A stretch of 64,000 nt of DNA, from assembly GCA_965240325.2 (NCBI GenBank), contig OZ251255.1:558856-622855 (forward strand), written 5' to 3'. The notes beneath the pieces are model-generated. The model saw only the letters and a program-made list of their open reading frames with translations. It was not told where the DNA came from and searched no databases. Shown here piece by piece: positions 1 to 64,000 of the stretch. This stretch comes from Rebecca billardiae RCC1528. Its lineage: Eukaryota; Protista; Haptophyta. The translations under genes were made by a program, and so were the position numbers. How positions within the stretch are numbered: position 1 is the first letter of the stretch; each line of letters opens with the position of its first letter.

Positions 1-522
1 CGCCGCGCCCAGGCGTGTGCCCCCACGCGTCCGCGCCGCCGCCGCCCCGGTGCGTGCCGCCGCCGCGCCATCCGTCGTCGTCGTCCGCGCGCGTGCGCGC
101 CGTGCCGCCGAGCCCGGCGGCGGGGCTGCGCCACTCCGGCCGCCGGCCGCCGGCGCCGCCGAGCGCGCCGCCGGGCGACACCCAACCGCCCTGCACGCGC
201 CCGCCGCCGCCACCGTACTGCCCTGCGTCGTAATCGCCGTCGGCGCCGCCGCCGCCGCCCCAATAACCGCCGCCGCCGCCGCCGCCGCCGCCGCTGCCGC
301 CGCCACGCCTCGCGCCTCGGGCGGGAGTCACGCCCGACGCCGCGTCGTCGTCGCCGCCGCTGCCTGACAGCAGCTCGGCCGCGAGGTCGAGCCGGTCTGC
401 GGCGCCGTGCGCGCGGCGCGCGCTCGAGTGCCCGCCGGGACGCGCGCCCGCGTCCGCACCGGCGCGGTACAAGCCCCCAGCGGTGCGCATGCGCGCGGCC
501 GAGTCCGCAGCCGACTGCGCAT

Positions 523-567
<45 letters not shown>

Positions 568-3149
568 GGCGCGCTCCGCCGGGTGTGCCGCCGCCACCGC
601 CGAAGCCGACCGCTGCGTCGCTGTCGTCGGCGTCGGCGTCGCTGCTGCCGCCGCCGCCGCCGCCGCCGAGCGCCCAGCGCCCGCCGCCGCCGCGCCGCGC
701 CGAGCCACCGCGCGCGCCGCGGCCAAGCGGCGTGCCCGGCGCCGCAGAGCCCCGCGCGTCGCCGCCCCAGCCGCGCCCGTCGGCTGCGGAGCCGGCGCCG
801 CCGCGGCCGTAGGGCGTGCCCGCGCCGCCGCGGCCCGGCCGGGCGTAGGCGGCGGTGCCGTCACCGTCGGCGTCGTAGCCGCTGCCGCCCTCGCCGTCGG
901 CATACCCGCCGCCGCCGCCGCGGCCATAACCGCCGCCACTGCCATAGCCACCACCGCCGCCGCCGTCGCCGCCGCCGCCGCCGTAGCCGTAGCCGCCGCC
1001 GCCGTAGCCACCGGCCGCGCGCCGGCCCGCGCCGCCGCCGTCGTAGCCGCCGCCGCCGTACCCGCGGTCACCACCGCCGCCATACCACCGACCGCCGTCG
1101 GCGGCGCCGTACCGGCCACCGCCGCCGCCGCCGTCGAACTCATCGTCGCCCGCGTACTCCGAATACCCGTCGTACCCGCTTTCGGAGTAATCGGAGTAGC
1201 CGTCCGCGCCCAGGGGCCGGCCGGCGGCGTCGCCGGCGTGGGCGCCGCGGCCGGCGGCGTCGGCGCGCGCGCTGCCGCGCGCCGCGCGCCACGTCGCCCC
1301 GTCCCACAGCGCGCTCACGTCGTCCTCCGCCTCCGGGTGCAGCAGCAGTCGGCGGCGCGCGCGCTCGGCCTCGGCCGCGGCGGCGTGCGCCGGCCCCTGC
1401 GGCGGCCGCGCGGGCCCCGGCCGTGCCGACTGCGCGGCAGCGGCGCGGACCGCCAGGCCCGCGCCGCCGTCAAAGTAGGAAGGCCCGGCCGTGGCCGAGC
1501 GCAGCGCGGGGGAGCGCACGCGCTGCGGCTGCCGCTGCGCGGGCGACGTGCCCGGGGTGCGATGGCCGTCGCGCGCGCGCGCGCTCGCGCCCGAGCCCCC
1601 GCGCGCGGACGCGCCGTCGGCGGCGGTATGGTTGCGGCCGGCGCTCGCGGACGCGGCGGCCATCGCCGCCTCGAGCTGCGCGATGCCGACGGCGCGGCGG
1701 CTGCCCGGCTCGCGGCCGTCGGAGATTGCAATCTCGCCGCCGCGGCCGCCGGAGATTGCAATCTCGGCGCCGGAGAAGGGCGAGCCGCGCCGCCGCGCCG
1801 CGGCCGCCGCGCTCGCCGAGCGCGCGGCGGAGCCGCGCGCGCCGCCGCCGCCGCCGTGGTGGTGCGGCGGCGGCGTGGCGAGGCGGCGCGCGGCGCGGTC
1901 GCGCGGCGTGCGCGGCAGCCCGGCGAACAGCGCGGCGGCGCTCGCCGAGGCGCGCGCGGCGGCGCCGTCGGCGGCGGCGCGCCCATCCGAGATTGCAATC
2001 TCGCTACGCTCGGCCGCAGGGAACGCGCCGCGCCAGCCCGGGGCTGCGCCCGCGCCGCGCGCCGGCGGCGTGCCCGTGGCAGCCGCGCCCCACTGCCACG
2101 CGCGCGGCGGCGCGCTGCGCGAGCGCCGCCGCGCGCCGGAGCCGGACCCTGCGGTGTGCTGCTGCCAGGCGGCGGCGCGGTGGCGGCGGTGCGCGGCGGT
2201 CGAGCTACCGGCTGGCGGCGGCCGCTCCGGCCCGACGAAGCTCGTGGTCGAGCGCCACGCCGGACGGCGCTGCCGCGCGGCTGCGGGCGCACGCGCGCAC
2301 CCGCAGACACGGCGCACACGCACGCGCGCGCACGCGCGCGGGGGCAACAAGCCGGGGCGACACGCGCGGCCGGCCGCAATGGCGCATGGGGGCGTGCGCG
2401 GCGCGTGAGGCGTGAGGCTAGGGTTAGGGTCAGGGTTAGGGTTAGAGGCGCGGACCGGAAGGGGCAGGGCGTCGGCGCGTGCGGCGCGCACGTGCCGAGG
2501 CGCGCGCGCGCGTGCTGCGCGCACGTGGCGCGCTGCTCGGCCGGCGTGCCGGTCCGGTGAGTCCGGCGAGTCCGGTGAGTCCGGTGCTGTACCGCTCCTC
2601 GCGCGCGCGCCGGCTGTGCAGCAGCGCCGCGCGCGATTCGGCGAGCAGCCGCGCCTTGAGCGCCGGGCTGGAGCGCGAGGGGCTGCGCGCGGGGCTGCCG
2701 GCGGCGCTGCCGCCGTACCCGCTCCCGCCGCCGTCGCTCCCGCCGGCGCTGCCCCACGCCGCGCCGCCGAACGGCATGCGGCCGCGCGCGGGCGAGTGCG
2801 CGTGCCGCACGCCGTCGGGGAGCGCCGCGCCAAAGGAGCCGCCGCGCCCCTTGAGCGCGGAGGCGATGGTCGGGCGGTTGAGCCGGCGGGCGACGCGGTC
2901 GTTCACGTGCCAGTGCTGCGGCGCGCGGCAGCGGCGGCGCGGCGGCGTGGCGCGCGCGCGCGCGCGCGGCGCGACGTGGGCGGCGGCGCGGCGCGGCGCG
3001 CGCCGCGCGGCCGCGCGCGCGCGGTCGGCACGGGCGGGCCTGCGCGCGGGGGGCCGGGCGCGGAGGCGCACCTCGCGCGCGAGGAGCTGCCACGTCGAGC
3101 GCTCCTCGTCGCTCCCGAGCTCGTGCACGCCGCGCGGCTCGAACCACAT
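1..3149 (-). CDS. Hypothetical Gly/Ala/Arg-rich protein, spliced, 3' end runs off the window
   Basis: ATG at 3149 (MWFEPRGVHELGSDEERSTWQLLARE), GT-AG intron ~3071-2916, exon HWHVNDRVARRLNRPT..., probable second intron ~2524-2281. A stop-free frame then continues to base 1 with GGY/RGG-like low complexity. No family recognised. Confidence 0.55.
2418..2445 (+). repeat. Interstitial telomere-like (TTAGGG)n tract in a probable intron
   Basis: ctagggttagggtcagggttagggttag read directly. Confidence 0.75.
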
Positions 3150-3292
3150 GCTCGGCGATGCGCCGCAAGCACGCGCGCACTGTTCAAGCTGCGGCCATTT
3201 AAGTTGCTGTCGGGTCGTCGGCCTTGCCCGGACTGATGACTTGACGGGCGTCGGGCGGAGTCCGGGGCGCGCGAGGGCTTCCGAGTTCCAAC

Positions 3293-6200
3293 ATGGCGGG
3301 CGGCCTCGCCTCGTCGCGGGCATGGGCGCTGCTCGCGATGGTGCCGAGCGCCTCGTCGATGATCTCGCGTGCGCGCGCGCGCGCCGTGCGCTTGGACGCC
3401 CCGCCGACCCCACGCCGCGCGCGCGCGCCCACGCGAGCGCCCTCGGCGCCGGAGCTGAGCACGCGCCCCGCGCCGCGGCGACGCGTCCGCGCCGACTCTC
3501 GATCGCGCGCTCCGCCGCGGCGCGCAGTCGCGCCGGACTCCTTCGCGTCGGGCGTGGTGCGCGAGGACGAGTTCCAGTACTACAAGTTCCGCGTGATGCC
3601 CTCGGTCCCGGCCGTCAAGGTCATGCTCATCCCCATCTACGGCGACGCAGACCTGCTGCTCACGTTCCAGGCAAGCGCCGCGCCGCGCCGCGCCGCGCCG
3701 CGCCGGCCCGCGCCGCGCCGCGCCGCACGCCGCGCCGGCCCGCGCCGCGCCGCGCCGCACGCCGCGCACGCGCCGCACGCCGCGCACGCGCGCGCGGCGC
3801 ACGGCGCGGTCGGCGTGCAGCCGCCACGTCCCTCACCCTCGACTCTCCCGCCCTCCCGCCCTCGCCCCGCGTGCCTCACCCTCGACTCTCCCGCCCTCCC
3901 GCCCTCGCCCCGCGCGCAGGGTCCGTACCCGTCGATGTCGAACGCGACGTGGGTGATGGACGAGGTGGGCGTGGAGGAGCTGCTGATCCGCCGCTCCTCC
4001 GACGACTTCTGCCAGGTGCGGGGCGTGCGGTGGGGCTGTGTGCACGCGGCAGCACGCTGCACGGCGCAAGCACAGAGCAGCACGGCATGCACAGCACAGC
4101 AGCACACCGCAGCACAGTGGGGCAGGCGCGGCAGGGCAGCGGGCAGAGGCGCGGCTGCCCGGCGGCCCGGCAGTGGGCGGTGGGCTGTGGGCGGTGGCTG
4201 CTCACGCCCGCGTGCGCGCGGCCAGGGCGCTGGGCGGCACGGGCGGTGGTGCGCTGGGCGGACGGAGCCAGCGGAGGCGTCGGATTGAGAGGGCCTGGTC
4301 CTCTGCCGGGGGGGGGCTCTGCCGGGGCGGTTGGCCGTGGCTGTGGCCGTCGCCGTGCGTGCGCGCGCGCCAGCATGGCCGCTGCGTGTGCGCGGGTGGC
4401 CCTCCCGAGCCGCCTCTGCACCGCGCCGCGCTGCCCACCCTCGCACTCGCCCACACACCCGCCGCGCCCGCGCACCGCTGACCCCTGACCCCGCCCTTCC
4501 GCGGCGCCCGTGGCCCGCGCGCGCGCGCGCGTGCGCGTGTGCCCTTTTCTGATGCTGTTTCAACCTTCCTTCACAATCATTGTGTTTGTTGGTGTGGGCC
4601 GCGCGGCATGCAGTTTGAGCCGTGCCACCTGTACATGACCGTCTCCGGGTACGAGACGACGGAGTACAAGCTGATCGTGTACAACATCGCGTCGCCCGAG
4701 ACGATCGCGCAGGAGCACTGCGCGCCCGGCTGCGCGGCGTTCGATCTGTCGGACGGCGTCTGCGATGCCAACTGCAACACAACCGCCTGCACCTACGACG
4801 GCGGCGACTGCCTGATCTCGCCCTCGGCCGCGCTGTGTGCGCCCGGCTGCCCGAGCGCGTGGATCAACGACAAGTCGTGCGACGAGGCGTGCTACAACGC
4901 GGTGCGCGCGCGCGCGCGCGCGGCGCGGACCGAGCGCGCCGCTGCGTCAGCCGGCGCGTGGCGCGCGGCGTGCCTGCGCCGGCGGCGCGAGCGCGCGGGC
5001 GGGGCGGGCCGCGCGGGCCCCACCGGGGCAGCGGCGCCGCGCCGCCGCGGAGGACGCGGCTGGCGCGCCGCCCGCCGCCTCGCCGCCTCGCCCCATTCAC
5101 CGCCGCGCCGCGCCGCGCCGCGCCGCCACGCGCCGCGCCGCCGCGCCGCCGCGCCGCCGCGCCGCCGCGCCGCGCCGCGCCGCGCAGGAGTGCAAGTGGG
5201 ATGGCAACGACTGCGGGGTGCCACAGGCGGCGGCAAAGGGCGGCGGCGGCGGCGGCGGCGGCGGCGGTAGTGGCGGCAAGGGCGGCTCGAGCGCGCAGGC
5301 CACGTTCGCGTGCGCCGACGGCTGCCTCCCCGAGTGGATCGGTGCGCGCAGCAGCGCGCGCGGGGAGCACGCCGCAGCCTCATGCGCCGGGCGCGCGCCG
5401 GGTGCGACCAATCATCACGCCGGGCGCGCGCCGGGCGCGCGTGGTGGGGTGGCCGCGGCGTCCGCCTTTGGCGCCCGCGGGGCGCGGCGCGCTCTCTGCG
5501 CGCGCTGAGCCGGCGCGTGGCCCACCCGACCCCCGGCGCGCGCGCGGCTCGCCCGCCGCCCGCGCGCCCGCCGCCCGCGCGCCCGCCGCCCGCGCGCCCG
5601 CCAGGCGACGGCGAGTGTGACGAATCGTGCAACGTCCAAAAGTGCATGTACGACGGCGACGACTGCCACCACGGGCACCACGAGTGCTTCACCGACCCGC
5701 GCGGCGCGGACTACCGCGGCACCGTCTCGCGCACCGAGAAGGGCTTCGTCTGCCAGGCGTGGTCCGAGCAGTTCCCCCACCAGCACGGCCGCACGCATCA
5801 AAACTTTCCGAGCGCGGGTGCGCGCGCGCGCGGCGGCGCACCCGCGGCGCAACGGGCGGCGCGCACGCCTGCCGCGCGCCCACGCGCGCGCGCAGAGGCG
5901 GGCGGTGAGGCCGCGCGAGCGCGCGCCGACGGCTCACGAGCTCCGCGGCGGCTGGGCGCGCGCGTGGCGCAGGGCTGGGCGGGCACAACCACTGCCGCAA
6001 CCCGGACGGCGAGGCGTCGCCATACTGCTTCACAACCGACCCGGTGTGTGCGTGTTGTGCGTGTGCGTGTGTATGCGTGCGCGCGTGCTCGTGAGCGCGC
6101 GCGCGGGTTGGGGCGCGCCACGCACACGCCGCCGGCACGCATGCGCGCGGCCCGCCCGCCCGCCGCCCCTGCCACCGCTCGCGCCGCCGCGCGCCGCCAC

Positions 6201-7153
6201 CGCGCGCGGCCCTGCCGCTCGACTCGGCGCGCGCCTGCCGGGCGGTGCGTGCGCGTGTGCGCGCGCGTGTGCTCACGTGTGCGCGCGCGTGTGTGCGCGT
6301 GTGTGCGCGTGTGCGCGCAGGTGATGCGATGGGACTACTGCGACGTCGGCTCGCCCACGCTCTCGGGCTGCGACGAGGAGGAGGAGGAGGACGCCGACGA
6401 GGACGCCGACGCCGACGACGCCGACGACGAGGACGACGAGGACGACGAGGACGACGGCCCGATGGCGCCGCGCCCCGCCGATCTCGCGTACGTGCCCGGC
6501 GCGGGCGCGCTCGACGCCGGCAGCGCGGACCGACCGGCGGCGAGCGCGGCCGAGGTGCTGCAGGGCGCGGGCGGCGCCAAGGGCCTGACGGGGCCGGCGG
6601 CTGTTGTGTTCCTCGTCCTGCGTGCGCGCTCGGCGCGCGCCGCGCGCCGCGCGCCGCGCCCGCACGCGCGCGCGCGCGCACAAGCCCACACGCGCCTCGC
6701 GCCGCGCCGCGCCGCGCGCGCCGCGCCGCGTCGGCGGCAGTTGCGCTGGTGATCGTCGTGGCCGTGCTGCAGCGGCGGGAGCGCAAGGACAGGGGCTACG
6801 TGGTGACGTCGGCGGTGGACGACGACGACGACGACTACGACGACGGCGAGGGCGAGGAGGGTGCGCGCGGCGCGCGCGGCGCCGTGCGCGGCCGCGCGGT
6901 GCACACACAGACGGCTGCGCCCACGCCAGCCAGAGGGGGCGGGCCTGCCTGGCCTGCCACCGGCAGCAGCGCCGGCGTGTGCCGACGAACTAACGGATGC
7001 GTGTGTGCGCGCGGCTGCCTCGCGCGCACGGCGCCGGGGTGGCCTCGGCCTGACGCGCGCCGCGCCGCGCGCGCAGAGTTTGAGTACAGCGACGACGAGG
7101 TCGACGAGGAGGACGCATCCGAGCGCAGACGCGGCGGCGGCGCGCGCTACTGA
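3293..7153 (+). CDS. Multi-exon type-I membrane protein: signal peptide, PPC-like beta-sandwich, 3 LNR (Lin-12/Notch) repeats, Kringle domain, TM helix, acidic tail
   Basis: Spliced exons give ...[15 protein letters not shown]..., LNR motifs (CAPGC...[20 protein letters not shown]; [31 protein letters not shown]; [31 protein letters not shown]) and a Kringle ([26 protein letters not shown]...[29 protein letters not shown]). A hydrophobic segment lies at ~6600-6770; stop at 7151-7153. Confidence 0.85.
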
Positions 7154-7459
7154 TGGGCCGGATTGACCACGAATCAGCTGCTAAGAACGCCTGTCCGCGG
7201 AGCTGTGCGCGGTCAACGGTGTTCCATGCCACCACTACGCGCCGCACCGGTAGTTGACGAGCCCAGACAGAATCCACCCCCCCCCCCCCCATTGGCGATA
7301 TTGACGCCCGCCAACTGTCACCGCGCCCATGAAGCCGTCGCCGATGGTACGGCGCGCGCCATCGTGAATCATTTTTTTGAAAAAAAACGAGCATCGTCGT
7401 CATCGTCACCGGCTCACCGCCATCATACAGCAAGTATTCCTCGACGAAAAACACATATA

Positions 7460-8093
7460 CAGGGGGGGCCAGATGAAGTTTCCCACTTCGGAAGGGAAGC
7501 CATGGCGGGCGTGAATGCCCGTCCCAACGCGATCTAAGGCCCCAGCGCCACGGCCCGGTCACTGGGGCGTGGCGTAGGCAGGTCGGCGTCGCCGTACGAG
7601 CGCGTGTGCGTGAGTGACAGCTTCCCTTCCGACTTTTCGACCACTCTCACGTCCACGTCCACGACCCCGTACGACCGGCGCGCCGGTGAGGTTGCGCATG
7701 AGAAGGATGGGCAGGTAGCGGCCAGGATCACCGTTCTGACGGTCATACTGCCCTCTGGAGCATGCATTGCGACGGTGCATGCCTGGCAATGGTCCATCTG
7801 ACCCTACAAGCCGTGGATCGGACGAGCAAGGTTGGCTGCGCGGTAGTCGTGCGACCGCCGTCCGACACGGCTGCCGTGCGAATACGTTTCAGCGTGTGCG
7901 CGCCTGTCAACGGCAGGGTGATCAACGACCGGCATGGCTAGCAAGCTGATCAGGACTAGTAACAACCTTGTCTGGGACCACGCCACGCCATTTGGCGACC
8001 TCGCCACCGCTCAATGCCCGTCCAGAGGCACGGACGTGCCGCACTACCTGGCCAGCCACCGCCAAAGTGGGGCCCACCATCTGGACCCCCCTG
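7460..8093. mobile_element. Non-autonomous Tc1/mariner-type element (634 bp), TA target duplication
   Basis: Left TA|CAGGGGGGGCCAGATGAAGTTTCCCACTT; right AAAGTGGGGCCCACCATCTGGACCCCCCTG|TA. Imperfect TIRs of ~30 bp with TA on both sides. Confidence 0.75.
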
Positions 8094-8695
8094 TAGGGGT
8101 ATGTTGACGAAATACACAGGTAATGTGAACACATGTGAAATGACCGATGGACGAAAATTCCGCGAATATGATATGGGGCGGCAGGGCGGAGTACTGGTCA
8201 TCATCATGAATTGAAGGAGAGTTCCGCGGGATGAATCACAAATTCAATTGAACATGGATATACAGTATGTGTATTATAAATATGCGATCGGCATTTTCGG
8301 CGATTAGCGTATAGTTGTGGATACCCAACCCCCCTTCCCAACATCATGGAGACTCATACAGCCCACAGGTATCTTGGCTCATGGTTCAAAAGTCCGAATC
8401 GTGATCGGAAGTAATCAAGGGAGGGAGTAACACTGGTTTTCGTCAGTCTGAGTCCGATGGTATTGCACAATCAAGCTGACCCGCGTTCGAGGGATGATTA
8501 TTGCGAAGGGAGTCACAAACGGTCATCTGTGTACCGCGATGTATACTCATCCCTCATCGGAGTAGTCATCTCTGTACCCCGACGGCCGTGAACCGGCGTC
8601 AGAAACGCAGAACCGGGCTGGTCGAATGATCCACGACAACCACGACGAAGACTCTCCGAGACCCGCACGGCTTTGCGACACGCAGTCTGCTACAA

Positions 8696-9973
8696 ATGCA
8701 GCCGACACAAACCACATCGGCAACACGCGCTCGTTGCGTCAGTGGCGGCAGCGGGCTGCCCGACGCCTACCTCGATTCGTTTCGCGACCCGCTCCTCTGC
8801 GAGATTGCGGCGGTCGCGCGCGCGCTCAGGGACGACCGGCTGCCCGGCGTGCGGCACGACCGGCGGCTGCTCGGGCACGTGCGCGCCTGGCTCAGGGGCA
8901 AGCCAGCGGCGTTTGCGCGGCACGGGCCGCGCACGGTGACGTACCTCCGCGCCAACGTCTACGCCGAGGCGTCGGAGCTCGCGTGGTGCGCCGAGACCGT
9001 CGAGAACGTGTGCATCAACCTGCACACCGACACGCTCGCCGACCGCCGCAACCTCACGTTCGAGGGCTCGCACCTGCGGCCGAACCGCATCAGCTACGTC
9101 ACGGCCGTCGTCGAGCTCGACGACCGGACGAACGCGCTCACCGTCCGCGACGCTGGGCCGATGTACGCCGAGGACTCGCGCACGCGCCTCGACGCGCGCC
9201 TCGAGCAGCGCGCCGAGGTGCTCCTCGCGCACGCCAAGCTGTTCCGGCTGGCTCGGCGCGCGCCCGACGCCGAGCTGGCGGGCGCGAGGCGGGCGCTGTG
9301 GTGCGAGGTGCAGGAGCACCTGGCTGCGAGGCAGGTCGCCGAGGGCGAGCGCACGCTCAGCGCCGTGCACGTCGACACGGGCGTCGAGCGCGAGTACTTC
9401 CGCGGCTGGCCCGGCGCGCGCGAGTTTGACGATTCGGACCGGCTGCGCCGGACGGGGCTCGCGCGCGCGGACGTCGTGCGAGGCGTCGTGCAGCGCGCGT
9501 GGCTCGACCGCGAGCGCAACGACCCGCACCTGGTCACGCTGCTCACCAAGAACGTGCTGACCGGCGTCTACGTCGGCGACGACTTTGACAGCCGCGCGCC
9601 CCGCGTGTGCGCGCGCGGCTCGGCCATGCACGTGGGCGGCGTGCCACTCGAGGACGCAACCAACGCGCACGAGCAGAGCAACCACTGGCTCGCGGAGCGC
9701 CTCCCCGTGCTGGCGTACGTGCAGCCCGCGATCGCGCTTCCGCCCGTCGTGATCGAGCACACCCTCGCCGATGCACGCTTCTGCCCCGCGTGCGAGCAGC
9801 TCGGCGCCGAGCTGCGGCAGGGCAGCAGCGCATGCGCCGCCATGCGCGCGTACGAGCGCGGACACGGGCTGCCCGCCGGCCGGCTCTGCGCGCACGTGTC
9901 GTCCATCACCGTCAGCGCAAGTCCGCGCGGGGTGGTCATCATGGTTGTGTTTGGGATCGCCTTCTGCTGGTAA
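8696..9973 (+). CDS. Intronless orphan protein (~425 aa), copy 1
   Basis: Long ORF with GC3-rich coding-like codon usage and non-low-complexity protein; near-identical inverted copy at 32766-34019. Start codon uncertain. Confidence 0.65.
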   Translation: MQPTQTTSATRARCVSGGSGLPDAYLDSFRDPLLCEIAAVARALRDDRLPGVRHDRRLLGHVRAWLRGKPAAFARHGPRTVTYLRANVYAEASELAWCAETVENVCINLHTDTLADRRNLTFEGSHLRPNRISYVTAVVELDDRTNALTVRDAGPMYAEDSRTRLDARLEQRAEVLLAHAKLFRLARRAPDAELAGARRALWCEVQEHLAARQVAEGERTLSAVHVDTGVEREYFRGWPGAREFDDSDRLRRTGLARADVVRGVVQRAWLDRERNDPHLVTLLTKNVLTGVYVGDDFDSRAPRVCARGSAMHVGGVPLEDATNAHEQSNHWLAERLPVLAYVQPAIALPPVVIEHTLADARFCPACEQLGAELRQGSSACAAMRAYERGHGLPAGRLCAHVSSITVSASPRGVVIMVVFGIAFCW

Positions 9974-10631
9974 GAACGCGCAGTTAGAGTCGCGGGCGCG
10001 CGAGTGGGCACCGCGGGCACGGCGCATCACCTCTGCCTTACTGTAACTGGGCCTCAGCCCGGCCCTCAGCAAAGTCAAACTAGTATCAAAGAGTTAAGAG
10101 GCGTACTTGAAGACGAGCATATATATATATCATATATATCTGAGCAGCGCAGATGATCGAGTCGTGACGATCGACGTACGTCATATATATATATATATAT
10201 ATATCGCGTATAGTCGTCGTCAGAGCTAGGCGGCTCAGGCGGTCAGCAGTCCGTCGCGAGCAGAGGCGACTACGACGACGACGCGATCGGACGACGACAC
10301 TACTAAGTAGACTACTACTAGCTACAATCGTCAGAGTCGTCAGCACGCATCAGACGGCGCGCACCGTCACAGCGTGCTGCATGCCGTGCGGGCGTGCGTG
10401 CGGCTGCTCAGCGGATCGCGATCGTCCGGCGCGCCTCACGGCGCGCTCGAGCTATTCAACCGCATCCGCCCAGCGGCCGGGCTGGTGCGAAGGCGCCGAG
10501 CGCACGACGCGACTGGCCTCGGCGGCAGCGCCCGCGGGCGGTGGTGGCTGCGTGGCAGGCCCCATCGCGCGCGCGCCCCCGTCCAGGCCGGGCGGTGGGC
10601 CGTGCGCGGGGCTGGCTCGGAGGGCCGCCTG

Positions 10632-13431
10632 TCACGGGCGCGACGCGAGCGCGGCGCGCGGGCGGCATCGCATCGGCGGCTCGTCGCGGGGCGGGCGAGA
10701 GGCGCCGCGTGCGCTCCGCCGCGCCCGTGCGCGCAGGGGGCGCCGAGCCGTGTGCACGCGCGCGGCGCTCGTGCACAGACGCACCTGGGCTGCGACCGCG
10801 CGCCCGCGGCCGAACGCGGTAAAGGCGGGCGGCGGCTGCTGCTGCTGCGGCGGCGGCGGCGGCGCGTGGCGCTGTGGCGGCGGCGCGGCACCGCCTGCTC
10901 GCGTCGGGCGACGCAGAGGGCGGCGGCGGCGGGCGCCCGTGTCAGCCGCGCGCGCGCGCGCGCCGCGCGGCGGCGGGCGCAGCAGCGCATGGCGCGCGCG
11001 CGCGCCCGCACCTGTCGCGCTTGCACCCGGAGGCGCGCCGCCGCCGCGCCCGCCGCCGAGGCCGGGTGGCGGGATGGTCGGCGCCGCAGCGCCGCCCGCC
11101 GTCGCGCGGCCCGGACCCAAGGCAGGGGCGGCCGCGCCGGCGCGCGCGCGCGGCGCCGCTGCGCCCAGGCCCGGGGGCGGCGCGGCGGAGGCGGCGGCGG
11201 CGCCGCTCGGCGCGGCGAGGACGCTCGCGGCGGCGGCCTGCGGCGGCGGCGGCGGCACACCGCGCTCGGCGCCCGCAGCCGCGCCGCCGCCCGCCGCCGC
11301 GGCCGCCGCCGCCGCCGCGGCGAGCGCGCGCGGCGAGCTCGATTCCAACCCAGGCGGCGGCGTGGACTGCAGCGGCGCCGCCGGCGCGAGCGCGCCCGTC
11401 TGCAGCTGCTCGCCCCTGAACGCGCACGCGGCCGTGGCGCGCGCGCCGCCGCTGCCTGCGCTCGTCGGCGTTGCGGCGGGCGTGTGCGCGGTGGGCGTTG
11501 CGGCCGGCGTGACCGTGGGTCCGTACGAGACGACAGAGTCGTCGGGGCCCGATGCGTCCACGCAGCCGCCGGGCTTGGCGAGCAACGCGCGCGCGGACGA
11601 GGAGGAGGCGGCGGCGGCCGCCATGGCGCGCGGCGTGAGCGGCGGTGCGGCGGACGACAGCGGCAGCGCACCGCCAGTGGTGTCGATGCGAAGTCCGGGG
11701 GGCAGCGAGGGCGGCGGCGCGGCGGACGCGGCGGACGCGGCGGCGGCGACGCGCGGCCGAGCCGCGCCGTCCGCGCCCAAGGGGCCAGCGCCAACGCGAG
11801 CGCCGCCGCCTCCCGCCGCGCCGCGGGGCGCCGCGCCCGCCGCCTCTGCGCGCACGCCCGCTGCGCCGCCCTCGCCGCCTGCGGGCGGCGCGTCCGCGGC
11901 CGGCTGCGCCGGCTGCGGCTGCGGCTGCGGCTGCGCGTACATGCGCGCATACTGCCCCTGCCCCTCCGGCGCGAGGCCGTAAGCCCCGCCGCCGCCGCCG
12001 CCGCTGCCGCCGGAGGGCGGAGGCGCCATCCCTGCTCCGCACCCGTACGCTGCTGCGACACTGAGCTCGCCCGGACTCGGCTGCATGGCGCACGCGCACA
12101 CCGGCCCGCCGTCGCCGCCGCCGCCGCCGCCGCCGCCGCCCGCCCAGTGCGGCTGCGTGCTGTAGCCGGCCGCGCCGTAACCGCCGCCGCCGCCGTACCC
12201 GCCGCCGCCGCCGGCCGTTACGCCGCCATGCTGCCGCTCCAGCTGCTGCCGCTGCAGCTCAAACGGCCCACCGCCCGCATGCAGTTCCATCCCGATCCCG
12301 CCGAGCTCGGGCTCGCCGCCGTGGTGGCCGTGGTGCGGGTGGGGATGCAGATACGAGCCGTGCGGCGGCGGCGCGCCGTACCCGCCGCCACCGTCGGCGT
12401 ACCCGCCGCCGCCGTCGGCGTAACCGCCGCCGCCGTCGGCGTAACCGCCGCCGCCGTCGGCGTAACCGCCGCCGCCATCCATTGGGTGTCCGTGCGGCGG
12501 CGGCGGCGGCGGCGCGGCGTAGAGCATGCCGTCCGCGCCGACGAAGCCCATGGGCGCGCCGACGCCCATGCCATCCGCGCCGCCGTACGCGCCGCCGCCC
12601 GCCGGGCCCGGCCCGTACCCGCCGCCGCCCATCGGCGCGCCGTAGCCGTAGCCGCCGCCGTCCGCGCCCACCGCGCCCGCATAGGGGTTGTAACAGCCGG
12701 TGCCGTCGGCGTAACCGCCGGCGTCGTAGCCCTGCGCGCCGCCGTAGTGCTGCGCGCCGTCGTAGCAGCGCGGCAGCTCGTACTCGGGCCCCGGCCCGTA
12801 CCCGCCGCCGCCCGCGCCGTACGCGCCACCGCCGTAACCGCCGGTGTAACCGCCGCCCCCGCCGGGCGGCGGGGGCACGTCAAATGCGCCCGGGGGCCCG
12901 AGGGCGGAGGGCTGGGGGGCGTAGAGCGCGGCGGCGTACGCCGCGCAGCCGGGCGCGCACGGCGCGCACGCGGGCACGTGCGGCGGGTGCGCGCGCGCGC
13001 CGCGCGGCGGCGGGTGCGGCGGCGGGTGCGGCGGACGGCGCGTCTGCTGCTGCTGCTGCTGCGCCGCGCCGCCGCCGCCGCCGGCTGCGCCGTGCGCGGC
13101 GGCGGCGGCGGCGGCGCGGCGTGGCGCGGCGGCCGGCGCGGCGGCGGTGGCGGTGGTGCCGGCGGTGGCCGCACCGGCCGCCGCCGCGGCCGAGCCGGCA
13201 GCGGCGGCGGCGGCGCCGCGCTCGCACCCGTCGGCGGCGGCGCCGCCGCCGCGCTTGCCCGCTGGGAGCGAGGGCGGCGGCGGCGGCGTCGCGGCGTGCG
13301 GCGGGAGCGGCGGCGGCGGCGGCTTACCGCCGGGCGCGGGCGCGCCATCGCGCTCCGCTGGCGGCGGCGTGGCGCGCGAGTGCGCGGGCATCGGCATGGC
13401 TCCGTCCGTGGGGCCGGGCCGCGCGCCGAGC

Positions 13432-13462
<31 letters not shown>

Positions 13463-15155
13463 GCGGCGGCGGCGCGGCGCCCGACGCGCCGCCCCGGCGG
13501 CGCGCGCTGCCCCGCGCCGGCGCGCCGGCAGCTGCGGGCCCCTCCGCCGAGGCGTCGCGCCGCTCCGCGCCGCTGCCCTCCGCCGAGCCTGCCGCGTCCG
13601 CGCGCGCGGCCGGCGGCGCGCGCGCGGACGGCGGTGGGACGGCCGCGTCGACGCACGCAAATTGACCGCCGCGCGCGCCGGCGTCGGCGGCGTCGGCGGC
13701 GGCCGCCGCGCCGCGCGCGCCCGCGGCCACGCCCGCCGCGCCGGCGTACGCGAGCGCGCCCGCGCCACCCAGCCCGCGGCCGCTCGGGCCGCCGCCGCCG
13801 CGGCCGCCGCCGCGCACCACAGCAGTCGGCCCGCGGCCGCGGCCGCGCATGCGCGGCGCGCCGGCGGAGGTTGAGCCCGCGGCCTCGGGCGCGGCGGGCA
13901 AGTAGGTGACGGAGGGCACCGCCGCGCCGGGGACGAGCCCGCACCCGCCGCCGCCGTGGCTGCCAGCCGGCTGCGGCGGCCGCTGCTGCCCGTGCGGCCC
14001 TGCAGCGTGCGCCAAAAGTCCGGTGCCGTCGGGCAAAAGTCCGGTGCCGTCGGGCAAAAGTCCGGTGCCGTACGGCGGCTGCGCGCCGTACCCGCCGGCG
14101 GGCGCGGGGTAGTACGCGTCCGCGCACGGCGCGGGCGCGTAGTACGCGGGCGCGCGCGAGCCCGACGGCCCGAGCTGCGCCTGCGGCTGCGGCTGCTGCG
14201 GCGCGGCCGCAGGCACCGCTGAGGCGACTGCCACCAGCGTGCCACCCGCGCCGCCGCGCGAGCGGCCGCCACCCGCCGCCACGCCGCGGCCGCCGCGCGC
14301 GCGGCCGCCGCGGGTCACGACGCTGGCGGTGCCGAGGCTCTGCTGCGCGCCGCTCACCAGCGGCTGCGCCAGCGGCTGCGCCGGCTGCGGCTGCGGCTGC
14401 GGCTGCGCGCCACGCCGCGCCGCGGAGCGGCCGCGCGCCGCGCCGCCGCGCGCGTGTGACGGCTGCTCGCGCTCGACCAGCTCGCGCTCGAGCTGGTCGA
14501 AGCCGTCGTGCGCCCACTTGGGCAGCACGTCGCACTCGGCCAGCTTGGCGGCGGCGGCGGCGGCGGTGCCGCCGCGCCCGCGCGCGCCGCCGCGCCCGCG
14601 CACCGCCGCGCGCTGCCCGCGCAGCGGCCCGCCGCGCCCGCGGCCGTTGGCGCCGGCGACCTGGCGGTCGTCGTGCAGGAAGAAGGCGCCGTCGGAGGGC
14701 ACGATGGCCCGCCGGTCGATGTCGTCCTGCTTCGACTTGCCGCCGCCGCCGCCTGGCTGCGTGTCGCCGGCGCCGGCTGGGGCGATCGCGTCGTCGGCGT
14801 TGGCGAGGTCGTCGGCCGCGCCGTCGCGCTCCTCCTCCTCGCCTTCGTCCTCCTCCTCCTCCTCATCCTCCTCCTCCTCCTCCTCCTCCTCCTCCTCCGC
14901 CTCCGCCTCGGCGTCCTCGTCCGCGGCCGCGTCCTCCACCACAGCCTCATCCTCCTCCTCCTCCTCCTCCTCCTCCTCCTCCTCCTCCTCGCCGTCCTCG
15001 TCGTCGTCGTCGTCGTCGGCATCGCGCTGGGCCACCACCTCGCGCTCGGGCTTGGCCTCGTCCTCCTCGCCCTCCTCCTCCGCGCGCGCCTCGTCACGCT
15101 TGCGTGGCGCTGGCGCCCGCAGGCGTGCCGCGGGTCGGCGCGCGGGGGCGACCAT
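10632..15155 (-). CDS. Btz-domain (CASC3/Barentsz/MLN51-like) exon-junction-complex protein with long low-complexity C-terminus
   Basis: 1507-aa ORF; acidic N-terminus followed by the Btz/SELOR motifs IVPSDGAFFLHDDR ... KWAHDGFDQLE. Confidence 0.8.
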
Positions 15156-15314
15156 CGCCGCGAGGCGTGCGCGCGCGCGCTAGCTCACAAGGGCCGGCGC
15201 GCGGGGTGCCGGAGCTCAGCGCGGCGCCCGGACCGCTGCCGTCTTGCAGACTTGCCGCTTTCAGCTTGGCGCGCACAGGCGCACAGGCCCGCCCGCCATC
15301 CCGCAACCCGCGCG

Positions 15315-18300
15315 ATGAGCGCGGACGGCGGGCTCGAGGGCGTCGAGCGCGCCGCCTCGGCGTGGGAGGGCGTGGGCCTCTCGGCGCGGCGCGCCGAGCT
15401 CGACCAGCAGTCCCTCGCCGTCGTCGACCACCAGGAGACCTCCGCCGACGGGCGCGAGTCGCTGAAGGCGGTGGTGAGGGACTTTCGGTCGCTGCCGGCG
15501 GCCGAGCGGCCGGCGAAGGTGGGCGGGCTGGTGAAGGCGTTCCAGGGCGAGGTGGACGCGCTGACGCGCCGCGCCGCCTTCGCCGAGGCCGCCTTCTTCG
15601 CGCTGTACCGCTCGCTCGAGTCCGCGCCCGACCCGGCGCCGGCGCTTCGCGAGGCTCTCGGCGCGGCCGCGCGCGGCCGCCGCGCGGAGGCGGAGGCGGA
15701 GGAGGCGAGGCGCGAGCTCGAGGAGTACCGCGCGGAGCTGTCCGGGCTGAAGAATCAGGACCACACGCTCCGCCGGCTGCAGGCCCAGCTCCGCGAGGCC
15801 GAGGAGCACGTCGACGCGCGCGTGAGCGCGGCGCTCGCCGAGCGCGCGGCGGGCGCGGACGCGGCCGCGGCCGCCGCCGAGGCGGCGGCGGCGGAGCGCG
15901 AGGCGGAGCTGCGCGCGGCGAAGGAGGCGGCGCAGGCGGAGCTGGCCGAGCTCTCCAAGGCGCACGACGCGTGCCAGGAGCGCCTCTACCGCCTGCAGGA
16001 GGAGGTGCGCGCGCCGCGCCGCACGCCGCGCGGCGCGCAGTCCGCTCGGCCGACCGGCCGCGCGCTGGCCCGAGGTTAGGGTAGGGTAGGGTAGGGTAGG
16101 GTAGGGTAGGGTAGGGTAGGGTAGGGTTAGGGTTGGCCGCGCGCGCCGCCCGCTCGCCCCCCGCCCCGCCCCCGGCCGCCGAGGGCCGGCCGGCCGCGCG
16201 CGCCCTCCCTCCCCCTGGCCGCGCAGGCGTCCACGCGCGCCGACGCGCACGTCCGGCAGCTGAGCACGCTGGCGGAGGAGGTGGAAAGTCTGAGCGCGCA
16301 GCTGGGCGCGGCGCGCGAGGAGGCGGCGCGGCGTGGGAGGGAGGGCGGCGGGGACGGCGGCGCGGGCGGTGGCGCTGGGGCGGGCGGCGGGCGGCGCGGG
16401 AGCGGGGCGGGGCTCGGCGGTGGCTGCGCCGGCGAGGCGGGCGTTGAGGCGTCGGCCGCGGCGGCGGCGGAGCTGAGCGCGCTGCGGGCGCAGCGTGCGG
16501 CCGCGCTCGCCGCGCGAGAGCACGCCGCGAGCGCGGGTGCGCGCCGCGCTGCGCCGCGCGCCCGCGCGCCCGCGCGCCCGCGCGCCCGCGCCGCGCCGCG
16601 CGCTCACCGCCAGGCCCGCGCCCGCGTGCGCGCGCGCCCGCGCCCGCGCGCGCGGCGCGGCGGCGCAGAGTGCCTCCGCCGCGCGCTGGCCGAGGCGGAG
16701 CACGAGGCCGAGGCGGCGGCCCAGCACGCCAGGCGCTCCGCGGTGCGCGCGCCGTGCGCGCCGCGCGCCGTGCGCGGCCGTGCGCGCGCTCACGCGGCGC
16801 GCGCGCGCGCGGCGCGCACGCCGCGCCAGGCGGCGGCGGCGCAGCTCCAAGCCGCGGCCGCGGCGGCGCAGGAGCAGCGACGGGCGAGCGCGCCAGGCGG
16901 CGCGGCCGTCGCGCCGCGTGCGTCGGACGGAGGGGCGTCGGACGGGCCGGCCGGCGCGGCCGGCGGCGCGGCGCGCCAGCCCTCCGCCGCCGCCGCGGCC
17001 GAGCCCGCGTCCGCCGTCGCGCTCGAGGCGGCGCAGCGCGCCGCGCGCGCCGCGGGCCGCGCGCGCGACGACGCCCTCGCGGCGCTGGCGGCTGAGCGCG
17101 CGCTGGTGGACGTGCTGCGTGCGGAGCTGGGCGGCGCGCGCGCGCGCGTCGAGCGAGTTGAGGCGTGGGCGCTGGGCGAGGCGGCGGGCGTCGGCGGCGG
17201 CGGTGGCGCGGCGGAGGGCGGTGGTGGCGGCGGTGGGCCCGCCGCCGCCGCGCCGCCGCTCGGTGCAGCCGGCGCGGGCGCGGCGACGCTGTCGGTCGTC
17301 CTCGCCACGCCGACGGGCGGCGCGCCGCACGCCGGCGGAGGCGGCGGCGGCGCCGGCGCCGGCGGGGGCGCAGAGTCCGGGGGCGGGCCGCCGGCTGACC
17401 CGGACTTTGTCAGCGTGCTGCGCGCGCAGCGGGACAGGTATCGCGCCGAGTCCGTCGCCCGCTCCGCAGAGCTCGGGCGCGTGCGCAGCACTCTCTACTC
17501 CGCAGAGGCGCGCGGGGCGGAGGCGGAGGCGGAGTGCCTGCGGCTGTACGAGCGACTGCGCTTTCTCGAGAGCTACTACGCGGCGGGCGCGGGCGGGGGC
17601 GGCGGGGTGCGCGGGGCGGCGCTCGACGGCAGCGCGCGCGGCGCCGGCGGGGCCGCCGGCGGGCCGTCCGCCGGCGTCGAGCCAGCGGGCGGTGTCGGCG
17701 CGCGGCCCGAGGGCGCACACGCCGCGGGCACCGCCGCCGCCGCCGGCACCGCCGCCGGCGGCGGGTCCGGTGTGGAGGTCCGGTACCGCGCGCTGTACGA
17801 GGAGCGGCTCAACCCGTTCGCCGCCTTCTCGCGCAAGGAGCGGCTGCAGCGCTACCAGGTGCGTGTGTGCGCGTGTGTGCGCGCGTGTGCGCGTGTGCGC
17901 GTGTGTGCGCGTGTGCGCGTGTGTGCGCGTGTGCGCATGTGTGCGCGTGTGCGCATGTGTGCGTGCGCGTGCGTGCGCACACGCGCGCGCGCCGATGGGG
18001 AGGGCTGGGCGGCGCGCACGCCGCCTCGCGCACGCCCTCACCCGCCCCCACCCTGTCGCCGCCTGGCCATACACACGCGCTCGCGCGCGCGTGTGCGCTT
18101 GTGTGCGTGTGTGTGCGCGCGTGTGTGTGTGCGCGCGCGCGCGTGTGTGTGCACGCGTGTGTGTGTGTGTGCGTGTGTGTGCGCGTGTGCGTGTGTGTGT
18201 GTGCGTGTGTGTGCGTGTGTGTGCACGCGTGTGTGTGTGCGCGCGCGCGCGTGTGTGCAGGAGCTGAACACGGCGGAGCGCATCGTGCTCTCGATGTCGT

Positions 18301-18446
18301 CCGTCTTCCTCGCCTCCAAGCACGCGCGCGTCGCGCTCCTCGCGTACGGGCTGCTGCTGCACGCGCTGGTGATGGGCGCGCTCTACGCGGTCTCGCACGT
18401 GCGCACGTGCGACCGCACGCGCATGGCCGTGCTCGCGCCGCCCTGA
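15315..18446 (+). CDS. CASP: Protein CASP (golgin, CUX1/COY1-like), multi-exon
   Basis: N-terminal LDQQSL...KAFQGEVDALTRRAAFAEAAFFALYRSLESAPDP; C-terminal SVLRAQRDRYR, LYERLRFLESY, RYRALYEERLNPFAAF and a TM helix with the conserved Y/H (AYGLLLHALV). Introns include ~16005-16227 and 17859-18260. Confidence 0.88.
16074..16134 (+). repeat. (GGGTA)n / TTAGGG telomere-like tract in CASP intron 1
   Basis: ggttagggtagggtaggg...gggttagggtt read directly. Confidence 0.85.
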
Positions 18447-18779
18447 GGGCGCGCGCGGCGGTGTTTGCAGGCCTGCGGGCGGGCAGCAGCGCGGGTACTG
18501 GGTGCTGGGCGGAGGCATCCATCCATTCCGCGGCGCGGCGCGGGGCCGAGGCGCGCCCACCAACCGGCCGGCCGGCCCGGCAACGGCGAGGGCGCGTCGG
18601 CGGCTCGGTGATGCGCTGTGGTGGCGCGCTGCGTGGCTCGGGCCGCCCGCGGCGCCCGGCGGGCGCCGCCGCGCGGCGGCCGGCGCGGGCCGGGCGGCCC
18701 GGTGCGGGCCCGGAGAGCACTGAGCAGCACTTTAATCGGTGGGCCGGCGGCACTTCAGTTATATTATTCGGAATAATAA

Positions 18780-21415
18780 CACAGTGCCGGAAAACTGCTC
18801 AGGGTGACGTTTTAAGTTGTCCGCACCACTAGTCGAATCATCGGACAATTCTGAAGCGGTGCGCCTAAATTCGGCGCACCATAGGCGCGTCGAATCGTGG
18901 CACAGACCTTGGTAGCAGGCCACACCTGAGCGCGCTGCGCGCGCCGACGCGCGCTCGGCGCGGGCAAAAAATCATGCGCCGTTGGCATTACGCAGCCCCG
19001 CGCAGCGCTGTGCTCGAGCTCGGCGGCGGCGAAAGCGGGCGGGCGCACACGGCGGTGCCCGTGCGCGCTGCTCCGAGCGCAGCTGCGGCCACCCCGGCGG
19101 CATACCGCCGGTCGAGGGCACGAAAACCGATTTTTCGGGAAAATGCAGAGCAGCGGCGCCCGAGCGCGCCCGAGCTCGTCGCAGCACAGTCTCCTGGTGG
19201 CTGCGCCCCGTGAAGCCACGCCACGCGGGGCGCTGGCGTGCGCGTGGCCTGCGCCCACCGTGCGCTGCCCGATCATGGCCGTCGACCGCTCCGAGCGCCT
19301 CACCACGCGTGCTCGAGCCCACCGATACTGACGCCCGAGCACGGTGCCGGCAGCGCTCGCAGGTGGGCGTCGGAGAAAACACGCCGGCCGAACGAGCTTG
19401 AAGCGTCCGCCGCGATGCCAACGGCAGCGGACGACGTGCGCGCCACCTCGGCGCCAGTCGCCCAGCCCTTGCGCGGCGGTGCGGGCTCGCTCGTTCGCCG
19501 CCATCAGCTGCGCGCGCGCAGCCCGATCACTGCCCGCTGGTTCTGTTGTCGAGCAGCTGCGGCCTGCCACGCGCACTGCCGGACATTGAGCCACAGCGCG
19601 AGCACGCGCCTCGTCTGGCACGCGCGAGCACTCAGCATCGTGCGTGGCCACCATGACGCGCCCATCTGCGCCAGCAGCGATGAGCACGCCGCCGTTCAGC
19701 TCGCATCGGGCTCGCTCGCGACGCAGCAACGCGCGGCCGTAGCGGCAGCAGCGGCGCCGTCGAGCACGCGCAGCAAACAAATATGCAGCGCGGGCGAGTC
19801 GACGGTCTGGAAAATGCGCGATCACGCCACAGCAGGCTGGCAGAGCCCGCCCGAGCTGCAGCATGCCGTAGGTGCTGCCCCAAGCTCCCGACTGCCCGTA
19901 AGCGGCGGCATGTGCGGCGGCGCCGGCGGCGGCCATGCTGCCACGCCGTTGCGCGCCGCGGGGCGCCGTCGGCACCTCTGTGGTGAAGCGCACAGAGCTC
20001 GAGCCCACGGGGGCTGGCGACCGTCAAACCGACACCCCATGACGCGGGGCTGCGTGCGCCAGCTGCGCGCACTCCGTGGGCCCACCTAGCCCGCTCGAGC
20101 AGCTCGCCTTGGGTGCGCGCAGCGGCTCGAGCACACTGGTATGGGACGCCTGCCTGCGGTGCCGCCGAGCACATGCGGCCGACGGTCACTCAGCACGGGC
20201 GAGTCGACGGCGGCGAGCAGGCGCGACGGCCTCGCCGCGCCGCGGAAAAGCCTGCCCGGGCTGCAGCACGCCGTAGGAGCAGCCCAGCGCCCTCCTCCGC
20301 CCTCCAGCTTCGGCGCGCGCAGCAGGCCCGGCGGCGGCCATGCTGGCGTGCCCAAGCATGAAGATGGGCGCGGCCGGCCGCGCCGTCGCAAAGCGCGCAG
20401 AACTCGAGCTCGGGGGGGCGGACGGCCGCCAAACTGGCGCGGCAGGACGTGGCACTGCGTGCGCCAGCTACGCGCACCCGCTGCGCCCGCGTGGCCCGTG
20501 CGAGCGCCGCGCCTCGAGCACACGCAGCTGCTCGACACAGCCACGGCAGTGTGGCTTGTGCGCGTGCACGTGATCAGTCTCAGCTCTGAGGCGCGCGCTC
20601 AGGAGGGCTGCGGCCGGGCCGAGCGCGATCTGCGCGGACGGTACAGCCTGGCGGCTCATGCCAGCCAGCCCAAAGCCCGCTCCGCCATCCGCGTCATGGC
20701 GCTCCAGCCTCTCGCGTGCTGCGCTGCAGCCGCGCTCGGCAAAGACGTCGCCCAGCCCGCCTTGCACGCGGCTGAGCAGTGGCAGCCAGGCGAAGCGTCG
20801 TCGCGGGCGAGGCTGCGCTGGGTGATGCGGCTCGGGTCGGTGGGCAAGTCGCACCCCGCCGTCGGTCGCCTCCACGCCTCAGGCTCGCTCGAGGTCAAAG
20901 ACAACTGCGCGGCGCGGCGTTTGCGCGGGCGGGCCGCGGGCGTGGCGGGGTGTACGCGTGCAATGTCACAGCCTCCCACACAATTTCAGGAGGGTGAGAC
21001 GCACCGCCAGCGGCACCCGCACACAATCCCACCCTGCGCGAGCCACCTGCCGTGTCGACTGAAGCATCAGGCTCGGGCGCAACCGCGGGCGGTGCATGCA
21101 AGAAGCTCGCGATGAAACGCACCGCGCGCGCCGTGAGGGCGAAAGGAGAGCACCCGTCAGGGCGGCGAGGAACTTGCCCAGCGCCACGCGGAAGACGACC
21201 CCAGCCCGCGTCGACGCATAGTCGGGCCCGCGAGCAGCCTCGTCGGTCTTCGCCGAGTAGATCGCGCCGCGAGCCGAGGCACCGCTCGTTTGAGGCTCCG
21301 TCCGCCGCGAAGTCGCGGCTTCCACCCGAGTTCCACTGTCCGGCCGAGACCGGATTCGCTGACTCGAGCTGCGGACCGTCCGAAGCGTCACGGAAAATTC
21401 CAATCCTGCACTGTG
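18780..21415. mobile_element. Putative non-autonomous CACAGTG...CACTGTG DNA transposon (CMC/Transib-like termini), 2.6 kb
   Basis: Left CACAGTGCCGGA..GTGACGTTT..GTCCGCAC vs reverse complement of right end CACAGTGCAGGA..GTGACGCTT..GTCCGCAG. AA flanks both ends. No credible ORF inside. Confidence 0.6.
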
Positions 21416-21524
21416 AACTGCTGTCGTCACAGTACCATGTCGTCGCGCGGCGGAGTATAACTACGGCGCTGACGCGGCGGCTGGCGGCCTGGCGGCATCC
21501 GCCCGCGGACCGCAGGACGACTCA

Positions 21525-21692
<168 letters not shown>

Positions 21693-21693
21693 G

Positions 21694-23660
21694 TAAACTT
21701 TTCTGAGGATAGCGCACCAGCAAAATCCCTTGACCGCCATCCGGATTTTACGGAGGCCGCGTTTGGACGCAGAAACGCGCGATGGCGAGGCCCGCCCTCG
21801 CACCACCGCTCTCGCGAGATCGCGACCGTGCGACCTGCGGCGTTGCGCTCGACGCGCTCTTTCTGCTCGGAGGCCGCGAGGACTCCCAGGTGCGCCAGCT
21901 CGCGAGCGCGCACCTTCCTCCTCGCCGCGCTCGCCGAGCACGAGCCGATCTGCAGCAGATGTGCAAGGAGCCGCATGTGGCCTTCCTCGCGCGCGCGGCA
22001 CGGCTGCACACGAAAATCGTTAGAGGGCACTTCTCCGCGCATTCTACATTTTGGGGAAAGAACGCCTGAACTGCACAAAAAGTGCCCTCTAACGCTTCCG
22101 CTCCTCGCCGTTGCGTGCACGCGCAAAGGAGCACTGCAAAGGGTGCGACTGGGAGCATTCCTTCTCCCGGGCGGCCACCACGGCCTCGGAGGTGGTGAGG
22201 AACGCGTCGGCGACCACGGCGTGGACCACCTCCGTCGCGCCGGACACTCCGGTCGCCCCTCGCCGGACTCCATCCTCGCTGCGCGCTGACCGTTTGCCGA
22301 GCGGGCTGCCCCGCCGCCTGCCCGGCGTGTGCCCGCGTGGTGACACAAGATGGTCGAAGGCGTGGCAGCGCGGTGGTGCGTGCGATCGGGGGACCCCACC
22401 TGAGCTACGACACGGGCGCGCGCGCTCATCCGTGCTCATCACGGTGGTGCACGCGCGCGTCGCGCGCTGACGCTCGTCGGCTGTCGCGCGCTGACGGCTG
22501 GGCTGCTTTGGGGTGTCGGCGGCGGCCACAGCTCGCTGGTACGGGCGCGATGGTGGCTGCGAGTGGTACGCGGCGTTGCACCAGGTCCGTGTGCGTCACG
22601 CACGACGCTCGGCCGGCTCGCCCTCGGACCATTGGCTGAGCCCTACTCGCCGCGCGCACTGCGCGCGGCAGCCGCTCCGCAGCTGCTCCGGGCACGAAGC
22701 GCGCCCCGCGCGCTGCACGTGGGCGCGACGAGGTGGTGCAGCGAGCATGCGCGAGAGTGTGCGCGTGATGGGCACCACAATGACGATACTTGCCATGCAC
22801 ATCTGCCTCTCGCCACGCCTTCGTCACGATAGCTGCGACTGCTGCCCGGAGGTGCGCTCGAGCGCTCGCGCGCGTTTGAATCTGGGCTCGGCGGCGATCG
22901 CGTGGACGAGGGGCAGCGCGGTGCACGGTGGCGGAGCGCGTGCGGAGCGCAGCCTACACCTCCTACACGCTCCATCCAGACACATCGCGCATGCTCGCGC
23001 GGCCTCCTCGGTCCATCACGTGCGCGTGCGCGCGCGAGCAGGTGTGCATTCGCCGGGCGCGTTCACGGCGCGCCGCGTTGGCGCGCGCGCACCGATACCC
23101 GTGCGCAGCTCGACGAGCGAGCGCGGTGTGTTTCGATGCGTATGGGGAGGCTCGAATTTACGCGCGCGCACGCGCCGGCCCTCGCCGCCCCTTCGCTCGC
23201 CCACGCCTCATCTGCGCGCTCGGCGTTTGCAGGCAGCTGCGCATTCTTTCCGACACGTGCGCAAACGAGCAGATGGCGCTGGGCGAGGTCGATTGGTGCG
23301 TCAGATATTCGGCAACGACCAGGCCCGCTTGTGTGCCGCCGCTCGTGCTACTCTCGACGACCACCTCTGGCTCGGTCGCGCGCACGAGGCTGCTCGCGGC
23401 CGAATCGTGCCGTGTACCGTCAAGCTGTACCGTGCGCAGCGAGGCGCACTCAGACGTCGGCATGGGCTCGCATGCGAGGGCCCGGCAGTGCGACGCGTCG
23501 ATGGAGCATGCTCCGGATACGCTTCGGCGCACTTCCCGACGCGCACGAGCCGCTCGAAGGCGCGGAAGGGCGCCCAAACGGGGCAACCGCCATTTTGCGC
23601 CACTTCGGCCCGGATGGCGGTCAAGGGAAATTGCTGGTGCGCTATCCTCAGAAAAGTTTA
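21694..23660. mobile_element. Non-autonomous TIR DNA transposon (~1.97 kb) with 51-bp TIRs, between microsatellites
   Basis: TAAACTTTTCTGAGGATAGCGCACCAGCAAAATCCCTTGACCGCCATCCGG (21694-21744) matches the reverse complement of 23610-23660 with 2 mismatches. The terminal TA may be the TSD. Confidence 0.85.
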
Positions 23661-23663
23661 ATC

Positions 23664-23666
<3 letters not shown>

Positions 23667-23694
<28 letters not shown>

Positions 23695-23813
23695 TGTATG
23701 TATGTATGTATGTATGTATGTATGTATGTATGTATGTATGTATGTATGTATGTATGTATGTATGTATGTATGTATGTATGTATGTATGTATGTATGTATG
23801 TATGTATGTATGT
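23667..23813. repeat. (TATG)n microsatellite
   Basis: Direct reading. Confidence 0.95.
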
Positions 23814-23855
23814 ATATATAATATAAATAAGTCAGATCATATGATCGACATATAT

Positions 23856-25806
23856 TAGGTGGGTCCCTGGCGATTTTCCAGCGGTCTTTTAAACATTTAC
23901 CGGGTTTTCTGGCCTGATTTCTTTCGCGCGGGGCGCGGCTCGGGAAAATCGCCGGGCCGCCGGCCGAGGTCCGATCTGAACGCTCCCGACGATGTCGGAG
24001 CGCCTCTCCAGCGCGACCGAGCCGCCGTGTGTCGGGTAGACCACAGCCAACACCTATCGCGCGCTCCAGCGCTTTGCGCGTGCTCACGGATGGGATCCGT
24101 GGTCACACATCCCCCGCCTGGCACGTGCCCGCATGTTTGACTCTCGCCCGGCTAGACGCGTACAGACAACTTGAATCGATCGGCGGGTGTTCGACCCGTG
24201 CCTTCGAGCAGGGCCAGTTTTTGCCACATGCGGGTCAGGCGACGGGAGGCATGGGCCAGTGTCGTGCACTGGCATGCTCTTGACGCTCCCGCCATCTTGA
24301 GCAGCTCAACGCACCGTGAAGGTGACATTTGGGCTGTGCGCAAGCTGCTCGTGAGAACGCACGACAGCCAGCCCCGGGCTCTCGGGGAGCCATGTGAGCG
24401 ATTGGCGACTTCCGAGAGGGCGTGTTTGGTGGGGGTTGGTACCAATCATCGACCAGCAGGCCTAGGATGGGTGCACTGAGGACTTGGGATGCTGAGAAGC
24501 CGCCGCGATGTGCGGCGAGCACGCCGACTTGCCATCCGTGTGCACGATCCAGCGCCAGGAAGATCAGCAGGGCCTTTGACAGCGGCAGCAGGCGCTCAGC
24601 GATCCTTCCCTATGCCGAGTGTGGGCATAGTATGCGGTGCTCGAGGGTGGTCGCAGGATATGGGTCCATTCTTGACAGAACGCGGTCGCGTTGACAGGCG
24701 CGGGTGCCACCCCACGCTGTTGCTCCTGCCATTGGGTGGTCCCACTCGTTCCGCTTGTGGTCTGCGAAGACTCGTACTCAGCAAATCTACGGCTAGGCGT
24801 AGTAGACCCCTCAGACGCATGTCTGATGATTGCCCGGCACGTTCTCGTCGTCACGTTGGGTGTACTTGAGCGAGCGGAAGCCGCAACGTGATGGCTAGGC
24901 CAGCAGCTCAACCATCTGACGTCTCGCCGGCCAACTGGCTGAGTGCTCTCAGCCTAGCAGCAGCGTCGGTGAACCTATCGTATTGCTGCCTGGCGAGAAG
25001 ATGGTAGGAGGCATCGTCGGCGGCATGGGCTGCAGCTGCGGTAGTCATGGACTGGTGGCGGCCTCACGCGGGTGGGCATACGACGACCGGTGACACGCGG
25101 AGTACGAGCACGGAAGCCGCCGAACGCGGCAAGCTCCGGCGGTGGCGTTGGCTGATAGTCCAGCCTCGACGGCGGAGGGCTCCCGTGTGACGACGGTGGC
25201 ATGCTCGGTGGCAGGCGATGGTGTGTGCCTCGGCACGCAGCCCGCCACAAACACTGCCACTCGCAGGCAGTCCGGTTGCGGCCCGGGTTGCCTGTGTCCG
25301 CGTCGCTCGGCGCCTATTCGATGACCCAACAAACGTACCCACATATCGGAACGAATTTGAATACATAGTGAACCGCATCCACGGTCAATATAAAGTGGGT
25401 AACACTCATACTATATACGGGTAAGTGGCTATATATGAAGTGGGTAATATGCTCGATCTTGCTGTAGTTTGTTGGAGGTATCAGCGCACAGCATAGAGCC
25501 CTACTCTTTGCTTCATAAAATGGTTCGGTCGGGTGTCAGCGGTTGTCAATAAGTAATTCCGATCGCATGTCGCCATCTAGCCACCATAACCATGAAGTAA
25601 CGCTTCGCAAAATCTCTATGTGACACTACTGGCGCGGCGCGCGCGCGCTCGGCCGCGCGACGGCACGCGGAGTAGGTTTTGAGGTCGAAACTTTTGCTCC
25701 GCCCCGATGGGACGCATTTATAGCGTCGATTCTGGGTGAGAGACAAAATCTAGGACGTCATTCTGAGTGCGCCAGAATATCGCCCCAGTTGGGAGGGACC
25801 CACCTA
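23856..25806. mobile_element. TAG...CTA non-autonomous DNA transposon, copy A (1951 bp), 7-bp TSD CATATAT
   Basis: CATATAT|TAGGTGGGTCCCT ... AGGGACCCACCTA|CATATAT. Subterminal regions resemble the element at 41538-43474. Confidence 0.8.
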
Positions 25807-25957
25807 CATATATCATCAGCGTCGCCGCGTCCCGGATTACTGTTACTCGTCCGGCCTGTCCGGTCAGGACGACCGGTCGGCCGCTCGGGTGCAGCCAATA
25901 AGTACTATAAGTACTACTGCTCAAGTCATTAAATGATTTAATATATATAGAGTAAAT

Positions 25958-26803
25958 GACCAGTTGCACGCGTGAGCGCCGAAAAAACGACACTTTGGCA
26001 GTGATAGTCACCGTCGCCGCCTCGGGCATGCCGCTGCCGCCGGCAGCAGCGGCAGCGGGAGCGTGGCAGTGGATCTACCACCTTCTGCGTTACACGCTGC
26101 GTCGTGCGCGCCAGGTGGCAGGTGTCCCCTGTCTGCCGCGCGGAAGGCAGCGGTCGGCGAGCGCAGAGGTGAGAAGGAAGGCGCGCACGCATCGTGAGAG
26201 CTTCAGCAGCTTGCCCACGCGCTTCACGTAGGCGGTGTTGTTGCGTGCGCACGCCTTCTGTACCCGCACACGCGATCGCAGCGTGAGCCACTCCAGCCTG
26301 CCTGCGCATCGCGGGCCGAGCCGCCGGCGCCTCGTCTCCTGAATCCTCATTCACGAGGACAGCACGTGTATGTATCCGTGGCGCGCTCGCTGCCGATGGC
26401 GGCTCCCCGTGTCGAGGGCGTTTGGCTGGAGCCGCATCCAGGGCATATATCGTCACGGTCCCACCCGATGCTGACGCTGAGGTGGCGCGCTTGCCGAAGG
26501 CAGCAGCATTGGCTGATGCCTTCTGCATTGGCCACCTCTGCGCGACCGCGCGTTCACGCTGCCGGCGCGCGGGCGGCGTCGCTTGGTGGGCACCTGCCTT
26601 GGGTTTTGTCGTTCGTTCTCAGCGACGGTTGGGTCGATTGACATGCCGATTGGATTGGGGCATTGCGAATCGGCTTCGCAATGCCCCATTCCGCTCGGAT
26701 CGGCGCGGGCGTCAGCCATGCGGCAGCGCGAGTGACAAAACCGACATTTCATACGCATGTCGTTTTTTCATACGCTCACGGTTACTCACCCGTGCAACGG
26801 GTC
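25958..26803. mobile_element. GAC...GTC MITE, copy 1 (846 bp), 4-bp TSD AAAT
   Basis: AAAT|GACCAGTTGCACGCGTG ... CACCCGTGCAACGGGTC|AAAT. Homologous along its length to 38842-39806 in inverted orientation. Confidence 0.85.
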
Positions 26804-27393
26804 AAATGTCGTCCGGACAAGTGATGCCGAGACAGCCCGATATCGAGTCGTGACTGCTGCTTGCTGAGTGCTGATGCTCGGGCGACGATGACGACGGATA
26901 TTACACCCGGCGCGGGCGCGGGCCGGCTCACTTACACTCAGAGAGTATGATTTATATATATATATATGCTGGTCGATATCGGAATAAGTACTAAGTAGCC
27001 GCGCCTGCACGCCTTATGCGCGGCTCATAAGAGTCAGGGCCAGTCAGCCGCTCCGCCGCGAGGCGCGAGTGCCGGGCTCACTGGCACTCACTCTGAGGCG
27101 CGCGCATTATTCATCAGTCCGCGCCGGGCCGAGTCCTGCGGCGGCAGAGCACTCGGTCCCCGCGCGGTCGCTGCCGATTCGGCAGGCTCGGCCGCGCTCG
27201 GGTCGGCCGCAGGCCCCGGCGCGGAGAGTGGCACTCTGGTCTGAGTAGTGGTGACCCACCAGTATATATAAGGTGTAGTCGTAATGTCGGCGGTAGTCGG
27301 TGAGTAGGTGAGTAGTTGTCTACTAATAGTAGCAGCAGCAGGGACGTCTAGTACTAAGTAGTAGCCGTCCGGCTCGCGCGCGCGCCTCCGGCC

Positions 27394-28761
27394 TCAGCGG
27401 CGCGGCTGCAGCGCGCGCTCCCACGCGCGGCGCGAGGCCGCCTCGACCGCCGCGCGGCGCATCGGGTACTCCTGCAGCGCCTGCGCGTCGTCGAGGAGCT
27501 CGGGCTCGTCGAGGCAGTCGAAGATGAACTGCAGCGCCTTGCGCTCCACGCCCTGCGGCCGCGCGGCGCAGGGCGCGCGGCGGGCGGCGGGCGGCGGGCG
27601 GCGCATGATGCGCCCGTTCGCGCGCGCGTGCCCCCGGCACGCCAGCTCGGGGGTGGTGCGCGCGCGCCCCGGCCCTGCCCCCGCACCGTCAGCTCGGGGT
27701 GGTACACGCGCATCATCAGGATGTACCGCGTGTCCGGCGCGTCGTTGCGCGCCTCGTGCAGGATGGACGTGTCGAACAGCATCGCGCGGCCGTCCGCCCA
27801 CGTGCGCGTGCCGTCGCCGACCGTGAGGTGGCACGCGTCCTTGGGCACGAGCACGCCTGCGCACCGCGGAGCCGCGCCGCGCGCGGGGGCGCGCGTGCGT
27901 CAGCGCGCGCGCCGCGCGCCCGCGAGGCGCACGCGCCGAGGTGGTGGAAAGAGGAGGGAGCGCGTGTGTGCGCGCGCGCGCGTGTGCGCGCGCGCGTGTG
28001 CGCGTGTGTGCGCGTGTGTGCGCGAGTGCGCGCGCGTCACCGAGGTGGGCGGTGAGCGCAAAGTTGCACATGTCGGAGTGCGGCCCGATGACGGTGTGCG
28101 GCGGCATCTTGGCGAAGAACGCCTCGACGAGCGGCACCTTCGCCTTGTGCAGCAGCTCGCACGTCCGCGGGAACAGCCCGGCGTTGGTCTCGTCCCAGAC
28201 AGTCCGGTCGCACAGCGCGAGCGTCCGCCAGTCCTGCCCGTACGCGGACGCGGAGGTCTGGTTCTTCGCGCCGGCCCAGACGTTGTTCCCCGCGGCGGCG
28301 AGCGCGTCCTCGTCCGCCAGCGCCGCGCGCAGCTCGTCGCGCACCACCTTCCACCCGGACTCGAGCTTCTTGGCCCACTTGTGCTTGGTCGCTGGCTCGT
28401 GCCAAGGCTTGGCGCTCAGACCGTCGATGAAGGAGGAGGCGCGCTGGAGCATGAGCGGGTGGTCGGCGAGGACGGCCTCGTGCTCCTCGCCCGCGTCGAG
28501 CCGCGCCCACGCGCGCCGCACGCGCGCCGTCGGCTCCGCGCCGAAGAGCGCAGAGGTCGCGGCGTCGACGCGCGCGGCGAACGCGCTCAGCGGCGGCGCG
28601 GCGGCCGGCGCGGCGCTGCCGGCGCTGCCGCCGGCGGTGGCGGTGGCGAACACGCGCGTGCGGTGGCGGAGCGACGGCGCGGGCGCGGCCGAGCGCGCGA
28701 GCCCCACGCGCGCGCTCGCGCCACACGCCGCGAGGAGGACGAGCGCGGCAGCGGCCCCCAT
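27394..28761 (-). CDS. Aspartyl/asparaginyl beta-hydroxylase-domain 2OG-Fe(II) oxygenase with N-terminal targeting peptide, 3 exons
   Basis: Motifs KLESGWKVVRDE, FPRTCELL, EAFFAKMPPHTVIGPHSD (HxD) and FDTSILHEARN. Introns 28040-27857 and 27686-27553. Confidence 0.88.
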   Translation of the reverse strand: MGAAAALVLLAACGASARVGLARSAAPAPSLRHRTRVFATATAGGSAGSAAPAAAPPLSAFAARVDAATSALFGAEPTARVRRAWARLDAGEEHEAVLADHPLMLQRASSFIDGLSAKPWHEPATKHKWAKKLESGWKVVRDELRAALADEDALAAAGNNVWAGAKNQTSASAYGQDWRTLALCDRTVWDETNAGLFPRTCELLHKAKVPLVEAFFAKMPPHTVIGPHSDMCNFALTAHLGDARALAHTRAHTRTRARAHARARTHALPPLSTTSARAPRGRAARALTHARPRARRGSAVRRRARAQGRVPPHGRRRHAHVGGRPRDAVRHVHPARGAQRRAGHAVHPDDARVPPRADGAGAGPGRARTTPELACRGHARANGRIMRRPPPAARRAPCAARPQGVERKALQFIFDCLDEPELLDDAQALQEYPMRRAAVEAASRRAWERALQPRR

Positions 28762-28855
28762 TGCTGCGAAGCGGCGAGCCCTCTCGTGCCGGCGCGTGAG
28801 ACAGCGCGCTCGCTCTCGGCTCTCGGCGGCGTCCGAACACGCCGCGGCGCGCCGG

Positions 28856-29854
28856 ATGGCGGACATGCGCGAGCGGCGCGCGGCGGCGCTCGCCGGCGCG
28901 GCGTGCGGGCTGTGCACGGACGTGCTCACGCTCCCGTTCGACACGCTGCGCGCCAAGCTCAACTCGGGCGCCGCGTCGCACGGCGCGGCCGGCGCGGTGG
29001 CCGGCGCGGCCGGCGCGCGGCGCCGCGCGAGCGCGGCGCCCGGCCGCGCGCTGCGCGAGGTGGCCGCGCGCACGCTGCGCGCGGAGGGGCCGGCGGGGCT
29101 GTTCCGCGGCCTCTCGGCCGTCGTGCTCTTCGCGCCGCCCGCGTACGCCCTCTACTTCGCCACGTACAAGACGGCCGCCGCGGCGGTCGAGGCGCGGTGC
29201 GGCGGCCGCGAGGCCACGCCTGCGGCCGCGTACTTTGGCGCGGGGCTCGCGGCGGAGCTCGCGGCGAACCTGGCGTACCTGCCGTACGACGTGACCAAGC
29301 AGCGCCTCCAGGTCGCCCCGCGCCGCGCACGCCCCGCCACCGCCCTGCCGCTCGCCGCTCACCTCGTGCGCACGCGCGGCGCGCGCGCGCTCTACCGCGG
29401 CGCGCTCGCGACGCTGGCGACGTACCTGCCGTTCTCCGGGCTGTACTTTGCGACGTACGAGGGGCTGAAGGCGCGGCTGCTGCCCGCGGAGCGCGCCGGC
29501 GCCGCCGCGCCGCCGCCGAGCGCGGCGCGCGAGGCGTGCGCGCACTTTAGCGCGGCCGTGTGCGCGGGCGCGGTCGGCGCGGCCGCCACGCAGCCGGTGG
29601 ACGTGATCAAGACGCGGCTGCAGGTGGGCGGCGGCGCGCTGCACGCCGCCGGCGGCACCGGTGGACGCGCGCCCACCGGCCCGCGCGCGCCCACCATGCT
29701 CGCCACGCTGCGCGCCGCCGTCGTGCGCGAGGGCTGGGGCTCGCTGCTGCGCGGCACGTACGCGCGCGTGCTGAGCATTGCGCCGGGGTGCGGGCTGTCG
29801 ATGATGCTCTTCGAGGCGGCGTTCGAGGGGCTGCACGGGCGCGCGGGGAGCTGA
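28856..29854 (+). CDS. Mitochondrial carrier family (SLC25) protein
   Basis: Three carrier signature motifs PFDTLRAKL, PYDVTKQRL and PVDVIKTRL, with GLFRGL/ALYRG/LLRG segments. Confidence 0.92.
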   Translation: MADMRERRAAALAGAACGLCTDVLTLPFDTLRAKLNSGAASHGAAGAVAGAAGARRRASAAPGRALREVAARTLRAEGPAGLFRGLSAVVLFAPPAYALYFATYKTAAAAVEARCGGREATPAAAYFGAGLAAELAANLAYLPYDVTKQRLQVAPRRARPATALPLAAHLVRTRGARALYRGALATLATYLPFSGLYFATYEGLKARLLPAERAGAAAPPPSAAREACAHFSAAVCAGAVGAAATQPVDVIKTRLQVGGGALHAAGGTGGRAPTGPRAPTMLATLRAAVVREGWGSLLRGTYARVLSIAPGCGLSMMLFEAAFEGLHGRAGS

Positions 29855-30044
29855 GGAGCGGCGCGCGCGGCGTGGCCAGGGGCTGTTCCACGTCCACCGG
29901 GATTTCGTCAACAGCTCATGATCGAATCATGTAGTTGTAGCCGCGGGCCTTGCCCGAAGAACAATCCGAAACCGCCAAACGTGAGCAGCGGCTCGAGCAC
30001 CGCGCAGGCGAGCAGCAGCAGCAGCAGCAGCAGCAGCCCGGCGA

Positions 30045-32357
30045 ATGATGAGCGCCCCCGACGAGGACGCCGAGACGCGCGCGACAAAGGAGGCGGCGCG
30101 CAAGGCGTGGATCGCGTTCTACCTGCGCGCGGGCGACCTGGACAAGGCGAATTCGCTCGGCTGGACCTACGACCGCATGGCCTCGCGGCTGCAGCGCCGG
30201 CTGCGCGCGCGCGTCGCCGCAGGCAGCCCAGTCGGCCCGCCGCTGCTCGTCTCGGTGCTCGAGGCGCGCGGCGTGGCGGGGCGGCCGTTCGCCGAGGGGG
30301 GCTACCGCGCGGACGCGGGCGACGGGGCCGCGCCGCCCTCCACACGCGCGCTCCCCGGCCCGCGCCCGCAGTGGCTCGCCCAGCTGCGCGCGCACGCGTC
30401 GGGCGGCGCGGCGCACGTGCGCGTGCGCGTGCACCACGAGAGTCCGGGGCCGAAGGGCGGGTCGAAGCTGCTCGGCGTCGCGCTCGTCGAGGTGGACGCG
30501 GCGCTGCAGCGCGCGCGCGAGTGGGACGACGCCGACGCCGCCCGCGCCGCCGGCCACCTCCGCGCGCGCGCGCGCGACGACGCGGCCGCGGACGCGGCGG
30601 CCCTGCAGGCGGCGCGCGCCGAGGCGGCCGGCGCGGTGGAGGGCTCGCGCGCGCTGCCCGTCGCGCCGGCGGTGGGGCGCTGGGCGCCGCTGTACCCGGC
30701 GTGGTCGGGCGCGCGCGCCACCGCCGCCGCGACCACCGCCGCCAAGCTCGAGCGCGACTGGCCCCCGAAGGGCGCCGCCCCCCTGGGCTACGTCCGCGTC
30801 GCGCTGAGCGGCGCGGGCGCGGAGGGCGGCGGCGGCGGCGCGGGCGGCGGCGCGCTGCAGGGCGGCGGCGGCGGCGCGGGCGCGGGTGCGGAGGACGTGC
30901 GCGAGCGCCGGTTGCGCGCGGTGGACCCCGCCCTCGCGCGCGCGCCGCCGCCCTCCGCGCGCGCCGCCGCCGAGCACGACCCCGTGTCGCTGAGACTCGC
31001 CGTGCTGTGCGCGCGGGGGCTGCCGCGCGCGCCGCCGGCCTCGGACGACGACGACGACGACGGCGACGGCGGTGGCGGCGACGGCGGCGCGGACAGGGCG
31101 CCGGACCCGTTCGTGACGCTCGCGGCGCCCGCCGGCCGCTTCGGCCGCACGCTCACCGTGTGGGACGCGCCGATCGACGCCCTTTGCGCGTGGGGCGCCG
31201 CGCTGCCGCTGCCTCGGCTCGCGCACGCCGCCGCGCACGCCGGCGCGCTGCTGTGTCTGCGGCTGCACGACCGCGGGCTGGACGGCGGCGCGCGCGCGGC
31301 GTACGTGGCGGCGCTGCGCGCGTGCGGGGGGCGCGCGCCGCCCGGCGGGATGCTCGACCAGGCCCAGCCGCTGCGCGGCGGCGTCAACCCCGCCGAGGCG
31401 GACGAGCTGCTCGGCTGCGCCGCGCTGCCGCTGCCGGCGGCTGTGCTGGACGGCCGCGCGGAGCTGTGCTGCTGGCTGCGGCTCTCGCCCGCGCCGGACG
31501 TGGCGGGCGCGGCGGAGGCGGGCGGGCGCGCGGACGAGGGCGAGGGCGGCGAGCTGCTCGTGCGGCTGCGCGCGCTCACCGACGCCGAGCTGCGCGCGGC
31601 CGACCTCGCCGCCGAGCCGCCCGCGCGGCTGGACCCGGACGACGCGGCCGCGCGCGCGCGCTGCGAGGCGGCGCGCGCGCTCAACGGTTGGACCGTCGAC
31701 TCGGCCGAGCTCGCCGCCGCGCCGCCGGAGGTGGCGGAGGCGGAGGTGGAGGCGGAGGCGGAGGCGGAGGCGGTGGCGCACTCGCCGGGCGCCGAGCGCG
31801 CCGCGCGCGGGTACATCCAGCCCACGCTGCTCTGCGTGCTACGACAGGTCGACAGCGACGACGACGACGACGACGAGGACGACGAGGACGACGGCGACGA
31901 TGGCGATGGCGAGCGCGCGGCCGCGGACGCGGAGGGCGCTGCTGCTGCGGCGGCGGCCGCAGCCGCCGGGGGCGAGAGGGCGGCCGGCGGTGGCGCCAAG
32001 GGGAGGAAGGGCGGCGGCGGCACGAAGGGCGAGAAGGCGGCCGCCAACTCGGGCAAGCCCGCGGCGCGGAGGCAGGGCGGCGGCAAGGCCACCTCCAAGG
32101 CGCAGCCGCCACACAAGGAGCGGCGCGGCAGCAGCACCGGCGGCGGCCCCGCCGCCGGGAGCGCGCGCGCCATGAGCGTCAGCCTGCCGCCCGAGGGCTA
32201 CGGGCCGAGCGGGCCGAGCGGCGCGCTGCGCGATGGCGACGCCGCGACGGCCGCCGCACTGCGCGCGAGCGGCCATCAGCGCGGCAGCCTCGACGCCGGT
32301 AGCAAGCCGCGGGCACCGGCTGCGGCCACGCGCGCGATCATCAAGCGCTCGGAGTGA
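30045..32357 (+). CDS. C2-domain-containing protein (two degenerate C2 domains)
   Basis: 770-aa ORF; LLVSVLEARGV, LRLAVLCARGLP...PDPFVTL, LCLRLHDRG...DELLGCAALPL. Confidence 0.6.
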   Translation: MMSAPDEDAETRATKEAARKAWIAFYLRAGDLDKANSLGWTYDRMASRLQRRLRARVAAGSPVGPPLLVSVLEARGVAGRPFAEGGYRADAGDGAAPPSTRALPGPRPQWLAQLRAHASGGAAHVRVRVHHESPGPKGGSKLLGVALVEVDAALQRAREWDDADAARAAGHLRARARDDAAADAAALQAARAEAAGAVEGSRALPVAPAVGRWAPLYPAWSGARATAAATTAAKLERDWPPKGAAPLGYVRVALSGAGAEGGGGGAGGGALQGGGGGAGAGAEDVRERRLRAVDPALARAPPPSARAAAEHDPVSLRLAVLCARGLPRAPPASDDDDDDGDGGGGDGGADRAPDPFVTLAAPAGRFGRTLTVWDAPIDALCAWGAALPLPRLAHAAAHAGALLCLRLHDRGLDGGARAAYVAALRACGGRAPPGGMLDQAQPLRGGVNPAEADELLGCAALPLPAAVLDGRAELCCWLRLSPAPDVAGAAEAGGRADEGEGGELLVRLRALTDAELRAADLAAEPPARLDPDDAAARARCEAARALNGWTVDSAELAAAPPEVAEAEVEAEAEAEAVAHSPGAERAARGYIQPTLLCVLRQVDSDDDDDDEDDEDDGDDGDGERAAADAEGAAAAAAAAAAGGERAAGGGAKGRKGGGGTKGEKAAANSGKPAARRQGGGKATSKAQPPHKERRGSSTGGGPAAGSARAMSVSLPPEGYGPSGPSGALRDGDAATAAALRASGHQRGSLDAGSKPRAPAAATRAIIKRSE

Positions 32358-32765
32358 TCGGCCGAGTGACGAGTAGGTATAGTAAAGACGCGATCGCGTC
32401 AGTTAGCCCTCAGATCGACTCCCGGACCGCATGATGGCAACTGACTGTGTGACTCAGACGCGGTCCGCCGGGGCCGGACGGCCAGCCGCATTACAAAATA
32501 ATTTAGCATTGATGATGCTGCTGCAAGCCCGCGGTATAGTCGCTTCATCAGACTCCGAGTGAGACAGAGTAGTCTCACTCACTGCCTTCAGAGACGGTAG
32601 TATACCCGGGTAACTATCCGAAACTACGTACGTAGTACGCTTACGGCTGGCACGCCTCTTTGCTACGGTGGCCCACGGTGCGGTGAGTACGCCGTGCCCG
32701 CGGGCAGAGTGCCCGCGCACTCGCGGCGCCCCGCGACTATACTCTATAGTACTGCGCGTTCGATC

Positions 32766-34019
32766 TTACCAGCAGAAGGCGATCCCAAACACAACCATGA
32801 TGACCACCCCGCGCGGACTTGCGCTGACGGTGATGGACGACACGTGCGCGCAGAGCCGGCCGGCGGGCAGCCCGTGTCCGCGCTCGTACGCGCGCATGGC
32901 GGCGCATGCGCTGCTGCCCTGCCGCAGCTCGGCGCCGAGCTGCTCGCACGCGGGGCAGAAGCGTGCATCGGCGAGGGTGTGCTCGATCACGACGGGCGGA
33001 AGCGCGATCGCGGGCTGCACGTACGCCAGCACGGGGAGGCGCTCCGCGAGCCAGTGGTTGCTCTGCTCGTGCGCGTTGGTTGCGTCCTCGAGTGGCACGC
33101 CGCCCACGTGCACGGCCGAGCCGCGCGCGCACACGCGGGGCGCGCGGCTGTCAAAGTCGTCGCCGACGTAGACGCCGGTCAGCACGTTCTTGGTGAGCAG
33201 CGTGACCAGGTGCGGGTCGTTGCGCTCGCGGTCGAGCCGCGCGCGCTGCACGACACCTCGCACGACGTCCGCGCGCGCGAGCCCCGTCCGGCGCAGCCGG
33301 TCCGAATCGTCAAACTCGCGCGCGCCGGGCCAGCCGCGGAAGTACTCGCGCTCGACGCCCGTGTCGACGTGCACGGCGCTGAGCGTGCGCTCGCCCTCGG
33401 CGACCTGCCTCGCAGCCAGGTGCTCCTGCACCTCGCACCACAGCGCCCGCCTCGCGCCCGCCAGCTCGGCGTCGGGCGCGCGCCGAGCCAGCCGGAACAG
33501 CTTGGCGTGCGCGAGGAGCACCTCGGCGCGCTGCTCGAGGCGCGCGTCGAGGCGCGTGCGCGAGTCCTCGGCGTACATCGGCCCGGCGTCGCGAACGGTG
33601 AGCGCGTTCGTCCGGTCGTCGAGCTCGACGACGGCCGTGACGTAGCTGATGCGGTTCGGCCGCAGATGCGAGCCCTCGAACGTGAGGTTGCGGCGGTCGG
33701 CGAGCGTGTCGGTGTGCAGGTTGATGCACACGTTCTCGACGGTCTCGGCGCACCACGCGAGCTCCGACGCCTCGGCGTAGACGTTGGCGCGGAGGTACGT
33801 CACCGTGCGCGGCCCGTGCCGCGCAAACGCCGCTGGCTTGCCCCTGAGCCAGGCGCGCACGTGCCCGAGCAGCCGCCGGTCGTGCCGCACGCCGGGCAGC
33901 CGGTCGTCCCTGAGCGCGCGCGCGACCGCCGCCATCTCGCAGAGGAGCGGGTCGCGGAAGGCCTCAAAGTAGGCGGCCGGCGGTTCCACTGCGCGTGGGG
34001 GCTTCGATGGCCGCGTCAT
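32766..34019 (-). CDS. Intronless orphan protein (~417 aa), copy 2
   Basis: ATG at 34019 (MTRPSKPP...). Near-identical to 8696-9973 from FRDPLLCE to the stop codon. Confidence 0.7.
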   Translation of the reverse strand: MTRPSKPPRAVEPPAAYFEAFRDPLLCEMAAVARALRDDRLPGVRHDRRLLGHVRAWLRGKPAAFARHGPRTVTYLRANVYAEASELAWCAETVENVCINLHTDTLADRRNLTFEGSHLRPNRISYVTAVVELDDRTNALTVRDAGPMYAEDSRTRLDARLEQRAEVLLAHAKLFRLARRAPDAELAGARRALWCEVQEHLAARQVAEGERTLSAVHVDTGVEREYFRGWPGAREFDDSDRLRRTGLARADVVRGVVQRARLDRERNDPHLVTLLTKNVLTGVYVGDDFDSRAPRVCARGSAVHVGGVPLEDATNAHEQSNHWLAERLPVLAYVQPAIALPPVVIEHTLADARFCPACEQLGAELRQGSSACAAMRAYERGHGLPAGRLCAHVSSITVSASPRGVVIMVVFGIAFCW

Positions 34020-34182
34020 GGCCGCGTGGGTGTGTGTGTCTGTCCGCCAATGGAAAGGCCTCGAGCGCGTGTGGCGCGGCGGGGCTTGGCGGGGAAGTTG
34101 CTCGGTGTGGTTGTTGATGAGTATTTCATTATACTTCCCATCGAACTCACAGAACCACAGAAGCAATCTCAGAAGCATATAC

Positions 34183-34214
<32 letters not shown>

Positions 34215-34554
34215 TAAGGACGTGGTATGCAACATATATATGTATATATACACACATATATATATACTTATGATGAGTGATAAGCTCATTCATTTACGAC
34301 CGGAAGGCCACGGCCCTTCGGAAGGCTTCGGTTTTTTGGTGTGGAACATTCACAATGAGTATTTGATACTGAGACATATTCAAGTCCAAAGCCGCTCGTG
34401 GTTGCAAATGGTTGCAAATGGTCGTAAATCTGTGCTCTCTACAGGTCGGGATTCACCACCAACGCCGACTCGTGTCGACGACTGGGCACTGCCGCCGAAG
34501 AATCAGGAGACCCGCGGGCGTCGTCCTACCTGTGTCGTTAAATGCCCTTGGTTA

Positions 34555-36098
34555 AGGTGGCACGGCAGGAAATCGCCCGGACCGGCGGGACGCGACGTAA
34601 CAGCCATGGCTGCCGCGTGCGCGCGCCGAGTCGAGGCTCGTGCACGCCGACCGCGTACGGCACGGTCCGGAGCGCATGACGGGTGGTCGAAGCACGTGCG
34701 CCGGCCTCCTGCCCCGCCCTCTGATGAGCTCGTCGCGTCTCTCCTCACGCTCCAGCCGTGGACCAGCGTGCACACGTGCGGGTCGGCTGGCGAGCTGCAG
34801 ACGCGGTGGATGTGCTGCATGGTATGTGCGCCACTGGCCGCCCAGATGGTCAGGGCGTACGGGGGCGGACGTGCGCACGTGCGTCCAGTCGTTTGAACCG
34901 TGCGCCGAGGCCGTTTTGGAGGTGTGCACCTACTCGCGGATGTCGGCGGCACTCCATGGGCAGCCCGTGGGGCCAGAGAAGCCGCGACGGGCAGCATTCG
35001 GGCGAGGTGCGCATGGCCCCATGGCGGCAGGGAACGCCCTGTGCGTGCGCTACGGTCTACGCCGAGGTCAGCAATATGGACTTGGCCTGTGTATGTGGCT
35101 TGAACAGTCTGCTTGGGGCCCTACGGAAGTCACCGCGCGTGCGCAGCGTCCCCGGTGCCCTATAGTAGGCTATACGCGGCATGCCAAAACTCGAAATCTT
35201 TTATAGAACTTCTACTGGGACCCTAGCTACTCCCGAGCCGTACTCATAAACTGTGCTTAGCCAGCTCGGCATGCGAATCGGATTTCAAAAAACGAAATTA
35301 ACACGGAAATGGTCCTATTTTGGCTATTTTGAACCACTTTCATGTTATTATATTTTCGTTTTTTGAAATCCGATTCGCATGCCGAGCTGGCTAAGCACAG
35401 TTTATGAGTACGGCTCGGGAGTAGCTAGGGTCCCAGTAGAAGTTCTATAAAATATTTCGAGTTTTGGCATGCCGCGTATAGCCTACTATAGGGCACCGGG
35501 CGGACGCTGCGCACGCGCGGTGACTTCCGTAGGGCCCCAAGCAGACTGTTCAAGCCACATACACAGGCCAAGTCCATATTGCTGACCTCGGCGTAGACCG
35601 TAGCGCACGCACAGGGCGTTCCCTGCCGCCATGGGGCCATGCGCACCTCGCCCGAATGCTGCTCGTCGCGGCTTCTCTGGCCCCACGGGCTGCCCATGGA
35701 GTGCCGCCGACATCCGCGAGTAGGTGCACACCTCCAAAACGGCCTCGGCGCACGGTTCAAACGACTGGACGCACGTGCGCACGTCCGCCCCCGTACGCCC
35801 TGACCATCTGGGCGGCCAGTGGCGCACATACCATGCAGCGCATCCACCGCGTCTGCAGCTCGCCAGCCGACCCGCACGTGTGCACGCTGGTCCACGGCTG
35901 GAGCGTGAGGAGAGACGCGACGAGCTCATCAGAGGGCGGGGCAGGAGGCCGGCGCACGTGCTTCGACCACCCGTCATGCGCTCCGGACCGTGCCGTACGC
36001 GGTCGGCGTGCACGAGCCTCGACTCGGCGCGCGCACGCGGCAGCTATGGCTGTTACGTCGCGTCCCGCCGGTCCGGGCGATTTCCTGCCGTGCCACCT
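34555..36098. mobile_element. Foldback element: ~745-bp inverted arms with ~56-bp AT-rich spacer, TA-flanked
   Basis: TA|AGGTGGCACGGCAGGAAATCG...GATTTCAAAAAACGAAA (to 35297) mirrored by 35354-36098 ...CGATTTCCTGCCGTGCCACCT|TA. The ORF track shows mirrored ORFs with only a few differences. Confidence 0.9.
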
Positions 36099-36155
36099 TA
36101 GAATGGGTCAACTGGACACCGGGGCTAACTGGACAGTCGGAGCGGCGGACAGGAG

Positions 36156-37653
36156 GTGCAGGCGCAGCTCCAGCTCGCGGTCAAGTACTGCCTCGCGAAT
36201 GATGTGAGCGCGTACCAGGCGGTGAACAACGACGAGCTCAAGACTGGTTGGCCGCTCGTGACGCGGTCGACGCTGAATCGCGCGCTCAACGCAGCTCAGA
36301 CGGGCACGCCCTTCCACTTCAGCGTGCGCGAGAGCTTGCGTGTCCTGACCGTTGCCGAGGAGGCTCGGCTCGTGAAGTACGCGAAGTTGAAGAACATGGC
36401 GGAGCAGGCGATCACGCGCGAGAGCATATCGGAGGTCGTGCTCGCGATGCTGCGGTACCGCGCGGCGTCAAACGCGATGGGCGGTCGCAAGAAGATTCCG
36501 CTCAGTGAGCACGCGCAGCGCGTCGTCGACGGAGGCGAGCTGGGCCAAGACTGGATGGAGCGATTCTTCGCGGAGCATAGTGACATCAAGGAGGCGCTGT
36601 ACGCACACACGTCCCAGAAGCGGCTCGGTGCGTGCACGATGGAGAGTGCCGTGCAGCACCTGAAGAACTGTGATGCCGCCTTCAGGCAGCTTAACATCTC
36701 CAACTCGGCCGGCATCATCATCCATCCCGATTGCGTTCTCCAACTCGACGAGATCCCGCAGTTCTTGGACTACGGCACGTGCTCGCGCAACAACATGGCG
36801 ATCGACGCGACCGGCTCTTCCGTGCGCAAGGCACAGGGCGAGGAGCGCACATGCGTCTCGTTCACGCCCGTGCTCGACCTGAGCGGCTCCATCGTCGTGA
36901 CGCAGTACAACTTCGCGCAGTCGTACTGGACAACCGGGACGTTCTCGCACAAGTTGCTCGATCTCTGTCTTTCGCGAAAGCGAGGGCCAAAAGTGCGAGG
37001 TGCTGTTTGCCACGTCGGAGAAGGGGACTCAGACCGGCGACACGTTCGGCGAGCTGGTCAGGGTCATCATCGAGACGCGAAAGACGAAGAAGCTGCGATT
37101 CCCGTTCGCCCTGATCTCGGACGGCCACATCTTGCGATTCGGCGAGCCATGCATGCTTGCGCTCGAGGGCACGGCCGCGCTCGACTCTGACGGCCTGGGC
37201 CGGGAGTCGGTGATGATCATCAGCCCTCCGGACACCACCGGCGACCTGCAGATGGTCGACCAGATTGGTGCCGACCTGCACAGCAGGTACAACGACGAGA
37301 AGAAGAAGTTCAAGAAGTGGGCGAGCGAGCAGGAGCTCGCCGCTCATCGCGCGCGCGCTCGCGCGGACCTAGGCGCCGACGAGCTCAACCTCAACATCAA
37401 CCACCAGACGCACACTCTGTTGCCCTCGCGCGTGCAGCAGGGCGATGATGAGTCGTCGGACGACGAGGACGCGGACATGGACGACGACTCGGCGGCCTCG
37501 TCTGAAGACGAGGGCCCGCCGGCGAGCTCGCCCGCTCACACGACTGCGGCCAGCGCGCCGGGCGCGGTCGCGGCCGCGGCCAGCAGCCGCACCGCGCCCG
37601 CGCCCGCCGTGCGGCTCGCGCCGCGCCGAGGCCAGCGCACAGTAATAAGGTGA
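36156..37653 (+). pseudogene. Frameshifted pogo/Tigger-like (CENP-B HTH + DDE_1) transposase
   Basis: HTH region (TRSTLNRAL; LTVAEEARLV...GQDWMERFFAEH) and catalytic motifs LQLDEIP, ISDGH, SPPDTTGDLQMVDQ. Frame switch near 36960-37000. TIR-like GGTCAACTGGACACCGGGGCTAACTGGACAG lies just upstream. Confidence 0.8.
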
Positions 37654-38841
37654 TCCGCCAACCTGCATCGCCCACGCCGGTCAGCGGCGTGGGCGCAGAC
37701 TGCTCGGCGCGCCCGGCAATCTGCTCGGGTCAGCTGCGCGCACACCTTTCGGGCAAGGCGCGCGACGCGCACGGGGTACGCATAACGGCATAATTCCGCC
37801 CGGACACAGTGGCGCGCAGTGCGCGCCACTGCGAGATGAGCGCCAAGACCCGTCGCGCCGCCCGTCGCGCGTGTCGTCTGCGGCGGCTGGCATGGCTGTG
37901 GCGACGGCGCATCGCGGCCTCATCATTTGAAGAACTCGGCCCGCCAAGGGACATCCGGCTGGCTGCAGAAGTGTGCCGCCTCAGCCTCTTCTCCTGCCTT
38001 CTGAGCACTACTCGACTGCCACCCGGACCGAGAAGGCCAAACCGGTATAAAGAGTCCCGGGTTGCCCGACCGCGCCCGCTTCTGCTGAGTCCAGCGATGA
38101 CATGCCGGCTTCGGAGTCCGGTGCAGCTTGGCCTTGCGAACCGGTGCGCATCTGAGGGGGCAGCTCATCATTGGCATAGTTAGTAATACATTATTATTAG
38201 TAGTAGTATATGTTCGACGCTCACTTCCGAGTTCCTTCCGTAAGCCCGCGTCTTGCCCTTGCAGCACATCCGGTGCGATGAAGCGACGGCGCAAGCACCG
38301 CCAGCCGGCCGAACGGCAGGCAGACGCATGCGGCATGGACGAATCACAGCAGTGCCCCATGGCCCATGGGCGCAGAAGAGGCTACGGAGGCGAGCCATCG
38401 GAGCGTCAGAAGGGGTCCGTAGGTGCGACCAGAGTCCAGACGTACCCGCCCTCGCGCGCCGTCGCCCAGCCTTCGTCTTCACCGTGGCGCGCACGCGAGG
38501 CGAGGCCGCGCACGCCACTGGCAGGGCCACTTTACCACGGGGCTCCAACAGACGGTACACCGGACACCGGTAAATACTCCGTACCGGTGCGTACCGGTGC
38601 GGCGTACCGAATATGCACCGCCACAAACTGCCGTGCACCGGTGAGAGTCCGGGAGGGGTCGTGTGCGCCCGGACCACAGCACCCGCGAGTACGGACTACG
38701 CGGAGCTGTCCGACTAGTGTCAGTGTCCGAGGTCGGACAGTCACTGCTGGCACTCGGCATAAGGGAAGGCGACTACGCCGCCGATTTCGTCCTGATAATG
38801 GGCTGCTGTTTCTATCAGTAAATAGGCCAAAAATTTTCTTC

Positions 38842-39806
38842 GACCCGTTGCACGGGTGATTAACCGTGAGCGTACGCCTGCCTGAGCTGTGTGCGTCTCT
38901 TATTCTTAGTAAACTGTACAGTTTACTAAGAATAAGAGACGCACACAGCTCAGGCAGGCGAGATTGACGCCCGCCTATGAAAAAACGACAAGCGTATGAA
39001 ATCTCGAGGTTTTGTCGCTCGCGCTGCCGCATGGCTGACGTCCGCGCGGATCCGAGCGCAATGGTGCATTGCGAAGCCGATTCGCAATGCACCAATCCAA
39101 TCCGCATGTCAATCGACCCAACCGTCGCTGAGAACGAACGACAAAACCCAGGGCAGGTGTCCACCACGAGGCCACGCCGCGCGCGCGCTGGCAGCGTGAG
39201 CCGGCGCGGTTGCAAAGGGTTGCCCAAAGGCAGAGAGATCAGCCAATGCGGCTACCTTCGGCAAGCACGCCACCTCAGCGTCAGCATCGGTGGGGCCGTA
39301 TGACGATATATGCCCTTGGATGCGGCTCCAGCCAAACGGCTCTCGACGCGGGAAGCCGCCATCGGCAGCGAGCGCGTACACGGATACACGTGCTGTCCTC
39401 GTGAACGAGGATTCAGGAGACGAGGCGCGGCCCGCGATGCGCAGGCAAGACCTAGGGAGTGGCTCACGCTTTGATCGCGTGTACGGGTACAGAAGGCGTG
39501 CGCACGCAACCACACCGCCTTCGTGAAGCGCGTGGGCAAGCTGCTGAAGCGGCTCACGATGCGCGCTTACTTCTCACCTCCGTGCGCTCGCCGACCGCTC
39601 ACGCTGCCTTCCGCGCGGCGGACCTGGGAAACCTGCCACCTGGCGCGCACGTCGCAGCGCGTAACGCGGAAAGTGGTAGATCTGCTGCCACGCTCCCGCT
39701 GCCGCCGGCGGCGGCGGCAGCGGCATGCCCACGATGCGGCGACGGTGATGACTATTGTATCACTGCCAAAGTGTCGTTTTTTCGGCGCTCACGCGTGCAA
39801 CGGGTC
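38842..39806. mobile_element. GAC...GTC MITE, copy 2, 4-bp TSD CTTC, nested in the hAT-like element
   Basis: CTTC|GACCCGTTGCACGGGTG ... CACGCGTGCAACGGGTC|CTTC. Confidence 0.85.
38875..38975. mobile_element. 101-bp insertion containing an 86-bp perfect palindrome, TA-duplicated
   Basis: Absent from MITE copy 1 (GAGCGTA|TGAAAAAA). 38875-38960 is its own reverse complement; TA flanks both sides. Confidence 0.8.
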
Positions 39807-40447
39807 CTTCGCCTCGGGCCGGCGGGGCCCCGGGGCCCCGCGGTGCGCGCACCGGTGTACCGGTACACCGGCGCCTGCGGCGCCGGTGCACCGGTACGCG
39901 TACCCGGAGGCACCGGATCTTTGAGCCCTGCACTTTACCGGCGCCGCACCGGGCCGGAAAGCCATTTCAATAATAATTAAAATGTTTTCCGCGAGGGCCG
40001 CGGGCCAACCCCCAGATCCGACCCGACAGCAGGCGCCCGAACCGGGGTGGCTTCCCATGGCATGGCCAGCCGTCAGGTTGGCGTCCCCTTGCAGTAGTAG
40101 ACTAATTCTATGATTTAAAGACACAGGCACGAGGGCGCAGCTCTCCTGATTCGTCTGTAGTGGTACTGGTCGAAGCTTGCAAGTGCAGCAGTTGCAGTGG
40201 TGTGAGCGCGTTGATGTTGGTCCCCATGGCGGATGTCGTTGTTGTCGTCGTCCGGACGTCGTCAGGCCCACCAGGAAGTGCATGGGTACGAAAACAAAGG
40301 CGAGTGAGCATGTTGGCGTCGGCCAGGCCGTCCCCTACTTGGTCAGCAGCTGGTGCGGATGATGTCGTCGCCTACTTGGTCAGTGGCAGGTCATGGTGGA
40401 CGATGGTGTAGCCTGTTCTTGGTCAGCAGCTGGTGGATGATGTTGTG

Positions 40448-41090
40448 GCCGAAGTTAGTAGTAGTTGGACTTGCCTGAGTTAGTAGTAGTTGGACTCGCC
40501 GAAGTTGGCGTAGTGGTTGGACTCGCCGCAGTTAGTAGTAGTTGGACTCGCCTGAGTTAGTAGTAGTTGGACTCGCCGAAGTTAGTAGTAGTCGGACTCG
40601 CCGAAGTTAGTAGTAGTTGGACTCGCCGAAGTTAGTATAGTAGTTGGACTCGCCGGAGTTAGCAGTAGTTGGACTCGCCGAAGTTAGTAGTAGTTGGACT
40701 CGCCGGAGTTAGTAGTAGTAGTTGGACTCCCCGAAGTTAGTAGTAGTTGGACTCGCCGAAGTTAGTAGTAGTTGGACTCGCCGAAGTTAGTAGTAGTTGG
40801 ACTCGCCGAAGTTAGTAGTAGTTGGACTCGCCGAAATTGGTAGTAGTAGTTGGACTCGCCGAAGTTAGTAGTAGTTGGACTCGCCGAAGTTAGTATAGTA
40901 GTTGGACTCGCCGGAGTTAGCAGTAGTTGGACTCGCCGAAGTTAGTAGTAGTTGGACTCGCCGGAGTTAGTAGTAGTAGTTGGACTCCCCGAAGTTAGTA
41001 GTAGTTGGACTCGCCGAAGTTAGTAGTAGTTGGACTCGCCGAAGTTAGGTAGTAGTTGGACTCGCCGAAGTTAGTAGTAGTTGGTCTCGC
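40448..41090. repeat. 25-bp minisatellite (GCCGAAGTTAGTAGTAGTTGGACTC)n, ~25 copies
   Basis: Direct reading; unit variants differ mostly by small indels in the TAG run. Confidence 0.95.
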
Positions 41091-41537
41091 CGTCGGGGAC
41101 TGGTTCCGGTACTTGTGGGGGATGGTCGTGTCTCTGCTGGGCCTGGTGGTTCTGGTTGAGCTCGTCCTCCTCCTCCTCCTCCTCCCCCTCCCCCCCCCCC
41201 CCCCCCGCCCCCCGCGCGCGCGCTTGGGCAGTCCTTGCTCACGTCACTCGGTGAACGGCACTGCGGGCACCGTGCATGCATATCGCGCGGTTCGCGGCCG
41301 TCTCACAGAGTGGCGGGGCACGAATTCATATTCGGCGGCTACTCGTTTTATGGTGCGTGCAGGCCAGGCAGTGCGGGCAGCGGAGCGGCCGGCAAACGAG
41401 CGGAGGTGCCAGGCATGCACCTTATTGGCCGGGGCACACGTAGACGGCAGTGACGGCGCTGCTCGACAGACCGTTGGCACTTGCGTCCAGGCGGCTCGGC
41501 ACCGGGCGCCGTGTAGCGCGTGCGAGGCGGGTGCCAT

Positions 41538-43474
41538 TAGCCTGGTCCAAACGCACTGGAGCACTTTCGGGGATTTTATCGCCAAATGAACGCGGGCCCC
41601 TAGGCACGCGCTCACACCCGGAAACAGCGTAACAAATGGGCCCAGCCCGGGCGCAGCAAAAGTTTCGGCCTAAAAATCGCATCCGTGGCCCGTCGTGAGC
41701 GTGCGCGCGCGCGCCGCGGACAACTACGGACACATAGAGAATCGTCAGTCCGAATGTGGGTAAGTACTTAGCCGAAATGAGCCCAAACGCACGAACTTAC
41801 TTATTGGCGTACGTCGAGGCGAGCATGAACCCTGGTACAGGCCATTAGGATGGGCTGTGGTCTGTGCGCAAGTGGCCGTACTCAACTACTGCAAGATCGA
41901 CTATATTACCCATTTATACCCGCATATTATGGGCAATGTACCCGCATAAGTATGAGTTCTGGACCTGTATAATTAAAATGCTACTATGTCGTTACATATT
42001 CGCCATAGGTGGGTAGCTGTCCCAGGCTGCACGATTAGTGCGGCGCTCGGGGTGCAGTGGTCGGACGAGGCTCCGCCTGGCCTTCCGCGCACTCCTGCAG
42101 ACAAGAAGAGGGCCGGACTCCCACCCGGCCAGGCGTGCGGCAGTCGGTCAGGTGCTGGACCTGGTCTGGAGACCATCTCCTGCTTGGAAACTGGCCGATC
42201 TGCGGCACAACGCGCGCCGCCGTGAGCCACACGGCAGGTTCGCAATGGATCCGGATCGCGTGTCCATGGCGGCGTGCATCGAGTCATTCAAGCTGTCAAG
42301 TCGCGTGCCACGCCCGCCCTTTCACTTGGGGCATCAGTACTGCCTACAACGACGACATGTGCGTCCTTAGATGAGGCATAATCGCGATTCTAGCTGCCCG
42401 TCCAAGGGTCAGATCGCACGTCTTTGCTCGCCCGACAGCCTCAACGGCGGACTGATGTGATCCGCGGGTGACGATGCGACCGCTTCGAGTGCGCCTACGG
42501 CCACCACCGGGGTGGGGATCGTTCATGGGCACCCTCTGCGTGCCATGACATGCTCTGGCCGTGCGTGGTGACTTGGCCCACCGCGCGTAAACGGGAAAGA
42601 CACCCGAGCACGTGCTTCCGAGCCACCCGAATGGCACAATGTGCCACCCATGGACACCAAACACGTACCAGAGCGCGAGCCTTGCGTGCTGGAGTAGCCG
42701 CACGACACCAAGGAAGACGTATGAGCGCTCTAAACCATCTTCAAGCGACGACTCCGTCGACTCTGCCTCGCAGACCGCGGTACGATCCTCGACCTTGTGC
42801 TCGCAGCAAAGGCCATGACGGTAAAGCAGCACCCAGGCCATGGGAGTCAGCCGGCAGCCACTACACTGCGACTGTACACACCCAGCCCCGCAAGGCGAGC
42901 CATCCTGCTCGCCACCAGCCCGTCATACAGCTCCACGAGGAGCACAAATCGACAGCCGCCGCTCAGGACGACCCATGCGCAAACGTGACGGGACTGGCCG
43001 GATGAAGCGTTGGCGATGCGCAGCGCGCCCAACGCTGGTGGTGGCATCGAGTACATGCTAGGGGTAGGTGGTGGCCCACACGAGCCGTCGCGTGGCCCGC
43101 ATATTACCCGAGGTGGCCCGTCTCGAAGGCGCCGCGCAACCCAGCAGGTGAGCGTTCGACGCGCGCCGTCAGGCGAGAAGTCGACCTGGCGACGGACCGC
43201 GGGCGGCGGAAGCAACGCAGACATGTCGCTCAAGGTGTGCACGCACACCACCGGGGCACCCGAACGATGTGTCCAGCACTACACCTGACATGAGGCGGCG
43301 CAGTCGTCCAGTCGAGGCTCTCGAGCCCCTTCCCGACCTTCGTCGCGGCGAGCCGTCGGACGGCCGGTGGCGATTTTTGACGAGCGCGACGAGCGACGAG
43401 AACCTCGGGAGAAATCAGGCGCCCAAAATCCGAAAAGGCTTTTTCACTGGCGAAAATCGGGATGGACCAGGCTA
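41538..43474. mobile_element. TAG...CTA non-autonomous DNA transposon, copy B (1937 bp), 7-bp TSD GTGCCAT
   Basis: GTGCCAT|TAGCCTGGTCCA ... TGGACCAGGCTA|GTGCCAT. Confidence 0.85.
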
Positions 43475-43797
43475 GTGCCATGCACCACGCCCTGTCGCCC
43501 GCAGTGAGTGACGACAGTGTGAGTTGGCGCCACTGGTCAGCCGCGGCACTGTGGGCTGTGGGCACTGGCACTGCGGCACTCTGCGGGGGCTGGGCCGCCG
43601 CCTTTACTAGTTCGGTCAGTCAAAGATGAAAGAGTGCCCGCCGAGTGCCGTACGCGCTCTGTCTCAGCATTCTGCCATCATCGACCTGATGATGTAGTTG
43701 TTACAGTACTGCTCATCAATTTCACCTGGCTCATCGCGATAACACCTGCTTATTCAGGACGCCACCGCCGCCGCAGGTTGCCGCTGGCCCGCTGCTG

Positions 43798-46700
43798 TCA
43801 AGACAACTGCGCGCCGCCGCGGAGCAGGAGCGCCGCGCTCACGTCTGCGCACAGTGCCGCGCACGCGTCCGCGGCCACGCGAGGCGTCGCCGGCGCGGCA
43901 CGTGCGCGCTCCGCCGCGCGCAGCAGCGCGCGCCAGCTCGGCGCGAGCGCGGGCGACGCCCAGAGGCGCGCGAGCTCGGCGCAGCGCAGCAGGCAGCACG
44001 CGGCGTGCGCGGCCGCGCCCGCGCCGTGCGCGCCGTCGTCCACGCCCTCCGCGCCCGGGCGCCGTGCGCCGCCGGCGTCGAGCGCCGCGGCCAGCCCGGC
44101 CAGCAGCGGCCGCGCGAGCGCGGGCGCGGCGCACAGCGCGCGCGCGACGGGCGCGCACGCACCCACCCAGCCCCAGCCGCCGCCGGCGCCGCCGGCGCGC
44201 ACGGCGCGAGCGCGCGAGTGCGCTGGCATGCCGAGCAGCAGCTGCAGCGCGCAGCGCAGCGCGATACCCTCGATCGGGTCGAGAGCCGCCGCGCCGCCGT
44301 CCGCGCCGCCGGGCGCGCCGCCGTCCGCGCCGCCGGGCGCGGCGGGGGCGAGCGCGGCGCACGCGGCCAGCTGCGCCTCCGCGGCGCACAGCGAAGCGCA
44401 CAGCGCGCTCCACTCCGCACACGCGGCCGCGTCGGCGTCGGCCGCGTCGGCGTCGGCCGCCGGCTCGGGCGGCGCGGCCCACGCCTCCCACGCCTCGGGC
44501 GCGGCGCCGCGGCCGGCGGGGGGCTCGTCGTCGGCGTGTGCGCGCAGCACGCAGCAGCCCGGCGCGGCCGCGCCGCCGCCGGCGCCGAGCGCTCGCGCGA
44601 CGGCGGCGCGCGCGGCGCCGAGCCCCGCGCCGAGCGCCGCGGCGCGGAGCGCGGCGCACGCCTGCGCGCAGAGCGCGCGCCGCGCGCAGCCGTCGTCGAT
44701 GGCAAGTGCCACCAGCGCACCGAGCTCCTCCGCGCCGTCCGCGCCGAGCTGGGCGGCGGGCGCGGTGGGCGCGGCCGCGCCGCCCGCCCGCCAGCGCGCG
44801 GGCGCGTCCGCGGCGCGCACGCGCTCGGGCGGCGGCGGCGGCGGCGGCTGCGCGCGCCGCGCGTCCGCGCCGCTTCCGAACGCGGTGGGCGACACGGCTG
44901 CGCTGAGCAAGGCAGCGACGCAAGGCGGCCACGCGCCCGCCGCGGCGGCTGGGGGCGCGCCGGGCGGCGGCGCGGCGGCGGCGGCGAGGGCGGCGCAGCC
45001 CGCCGCGCTCGCCGCGCCGCCCATCACGCTCGCGTGCGCGCAGCACCGCGCGAGCGCCGTGCACAGCGCCGCGGGCAGCGGCCGCGGCAGCGCGCACACC
45101 ACAGCGAGCGCCTCCGCGCGCGCGGCCGCGGGCAGCCCGCCAGACGCCCACGGGCCAAACACGACGGCGCCGCCGCCGCCCGCCGCCGCGCCGCGCGGCC
45201 GCGCGCTGAAGAGCGGCGCGAGCGCGCGCGCGTGCGCGGCGCACGCCGCTGCTGCGCTGCGCGCCGCCTCGGCGCCGCCCGCGCCGCGCGCGGACGGCGC
45301 CGCGGCGGCTGCCGCTGCGCTGTGCAGCACAGCAGCGCGCAGCGTGCGCAGTTGCAGTGCGCACTGCGCGCCCGCGCGCGCGCAGTCGTCGCCGCCCGCC
45401 GCCGCCGCCATGCCCGACTCCCAGGCGGCGCGCGGCAGCGCCGCGCGCCACCGCTCCGCGGCCGCGTCGGCGGCGGCCGCGTCGGCCGCGGCCGCGTCGG
45501 CGTCCGTGGCGTCGGCGTCCGCGGCGCCGCCGTCGCCGGCTGCGCGCGCGTGCGCGCGCGGCGGCGGCGGCGGCGCGGCGCCGTGCGCGTGCGGAGGCAG
45601 CAGCGCGGGCGGGAGGGTGAGCGCGGCGCACGCGCACACGAGCGCGCACACGCCCGCGCCGCCGCGCGCGCACGCGGCGCGCACGGCCGCGCCGCCGCTC
45701 TCGCCCGGCGGCGCGCCGGGCGCGGGCTCGCACGCCGCGTGCCGTGCGGCGCACTCAAACAGCGCGCGGCGCAGCGCGGCGTCAGCGCGCGCGGAGGGCG
45801 CGGCCGCGCCGCCGCGCGGCAGCAGCCGCGTCGCCGCGTGCACGGCCGCGGCGGGCAGCGCCGCGCCCGCGCCGCCGCGCGGGTGCGCGCCGAGCTCGGC
45901 GATGAGCGCGGCGCTCAGCGCGGCGCGCAGCGCGGCCGCGCCGCCGCCGCCGCCGTCCGCGGCCGCGGCCGCGCGCGCGGCCGCGCGCTCGCGCGCGCGC
46001 TGCTGCGGCTGCCGCGCGGCGGGCGGGCGCCGCGCGGGCGCTTCCGCGGCGCCCCCGCCGGCGCTGAGCAGCGCGGCGCCCAGCTCCCACAGCGCCTCGC
46101 GCTCGGCGGCACCGCCCGCGCCCGCCGCGCCGCCGGCCGCGCGCCCGCCGCCGCCCGCGTCCGCGCCGGCCGTCAGCGCGCCGAGCACAAGCGCCCGCAG
46201 CGCGCGCTCGGCGCGCTCAGCGTCCGCTGCGTCGCCGGCTGGCAGCGCGGCGGCGAGGGCGAGCGCGCGCGCGGCGTGCGAGCCGCCCTCCGCCGCGCCG
46301 CCGCCGCCTCGGCGCGCGCGCTGCCGCTGCTGCCGCAGTGCCGCCGTCACGCTGAGCACGCAGCGCAGCAGCAGCGGCAGCGGCAGCGGCGGCGGCGGCG
46401 CGCTCGACGGCGCGCCGGCCGCGGCGCCGCCGCCGCCGCCGCCGCCGGTGTGAGCGCGCGGCGAGGCGGCGGACGCCCCGCCTGGCGCTCGGCCTGCGGC
46501 CCCGGCGGCGGCGGCGGCCCCGCCGCCCCCCGCCGCCGCGCCCTCCGCCTCGTGCGCCTCCGCGTCCGCCATCGCCCGCCAGCACTGCGCGAGCAGCAGC
46601 AACACAGCAGCGCACGTCAGCTGCTGCTGCGGCTGCTGCGGCGGCTGCGGCTGCGGCTGCGGCCGCGCGGATGAGGCGCCGGGCGCGCGGCCGGGCGGCG

Positions 46701-47790
46701 TGGCGCGGGCGGCGGCGGCGGCGGCGGGCTCGGCGCCCGCGCCGCCGGCCCGGGCGCACACCGCCACCGCGGCGCGCGCGCCCGCCGCGAGGGGCGCGTC
46801 CGCGCACGGCGGCAGCGCGCCGAGCGCCGCGCCGGCGCGCGCGCACGCCAGCCGCGGCGCCGCCGGGCCGCGGCCGCGCTCGGCGGCGCCGCCGCCGCCG
46901 TCCGCGCGGGCGAGCGCGTGCGCCGCGGCGTCCGCCGCGGCCGCGTCGGCCTCGGCGGCGCGCGCCTCCACGTGCTGCGCCGCGCCCGCGGGCCCGCCGC
47001 CCCCGCCACCCTCCAGCGCCGCCAACACCGCCGCGAGCAGCTGCACCGCCTGCGGCCGCGCGGCGCGCGCGCCCGGCGCCATCGCCTCCGCGCCGAGTGC
47101 CGTGCAGCGCACGAGGTCGAGGGCGGGCGGGAGGAGGGCGGCGGGCCCGCGGGCGCGCGCGGCGGGCGCGCCGCCCGCCGCGCCGCCGCCGCCCGCGCGC
47201 AGCGCGCCGCCCTCCGCGGGCAGCAGCAGCAGCGCGGGCGCGAGCGCGAGCGCCGCGCGCGCCGCGTCGCAGCGCACGGCGAGCGACGAGTGAGAGAGTG
47301 CGGCGCAGAGGCGCAGCAGCACGAGCGGGGCGAGCGGGCGGAGGCCGCGCGCGCCCAGCGCCGCGCCGACGTGCGCGAGCAGCCGCGCCAGCGCGCCGCG
47401 CACGCCCGCGTCGCCGTCCGCGAGGCAGGCGAGCGCGCCGCCGACGATGCGCGCTGGCGCGGCCGCGAGCGCGGCCGGGTGGCGCTCGGCGAGGTCGCGC
47501 AGGCCGTGGAGCGCCTCGCGCCGCGCGACGGGCGCGTGGTGGTTCAGCTGCGCGAGCAGCTCGCCCACCGTCAGCGCGCGCCCCGACGTCGGCGCGCCGC
47601 CGCGCTCGGCCGCGTCCGCGCGCGCGAGCGCGCCCTGCTCAGCCACGACGAGCGTGCGCGCGCGGAAGGCGGTGGCGGTGGCGTTGGACGGGGCGGGGGC
47701 CTTCTTGCCGACGCGCTGCTTCTGCGCCTTGAAGTCCGACGCGCCGCCGCCCTTGGGCGCCGCGCCCTTGCGCTTCTTCGCGCCGCCCAT
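43798..47790 (-). CDS. TEX10: Pre-rRNA-processing protein IPI1/TEX10-like (Rix1 complex)
   Basis: N-terminus MGGAKKRK...DFKAQKQRVGKKAPAPSNATATAFRARTLVVAEQ...LTVGELLAQLNHHAPVARREALHGLRDL is typical of Ipi1/TEX10; long Ala-rich helical remainder. Confidence 0.85.
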   Translation of the reverse strand: MGGAKKRKGAAPKGGGASDFKAQKQRVGKKAPAPSNATATAFRARTLVVAEQGALARADAAERGGAPTSGRALTVGELLAQLNHHAPVARREALHGLRDLAERHPAALAAAPARIVGGALACLADGDAGVRGALARLLAHVGAALGARGLRPLAPLVLLRLCAALSHSSLAVRCDAARAALALAPALLLLPAEGGALRAGGGGAAGGAPAARARGPAALLPPALDLVRCTALGAEAMAPGARAARPQAVQLLAAVLAALEGGGGGGPAGAAQHVEARAAEADAAAADAAAHALARADGGGGAAERGRGPAAPRLACARAGAALGALPPCADAPLAAGARAAVAVCARAGGAGAEPAAAAAARATPPGRAPGASSARPQPQPQPPQQPQQQLTCAAVLLLLAQCWRAMADAEAHEAEGAAAGGGGAAAAAGAAGRAPGGASAASPRAHTGGGGGGGAAAGAPSSAPPPPLPLPLLLRCVLSVTAALRQQRQRARRGGGGAAEGGSHAARALALAAALPAGDAADAERAERALRALVLGALTAGADAGGGGRAAGGAAGAGGAAEREALWELGAALLSAGGGAAEAPARRPPAARQPQQRARERAAARAAAAADGGGGGAAALRAALSAALIAELGAHPRGGAGAALPAAAVHAATRLLPRGGAAAPSARADAALRRALFECAARHAACEPAPGAPPGESGGAAVRAACARGGAGVCALVCACAALTLPPALLPPHAHGAAPPPPPRAHARAAGDGGAADADATDADAAAADAAAADAAAERWRAALPRAAWESGMAAAAGGDDCARAGAQCALQLRTLRAAVLHSAAAAAAAPSARGAGGAEAARSAAAACAAHARALAPLFSARPRGAAAGGGGAVVFGPWASGGLPAAARAEALAVVCALPRPLPAALCTALARCCAHASVMGGAASAAGCAALAAAAAPPPGAPPAAAAGAWPPCVAALLSAAVSPTAFGSGADARRAQPPPPPPPERVRAADAPARWRAGGAAAPTAPAAQLGADGAEELGALVALAIDDGCARRALCAQACAALRAAALGAGLGAARAAVARALGAGGGAAAPGCCVLRAHADDEPPAGRGAAPEAWEAWAAPPEPAADADAADADAAACAEWSALCASLCAAEAQLAACAALAPAAPGGADGGAPGGADGGAAALDPIEGIALRCALQLLLGMPAHSRARAVRAGGAGGGWGWVGACAPVARALCAAPALARPLLAGLAAALDAGGARRPGAEGVDDGAHGAGAAAHAACCLLRCAELARLWASPALAPSWRALLRAAERARAAPATPRVAADACAALCADVSAALLLRGGAQLS

Positions 47791-48067
47791 CGGCGCGCGC
47801 GTGCCTCGCAGCACGTGGCAGCCCAGCTGCCCACCGGCTGCGCGCGCCCGGAGGGAGCGCGTCCGGAATGCAGCCGCCCACAAAGTCCGGCTGAGCCCGA
47901 CTTCGGCCCGGCTGGCCCCTCGCACACCCGGACTTGAGGAGGGCGCTGCCATCCTGCCAAAGCGCGTGTCCTCGCAGGCACGTCGCACGCCCACTGGTGG
48001 AGGCTTGCTCTGGCGAGCGCGGCAGCGGGGACAGCGAGAGGCGCGTGTCCGCGGGGCTGCAGGCGCG

Positions 48068-48874
48068 ATGAGGTACACGGCGCGCGCGTGGGCGCGCGCG
48101 GGCGGGCGGGAGGCGCTCGTGCTCGGGCTCGCCGCCGCGTGCTCGCTGCCGCTCGGGCCCGCTCGTGCCTGACGCGCGGCTCGCGCGCGCGCCCGTGCTC
48201 TGGCGCGCGCTCCGCCGCGCGCGCGCAGTAAGATCCAGACGGAGTACCTGAAGGAGTGCGTGCAGGCGGTGTTCGACGGGTGCAACGAGCGGAAGCGCAA
48301 GTTCACCGAGACGATCGAGCTGCAGATCGGCCTCAAGAACTACGACCCACAAAAGGACAAGCGGTTCGCGGGGCAGGTGAAGCTCAACCATGTCGCGCGG
48401 CCCACGATGAAGATCTGCGTGCTGGGCGACGCGTACCACTGCGAGCGCGCGGAGACGGAGGGCGTGGACTTCAAGACGGCGGACGGCCTCAAGGCCTTCA
48501 ACAAGAACAAGAAGCTCATCAAGAAGTTCGCCAAGCAGTACCACGCGTTCCTCGCGTCCGAGTCGATGATCAAGCAGATCCCTCGGCTGCTCGGGCCCGG
48601 GCTGAACAAGGCGGGCAAGTTCCCCACGCTGATCACGCAGCAGGAGGCGCTGTCGAACAAGATGGACGAGCTGAAGAGCACCGTCAAGTTCCAGCTCAAG
48701 AAGGTGCTCTGCATGTCCGTCGCCGTCGGCCACGTCAACATGGACATTGGCGAGGCGATCGACAACCTCAAGCTCGCCATCAACTTTTTGGTCTCGCTGC
48801 TCAAGAAGAACTGGCAGAACGTCAAGTCGCTGCACATCAAGTCGACGATGGGCAAGCCGCAACGCATCTACTGA
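48068..48874 (+). CDS. RPL10A: 60S ribosomal protein uL1 (L10a), 2 exons
   Basis: ATG AG|gt intron 48073-48228 ag|T AAG gives MSKIQTEYL..., then [24 protein letters not shown]...[25 protein letters not shown]. Confidence 0.98.
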
Positions 48875-50006
48875 GGCGGTGGGCGCGCGGGCGGCGGCGA
48901 GCGCGGCGACAGCGGCCCCGGGCAGCGCGCCGCCGCCGCCGACACGAGGCGGCGGCGGCGGCGCGCGGCGCCGGGGCACCCCGAGGCCGCGGCGCGGCGC
49001 GTGGCCACACGACGACGGCCGGCCACGCGCCGGCGGCCGGCGCGCGCCGGGCGTGGCGGCGGCGCCCGCACTAGGAGGCGGCGACGACGCTGCTGCGCGC
49101 CGGCGCGCGACACGACGACGACGACGACAACCAGTTCTTCGCGAGGACTCGCATCGGCCGACCTGACGACAGTGGTCGATGCGATGAGGCGCACCACCTT
49201 GTAGCTAGCAGCAGCCCCGGCTGGAAAGGCAGTCGGCATTGGCGCGTGCCACATGTCCGGAACTTCCTTGCTGGCGAGTGGCGAGTGGCGAGTGGAGAAA
49301 GTAGAAACAAATCCGGGCGCCACGGGCCCGCGGCCGAGAACGGCGTGATGGCGTCGCCGCGTCACTGGCAAGAGAGTGCTCACATCGCTCCACTTGCTCA
49401 GCGCGTGCCGGTGCGCCTGCAGTGGCGGGGCCCCGAGCGGTCGGACCCTGTCTGACCGCGTACTGCGGCGACGCCCGAATCACTGAGTGAGTGAGTCACT
49501 TACTGTCACGCCCGGGCGGAGTGCCCGTAGGCCGCCGCCGCCGAGTACGCGGCGCAGCCGGTGCGAGTTTCCGGGATTTCACACGTCATGCCGCTTGGTA
49601 GCTGGCCAGATGGTGGACTGCGCTAAAGCAGTGCAAGGCGTGTGTGCTGATCGCCGTGGCCCCCCGCCCTCGCCGCAGCTCAGCTGCTCTGTGCTGCTCC
49701 GTCAGAAACCGCGCGCGCGTTACAGTCAGGCCAAGCCTGGCGCAGCGCGCTTGGCCCGCCTGAGTCCTGGCGCAGCGCGGCGGCGGAGAGACGTGTGGGC
49801 TCGGGCGCGCTCACAGCGGCGTTCAACGGCGCCCATCTTTGCGCCCGGGCCACTGCGCGTGCCGCCCTGCCCCGCTCCGAAGCCTCGGCTGTTGCACGGT
49901 CGCCGTCTCGCCGCAGCGCTTCTGAAAGCTTGCACGCTGCGCACTGCGCGGTGCCTGCGCAGGCGGGTCCGGTCGCGTTTCCGCGTTCCCGGCGTCGTGG
50001 GCAGCC

Positions 50007-50190
50007 ATGGCGGCGCCCGCGCGCGTGGACGGCTTCGTCGACGCGGCGGGCGCGCTCTACGCGCCGACGACGGCGGCGGAGGCGCGCGCGCGCGCGAACC
50101 GGTGGCTTGAGCAGGCCGTGCGCGACCCCGACGCCCTCGCGCTCAGCCTCGCCGTGCTGCGCCGCGGGCTGGCGCCGCGCTCCGCGGACG

Positions 50191-50227
<37 letters not shown>

Positions 50228-51192
50228 GGCGCCGTGCGCGCCCGCGCTCGTGCTCGCGGCGCAGACGGTGCGCCGGCGCGCGCGGCGCGACGAGCTCGGG
50301 CCCGATGCGCTCGACGCGCTCGCGTCCGAGTGCGCCGAGCTCGCCCTCGCCGCCGCGCCGCTGCCCTCCGCGCCGCCCGCGCTGCTGCCTGCGCTCGCGC
50401 TCGCGCTGAGCAGCGCACTGCTGCGCTCGCCGAGCGCGGCGCCGGCGGAGGTGCTGGCGCACGCGGCGCGCGCGCTGCACAGCGTGGGCGCGGCGGGCGA
50501 GCGCGTGCTCTGCGCGCTGCTCAGCGCCGTGCCCGACGAGCTCAGCTCGCTCACCGGCGCCGCCAGCCCCGTCGCCGCCGCTCCGGACGCGCGCGAGCGC
50601 GCGCGCGCGGTGCGGTGCGCGCTGCGCGCGGCCGCGCCGGCGGGCGGCGGCGCGGCGCTCGCGCACGAGCTGCTGGCGAGCTGGCACGCGCAGGCGGCGG
50701 GCGGGGCGGAGCGCGCGCGCGCGCTCGGCGCGTTCCGCGCGTGGATCGACTGCGGCCTGCTGCCGCCCGCCGCGCTGCTGCGCTCGCCGCTGCTGGCCGC
50801 CGCCGCGCACGCGGCCGCGCGTGCTGACGGCGGCGGTGGCGGCGGCGGCGCGGCGAGCGCGACCGTTGCGGCGGCGCGCGAGGCGGGGCCGTTCGTCGTG
50901 GAGGCGGACGGCGACGTGGATGCGGAGGACGACCTCGCGTACGCCGCCGCCACCGGCGCGCCCCCCGCCTCCGAGTGCGCCGAGGCGGACGAGGGCGTGG
51001 GTGTGCTGTGCGCGCTGGCAGACGCCCTCGCTGCCGAGGCGACGGCGACGGCGGCGGCGGCGGCGGGCGGCGGCGCGCGTGGCGGGCGCGGGGGTCGGCG
51101 GGGCGGCGCGGGGCGGCGCGGGCACGGCGGCGCGGCGCGCGGCGCGGCCGAGCACGCGCCGCAGAGCGCCGCGCGCCCCGCCGCCGACCACG

Positions 51193-51228
<36 letters not shown>

Positions 51229-52780
51229 GCGGCGGCTGGGCGCGTGGCGCCGCGCCGCCGCCGAGCGCGGCCGAGGCAGCGCACGCGCGCGCCGCCGCCG
51301 TCGAGCTGCTGGCGGCGGTGGCGAGCGCGGCGCGTGAGGCGCTGCGTGAGGCGCGGCCGGCGGTGGCGGCGCGCCTCGCGCGCGCGCTCGTGCATGTCTG
51401 CGCACGCCTCGGACCTGTCGCCCTCGCGGTCGGCGCGGACGGCGGCGGCGGCGGCGGCGGCGCGGCCGCGGGCGGCGCGGCGGGCGAGGCGGCGGGGCGC
51501 GCGCTCGCCGAGAGCGTGCACGCGCTGCTCGAGGGCGTGGAGTGCGCGCGCGCGCGCACGGCGCAGGCCACCGTGCTTGGCGCGCTCCCGTCCGTCTGGG
51601 CCGCGCTGCGCGCCGCCGCGGACGACGGCGGCGGCGGCGGCGAGGCGGCGGCGGCCGGCGCGGCGGGCGGCACGGCCGCGCGCCGCGCGCGCCGGCGCGC
51701 GCTGCTTGCTGCGGCCGCGGCGCCGTGCGTGCCGCGCGCGGGCGCGTGCGCGCTGCTCGACGCGCTGCTGCGCGCGGGCGCGTGGCCCGCGCTCGGCGTG
51801 CCGTGTCACGCCGCCGAGGCCGCCGCCGCCGCCGCCGGCCCGAGCGCCGCCGCCGCCGCGGCCGCGCGGCTGGTGCGCGCGCGCGGCGCGCACGGCGGGT
51901 GTTGCGCCGTGCTGGGCGGCGCGGCGGCGCTCGCGGACGCGCGCGCCGCCGGCTGCGCGGGGTGCGCGGTGCTCGCGCTGCCGGCGGGGGCGGAGGTGGG
52001 CGTGGACGCGGAGGGCGAGCTCCTCGCGCTCGGCGGCTGCTACCCCCACGCCGCACCCCACAGTCCGGACGAGTCCGGGGGCGCCGAGGCCGACGCGTTT
52101 TTCTGCGCGGCCGCGGAGGGCGCGCGCGAGGCGTGCCGCAACGCGCTGCGCTGCGTGCTGCTGCGCCCGCCGCCGGGGGGGGGCGCGGAGGGGGCGGAGG
52201 CGGAGGCGGAGGGGGCCGTGTGCGTGGAGGTGGTGGGCGTGCTGTGCGCGCGCCTCGACGCCGAGCTCGACGCCGCCGCCGCCGCCGCGCACAGCGCGGC
52301 GCACGGCGGCACCGCCGCCGCCGCCGCCGCCGCCGCGCTCGGGCGCGCGCGCTGGCGGCGTGCTGAGTCCGCGCTGCATGCGCTTTCGGCCGCCGCCAAG
52401 CCGCTGGGCGGGAGGGCGTGCGCGCCGCTGGTGCGCGCGCTGCAGCGCGCGGCGGCGTGCGCGCCGTGGCACCGCGCGCTCGGCGCGGCGCTCGGCACGC
52501 TCGCCGGCGCCGCGGCCGACTGGGCCGCGGCGCGCGCGGCCGCGGGCGAGGGCGGCGCGCTGCGCGCGTGCGCGGCGCTCGCGCTGAGCGCGCTGGGCTG
52601 GGCGGAGGTGGGTGCGTGTGCGCCGCGCGCGCCCGCGCGGCTGGAGGGCGGCGCGAGGGTGGCGCTGCGCGTGCGCGACGGCGCGGACGGCGCCGCCTTC
52701 TCGCTGCGCACGCGGCAGGACCACGCCGGCGCCGTCGCGCTCACCAAGCTGCTCAGCGCAGCGCAGCGCGCACGCGGCGC

Positions 52781-52812
<32 letters not shown>

Positions 52813-54522
52813 ACGGCGGCGGCGGCGGCGGGCCGAGCGCGCCGCTGCTGCCGCTGCCGCCGCACGGGGCGCACGCGCTGCTCGCGTGCGCGGCGGCGCG
52901 CGTTCTCGACCCGCTGAGTGGCGCGGCGCTGCAGAGCGCGCGCTCGCGCGCCCTCTGCTGCGCCGCCCTCTGCGCCCTCGCCGCTTCGCAGCAGCCCGGC
53001 GACGCGGCCGGCGCACGCGACGGCGGCGCCGCGGCCGCGCTTGCGGGCGCACTGTGCGCGCAGGCGGCGCGGCTCGCGGCCGCCGAGGCGGCGGGCGGCG
53101 GGAGCGAGGCGGAGGGCGCGGAGCTCGGCGCGCTGTGCGCCGAGCAGCTCGCGCTGATGGCCGACGCGGCCGCGCGGCTGCCGCACCCCGCCGCGCTGCG
53201 CTGCTGGCTCGAAGCGTGGCCGGCGGCGCGCGCGCTCGGCGGCGCGCCGCCGCCGGCCGCGGCGGGCGGCGGCGCGGCGGCCGCGGCCGCGGCGGGCGGC
53301 GCGGGCCGCGCGCACGCCGACGCGCGCGCGCGCGCGCTGTGCGAGCTGGTGGGCGGCGCGCTGCGCGCGGGCGCGCGCGCGGGCGAGCCCGGCTGGGCGC
53401 TCGCGCGCCAGCTCCTCGCGCGCGCCGCGCCCGAGCTCGGCGCCATCGCGGGCGCGCGCGGCGCAGCGCACGCGCTCGGCGCGGCCGCGGCCGCGTGCGC
53501 AGCGCTCGCCGACGCGCCGCCGCCGCCGCCGGTGGCGCCGCCGCCGGGGCAGCAGCCGGGGCAGGGCGGCGCGGAGGGCGAGGGCGAGGCGGCGGTGGGC
53601 GCGTGGGTCTGCGCGTGCGCCACGGCCGCCGCCGCCGCGCTCGGCGCCGACGACGACGCCGCCGACGCCGCCTCGCTGCGCGTGCGGCCGCTGCCGCCGC
53701 CGCCGGGCGCGCGCGCGCGCGCCGAGCGCGCGGCGCTCGCGCGCGCGCTGCTCGGCGGGCTGGCGCCGGCGGCGCTCGCGTCGGAGGCGGGCGCGCGCGC
53801 GCTCGGCGCGCGCGGCGCGCACGCCCTCGCCGCCGCGCTCGTGCGCTGCGCCCGCACCGCCGCGCCCCCCGCCGCGTCGCAGGACGACGTGGCGGAGGCG
53901 CGCGCCGCGCTCGGCCTCGCCGCGCGCGCGCTGCCGGCCGGCGGCGCGCACGGCGCGGCGCGCGCGCTGTGGTGGGGCCCGCACGCGCTGGGCGGGGTGC
54001 TCGGTGCGCGCGGCCCCGCGCGCGCGCAGCCGCGCGCCCGCGCGCGCAGCCGCGCGCCCGACCTCCGCCCGCCCCTTCCTTCTCACCGCCCCGCGCGCGG
54101 CCGCGCGCGCACGGCACGGCACGCGTGTGCACGCGTGCGCAGGCGCGCGGCTGTGCGGCGCGCTGCTGTGGGCCGCGTGCGCCGGGCTGCCGGCGTGGGT
54201 GCTCGGCGACGTGGCCGCGGCGCTCTGGGCGCTGGCGCACGCGGCGGGCGCGGCGCGCTTCGCGGAGTGGCTCGCCCTCCTCGCCGCGCTGCCGCCCGAG
54301 CACCACGCCGCCGCCGCGGCCGCCGCCGCCGCCGCCGCCGCGCCCGACTGGCCGCGGCCAGAGATGGCGGCCGCGGCGCGCGCCGCAACGGTCGAGGCCC
54401 TGAGCGGGCCGCGCGCCATGGCCAACCGCACGCACTTCAAGGCGGCGCTCAAGCAGCTGCGCGGTGGCAAGGCCAAGGGCGAGGGCGGCACGCCCGCCAA
54501 GGCCGGCGGCTCTCCTTGGTGA
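50007..54522 (+). CDS. Importin-beta family HEAT-repeat protein (transportin-3/importin-13-like)
   Basis: N-terminal ALY...RARANRWLEQ...LAAQTVRRRA, internal WRRAESALHALSAAAK, intron ~53996-54142, last exon ending HFKAALKQLRGGK...SPW*. Confidence 0.65.
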
Positions 54523-54750
54523 CCCAGGCCGGCAGCCATGCTGAATTGCTGACGCCACTGCGCCCGTCATGGTGCGTAACGAAGCCGTTCAGAGTTCGTC
54601 AGACGTTGCGCCCGCACGCGGAAGCTGAAAGCGCAGCGGAGGAGGGCGCGCGCGTTCAATCGACGAGCGTCGTAGGCGCCAAGAACGGCTTCCGGGCCGC
54701 GCAACGGCCCCCGCCCGCGGCGGGACGTGCCGCGCTGCACCGAGGCACGG

Positions 54751-55561
54751 ATGACCCGGGAGGGCGTGCACAGCCGGCGCATGCCGGGCCAGTACGGCTC
54801 CAACGGCCTGCGCGCCGACGGCACCTCGTTCAATGTGCGCGCGGCCGCGCGCGCGCGCGCGCGGCAGGGGCGCGATGTGATCCGCTCTGCCGCCTCCGCA
54901 CGCGCGCGTGCCCGGCGCAGGTGGGCAACAAGCTGGGCCAGCGCCCGTCGATCCGCCTCTTCGCCGAGTACAACCAGGGCGCTGCGATGGAGGCGCTGCT
55001 CGCGCAGGCGGACGAGATTCCGATCTCGGACCTAGGGCGCAGGGAGCTGCCCGCGCACGCGGAGGGGGTGGCGGGGGCGGGGGGCGCGTCGGGCGGCGTG
55101 GAGGCGGCCGCGCCAGCCGCCGCGCCCGCGCCGCCGCCGCCCGCCGCCGCCCCCGCGCCGCGCACCGAGCTCGACCTCGAGTGGGGCCAGCAGCGGCTGC
55201 TCGGCGCCGTGCGCGCGAACCGCGCGCGCGACCTGCGCGCGGCGCTGGAGGACGGCGCGGACGTGAAGCGGGCGGAGGCGGGGACGGGGTGCACGCCGCT
55301 GCACGTGGCCGCGGAGTGCGGCCGGCCGCGCATGTGCGAGCTGCTGCTCGAGCTTGGCGCGGTGCGCGCGCCGCCGCGCCGCGCGCGCGCAGCCCGGCGC
55401 CGCCAGGCCGCCTCTGACCCCCCGCGCCGCGAGCCCCCGGGGTGGCGCCGTGGCGCGCGCCGCGGCCGCAGGAGGTCGACGTGCGGAACAAGGCGGGGGA
55501 GCGGCCAGCGGACGTGGCCAAGACGGCGGAGATTCGCGAGCTGCTCAAGATCAAGTGCTGA
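54751..55561 (+). CDS. Small ankyrin-repeat protein, 3 exons
   Basis: LLGAVRAN...LEDGADV, TGCTPLHVAAECGRPRMCELLLELGA/EVDVRNKAGERPADVA. Introns ~54834-54920 and ~55362-55471. Confidence 0.85.
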
Positions 55562-56022
55562 TCGGCGGCGGCGCTCCAAGTGCGCGTGCAAGACGACGCC
55601 CGGTTTGCAGCTGCCGTGACTCATCAGGCTCAGCTGACGCCTGACTGACCGTCGCCCGCACCCGTCCGGCAACCGCCGGGCGCCGATTTGTTCCGGCTCC
55701 TCCCCAGAGCAGGTCGTGGCTCGAATAAAAAGGAATAAGGGCGGAGGAAAAAATGCCCGCCCGGCGCGGCCCGCGCGCCGCGGTTTTCGACAGGCGTGAG
55801 TTCCGGCTGCCGCTCTCGCCGCGGAGGCGCCTCGCCGGGTGCGCTGCGCCGGCCCGGGGCGGCGCCACAGCCACACAGCACGGCTCATGCAGCGGCCGCC
55901 TGGCACCGAGTTGTATGATAACGAGTGGATCAGTCGGTCTGGGTCACATCCTCGCGGGAGTCACACTGCGTACGCGGATCTGAGGCCGGCCGCGGGTCGC
56001 CGGAGTCGCCGATGCAAGCGCG

Positions 56023-59000
56023 TTACGAGTGCGGCGCGATACGATGCTGATGGCGACGGGCACTCGGGACGGGCGAGGCGGGCGGCGACGACGAGTGGGA
56101 AGAGCAGCCGTCATCACTCGGGGCATCGTCCGGGAGGAAGAACATGGACGTTGTGCGCGGGCGGACGCGCACGTTGTCATCCTCGCCGTGGTAGTCCTGC
56201 AGAGCGACGGCGTCGAGGGTGCGTACGCGATGACGCCGCCGGTAGCCGCTCGCATTCTGGCTCGGCCTGCGCACTTGTCGCGCGAGGGCAGCCGCCACGC
56301 GCTGCCGCCGCTTGTCGGGCCCTTCGTCCTCGCCAGCGGCGGTGGACGGAGCAGCCAAGCCCTCGCCGCCAGGGAGCGACTGCGACCTCTGCTTGGCGCG
56401 ACCGCCGCCGAGCTTCGGGGCGGACATGGATGGGGCGAGGTCCGGCACGCGCGCCTCAGCCTCCGCGGCAGCCGCGTCGGCGTCGAGCGTGGCCGGCGCG
56501 GCTGCCGACAGCTGCATGAAGCTCTCGAGCACCCGGACCACCCCCTTCACGCCCTTCTCGTCCTTGTCCACGCTCAGGTCGAGGCCGGCGCTGTCAAACT
56601 CGTCGCGCTCCGGGCAGCCGACCGGGTCGCCCGTCATGCCGATGATCATGCCGCTGAAGCCGGCCTCGCGCAGCTTGCGCGTCGCGACGGTTCCGCTCAT
56701 GTGAGGCATCTGCCCCGACAGCGAAGGGGCGCGCGTGTGATGGCAGCGCGGGCACAAGAGGCACGGTGAGCGGCAAGGGTGCTGGCGCTCGCCCGAGCGC
56801 GCCTGCCCGTGCCTGCCGCCTCCAGCCGCGCGCGCGCGCGCGCGCGCGCGCGCACACCTGGTTGTCCATCACGATCACATCGTACTGCGGCCCGTCCACG
56901 ACCTTCTGCAGCGCCTCGGCGCCATGCCACGCGCAGTCGTACTGGGCGCCAAGGCGCTCAAAGACGCGGCGGGGGAAGGTGCGGTGCAGGATGCGGTCGT
57001 CGTCCACGTAGAGGCAGCGGAACGAGGGTGGAAACTCGAAGCCCTCGAGCTCGGGCCGGCGCTTCGGCCCCTTGGCGGGGCGAGCCGTGCCGGGCGTGTC
57101 GGCGGGATGCGTCAGAGCAGCAGTGGCCGCCGCCGTCACCGCCACCGGCTGCAGTGAATGCTCGCCGGCTTCGACAGTCGACGCCGAGGATGCTGCTGGC
57201 GGCTCGCACCGTCGAGCTGGTGTCGACGGCTCTGCGAGCCACAAGTTGAGCCGGAGCTCGAGCGTGGTGCCCTGCCCCGGGCCAGCCGAGTTGATGCGAA
57301 GCGTGGAGTCGTCGTGCAGCTGGAGCAGCTGGCGCGTGATGCTCAGCCCAAGCCCCGTGCCCCCGTTGCCCTCCATCTGCCCCTTGCCGACCTGCTGCGA
57401 GAAGGGCTCGCCCTTGCGCAGCTGCTCGAGCTCGTCTGCGCCCAAGCCGATGCCGTTGTCCTTGATGGCGATCACGACGGTCCGAATCCCGGGCATCGCC
57501 GCGGGATGGCGCGCACACGGACTGCTCGACTCGTTGCCAGCGTGGCGTGGGTGGAGCTGGCCACGCGTGCCCTCCGTGCGCGCGCTCAGCGTGACGGTGC
57601 CCCCGCTCCTTGTGAACTTGAGCTGTGCGCGGGATGGATGGGGGGATGGATGCGCGCTGCTCGTCGAGTCAGCTAGGGCAGCAAGCGCAAGGCCTCGCCG
57701 AGCGTGCGCACGTGCCCACCGCGGGGCAGCGCGCGGCTGCGCGGATGTACTGTGCAGCGGTGGGAGGGGGGCGCGGATTGCGCGCGCGGCGCGCACCGCG
57801 TTTGAGAGGCCGTTGTTCACGCACTGCTGTAGCCGGCGCACGTCCGCGATGAAGGGCGTGTTGGCGAGCTCGTGCGTGATCGGCGCGTGGTGGATCGCCA
57901 CGCCCTTGGCCTCGGCGAGGCCCTTGAACGTCGTGCTGGCGTCGTCGATCAGCTGCGGCATGGTGAACGGCGCGGGCACGAGCACCTGCCGGCCGCTGTC
58001 AATCCGCTCGAAGTCGAGCATGTCCGAGATGATGTGCTGCATGAGCGTGGACATCTTGCCCATGGCCGCCACCAGCTCGACCACCTCGGAGCTGCCGACC
58101 GGCGTGGTCGCGTCCAGCTCGTCGAGCATGGAGACGACGTTCGAGACGGCGAGCAGCGGCGTCCGAAGATCGTGCATCACCATACGGATGAGACGGCTGC
58201 GAGCCTGCTTGCCCGCCTGATTCGTCCCGAGCTGCAGCCGCTGCGCCGCCTCGACACTCTCAAGCTCTTGTGTGGTTCGCATCGCGCTGCTCGCATCGGA
58301 AGAGACGCGTGCCGCCGTGCGCTCAAAGTGGAAGTTCGAGCGGTGGGAGACGAGGAGCGAGAGCCTGCCCATGAGCATCGCCAGTACGATGAGCACGAAG
58401 ATGGCCGTTGTCTCGACCGCCTGGCGCACTGCGTGCACGGCGAGATCGTCACCTGGCGCGGCCCTCGCCATCGCGAGCGCACGCCTGAGGTTGAGCGCCG
58501 CGAGAATGCCCTGCTGGAGCACCAAGTACGCGCTCAGCGTACACGCGGCGACCGCCTGCAGCGGGAGGAACATGGCGGCAAAGACGGGGATCACGACCAC
58601 GTGCGCAGTCGCATCCCGACACACAACCCACCGGGTGGGCGTGTGCGGCGGCGGCGGAGCATCATCGGGCGGGGTCTGCGCGAGCAGCGTCGTGGTCCCG
58701 GGCGCCAAGAAGGCAAACGCTGCCAGAATAACTGCGAGTCCGACGAGTGAGGCAGTCGTCAGCACGTCGATGCTGGCAACGGTGATGCTGTGTGCGTTCT
58801 GCGCGGCAGCACCGAGAGCCACCAAGCCCATGGAGACGAGCACAGCGAGCACACCCAGCCAGCACGACGTGTTGTTGGAGACGGCCTCGTTGGCAACGAA
58901 GAACCTCATGGTACACTCCGCCGCGGTCACCACTGCGAAGAAGAGGGCGAAGAGGACTCCGGATAGCAGCAGGCGTCGTGCGTACAGCGCACGCAGCTCC

Positions 59001-59212
59001 GTGCTGTACGCGCGCTCGTCCTGCTCGTCGGCAAAGCTGAGCGCGCGCGTGAACTTGGGCGCGGGCACGTCAAACGTCGGGAGCGTGTCTGATGATGGTG
59101 TGGATTGCTTCGGACTCGACGAGGAGGAGCTGGCATCAGCAGTGTGAGTGGTGCCGGGGACGCACTTGACGTCAGCCGGGTGGCCTTCAGGATGCACCTC
59201 CGCCGAGCGCAT
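56023..59212 (-). CDS. Membrane-bound hybrid sensor histidine kinase (multi-TM, HisKA, HATPase_c, receiver)
   Basis: H-box MVMHDLRTPL, N-box NGLSNA/LKFT (intron ~57796-57624), DNGIG, GGTGLGLSI, receiver LYVDDD...YDVIVMDNQ/MPHMSG...IIGMTGD (intron ~56857-56710). First in-frame ATG at 59212. Confidence 0.92.
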
Positions 59213-59964
59213 GCCCAGGAGCCGTCGGAGCGTGCCGGGTCCTCCGCGAGTTGGTGGAGGAGGCGCGACAGGCGCAGCGGTTCGGCCGAGCAGCGAAATG
59301 CGCACGTTCTTACGAACGAGACCTCGTGAGCAGCTGGCTGGTTCGACTCGACCACTCGATTCAGGTCGCGACAGGGCAGCTTCGCGCGAAGCTCCCTTCT
59401 TTTGGAGTACGTACTTTATTACTACTTACTTTAGTAGCATTCATCATAGATTCTTGATTGCGCGAACCCGCCTTGACTGTTGATGGTGATAAAGAGAGGG
59501 CACTGGGGCAGGGCGACCCCTTATTATTACTCATTAGGGTGCGACCCCTCAATCCCTGCTCGCATTCTTGAGAGCTAGCTTGATGCCTCTGGAATTCTCA
59601 CGGCGTTCAAGTCAATTAGTGGCTGTGATTGGCCCATGTACTGTCATCAATCTCGCCTGCCTGAGCTGTGTGCGTCTCTTATTATTCTCATAATCATATA
59701 TCTCCATATTCTTCGCGTGGGATCTGCTCCAATTCTGCATGCATGAATTGAGAATTGAGAATGATGAGCTCAATCACAGCCAATCGGTTGGTCGTCGCCG
59801 AGATCGACGATTCTGTTTCCTCGAATCACCGGCCGCCTCCAACGGGGGCCAGGGCCTCCCTTGCGCCTGATGCGGTGGCATGAACCATCGGTCAGACCAA
59901 GGGGCTTATTACAAAATACCACTGGGGGCGAAAGCGCCAGTGCGGAGCCCCGTCGGACGATGCG

Positions 59965-60070
59965 ATGAGACGGACAGCGTCCGGACTCCGGTCAGCGGAA
60001 AACCCTGTGCGAGGTGCGCACCTCGCACAGGGTTTTCCGCTGACCGGAGTCCGGACGCTGTCCGTCTCAT
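59965..60070. repeat. 106-bp perfect spacer-less palindrome
   Basis: ATGAGACGGACAGCGTCCGGACTCCGGTCAGCGGAAAACCCTGTGCGAGGTGC is followed immediately by its exact reverse complement. Confidence 0.95.
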
Positions 60071-60939
60071 GTACAGTCCCCTCAACAATTGGTTACCCTT
60101 GATGTGTTTAGCTGTCTATACCAGCTCAGTCACTGTTTGAGGCCCACTGCTGCATGCTATCTGCTACTGCACCTATAGCCCTCACAGACCAGGTGGGTAT
60201 GAGCTGGGCGGGTGTGTGGGCTGAGTCAGTATCAGATAAATTGAATGCAGGTGCACAACCGGCTGACGGGTGCTGCGCGGGGGTGCTGGACCACCACGAG
60301 GGCAGGCAGGGATGGAAATTCACCCCCTGAGCAGGCTGTGGGCTGGCTGGCTGGGAGTGTAGCAGCTGTATAGTGGGCCCTGGCGCTGCAGCTGGATGGC
60401 CTTATTTGATACTGCCTAGCAGCCAGCCTAGCAGCACAGCCTGGCGTGAGCAGTGCGGTTTCAGTGCGCAGGCCACGTCTCTGCGGGTGGTGCGGTCGGG
60501 GAATGGCCACCACAGTGCACCATAAGATGCACCTAGCCTGCCAGCGGCCCACCTGCTGATTGGGTATGCCCTGTAGCACAGCACACGAGGCTCCGCCGAA
60601 AATCAGCGGCGCGCTGTGCTACAAGCTGGGCTGAAAGGGGTGTGGGAGCCAGTCGAGAGCCTGTCGGCCGGGTATGGACCCGAGTTTCTGCTACCCATAT
60701 TACCTTCATAGGGGAAATGTTTTCTATAGGGATTTTTGGCCCTGTCGGCCGTAGCGATGGTAACACCCCGGTCACCCGCCCGCGCAGGCACGCGAGGGAC
60801 TGCGGCTCGACAGCGCGCGCGTCAGGCGCGCGCGCGCGGCGGCGGCCGCGCGGCGGCGCGCCGCATCGCCGCCGTGACGCCGTCGGCGTCCTGAGTCAGC
60901 GGCGCGGTCGGTCCGCGGCGGCACTCCTGGGCCGGCGGG

Positions 60940-61713
60940 CCCGGGCCTCGCGGCCCGGGAGGAGGCCCCCTGTAACAGCTGTAACACCGTAACACGTAAC
61001 AAGTCCGGCTCGTCCGAGTCCGGGGCTGCCGGCGGGCCGGCCGCGCCGGGCCCGGGAGGAGGCCCCCTGTAACAGCTGTAACACCGTAACACGTAACAAG
61101 TCCGGCGCGTCCGGGTCCGGGGCTGCCGGCGGGCCCGGGCCTCGCGGCCCGGGAGGAGGCCCCCTGTAACAGCTGTAACACCGTAACACGTAACAAGTCC
61201 GGCTCGTCCCGGAGTCCGGGGCTGCCGGCGGGCCGGCCGCGCCGGCGGCCCGGGACGGGAGGCCCCCTGTAACAGCTGTAACACCGTAACACGTAACAAG
61301 TCCGGCGCGTCATCCGGGTCCGGGGCTGCCGGCGGGCCCGGGCCTCGCGGCCCGGGAGGAGGCCCCCTGTAACAGTTGTAACACCGTAACACGTAACAAG
61401 TCCGGCTCGTCCGAGTCCGGGGCTGCCGGCGGGCCGGCCGCGCCGGGCCCGGGAGGAGGCCCCCTGTAACAGCTGTAACACCGTAACACGTAACAAGTCC
61501 GGCGCGGCGAGTCCGGGAGCCGGCCGGTCCGGGGCCGCGGCGGGCGGGCCGCCGGGCCCGGGAGGAGGCCCCCTGTAACAGCTGTAACACCGTAACACGT
61601 AACAAGTCCGGCGCGGCGAGTCCGGGAGCCGACCGGTCCAGGTCCGGGGCGGGCGGGCCGCCGGGCCCGGGAGGAGGCCCCCTGTAACAGCTGTAACACC
61701 GTAACACGTAACA
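60940..61713 (+). repeat. Tandem array of 8 units (97-109 bp) with a 41-bp core GGAGGCCCCCTGTAACAGCTGTAACACCGTAACACGTAACA
   Basis: Cores start at ~60961, 61058, 61155, 61258, 61358, 61455, 61564 and 61673; linkers are GC-rich and related to each other. Confidence 0.95.
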
Positions 61714-62054
61714 CAATGGCGCCGCTCGGCCATGGCCCGTCGTCGGCCCGGTGAAAAAATGGCGGCGGGGCGCGCGGCGCGCAGCGTCGCGCTCGGTGCG
61801 CTCGGCGGGGCTCGATGAGCGCCCGCGGACGGGCGAGCGCGCACGGGCGCGAGCACCGCGGCGGTTCGCGTGGCGTCGCGCTGCACCGACCCCGGCGCGA
61901 GCGCCGAGTCCTTGTTTGCACGCCGCCTCGTTTGCCGAGCCCGTCGGCCGACGGCGCGAGGTGGGCGCGGCGGCGGCGGCGGCGGCGGCGGGGCGGCGGC
62001 GGCGGCGACGGCGACGGCGCGCGGGCGCATGCGCGCTGCACGGCCGCCGCGTCG

Positions 62055-63302
62055 TCAACGCGCCGGGCCCATCGCGGCACGGCCGCTGGCGAACGCGGCG
62101 TGGAAGCGCGAGGCAAACTCGGCGCTGCGGGGCGGCGCGCCCGTGCGGCCGCCGCCCGCGCAGAAGAGCATGCTGCGCAGGCAGACGGCGCGCGCGTACC
62201 CGGCGCCGCGCGCTGGCACGCACGCCTCGTCGGCGCAGCACAGGTCGAGGCCGTCGGACTTGGCGAAGTAGAAGACGGTGGCGTGCTCGGCGCCCTTGCA
62301 CTCGCACCACCTGCTGGCGGTCGAGCACGTCGCGACCGGGCCGTGCGCCGTGCTCCCAGCAAACACCTGCACGATGCGCGGCCAGCGCTCGGCCGAGCCA
62401 GAGACTCGTGCGTGCGCGTGCAGCTGCTCGTTGAGCCAGCCGACCAGCGCCGCGCGCCGCGCGCCGGCCGCCGCATCGCGACCGGCGGCGCTCGTCGCCG
62501 GCACAGCCGGTCGGCCGGGCGCGGGCGGCGGCGCGCTCCACTCGACCAGCTCGGTGCGCAGCCGCGCGCGAGAGAGCCAGCGCGCGCCATCCGCCGCGAG
62601 CCGCCGCAGCGCGTGCTGCGCAGGCAGCGCGTCGAGCCACGCGCAGCGCACGGCGCCGTGCTCGTCGGCGGCGACGACGGCTGCCGGCAGGTAGGGCGGG
62701 CCGCCGTCCGACTTGGCCGTGAACGGCAGGCGCAGGCCCGCCCCGTAGATGCTGCAGTCGATCTCGAGCTTGTGCCAGCACGGCGGCCGCGGCTGCGAGC
62801 GCGCCCAGTCGTGCAGGACGCGCGCGATGCGCGCCGCCTCAGCGGCCGAGATGATGGCCGAGTCGTTCCATGTCGCGTGAATCCCGGCTCGGCGCACGCC
62901 CGGCGCCGAGCCGGCGGCGGTCGCGGGGCTGGGCGCGCGCGCCGAGACGTACACGACGCGCCCAGCCACGGGAACGGGCACGGGCAGATGCTCCTCCGCG
63001 ACGCGGTAGAGGCCGACGAGCAGTGCGGCCACGTCCGAGGGGGAGGGCGCGGTGCTGAAGGCGCAGTCCACATCGACGACGAAGCGCGCGCGCGCGCCGA
63101 GCGCCTCGACCACCATGGGCGCGCGCGCGCCGTGCACCAAGTGCTGCGCGGCCACGAGTGCATCGAGCTCGCGCAGGCGGCTGCTCGGCACGTGCAGCCG
63201 GCCGCCGAACGTACGCTGCGAGCCACTTGCCAGGAACACAACCTCGTGCGTGCACGCCTCGCCTGGGCGCGCGACGCTGCGCGACGCGCGCCCCGCCGCC
63301 AT
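62055..63302 (-). CDS. Archaeo-eukaryotic primase (NCLDV/herpes-PrimPol clade-like) with C-terminal UL52/PrimPol-type Zn finger, intronless, ~415 aa
   Basis: THEVV..GGRLHVP, VVE...RFVVDVD (motif I), AGIHATW (motif II), IDCSIYGAGLRLPFTAK...PYLP (motif III), Zn finger RWC-x6-H-x15-C-x4-C. Confidence 0.82.
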   Translation of the reverse strand: MAAGRASRSVARPGEACTHEVVFLASGSQRTFGGRLHVPSSRLRELDALVAAQHLVHGARAPMVVEALGARARFVVDVDCAFSTAPSPSDVAALLVGLYRVAEEHLPVPVPVAGRVVYVSARAPSPATAAGSAPGVRRAGIHATWNDSAIISAAEAARIARVLHDWARSQPRPPCWHKLEIDCSIYGAGLRLPFTAKSDGGPPYLPAAVVAADEHGAVRCAWLDALPAQHALRRLAADGARWLSRARLRTELVEWSAPPPAPGRPAVPATSAAGRDAAAGARRAALVGWLNEQLHAHARVSGSAERWPRIVQVFAGSTAHGPVATCSTASRWCECKGAEHATVFYFAKSDGLDLCCADEACVPARGAGYARAVCLRSMLFCAGGGRTGAPPRSAEFASRFHAAFASGRAAMGPAR

Positions 63303-63394
63303 TTTTTCACGCGGCCACGGACGAGCGGCCACTGCGCCATCGTCGCGAGACGCGGCGGCAGGTCGCTCGGGGAGGGGCGCGGGCGACGCGACTC

Positions 63395-63697
63395 GTGCTC
63401 GCGCCCGTGCGCGCTCGCCCGTCCGCAGTCGTTCCTCGAGCCCCGCCGAGCGCACCGAGCGCGACGCTGCGCGCCGCGCGCCCCGCCGCCATTTTTTCAC
63501 CGGGCCGACGGGCCGCGGCCGAGCGGCGCCATTGTGTTACGTGTTACGGTGTTACAGCTGTTACAGGGGGCCTCCTCCCGGGCCCGGCCCGGGCGGCCCG
63601 CCCGCCCCGGACCTGGACCGGTCGGCTCCCGGACTCGCCGCGCCGGACTTGTTACGTGTTACGGTGTTACAGCTGTTACAGGGGGCCTCCTCCCGGG
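63395..63697 (-). repeat. Right inverted repeat containing two inverted GTAAC core units
   Basis: TGTTACGTGTTACGGTGTTACAGCTGTTACAGGGGGCCTCC at 63535-63575 and 63650-63690. Confidence 0.95.
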
Positions 63698-64000
63698 GCC
63701 CAGCGAAACCCGCCCGGCCCCGGCCCCGGACCCGGACTGGCCGGCAACGGGCCGCGAGAATCCGAGACCGACGGTCTCAAGTGAAAGTGATGGCTGACAG
63801 TGTGCTCAGCCAGGGTTTAGTCAGGCGGCGTGGCTCGGTCAGACACCCGCAGTCCGGGTGAGTCCGGCGTGAGAGTGTTACATGTTACTGCTACGCTCGG
63901 CCCGTAACACTTTTCACGGGCGCGACGGGGGTGAGTAATAGTTAGAGGAATTGTTACCCGGGAGAAACTGGGGTCCTTGGTCCGGACTGGGCCACATCCG

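Follow-up and report, generated by a model that had tools for sequence, protein, structure and literature searches.

What kind of genetic unit is formed by a single primase gene lying between two inverted arrays of short repeats in the genome of an alga? The question is raised by the right end of a 64,000-nt stretch of Rebecca billardiae RCC1528 DNA (the window, meaning the whole stretch that was analysed). A reading of the letters alone (the sequence-only reading) had described an intronless ORF of ~415 aa with three AEP motifs and a C-H-C-C zinc finger, inverted repeats of ~300 bp, and GTAAC-rich units of ~100 bp, eight on the left and two on the right, and had proposed a mobile or self-replicating element. 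The ORF and the repeats were recovered at the coordinates given below, and the unit numbers were reproduced by counting unit cores. We lean, at somewhat less than even weight, toward a selfish module of viral derivation, integrated and low in copy number, in which the iteron arrays act as cis-acting ends or origins for the module's own primase. The gene and its motifs are as follows.

62055-63302, minus strand: intact primase gene, encoding a 415-aa stand-alone AEP primase with a predicted UL52-type zinc finger
63063-63080, minus strand: motif I, VVDVDC, residues 75-80
62868-62888, minus strand: motif II, AGIHATW, residues 139-145
62721-62765, minus strand: motif III, EIDCSIYGAGLRLPF, residues 180-194
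62220-62309, minus strand: Cys/His cluster, C333/C335, H340, C355/C356 and C361

The 415 open codons are counted from the first ATG, and a GTG-started extension is possible, up to 63500. The AEP patterns DxD (motif I), sxH (motif II) and hDxxxY..GLR (motif III) are all present, and the C-H-C-C cluster that lies C-terminal to the AEP core is predicted from its sequence to be the zinc finger. Open frames are common at such high GC, so that openness alone is weak evidence; the coding case is built on motif conservation with relatives. Motifs I-III are kept in every relative whose sequence covers those regions, and C333, H340 and C356 are invariant in the family alignment. The frame has a clear coding signature (GC1/2/3 = 0.75/0.63/0.92) resembling that of neighbouring host genes (overall GC 0.77; GC3 0.92, compared with 0.80-0.95 in host genes), and in GC and GC3 it shows none of the deviating composition of viral type. 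Host-like GC3 is as compatible with long residence or domestication as with a host-adapted element.

A search of 1.8 billion representative proteins returned six relatives at E<=1e-3 with 28-47% identity, none of them a cellular PrimPol; for comparison, relatives of host RPL10a are 92-95% identical. Across this range of identity every AEP motif stays intact, as does the C-H-C-C cluster, and several of the relatives' copies are truncated or frame-broken. The relatives come from the data sets ERR14847149-51, SRR24310115, SRR24310122, SRR22250839, SRR28961174 and JGI 3300042925. Since relatives are few, of low identity and partly broken, the primase does not look like a conserved cell gene. A word-indexed protein search, probably hampered by low-complexity GC-rich words, gave one relative from the ORF and two from the profile, and metagenome contigs queried with the ORF gave none. 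Exact look-ups with 13 proteins of the window had no match. The ORF had no match among Pfam or PDB sequence profiles, and the family profile also yielded nothing usable; a DUF7739 match of the ORF was under its cut-off and was disregarded. Two of the seven family members, P0006 and P0005, matched the Pfam model PF23162 (AEP_C962R; best P0006, 6.4e-11), and PF03121 (Herpes_UL52) was touched by one member (E 0.096). The ORF aligns to P0006 with 30% identity across the AEP core (E 5e-12), and its link to PF23162 is therefore transitive. P0006 (399 aa), for which a sequence search of PDB gave no match, is encoded on a 14.4-kb contig together with a capping enzyme-methyltransferase, a NUDIX protein and TFIIS, which are giant-virus genes; on this giant-virus-like contig (L002) no further gene separates the primase relative from the contig end.

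When a structure model of the ORF (low confidence, mean pLDDT 54) was compared with PDB using Foldseek, the best matches were HSV-1 UL52 (top match chain 9nqp_B, E 9e-5) and ASFV PrimPol (8iqi, 8iqb, 8iqc and 9ivi; probability ~1.0, 207-271 aligned columns). In BFVD the best fold matches were three viral proteins of 400-480 aa, M1I480, A0A2N9QVV2 and G8DGS5 (E 2e-10 to 4e-8; sequence identity in the fold alignment only 14-16%), which, to guess from their accession series, may be chlorovirus or coccolithovirus proteins. These were followed by an alloherpes primase and by 'C962R-like AEP' proteins of Medusavirus, Feldmannia virus and Pandoravirus. The primase belongs to the giant-virus/herpesvirus AEP clade and is not a cellular PrimPol or PriS: the viral affiliation put forward in the sequence-only reading is borne out by the protein search, by the relatives' AEP_C962R matches and by the Foldseek comparison that it had suggested as a check.

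The known primases of this clade differ from the window primase in definable ways. The stand-alone enzymes of algal giant viruses are built like it, with ~400-480 aa, a Cys/His cluster C-terminal to the AEP core and no helicase, but the window gene is in a cell chromosome, has host-like codons and is framed by iteron arrays. The Prim/Pol domain of ASFV C962R and D5-like proteins, compared by fold, shares the fold and the DxD of motif I, whereas the D5N and SF3 helicase parts of those primase-helicases are missing from the window primase. Herpesvirus UL52 likewise combines a DxD motif with a C-H-C-C zinc finger that follows its AEP core, but it is about 900-1000 aa long, as against 415 aa here, and is part of a three-protein helicase-primase. 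Cellular PrimPol, which reportedly falls in the same broad clade with an AEP plus a UL52-like zinc finger, has DxE in motif I, in contrast to the DVD of the window primase, whose family is tiny and patchy.

The DNA around the gene contains the following features.

60931-61713, plus strand: left tandem array of 8 units, 97-109 nt each
61557-61856, plus strand: left inverted-repeat arm, consisting of the two innermost 109-nt units and a unique inner part of ~143 nt
61735-61792, plus strand: inward-facing start-box copy of the left arm, with GAAAAAATGG and ~11 primase-like codons
61857-62054: spacer from the left arm to the ORF stop, containing a (GGC)n microsatellite at 61964-62024
63269-63326, minus strand: start-box copy at the authentic primase start codon
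63395-63697, minus strand: right inverted-repeat arm, consisting of a unique inner part of ~116 nt and two iteron units of 109-115 nt
63453-63510, minus strand: start-box copy in the right arm, inside the unique inner part
63698-63756, minus strand: degenerate partial unit extending the right array, 71-76% alike to spacer parts of the left units
63877-63957: small pentamer cluster beyond the right arm, with three GTTAC and one GTAAC

The arms (~300 nt, 97% alike) pair 61557-61856 with 63697-63395 in three gapless blocks of 103, 78 and 116 nt (97-98%), separated by two small indels. They are only 1.5 kb apart, and what separates them is just the primase ORF, the (GGC)n tract and a spacer of about 200 nt, so that the whole module is ~2.8 kb with one gene. 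Each unit has a 31-nt core with four GTAAC iterons at spacings of 9, 8 and 7 nt. Eight copies of the core are on the plus strand (60971-61713, spacing 97-109 nt) and two on the minus strand (63535-63565 and 63650-63680, spanning 63535-63680); it is absent elsewhere in the window, with 0.00 chance matches expected. In seven of the eight left units the core is followed on its 3′ side by AAGTCCGG ... GAGTCCGGG. The left array has a higher-order period of ~300 nt, and a degenerate unit may extend it back to ~60834. The 97-nt and 109-nt unit types are less alike (69-77% over whole units) than the arms are. The start box (~58 nt), which joins G[AG]AAAAATGG to the opening ~11 codons of the primase, has three copies, one in each arm and one at the real start, and none elsewhere in the 64 kb; in the left-arm copy a stop is reached after 19 codons. 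The pentamers GTTAC and GTAAC occur at about 0.5 per kb elsewhere in the window, and the cluster at 63877-63957 may be a decayed unit, with uncertain membership of the element. Given this cluster and the degenerate unit reaching ~63756, the right boundary is soft.

Transposase, integrase, helicase, PolB and capsid genes are all missing between the arms, as had been noted from the letters, and the alternative-frame ORFs overlapping the primase had no Pfam match. The 60 kb left of the module consist of ordinary host genes, with no viral genes, hallmarks included. An Rfam scan was without match, and predicted tRNAs in the window were judged implausible. A longer inverted repeat extending into the outer flanks was considered and dropped when the flanks proved dissimilar on comparison. 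Other inverted-repeat structures occur in the window, including a near-perfect palindrome at 34553-36100.

At the DNA level the window resembles the relatives in the coding region only. Beside three independent relatives, on short GC-rich contigs, the gene is adjoined by units of the same design with different iteron cores.

L003: unit upstream, on the coding strand; TGCAG core repeated in tandem every 111 nt; contig begins inside the array
L004/L057: unit upstream; GCACC core
L055/L059: unit downstream, inverted; TAAAG core; contig ends inside the array

The shared design consists of a G/C-rich lead-in ending CTG or CAG (of GAGGCC type in the window and in L004/L057), 4-5 iterons at 7-9-nt spacing, and A[AG]TCCGG..GTCCGGG. 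An automated composite scan found it at three of five non-redundant relatives' loci, with a background of three matches where 122 kb of window strands, taken from outside the element, were scanned, and three in 615 kb of control strands. A pattern of iteron spacing only, run on metagenome and viral contigs, returned 50 loci that were all low-GC, unrelated and without a primase, and it was rejected. Some of the relatives' contigs with the gene-plus-unit layout run into ordinary or AT-rich sequence within a short distance. What the data show is the type of gene, its repeats, and that one unit design recurs beside divergent relatives with lineage-specific iterons; what is new here is this design with kept flanks and different cores (GCACC, TGCAG, TAAAG) beside three relatives. 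The association of primase and repeats asserted in the sequence-only reading is strengthened by these three independent cases. Unit flanks that are kept while iteron cores change are the pattern expected of a co-evolving protein-site pair, and distant relatives that share the layout and differ in the motifs give the locus the look of a small virus-derived selfish module. A literature search found no description of such an element. It is possible, if rather unlikely, that these loci represent a hitherto undescribed family, resident in GC-rich haptophyte-like algae, of very small selfish replicons or mobile elements of eukaryotes, each with a single primase gene of giant-virus type and inverted iteron arrays whose lineage-specific iterons co-evolve with the primase. 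Such a family would parallel, in eukaryotes, the 'initiator plus iterons' modules of plasmids, with a primase as initiator.

The selfish-module reading is favoured by arrays that lie on both sides of the primase in inverted orientation. The module would then descend from a giant virus of Nucleocytoviricota type and now reside in the nuclear DNA of an alga with very high GC content. Its iteron arrays would be its cis-acting ends or origins; the primase would recognise its own iterons, probably through the zinc-finger/C-terminal half, and lay primers at the arrays, and polymerases of the host or of a helper virus would extend them. Each arm has a start box that faces inward, and these boxes may carry the start signals of the gene. 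The module may also replicate outside the chromosome and may be mobile. Such working has parallels in ColE2 Rep, RSF1010 RepB' and pRN1 ORF904, where a replicon-encoded AEP-like primase recognises its own site and starts synthesis there. The likeness is one of proposed working, with no sequence relation claimed, and those systems are bacterial or archaeal plasmids and use a single site or hairpin, whereas inverted tandem arrays are found here. Several observations count against the reading: the ORF has one copy in the window, no recombinase or other integration function is encoded, the short flanks of L001 and L056 have no iteron unit, the 430 nt downstream in L004 have no inverted unit, and public data sets with a relative contain one or two copies each, unlike a proliferating transposon. 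The proposal of a mobile or self-replicating element accordingly stands as regards anatomy, enzyme type and the link between gene and repeats; mobility, self-replication and self-priming on the terminal repeats stay conjectural, with a single copy in the window, dissimilar outer flanks and no target-site duplication detected at module ends made fuzzy by degenerate units.

An alternative that is quite possible, if on balance doubtful, is that the locus is the remnant or left edge of a larger endogenous viral element (giant virus, polinton-like or transpoviron-like) with unit-built terminal inverted repeats, either left by an internal deletion that spared a terminal primase between the terminal repeats or continuing to the right of 64000. 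The primase resembles the stand-alone type of algal giant viruses, its relative on L002 is the last gene at a contig end, and the window stops 300 nt past an arm whose outer boundary is soft. Unit-built terminal repeats have been reported in a haptophyte polinton-like virus, and integrated polinton-like viruses have been listed for Diacronema lutheri (bioRxiv 10.1101/2022.07.28.501842). Endogenous giant-virus elements, however, have a hallmark-gene cluster and a distinct composition, whereas here hallmark genes are missing both between the arms and across the 60 kb on the left side, and codon use is host-like. Polintons/Mavericks, polinton-like viruses and virophages (14-40 kb) encode protein-primed PolB or a primase-helicase, together with integrase, capsid proteins and packaging ATPase, none of which was found in those same intervals. 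Transpovirons, polinton-like viruses and virophages share with the module inverted terminal repeats, giant-virus ties and integration in algal genomes, but they have several genes (capsid, ATPase, helicase) in 7-40 kb rather than one gene in 2.8 kb, and transpoviron-like linear plasmids are free DNA of ~7 kb that has terminal repeats and helicase genes and depends on a giant virus, whereas the module is seen here as an integrated copy and has no helicase. The 1.5 kb between the arms, the recurrence of the gene-plus-unit layout in relatives with ordinary or AT-rich flanks nearby, and the lack of any relative among 2.9 million viral contigs searched with the ORF, P0006 and the family alignment by a method that detects close kin only, also argue against a viral remnant.

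The intact ORF with host-like GC3 of 0.92, its single copy in the window among normal host genes, and the inclusion of its own start region in the arms would suit a gene of viral origin that the host domesticated long ago, with units and start boxes as regulatory DNA and a promoter region copied by local inverted duplication. We regard this as improbable: conserved host proteins are 92-95% identical, while this one has extremely few relatives at 28-47%, partly truncated or frame-broken; a regulatory array needs no inverted copy past the 3′ end, yet L055/L059 have one; and the iteron cores are completely different among lineages. Foldback elements and some cut-and-paste transposons have arms of tandem sub-repeats or sub-terminal repeats, and a foldback-type or otherwise non-autonomous transposon with inverted repeats, which took up a viral primase gene and is mobilised in trans by a transposase encoded elsewhere, its iterons serving as transposase-binding sites, would account for long inverted arms of unequal tandem sub-repeats (eight as against two units) and for the presence of further inverted-repeat structures in the window. 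Terminal inverted repeats like the ~300-nt, 97% arms are also seen in cut-and-paste transposons, but the module has no transposase; foldback elements have no primase, either lacking coding capacity of their own or encoding a transposase, and have many copies, whereas the module encodes a primase and is present once in the window. A capture by chance would not happen repeatedly to one gene family in several lineages with different iterons, and with neither a target duplication nor a second copy seen in the window this explanation has a distinctly low probability. A false inverted duplication from a chimeric or fold-back read is extremely unlikely. Long-read assemblies can yield inverted duplications, and the palindrome at 34553-36100 would be in keeping with one, but the arms are 97% rather than 100% alike with two indels, 1.5 kb of unique coding DNA lies between them, their unit numbers differ, and the same design is present in relatives from independent data sets.

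Were the locus only the remnant of a larger virus, it would still mark past giant-virus contact in a little-studied algal class. If the selfish-module reading is true, nothing more than a primase and the repeats that it recognises is needed to make a selfish unit of DNA in the nucleus of a eukaryote. The module would bring a new minimal design into the network of giant viruses, their small parasites and transposons, and its natural protein-site pair, with four lineages and four iteron cores, would bear on start-site choice in the PrimPol/UL52 clade.

The sequence-only reading had described a primase ORF with three AEP (primase superfamily) motifs and a C-H-C-C cluster, enclosed by inverted repeats of about 300 bp with GTAAC units (eight left, two right) and no transposase, integrase, helicase, PolB or capsid gene between the repeats; each of these points was borne out. 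The gene and its arms are:

62055-63302, minus strand: primase ORF of 415 codons, GC1/2/3 = 0.75/0.63/0.92, bearing the three AEP motifs and the C-H-C-C cluster
61557-61856 and 63395-63697, inverted: arms pairing at 97-98% in three gapless blocks

A 31-nt core containing four GTAAC pentamers was counted in eight copies on the left and two inverted copies on the right, and nowhere else in the 64 kb (chance expectation 0.00). Other frames between or across the arms had no family match in Pfam. A 58-nt start box (G[AG]AAAAATGG followed by the first primase codons) was present in one inward-pointing copy per arm and at the real primase start, to which it was confined within the window. The right boundary of the module is soft, and the window ends 300 nt past the right arm. 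Just outside that arm, at 63877-63957, three GTTAC and one GTAAC fell within 80 nt, versus ~0.5 such pentamers per kb elsewhere in the window; this cluster may be a decayed unit, so that the module may extend further right.

A complete HMMER search of 1.84 billion representative proteins returned six relatives of the primase; word-indexed protein searches yielded none beyond these. P0006, a relative of 399 aa, is encoded on a 14.4-kb metagenome contig (L002). Its companions there are NUDIX, TFIIS and two capping-enzyme genes, one of them a capping enzyme-methyltransferase, which makes the context giant-virus-like. P0006 matched Pfam AEP_C962R, and the primase ORF aligned to it across the AEP core. 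Its gene is the last before the end of the contig, and three GACTCT repeats (L002 9940-10000) lie immediately upstream of its start. An AlphaFold model of the primase, built from a 7-sequence alignment, was weak (pLDDT 54); its top PDB matches were HSV-1 UL52 and the Prim/Pol domain of ASFV PrimPol, and its top BFVD matches were viral proteins of 400-480 aa, followed by alloherpesvirus primases and by proteins from many giant viruses that are labelled 'C962R-like AEP' or are D5-like. Cellular PrimPol was absent among the sequence matches in the 1.84 billion representative proteins. The context and Pfam match of P0006, the fold matches and this absence support the earlier placement with giant-virus/herpes-type AEPs and not with cellular PrimPol. 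The clade is a known one, of which the primase is a new and very divergent member.

Five GC-rich relatives lie on short contigs (1.2-2.6 kb, 67-73% GC). The common repeat unit consists of a G/C-rich lead-in with CTG or CAG at its end, four or five iterons at 7-9-nt spacing, A[AG]TCCGG and, 6-10 nt later, GTCCGGG. On contig L003, whose start falls within a 111-nt tandem repeat, a TGCAG-iteron unit lies ~450 nt upstream of the primase gene on the coding strand; L004 and L057 share the unit design with GCACC iterons upstream of the gene; and in L055 and L059 the contig ends, on the downstream side of the gene, in inverted TAAAG iterons preceded by CCGGACTT, oriented exactly as in the left arm of the window. 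Among the relatives, a blind composite scan picked out the L003, L004/L057 and L055/L059 units and no others, against a background of 3 matches in the window strands (122 kb) and 3 in the control strands (615 kb). The association of gene and unit had P ~0.01, a rough estimate in which orientation is not yet counted. In L001, L056 and L058 the unit was lacking or the flanks were too short. Start-box-like sequences and weak inverted repeats surround the primase gene in L004, L057 and L058. Nucleotides 1-24 of L057 resemble a sequencing-adapter remnant, so that its first bases are non-biological. Constant unit flanks with swapped iteron cores beside a diverging primase are expected of a co-evolving protein-site pair.

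Intact copies of the gene were the window primase and L001. The L004/L057/L058 copy has one truncation, with the N-terminal half and motifs I and II missing and no frame change in the matched part. Both the L055/L059 and the L056 copies begin at a contig edge, the former with its matched part spread over three frames (two frame changes) and the latter split in two (one frame change or a gap), and in L003 the zinc-finger part was unrecognisable in the called frame.

The window has a GC content of 57-87% per 2 kb (~73% overall) and resembles a eukaryotic chromosome arm; it is not human DNA. Its high-GC3 ORFs, read without any spliced gene model, matched CASC3/Barentsz, histidine kinase, ankyrin repeats, a CUX1/CASP-like protein, ribosomal protein L10a and Asp/Asn hydroxylase. 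For the L10a frame (48173-48871), relatives in MMETSP/JGI were 95% and 92% identical, and its best named relatives were haptophytes (71-72%). The GC content of the window matches the 73.25% reported for the Diacronema lutheri genome, in which 45% of genes have a single exon (PMC8379373); the host is probably a pavlovophyte-like haptophyte. Rfam gave zero matches anywhere in the 64-kb window, and ARAGORN calls of a tRNA-Cys (13918-14008) and a four-base-anticodon tRNA (46804-46895) were set aside as probable false positives inside GC-rich coding-like DNA.

Other repeats were observed in the window. Two 1221-nt segments in inverted orientation (8758-9978 and 32761-33981), 99% identical and separated by 22.8 kb, constitute a repeated gene or a transposon, each copy lying within a GC3-rich ORF (8696-9973, plus strand; 32766-34289, minus strand) that had no Pfam match. 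A near-perfect palindrome at 34553-36100, whose 599-nt and 150-nt arms are 99% identical and have tiny spacers, represents either an element of foldback-like type or a fold-back made in assembly. A larger element may be delimited by a series of inverted repeats, 80-95% identical and separated by 12-13 kb, at 26024-26742 and 39008-39730. Inverted repeats of 61 nt (21684-21744 and 23610-23670; 90% identity) bracket ~1.9 kb and abut long microsatellites of (TA)n and (TATG)n. In the gap that follows the histidine-kinase gene, ~860 bp to the left of the tandem array, a perfect loopless hairpin with 53-nt arms (59965-60070) includes GTCCGGACTCCGG, reminiscent of the GTCCGG motifs of the repeat units.

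The module is tentatively read as a small virus-derived selfish DNA whose iteron arrays would serve its own primase as ends or origins; iteron binding, priming and any mobility are putative. A conserved cell gene is unlikely, because the family is very small, diverges fast and has partly decayed, versus relatives at 92-95% for host proteins of the same genome. The host-like GC3 of the primase ORF makes a fresh viral insertion unlikely. The module could also be a stripped-down remnant or the edge of a larger element such as a large endogenous virus: the window stops 300 nt beyond the right arm at a soft boundary, and terminal repeats built of units, as well as integrated polinton-like viruses, have been described from haptophytes (bioRxiv 10.1101/2022.07.28.501842). 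However, the 60 kb to the left are host DNA, the primase is the sole gene enclosed by the arms, and the layout of gene and unit was found again in relatives, and we consider this reading possible but doubtful. A domesticated gene is improbable, a trans-mobilised foldback-like transposon rather more so, and an artefact very improbable.

In mode of action, the primase of the selfish-DNA reading would most closely resemble the origin-specific plasmid primases ColE2 Rep, RepB' and pRN1 ORF904. No description of this architecture, in which a single primase gene stands between inverted arrays whose iterons are specific to each lineage, was found in a limited library of literature. That the module is a new class of element is doubtful, and it is provisionally placed among virus-derived selfish elements with inverted repeats. 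L003, L055 and L059 come from the consecutive runs ERR14847149-51 and represent two family members that differ greatly, one with iterons of the TGCAG type and one of the TAAAG type, and that may derive from one organism or study; if so, two distinct primase lineages would exist side by side.
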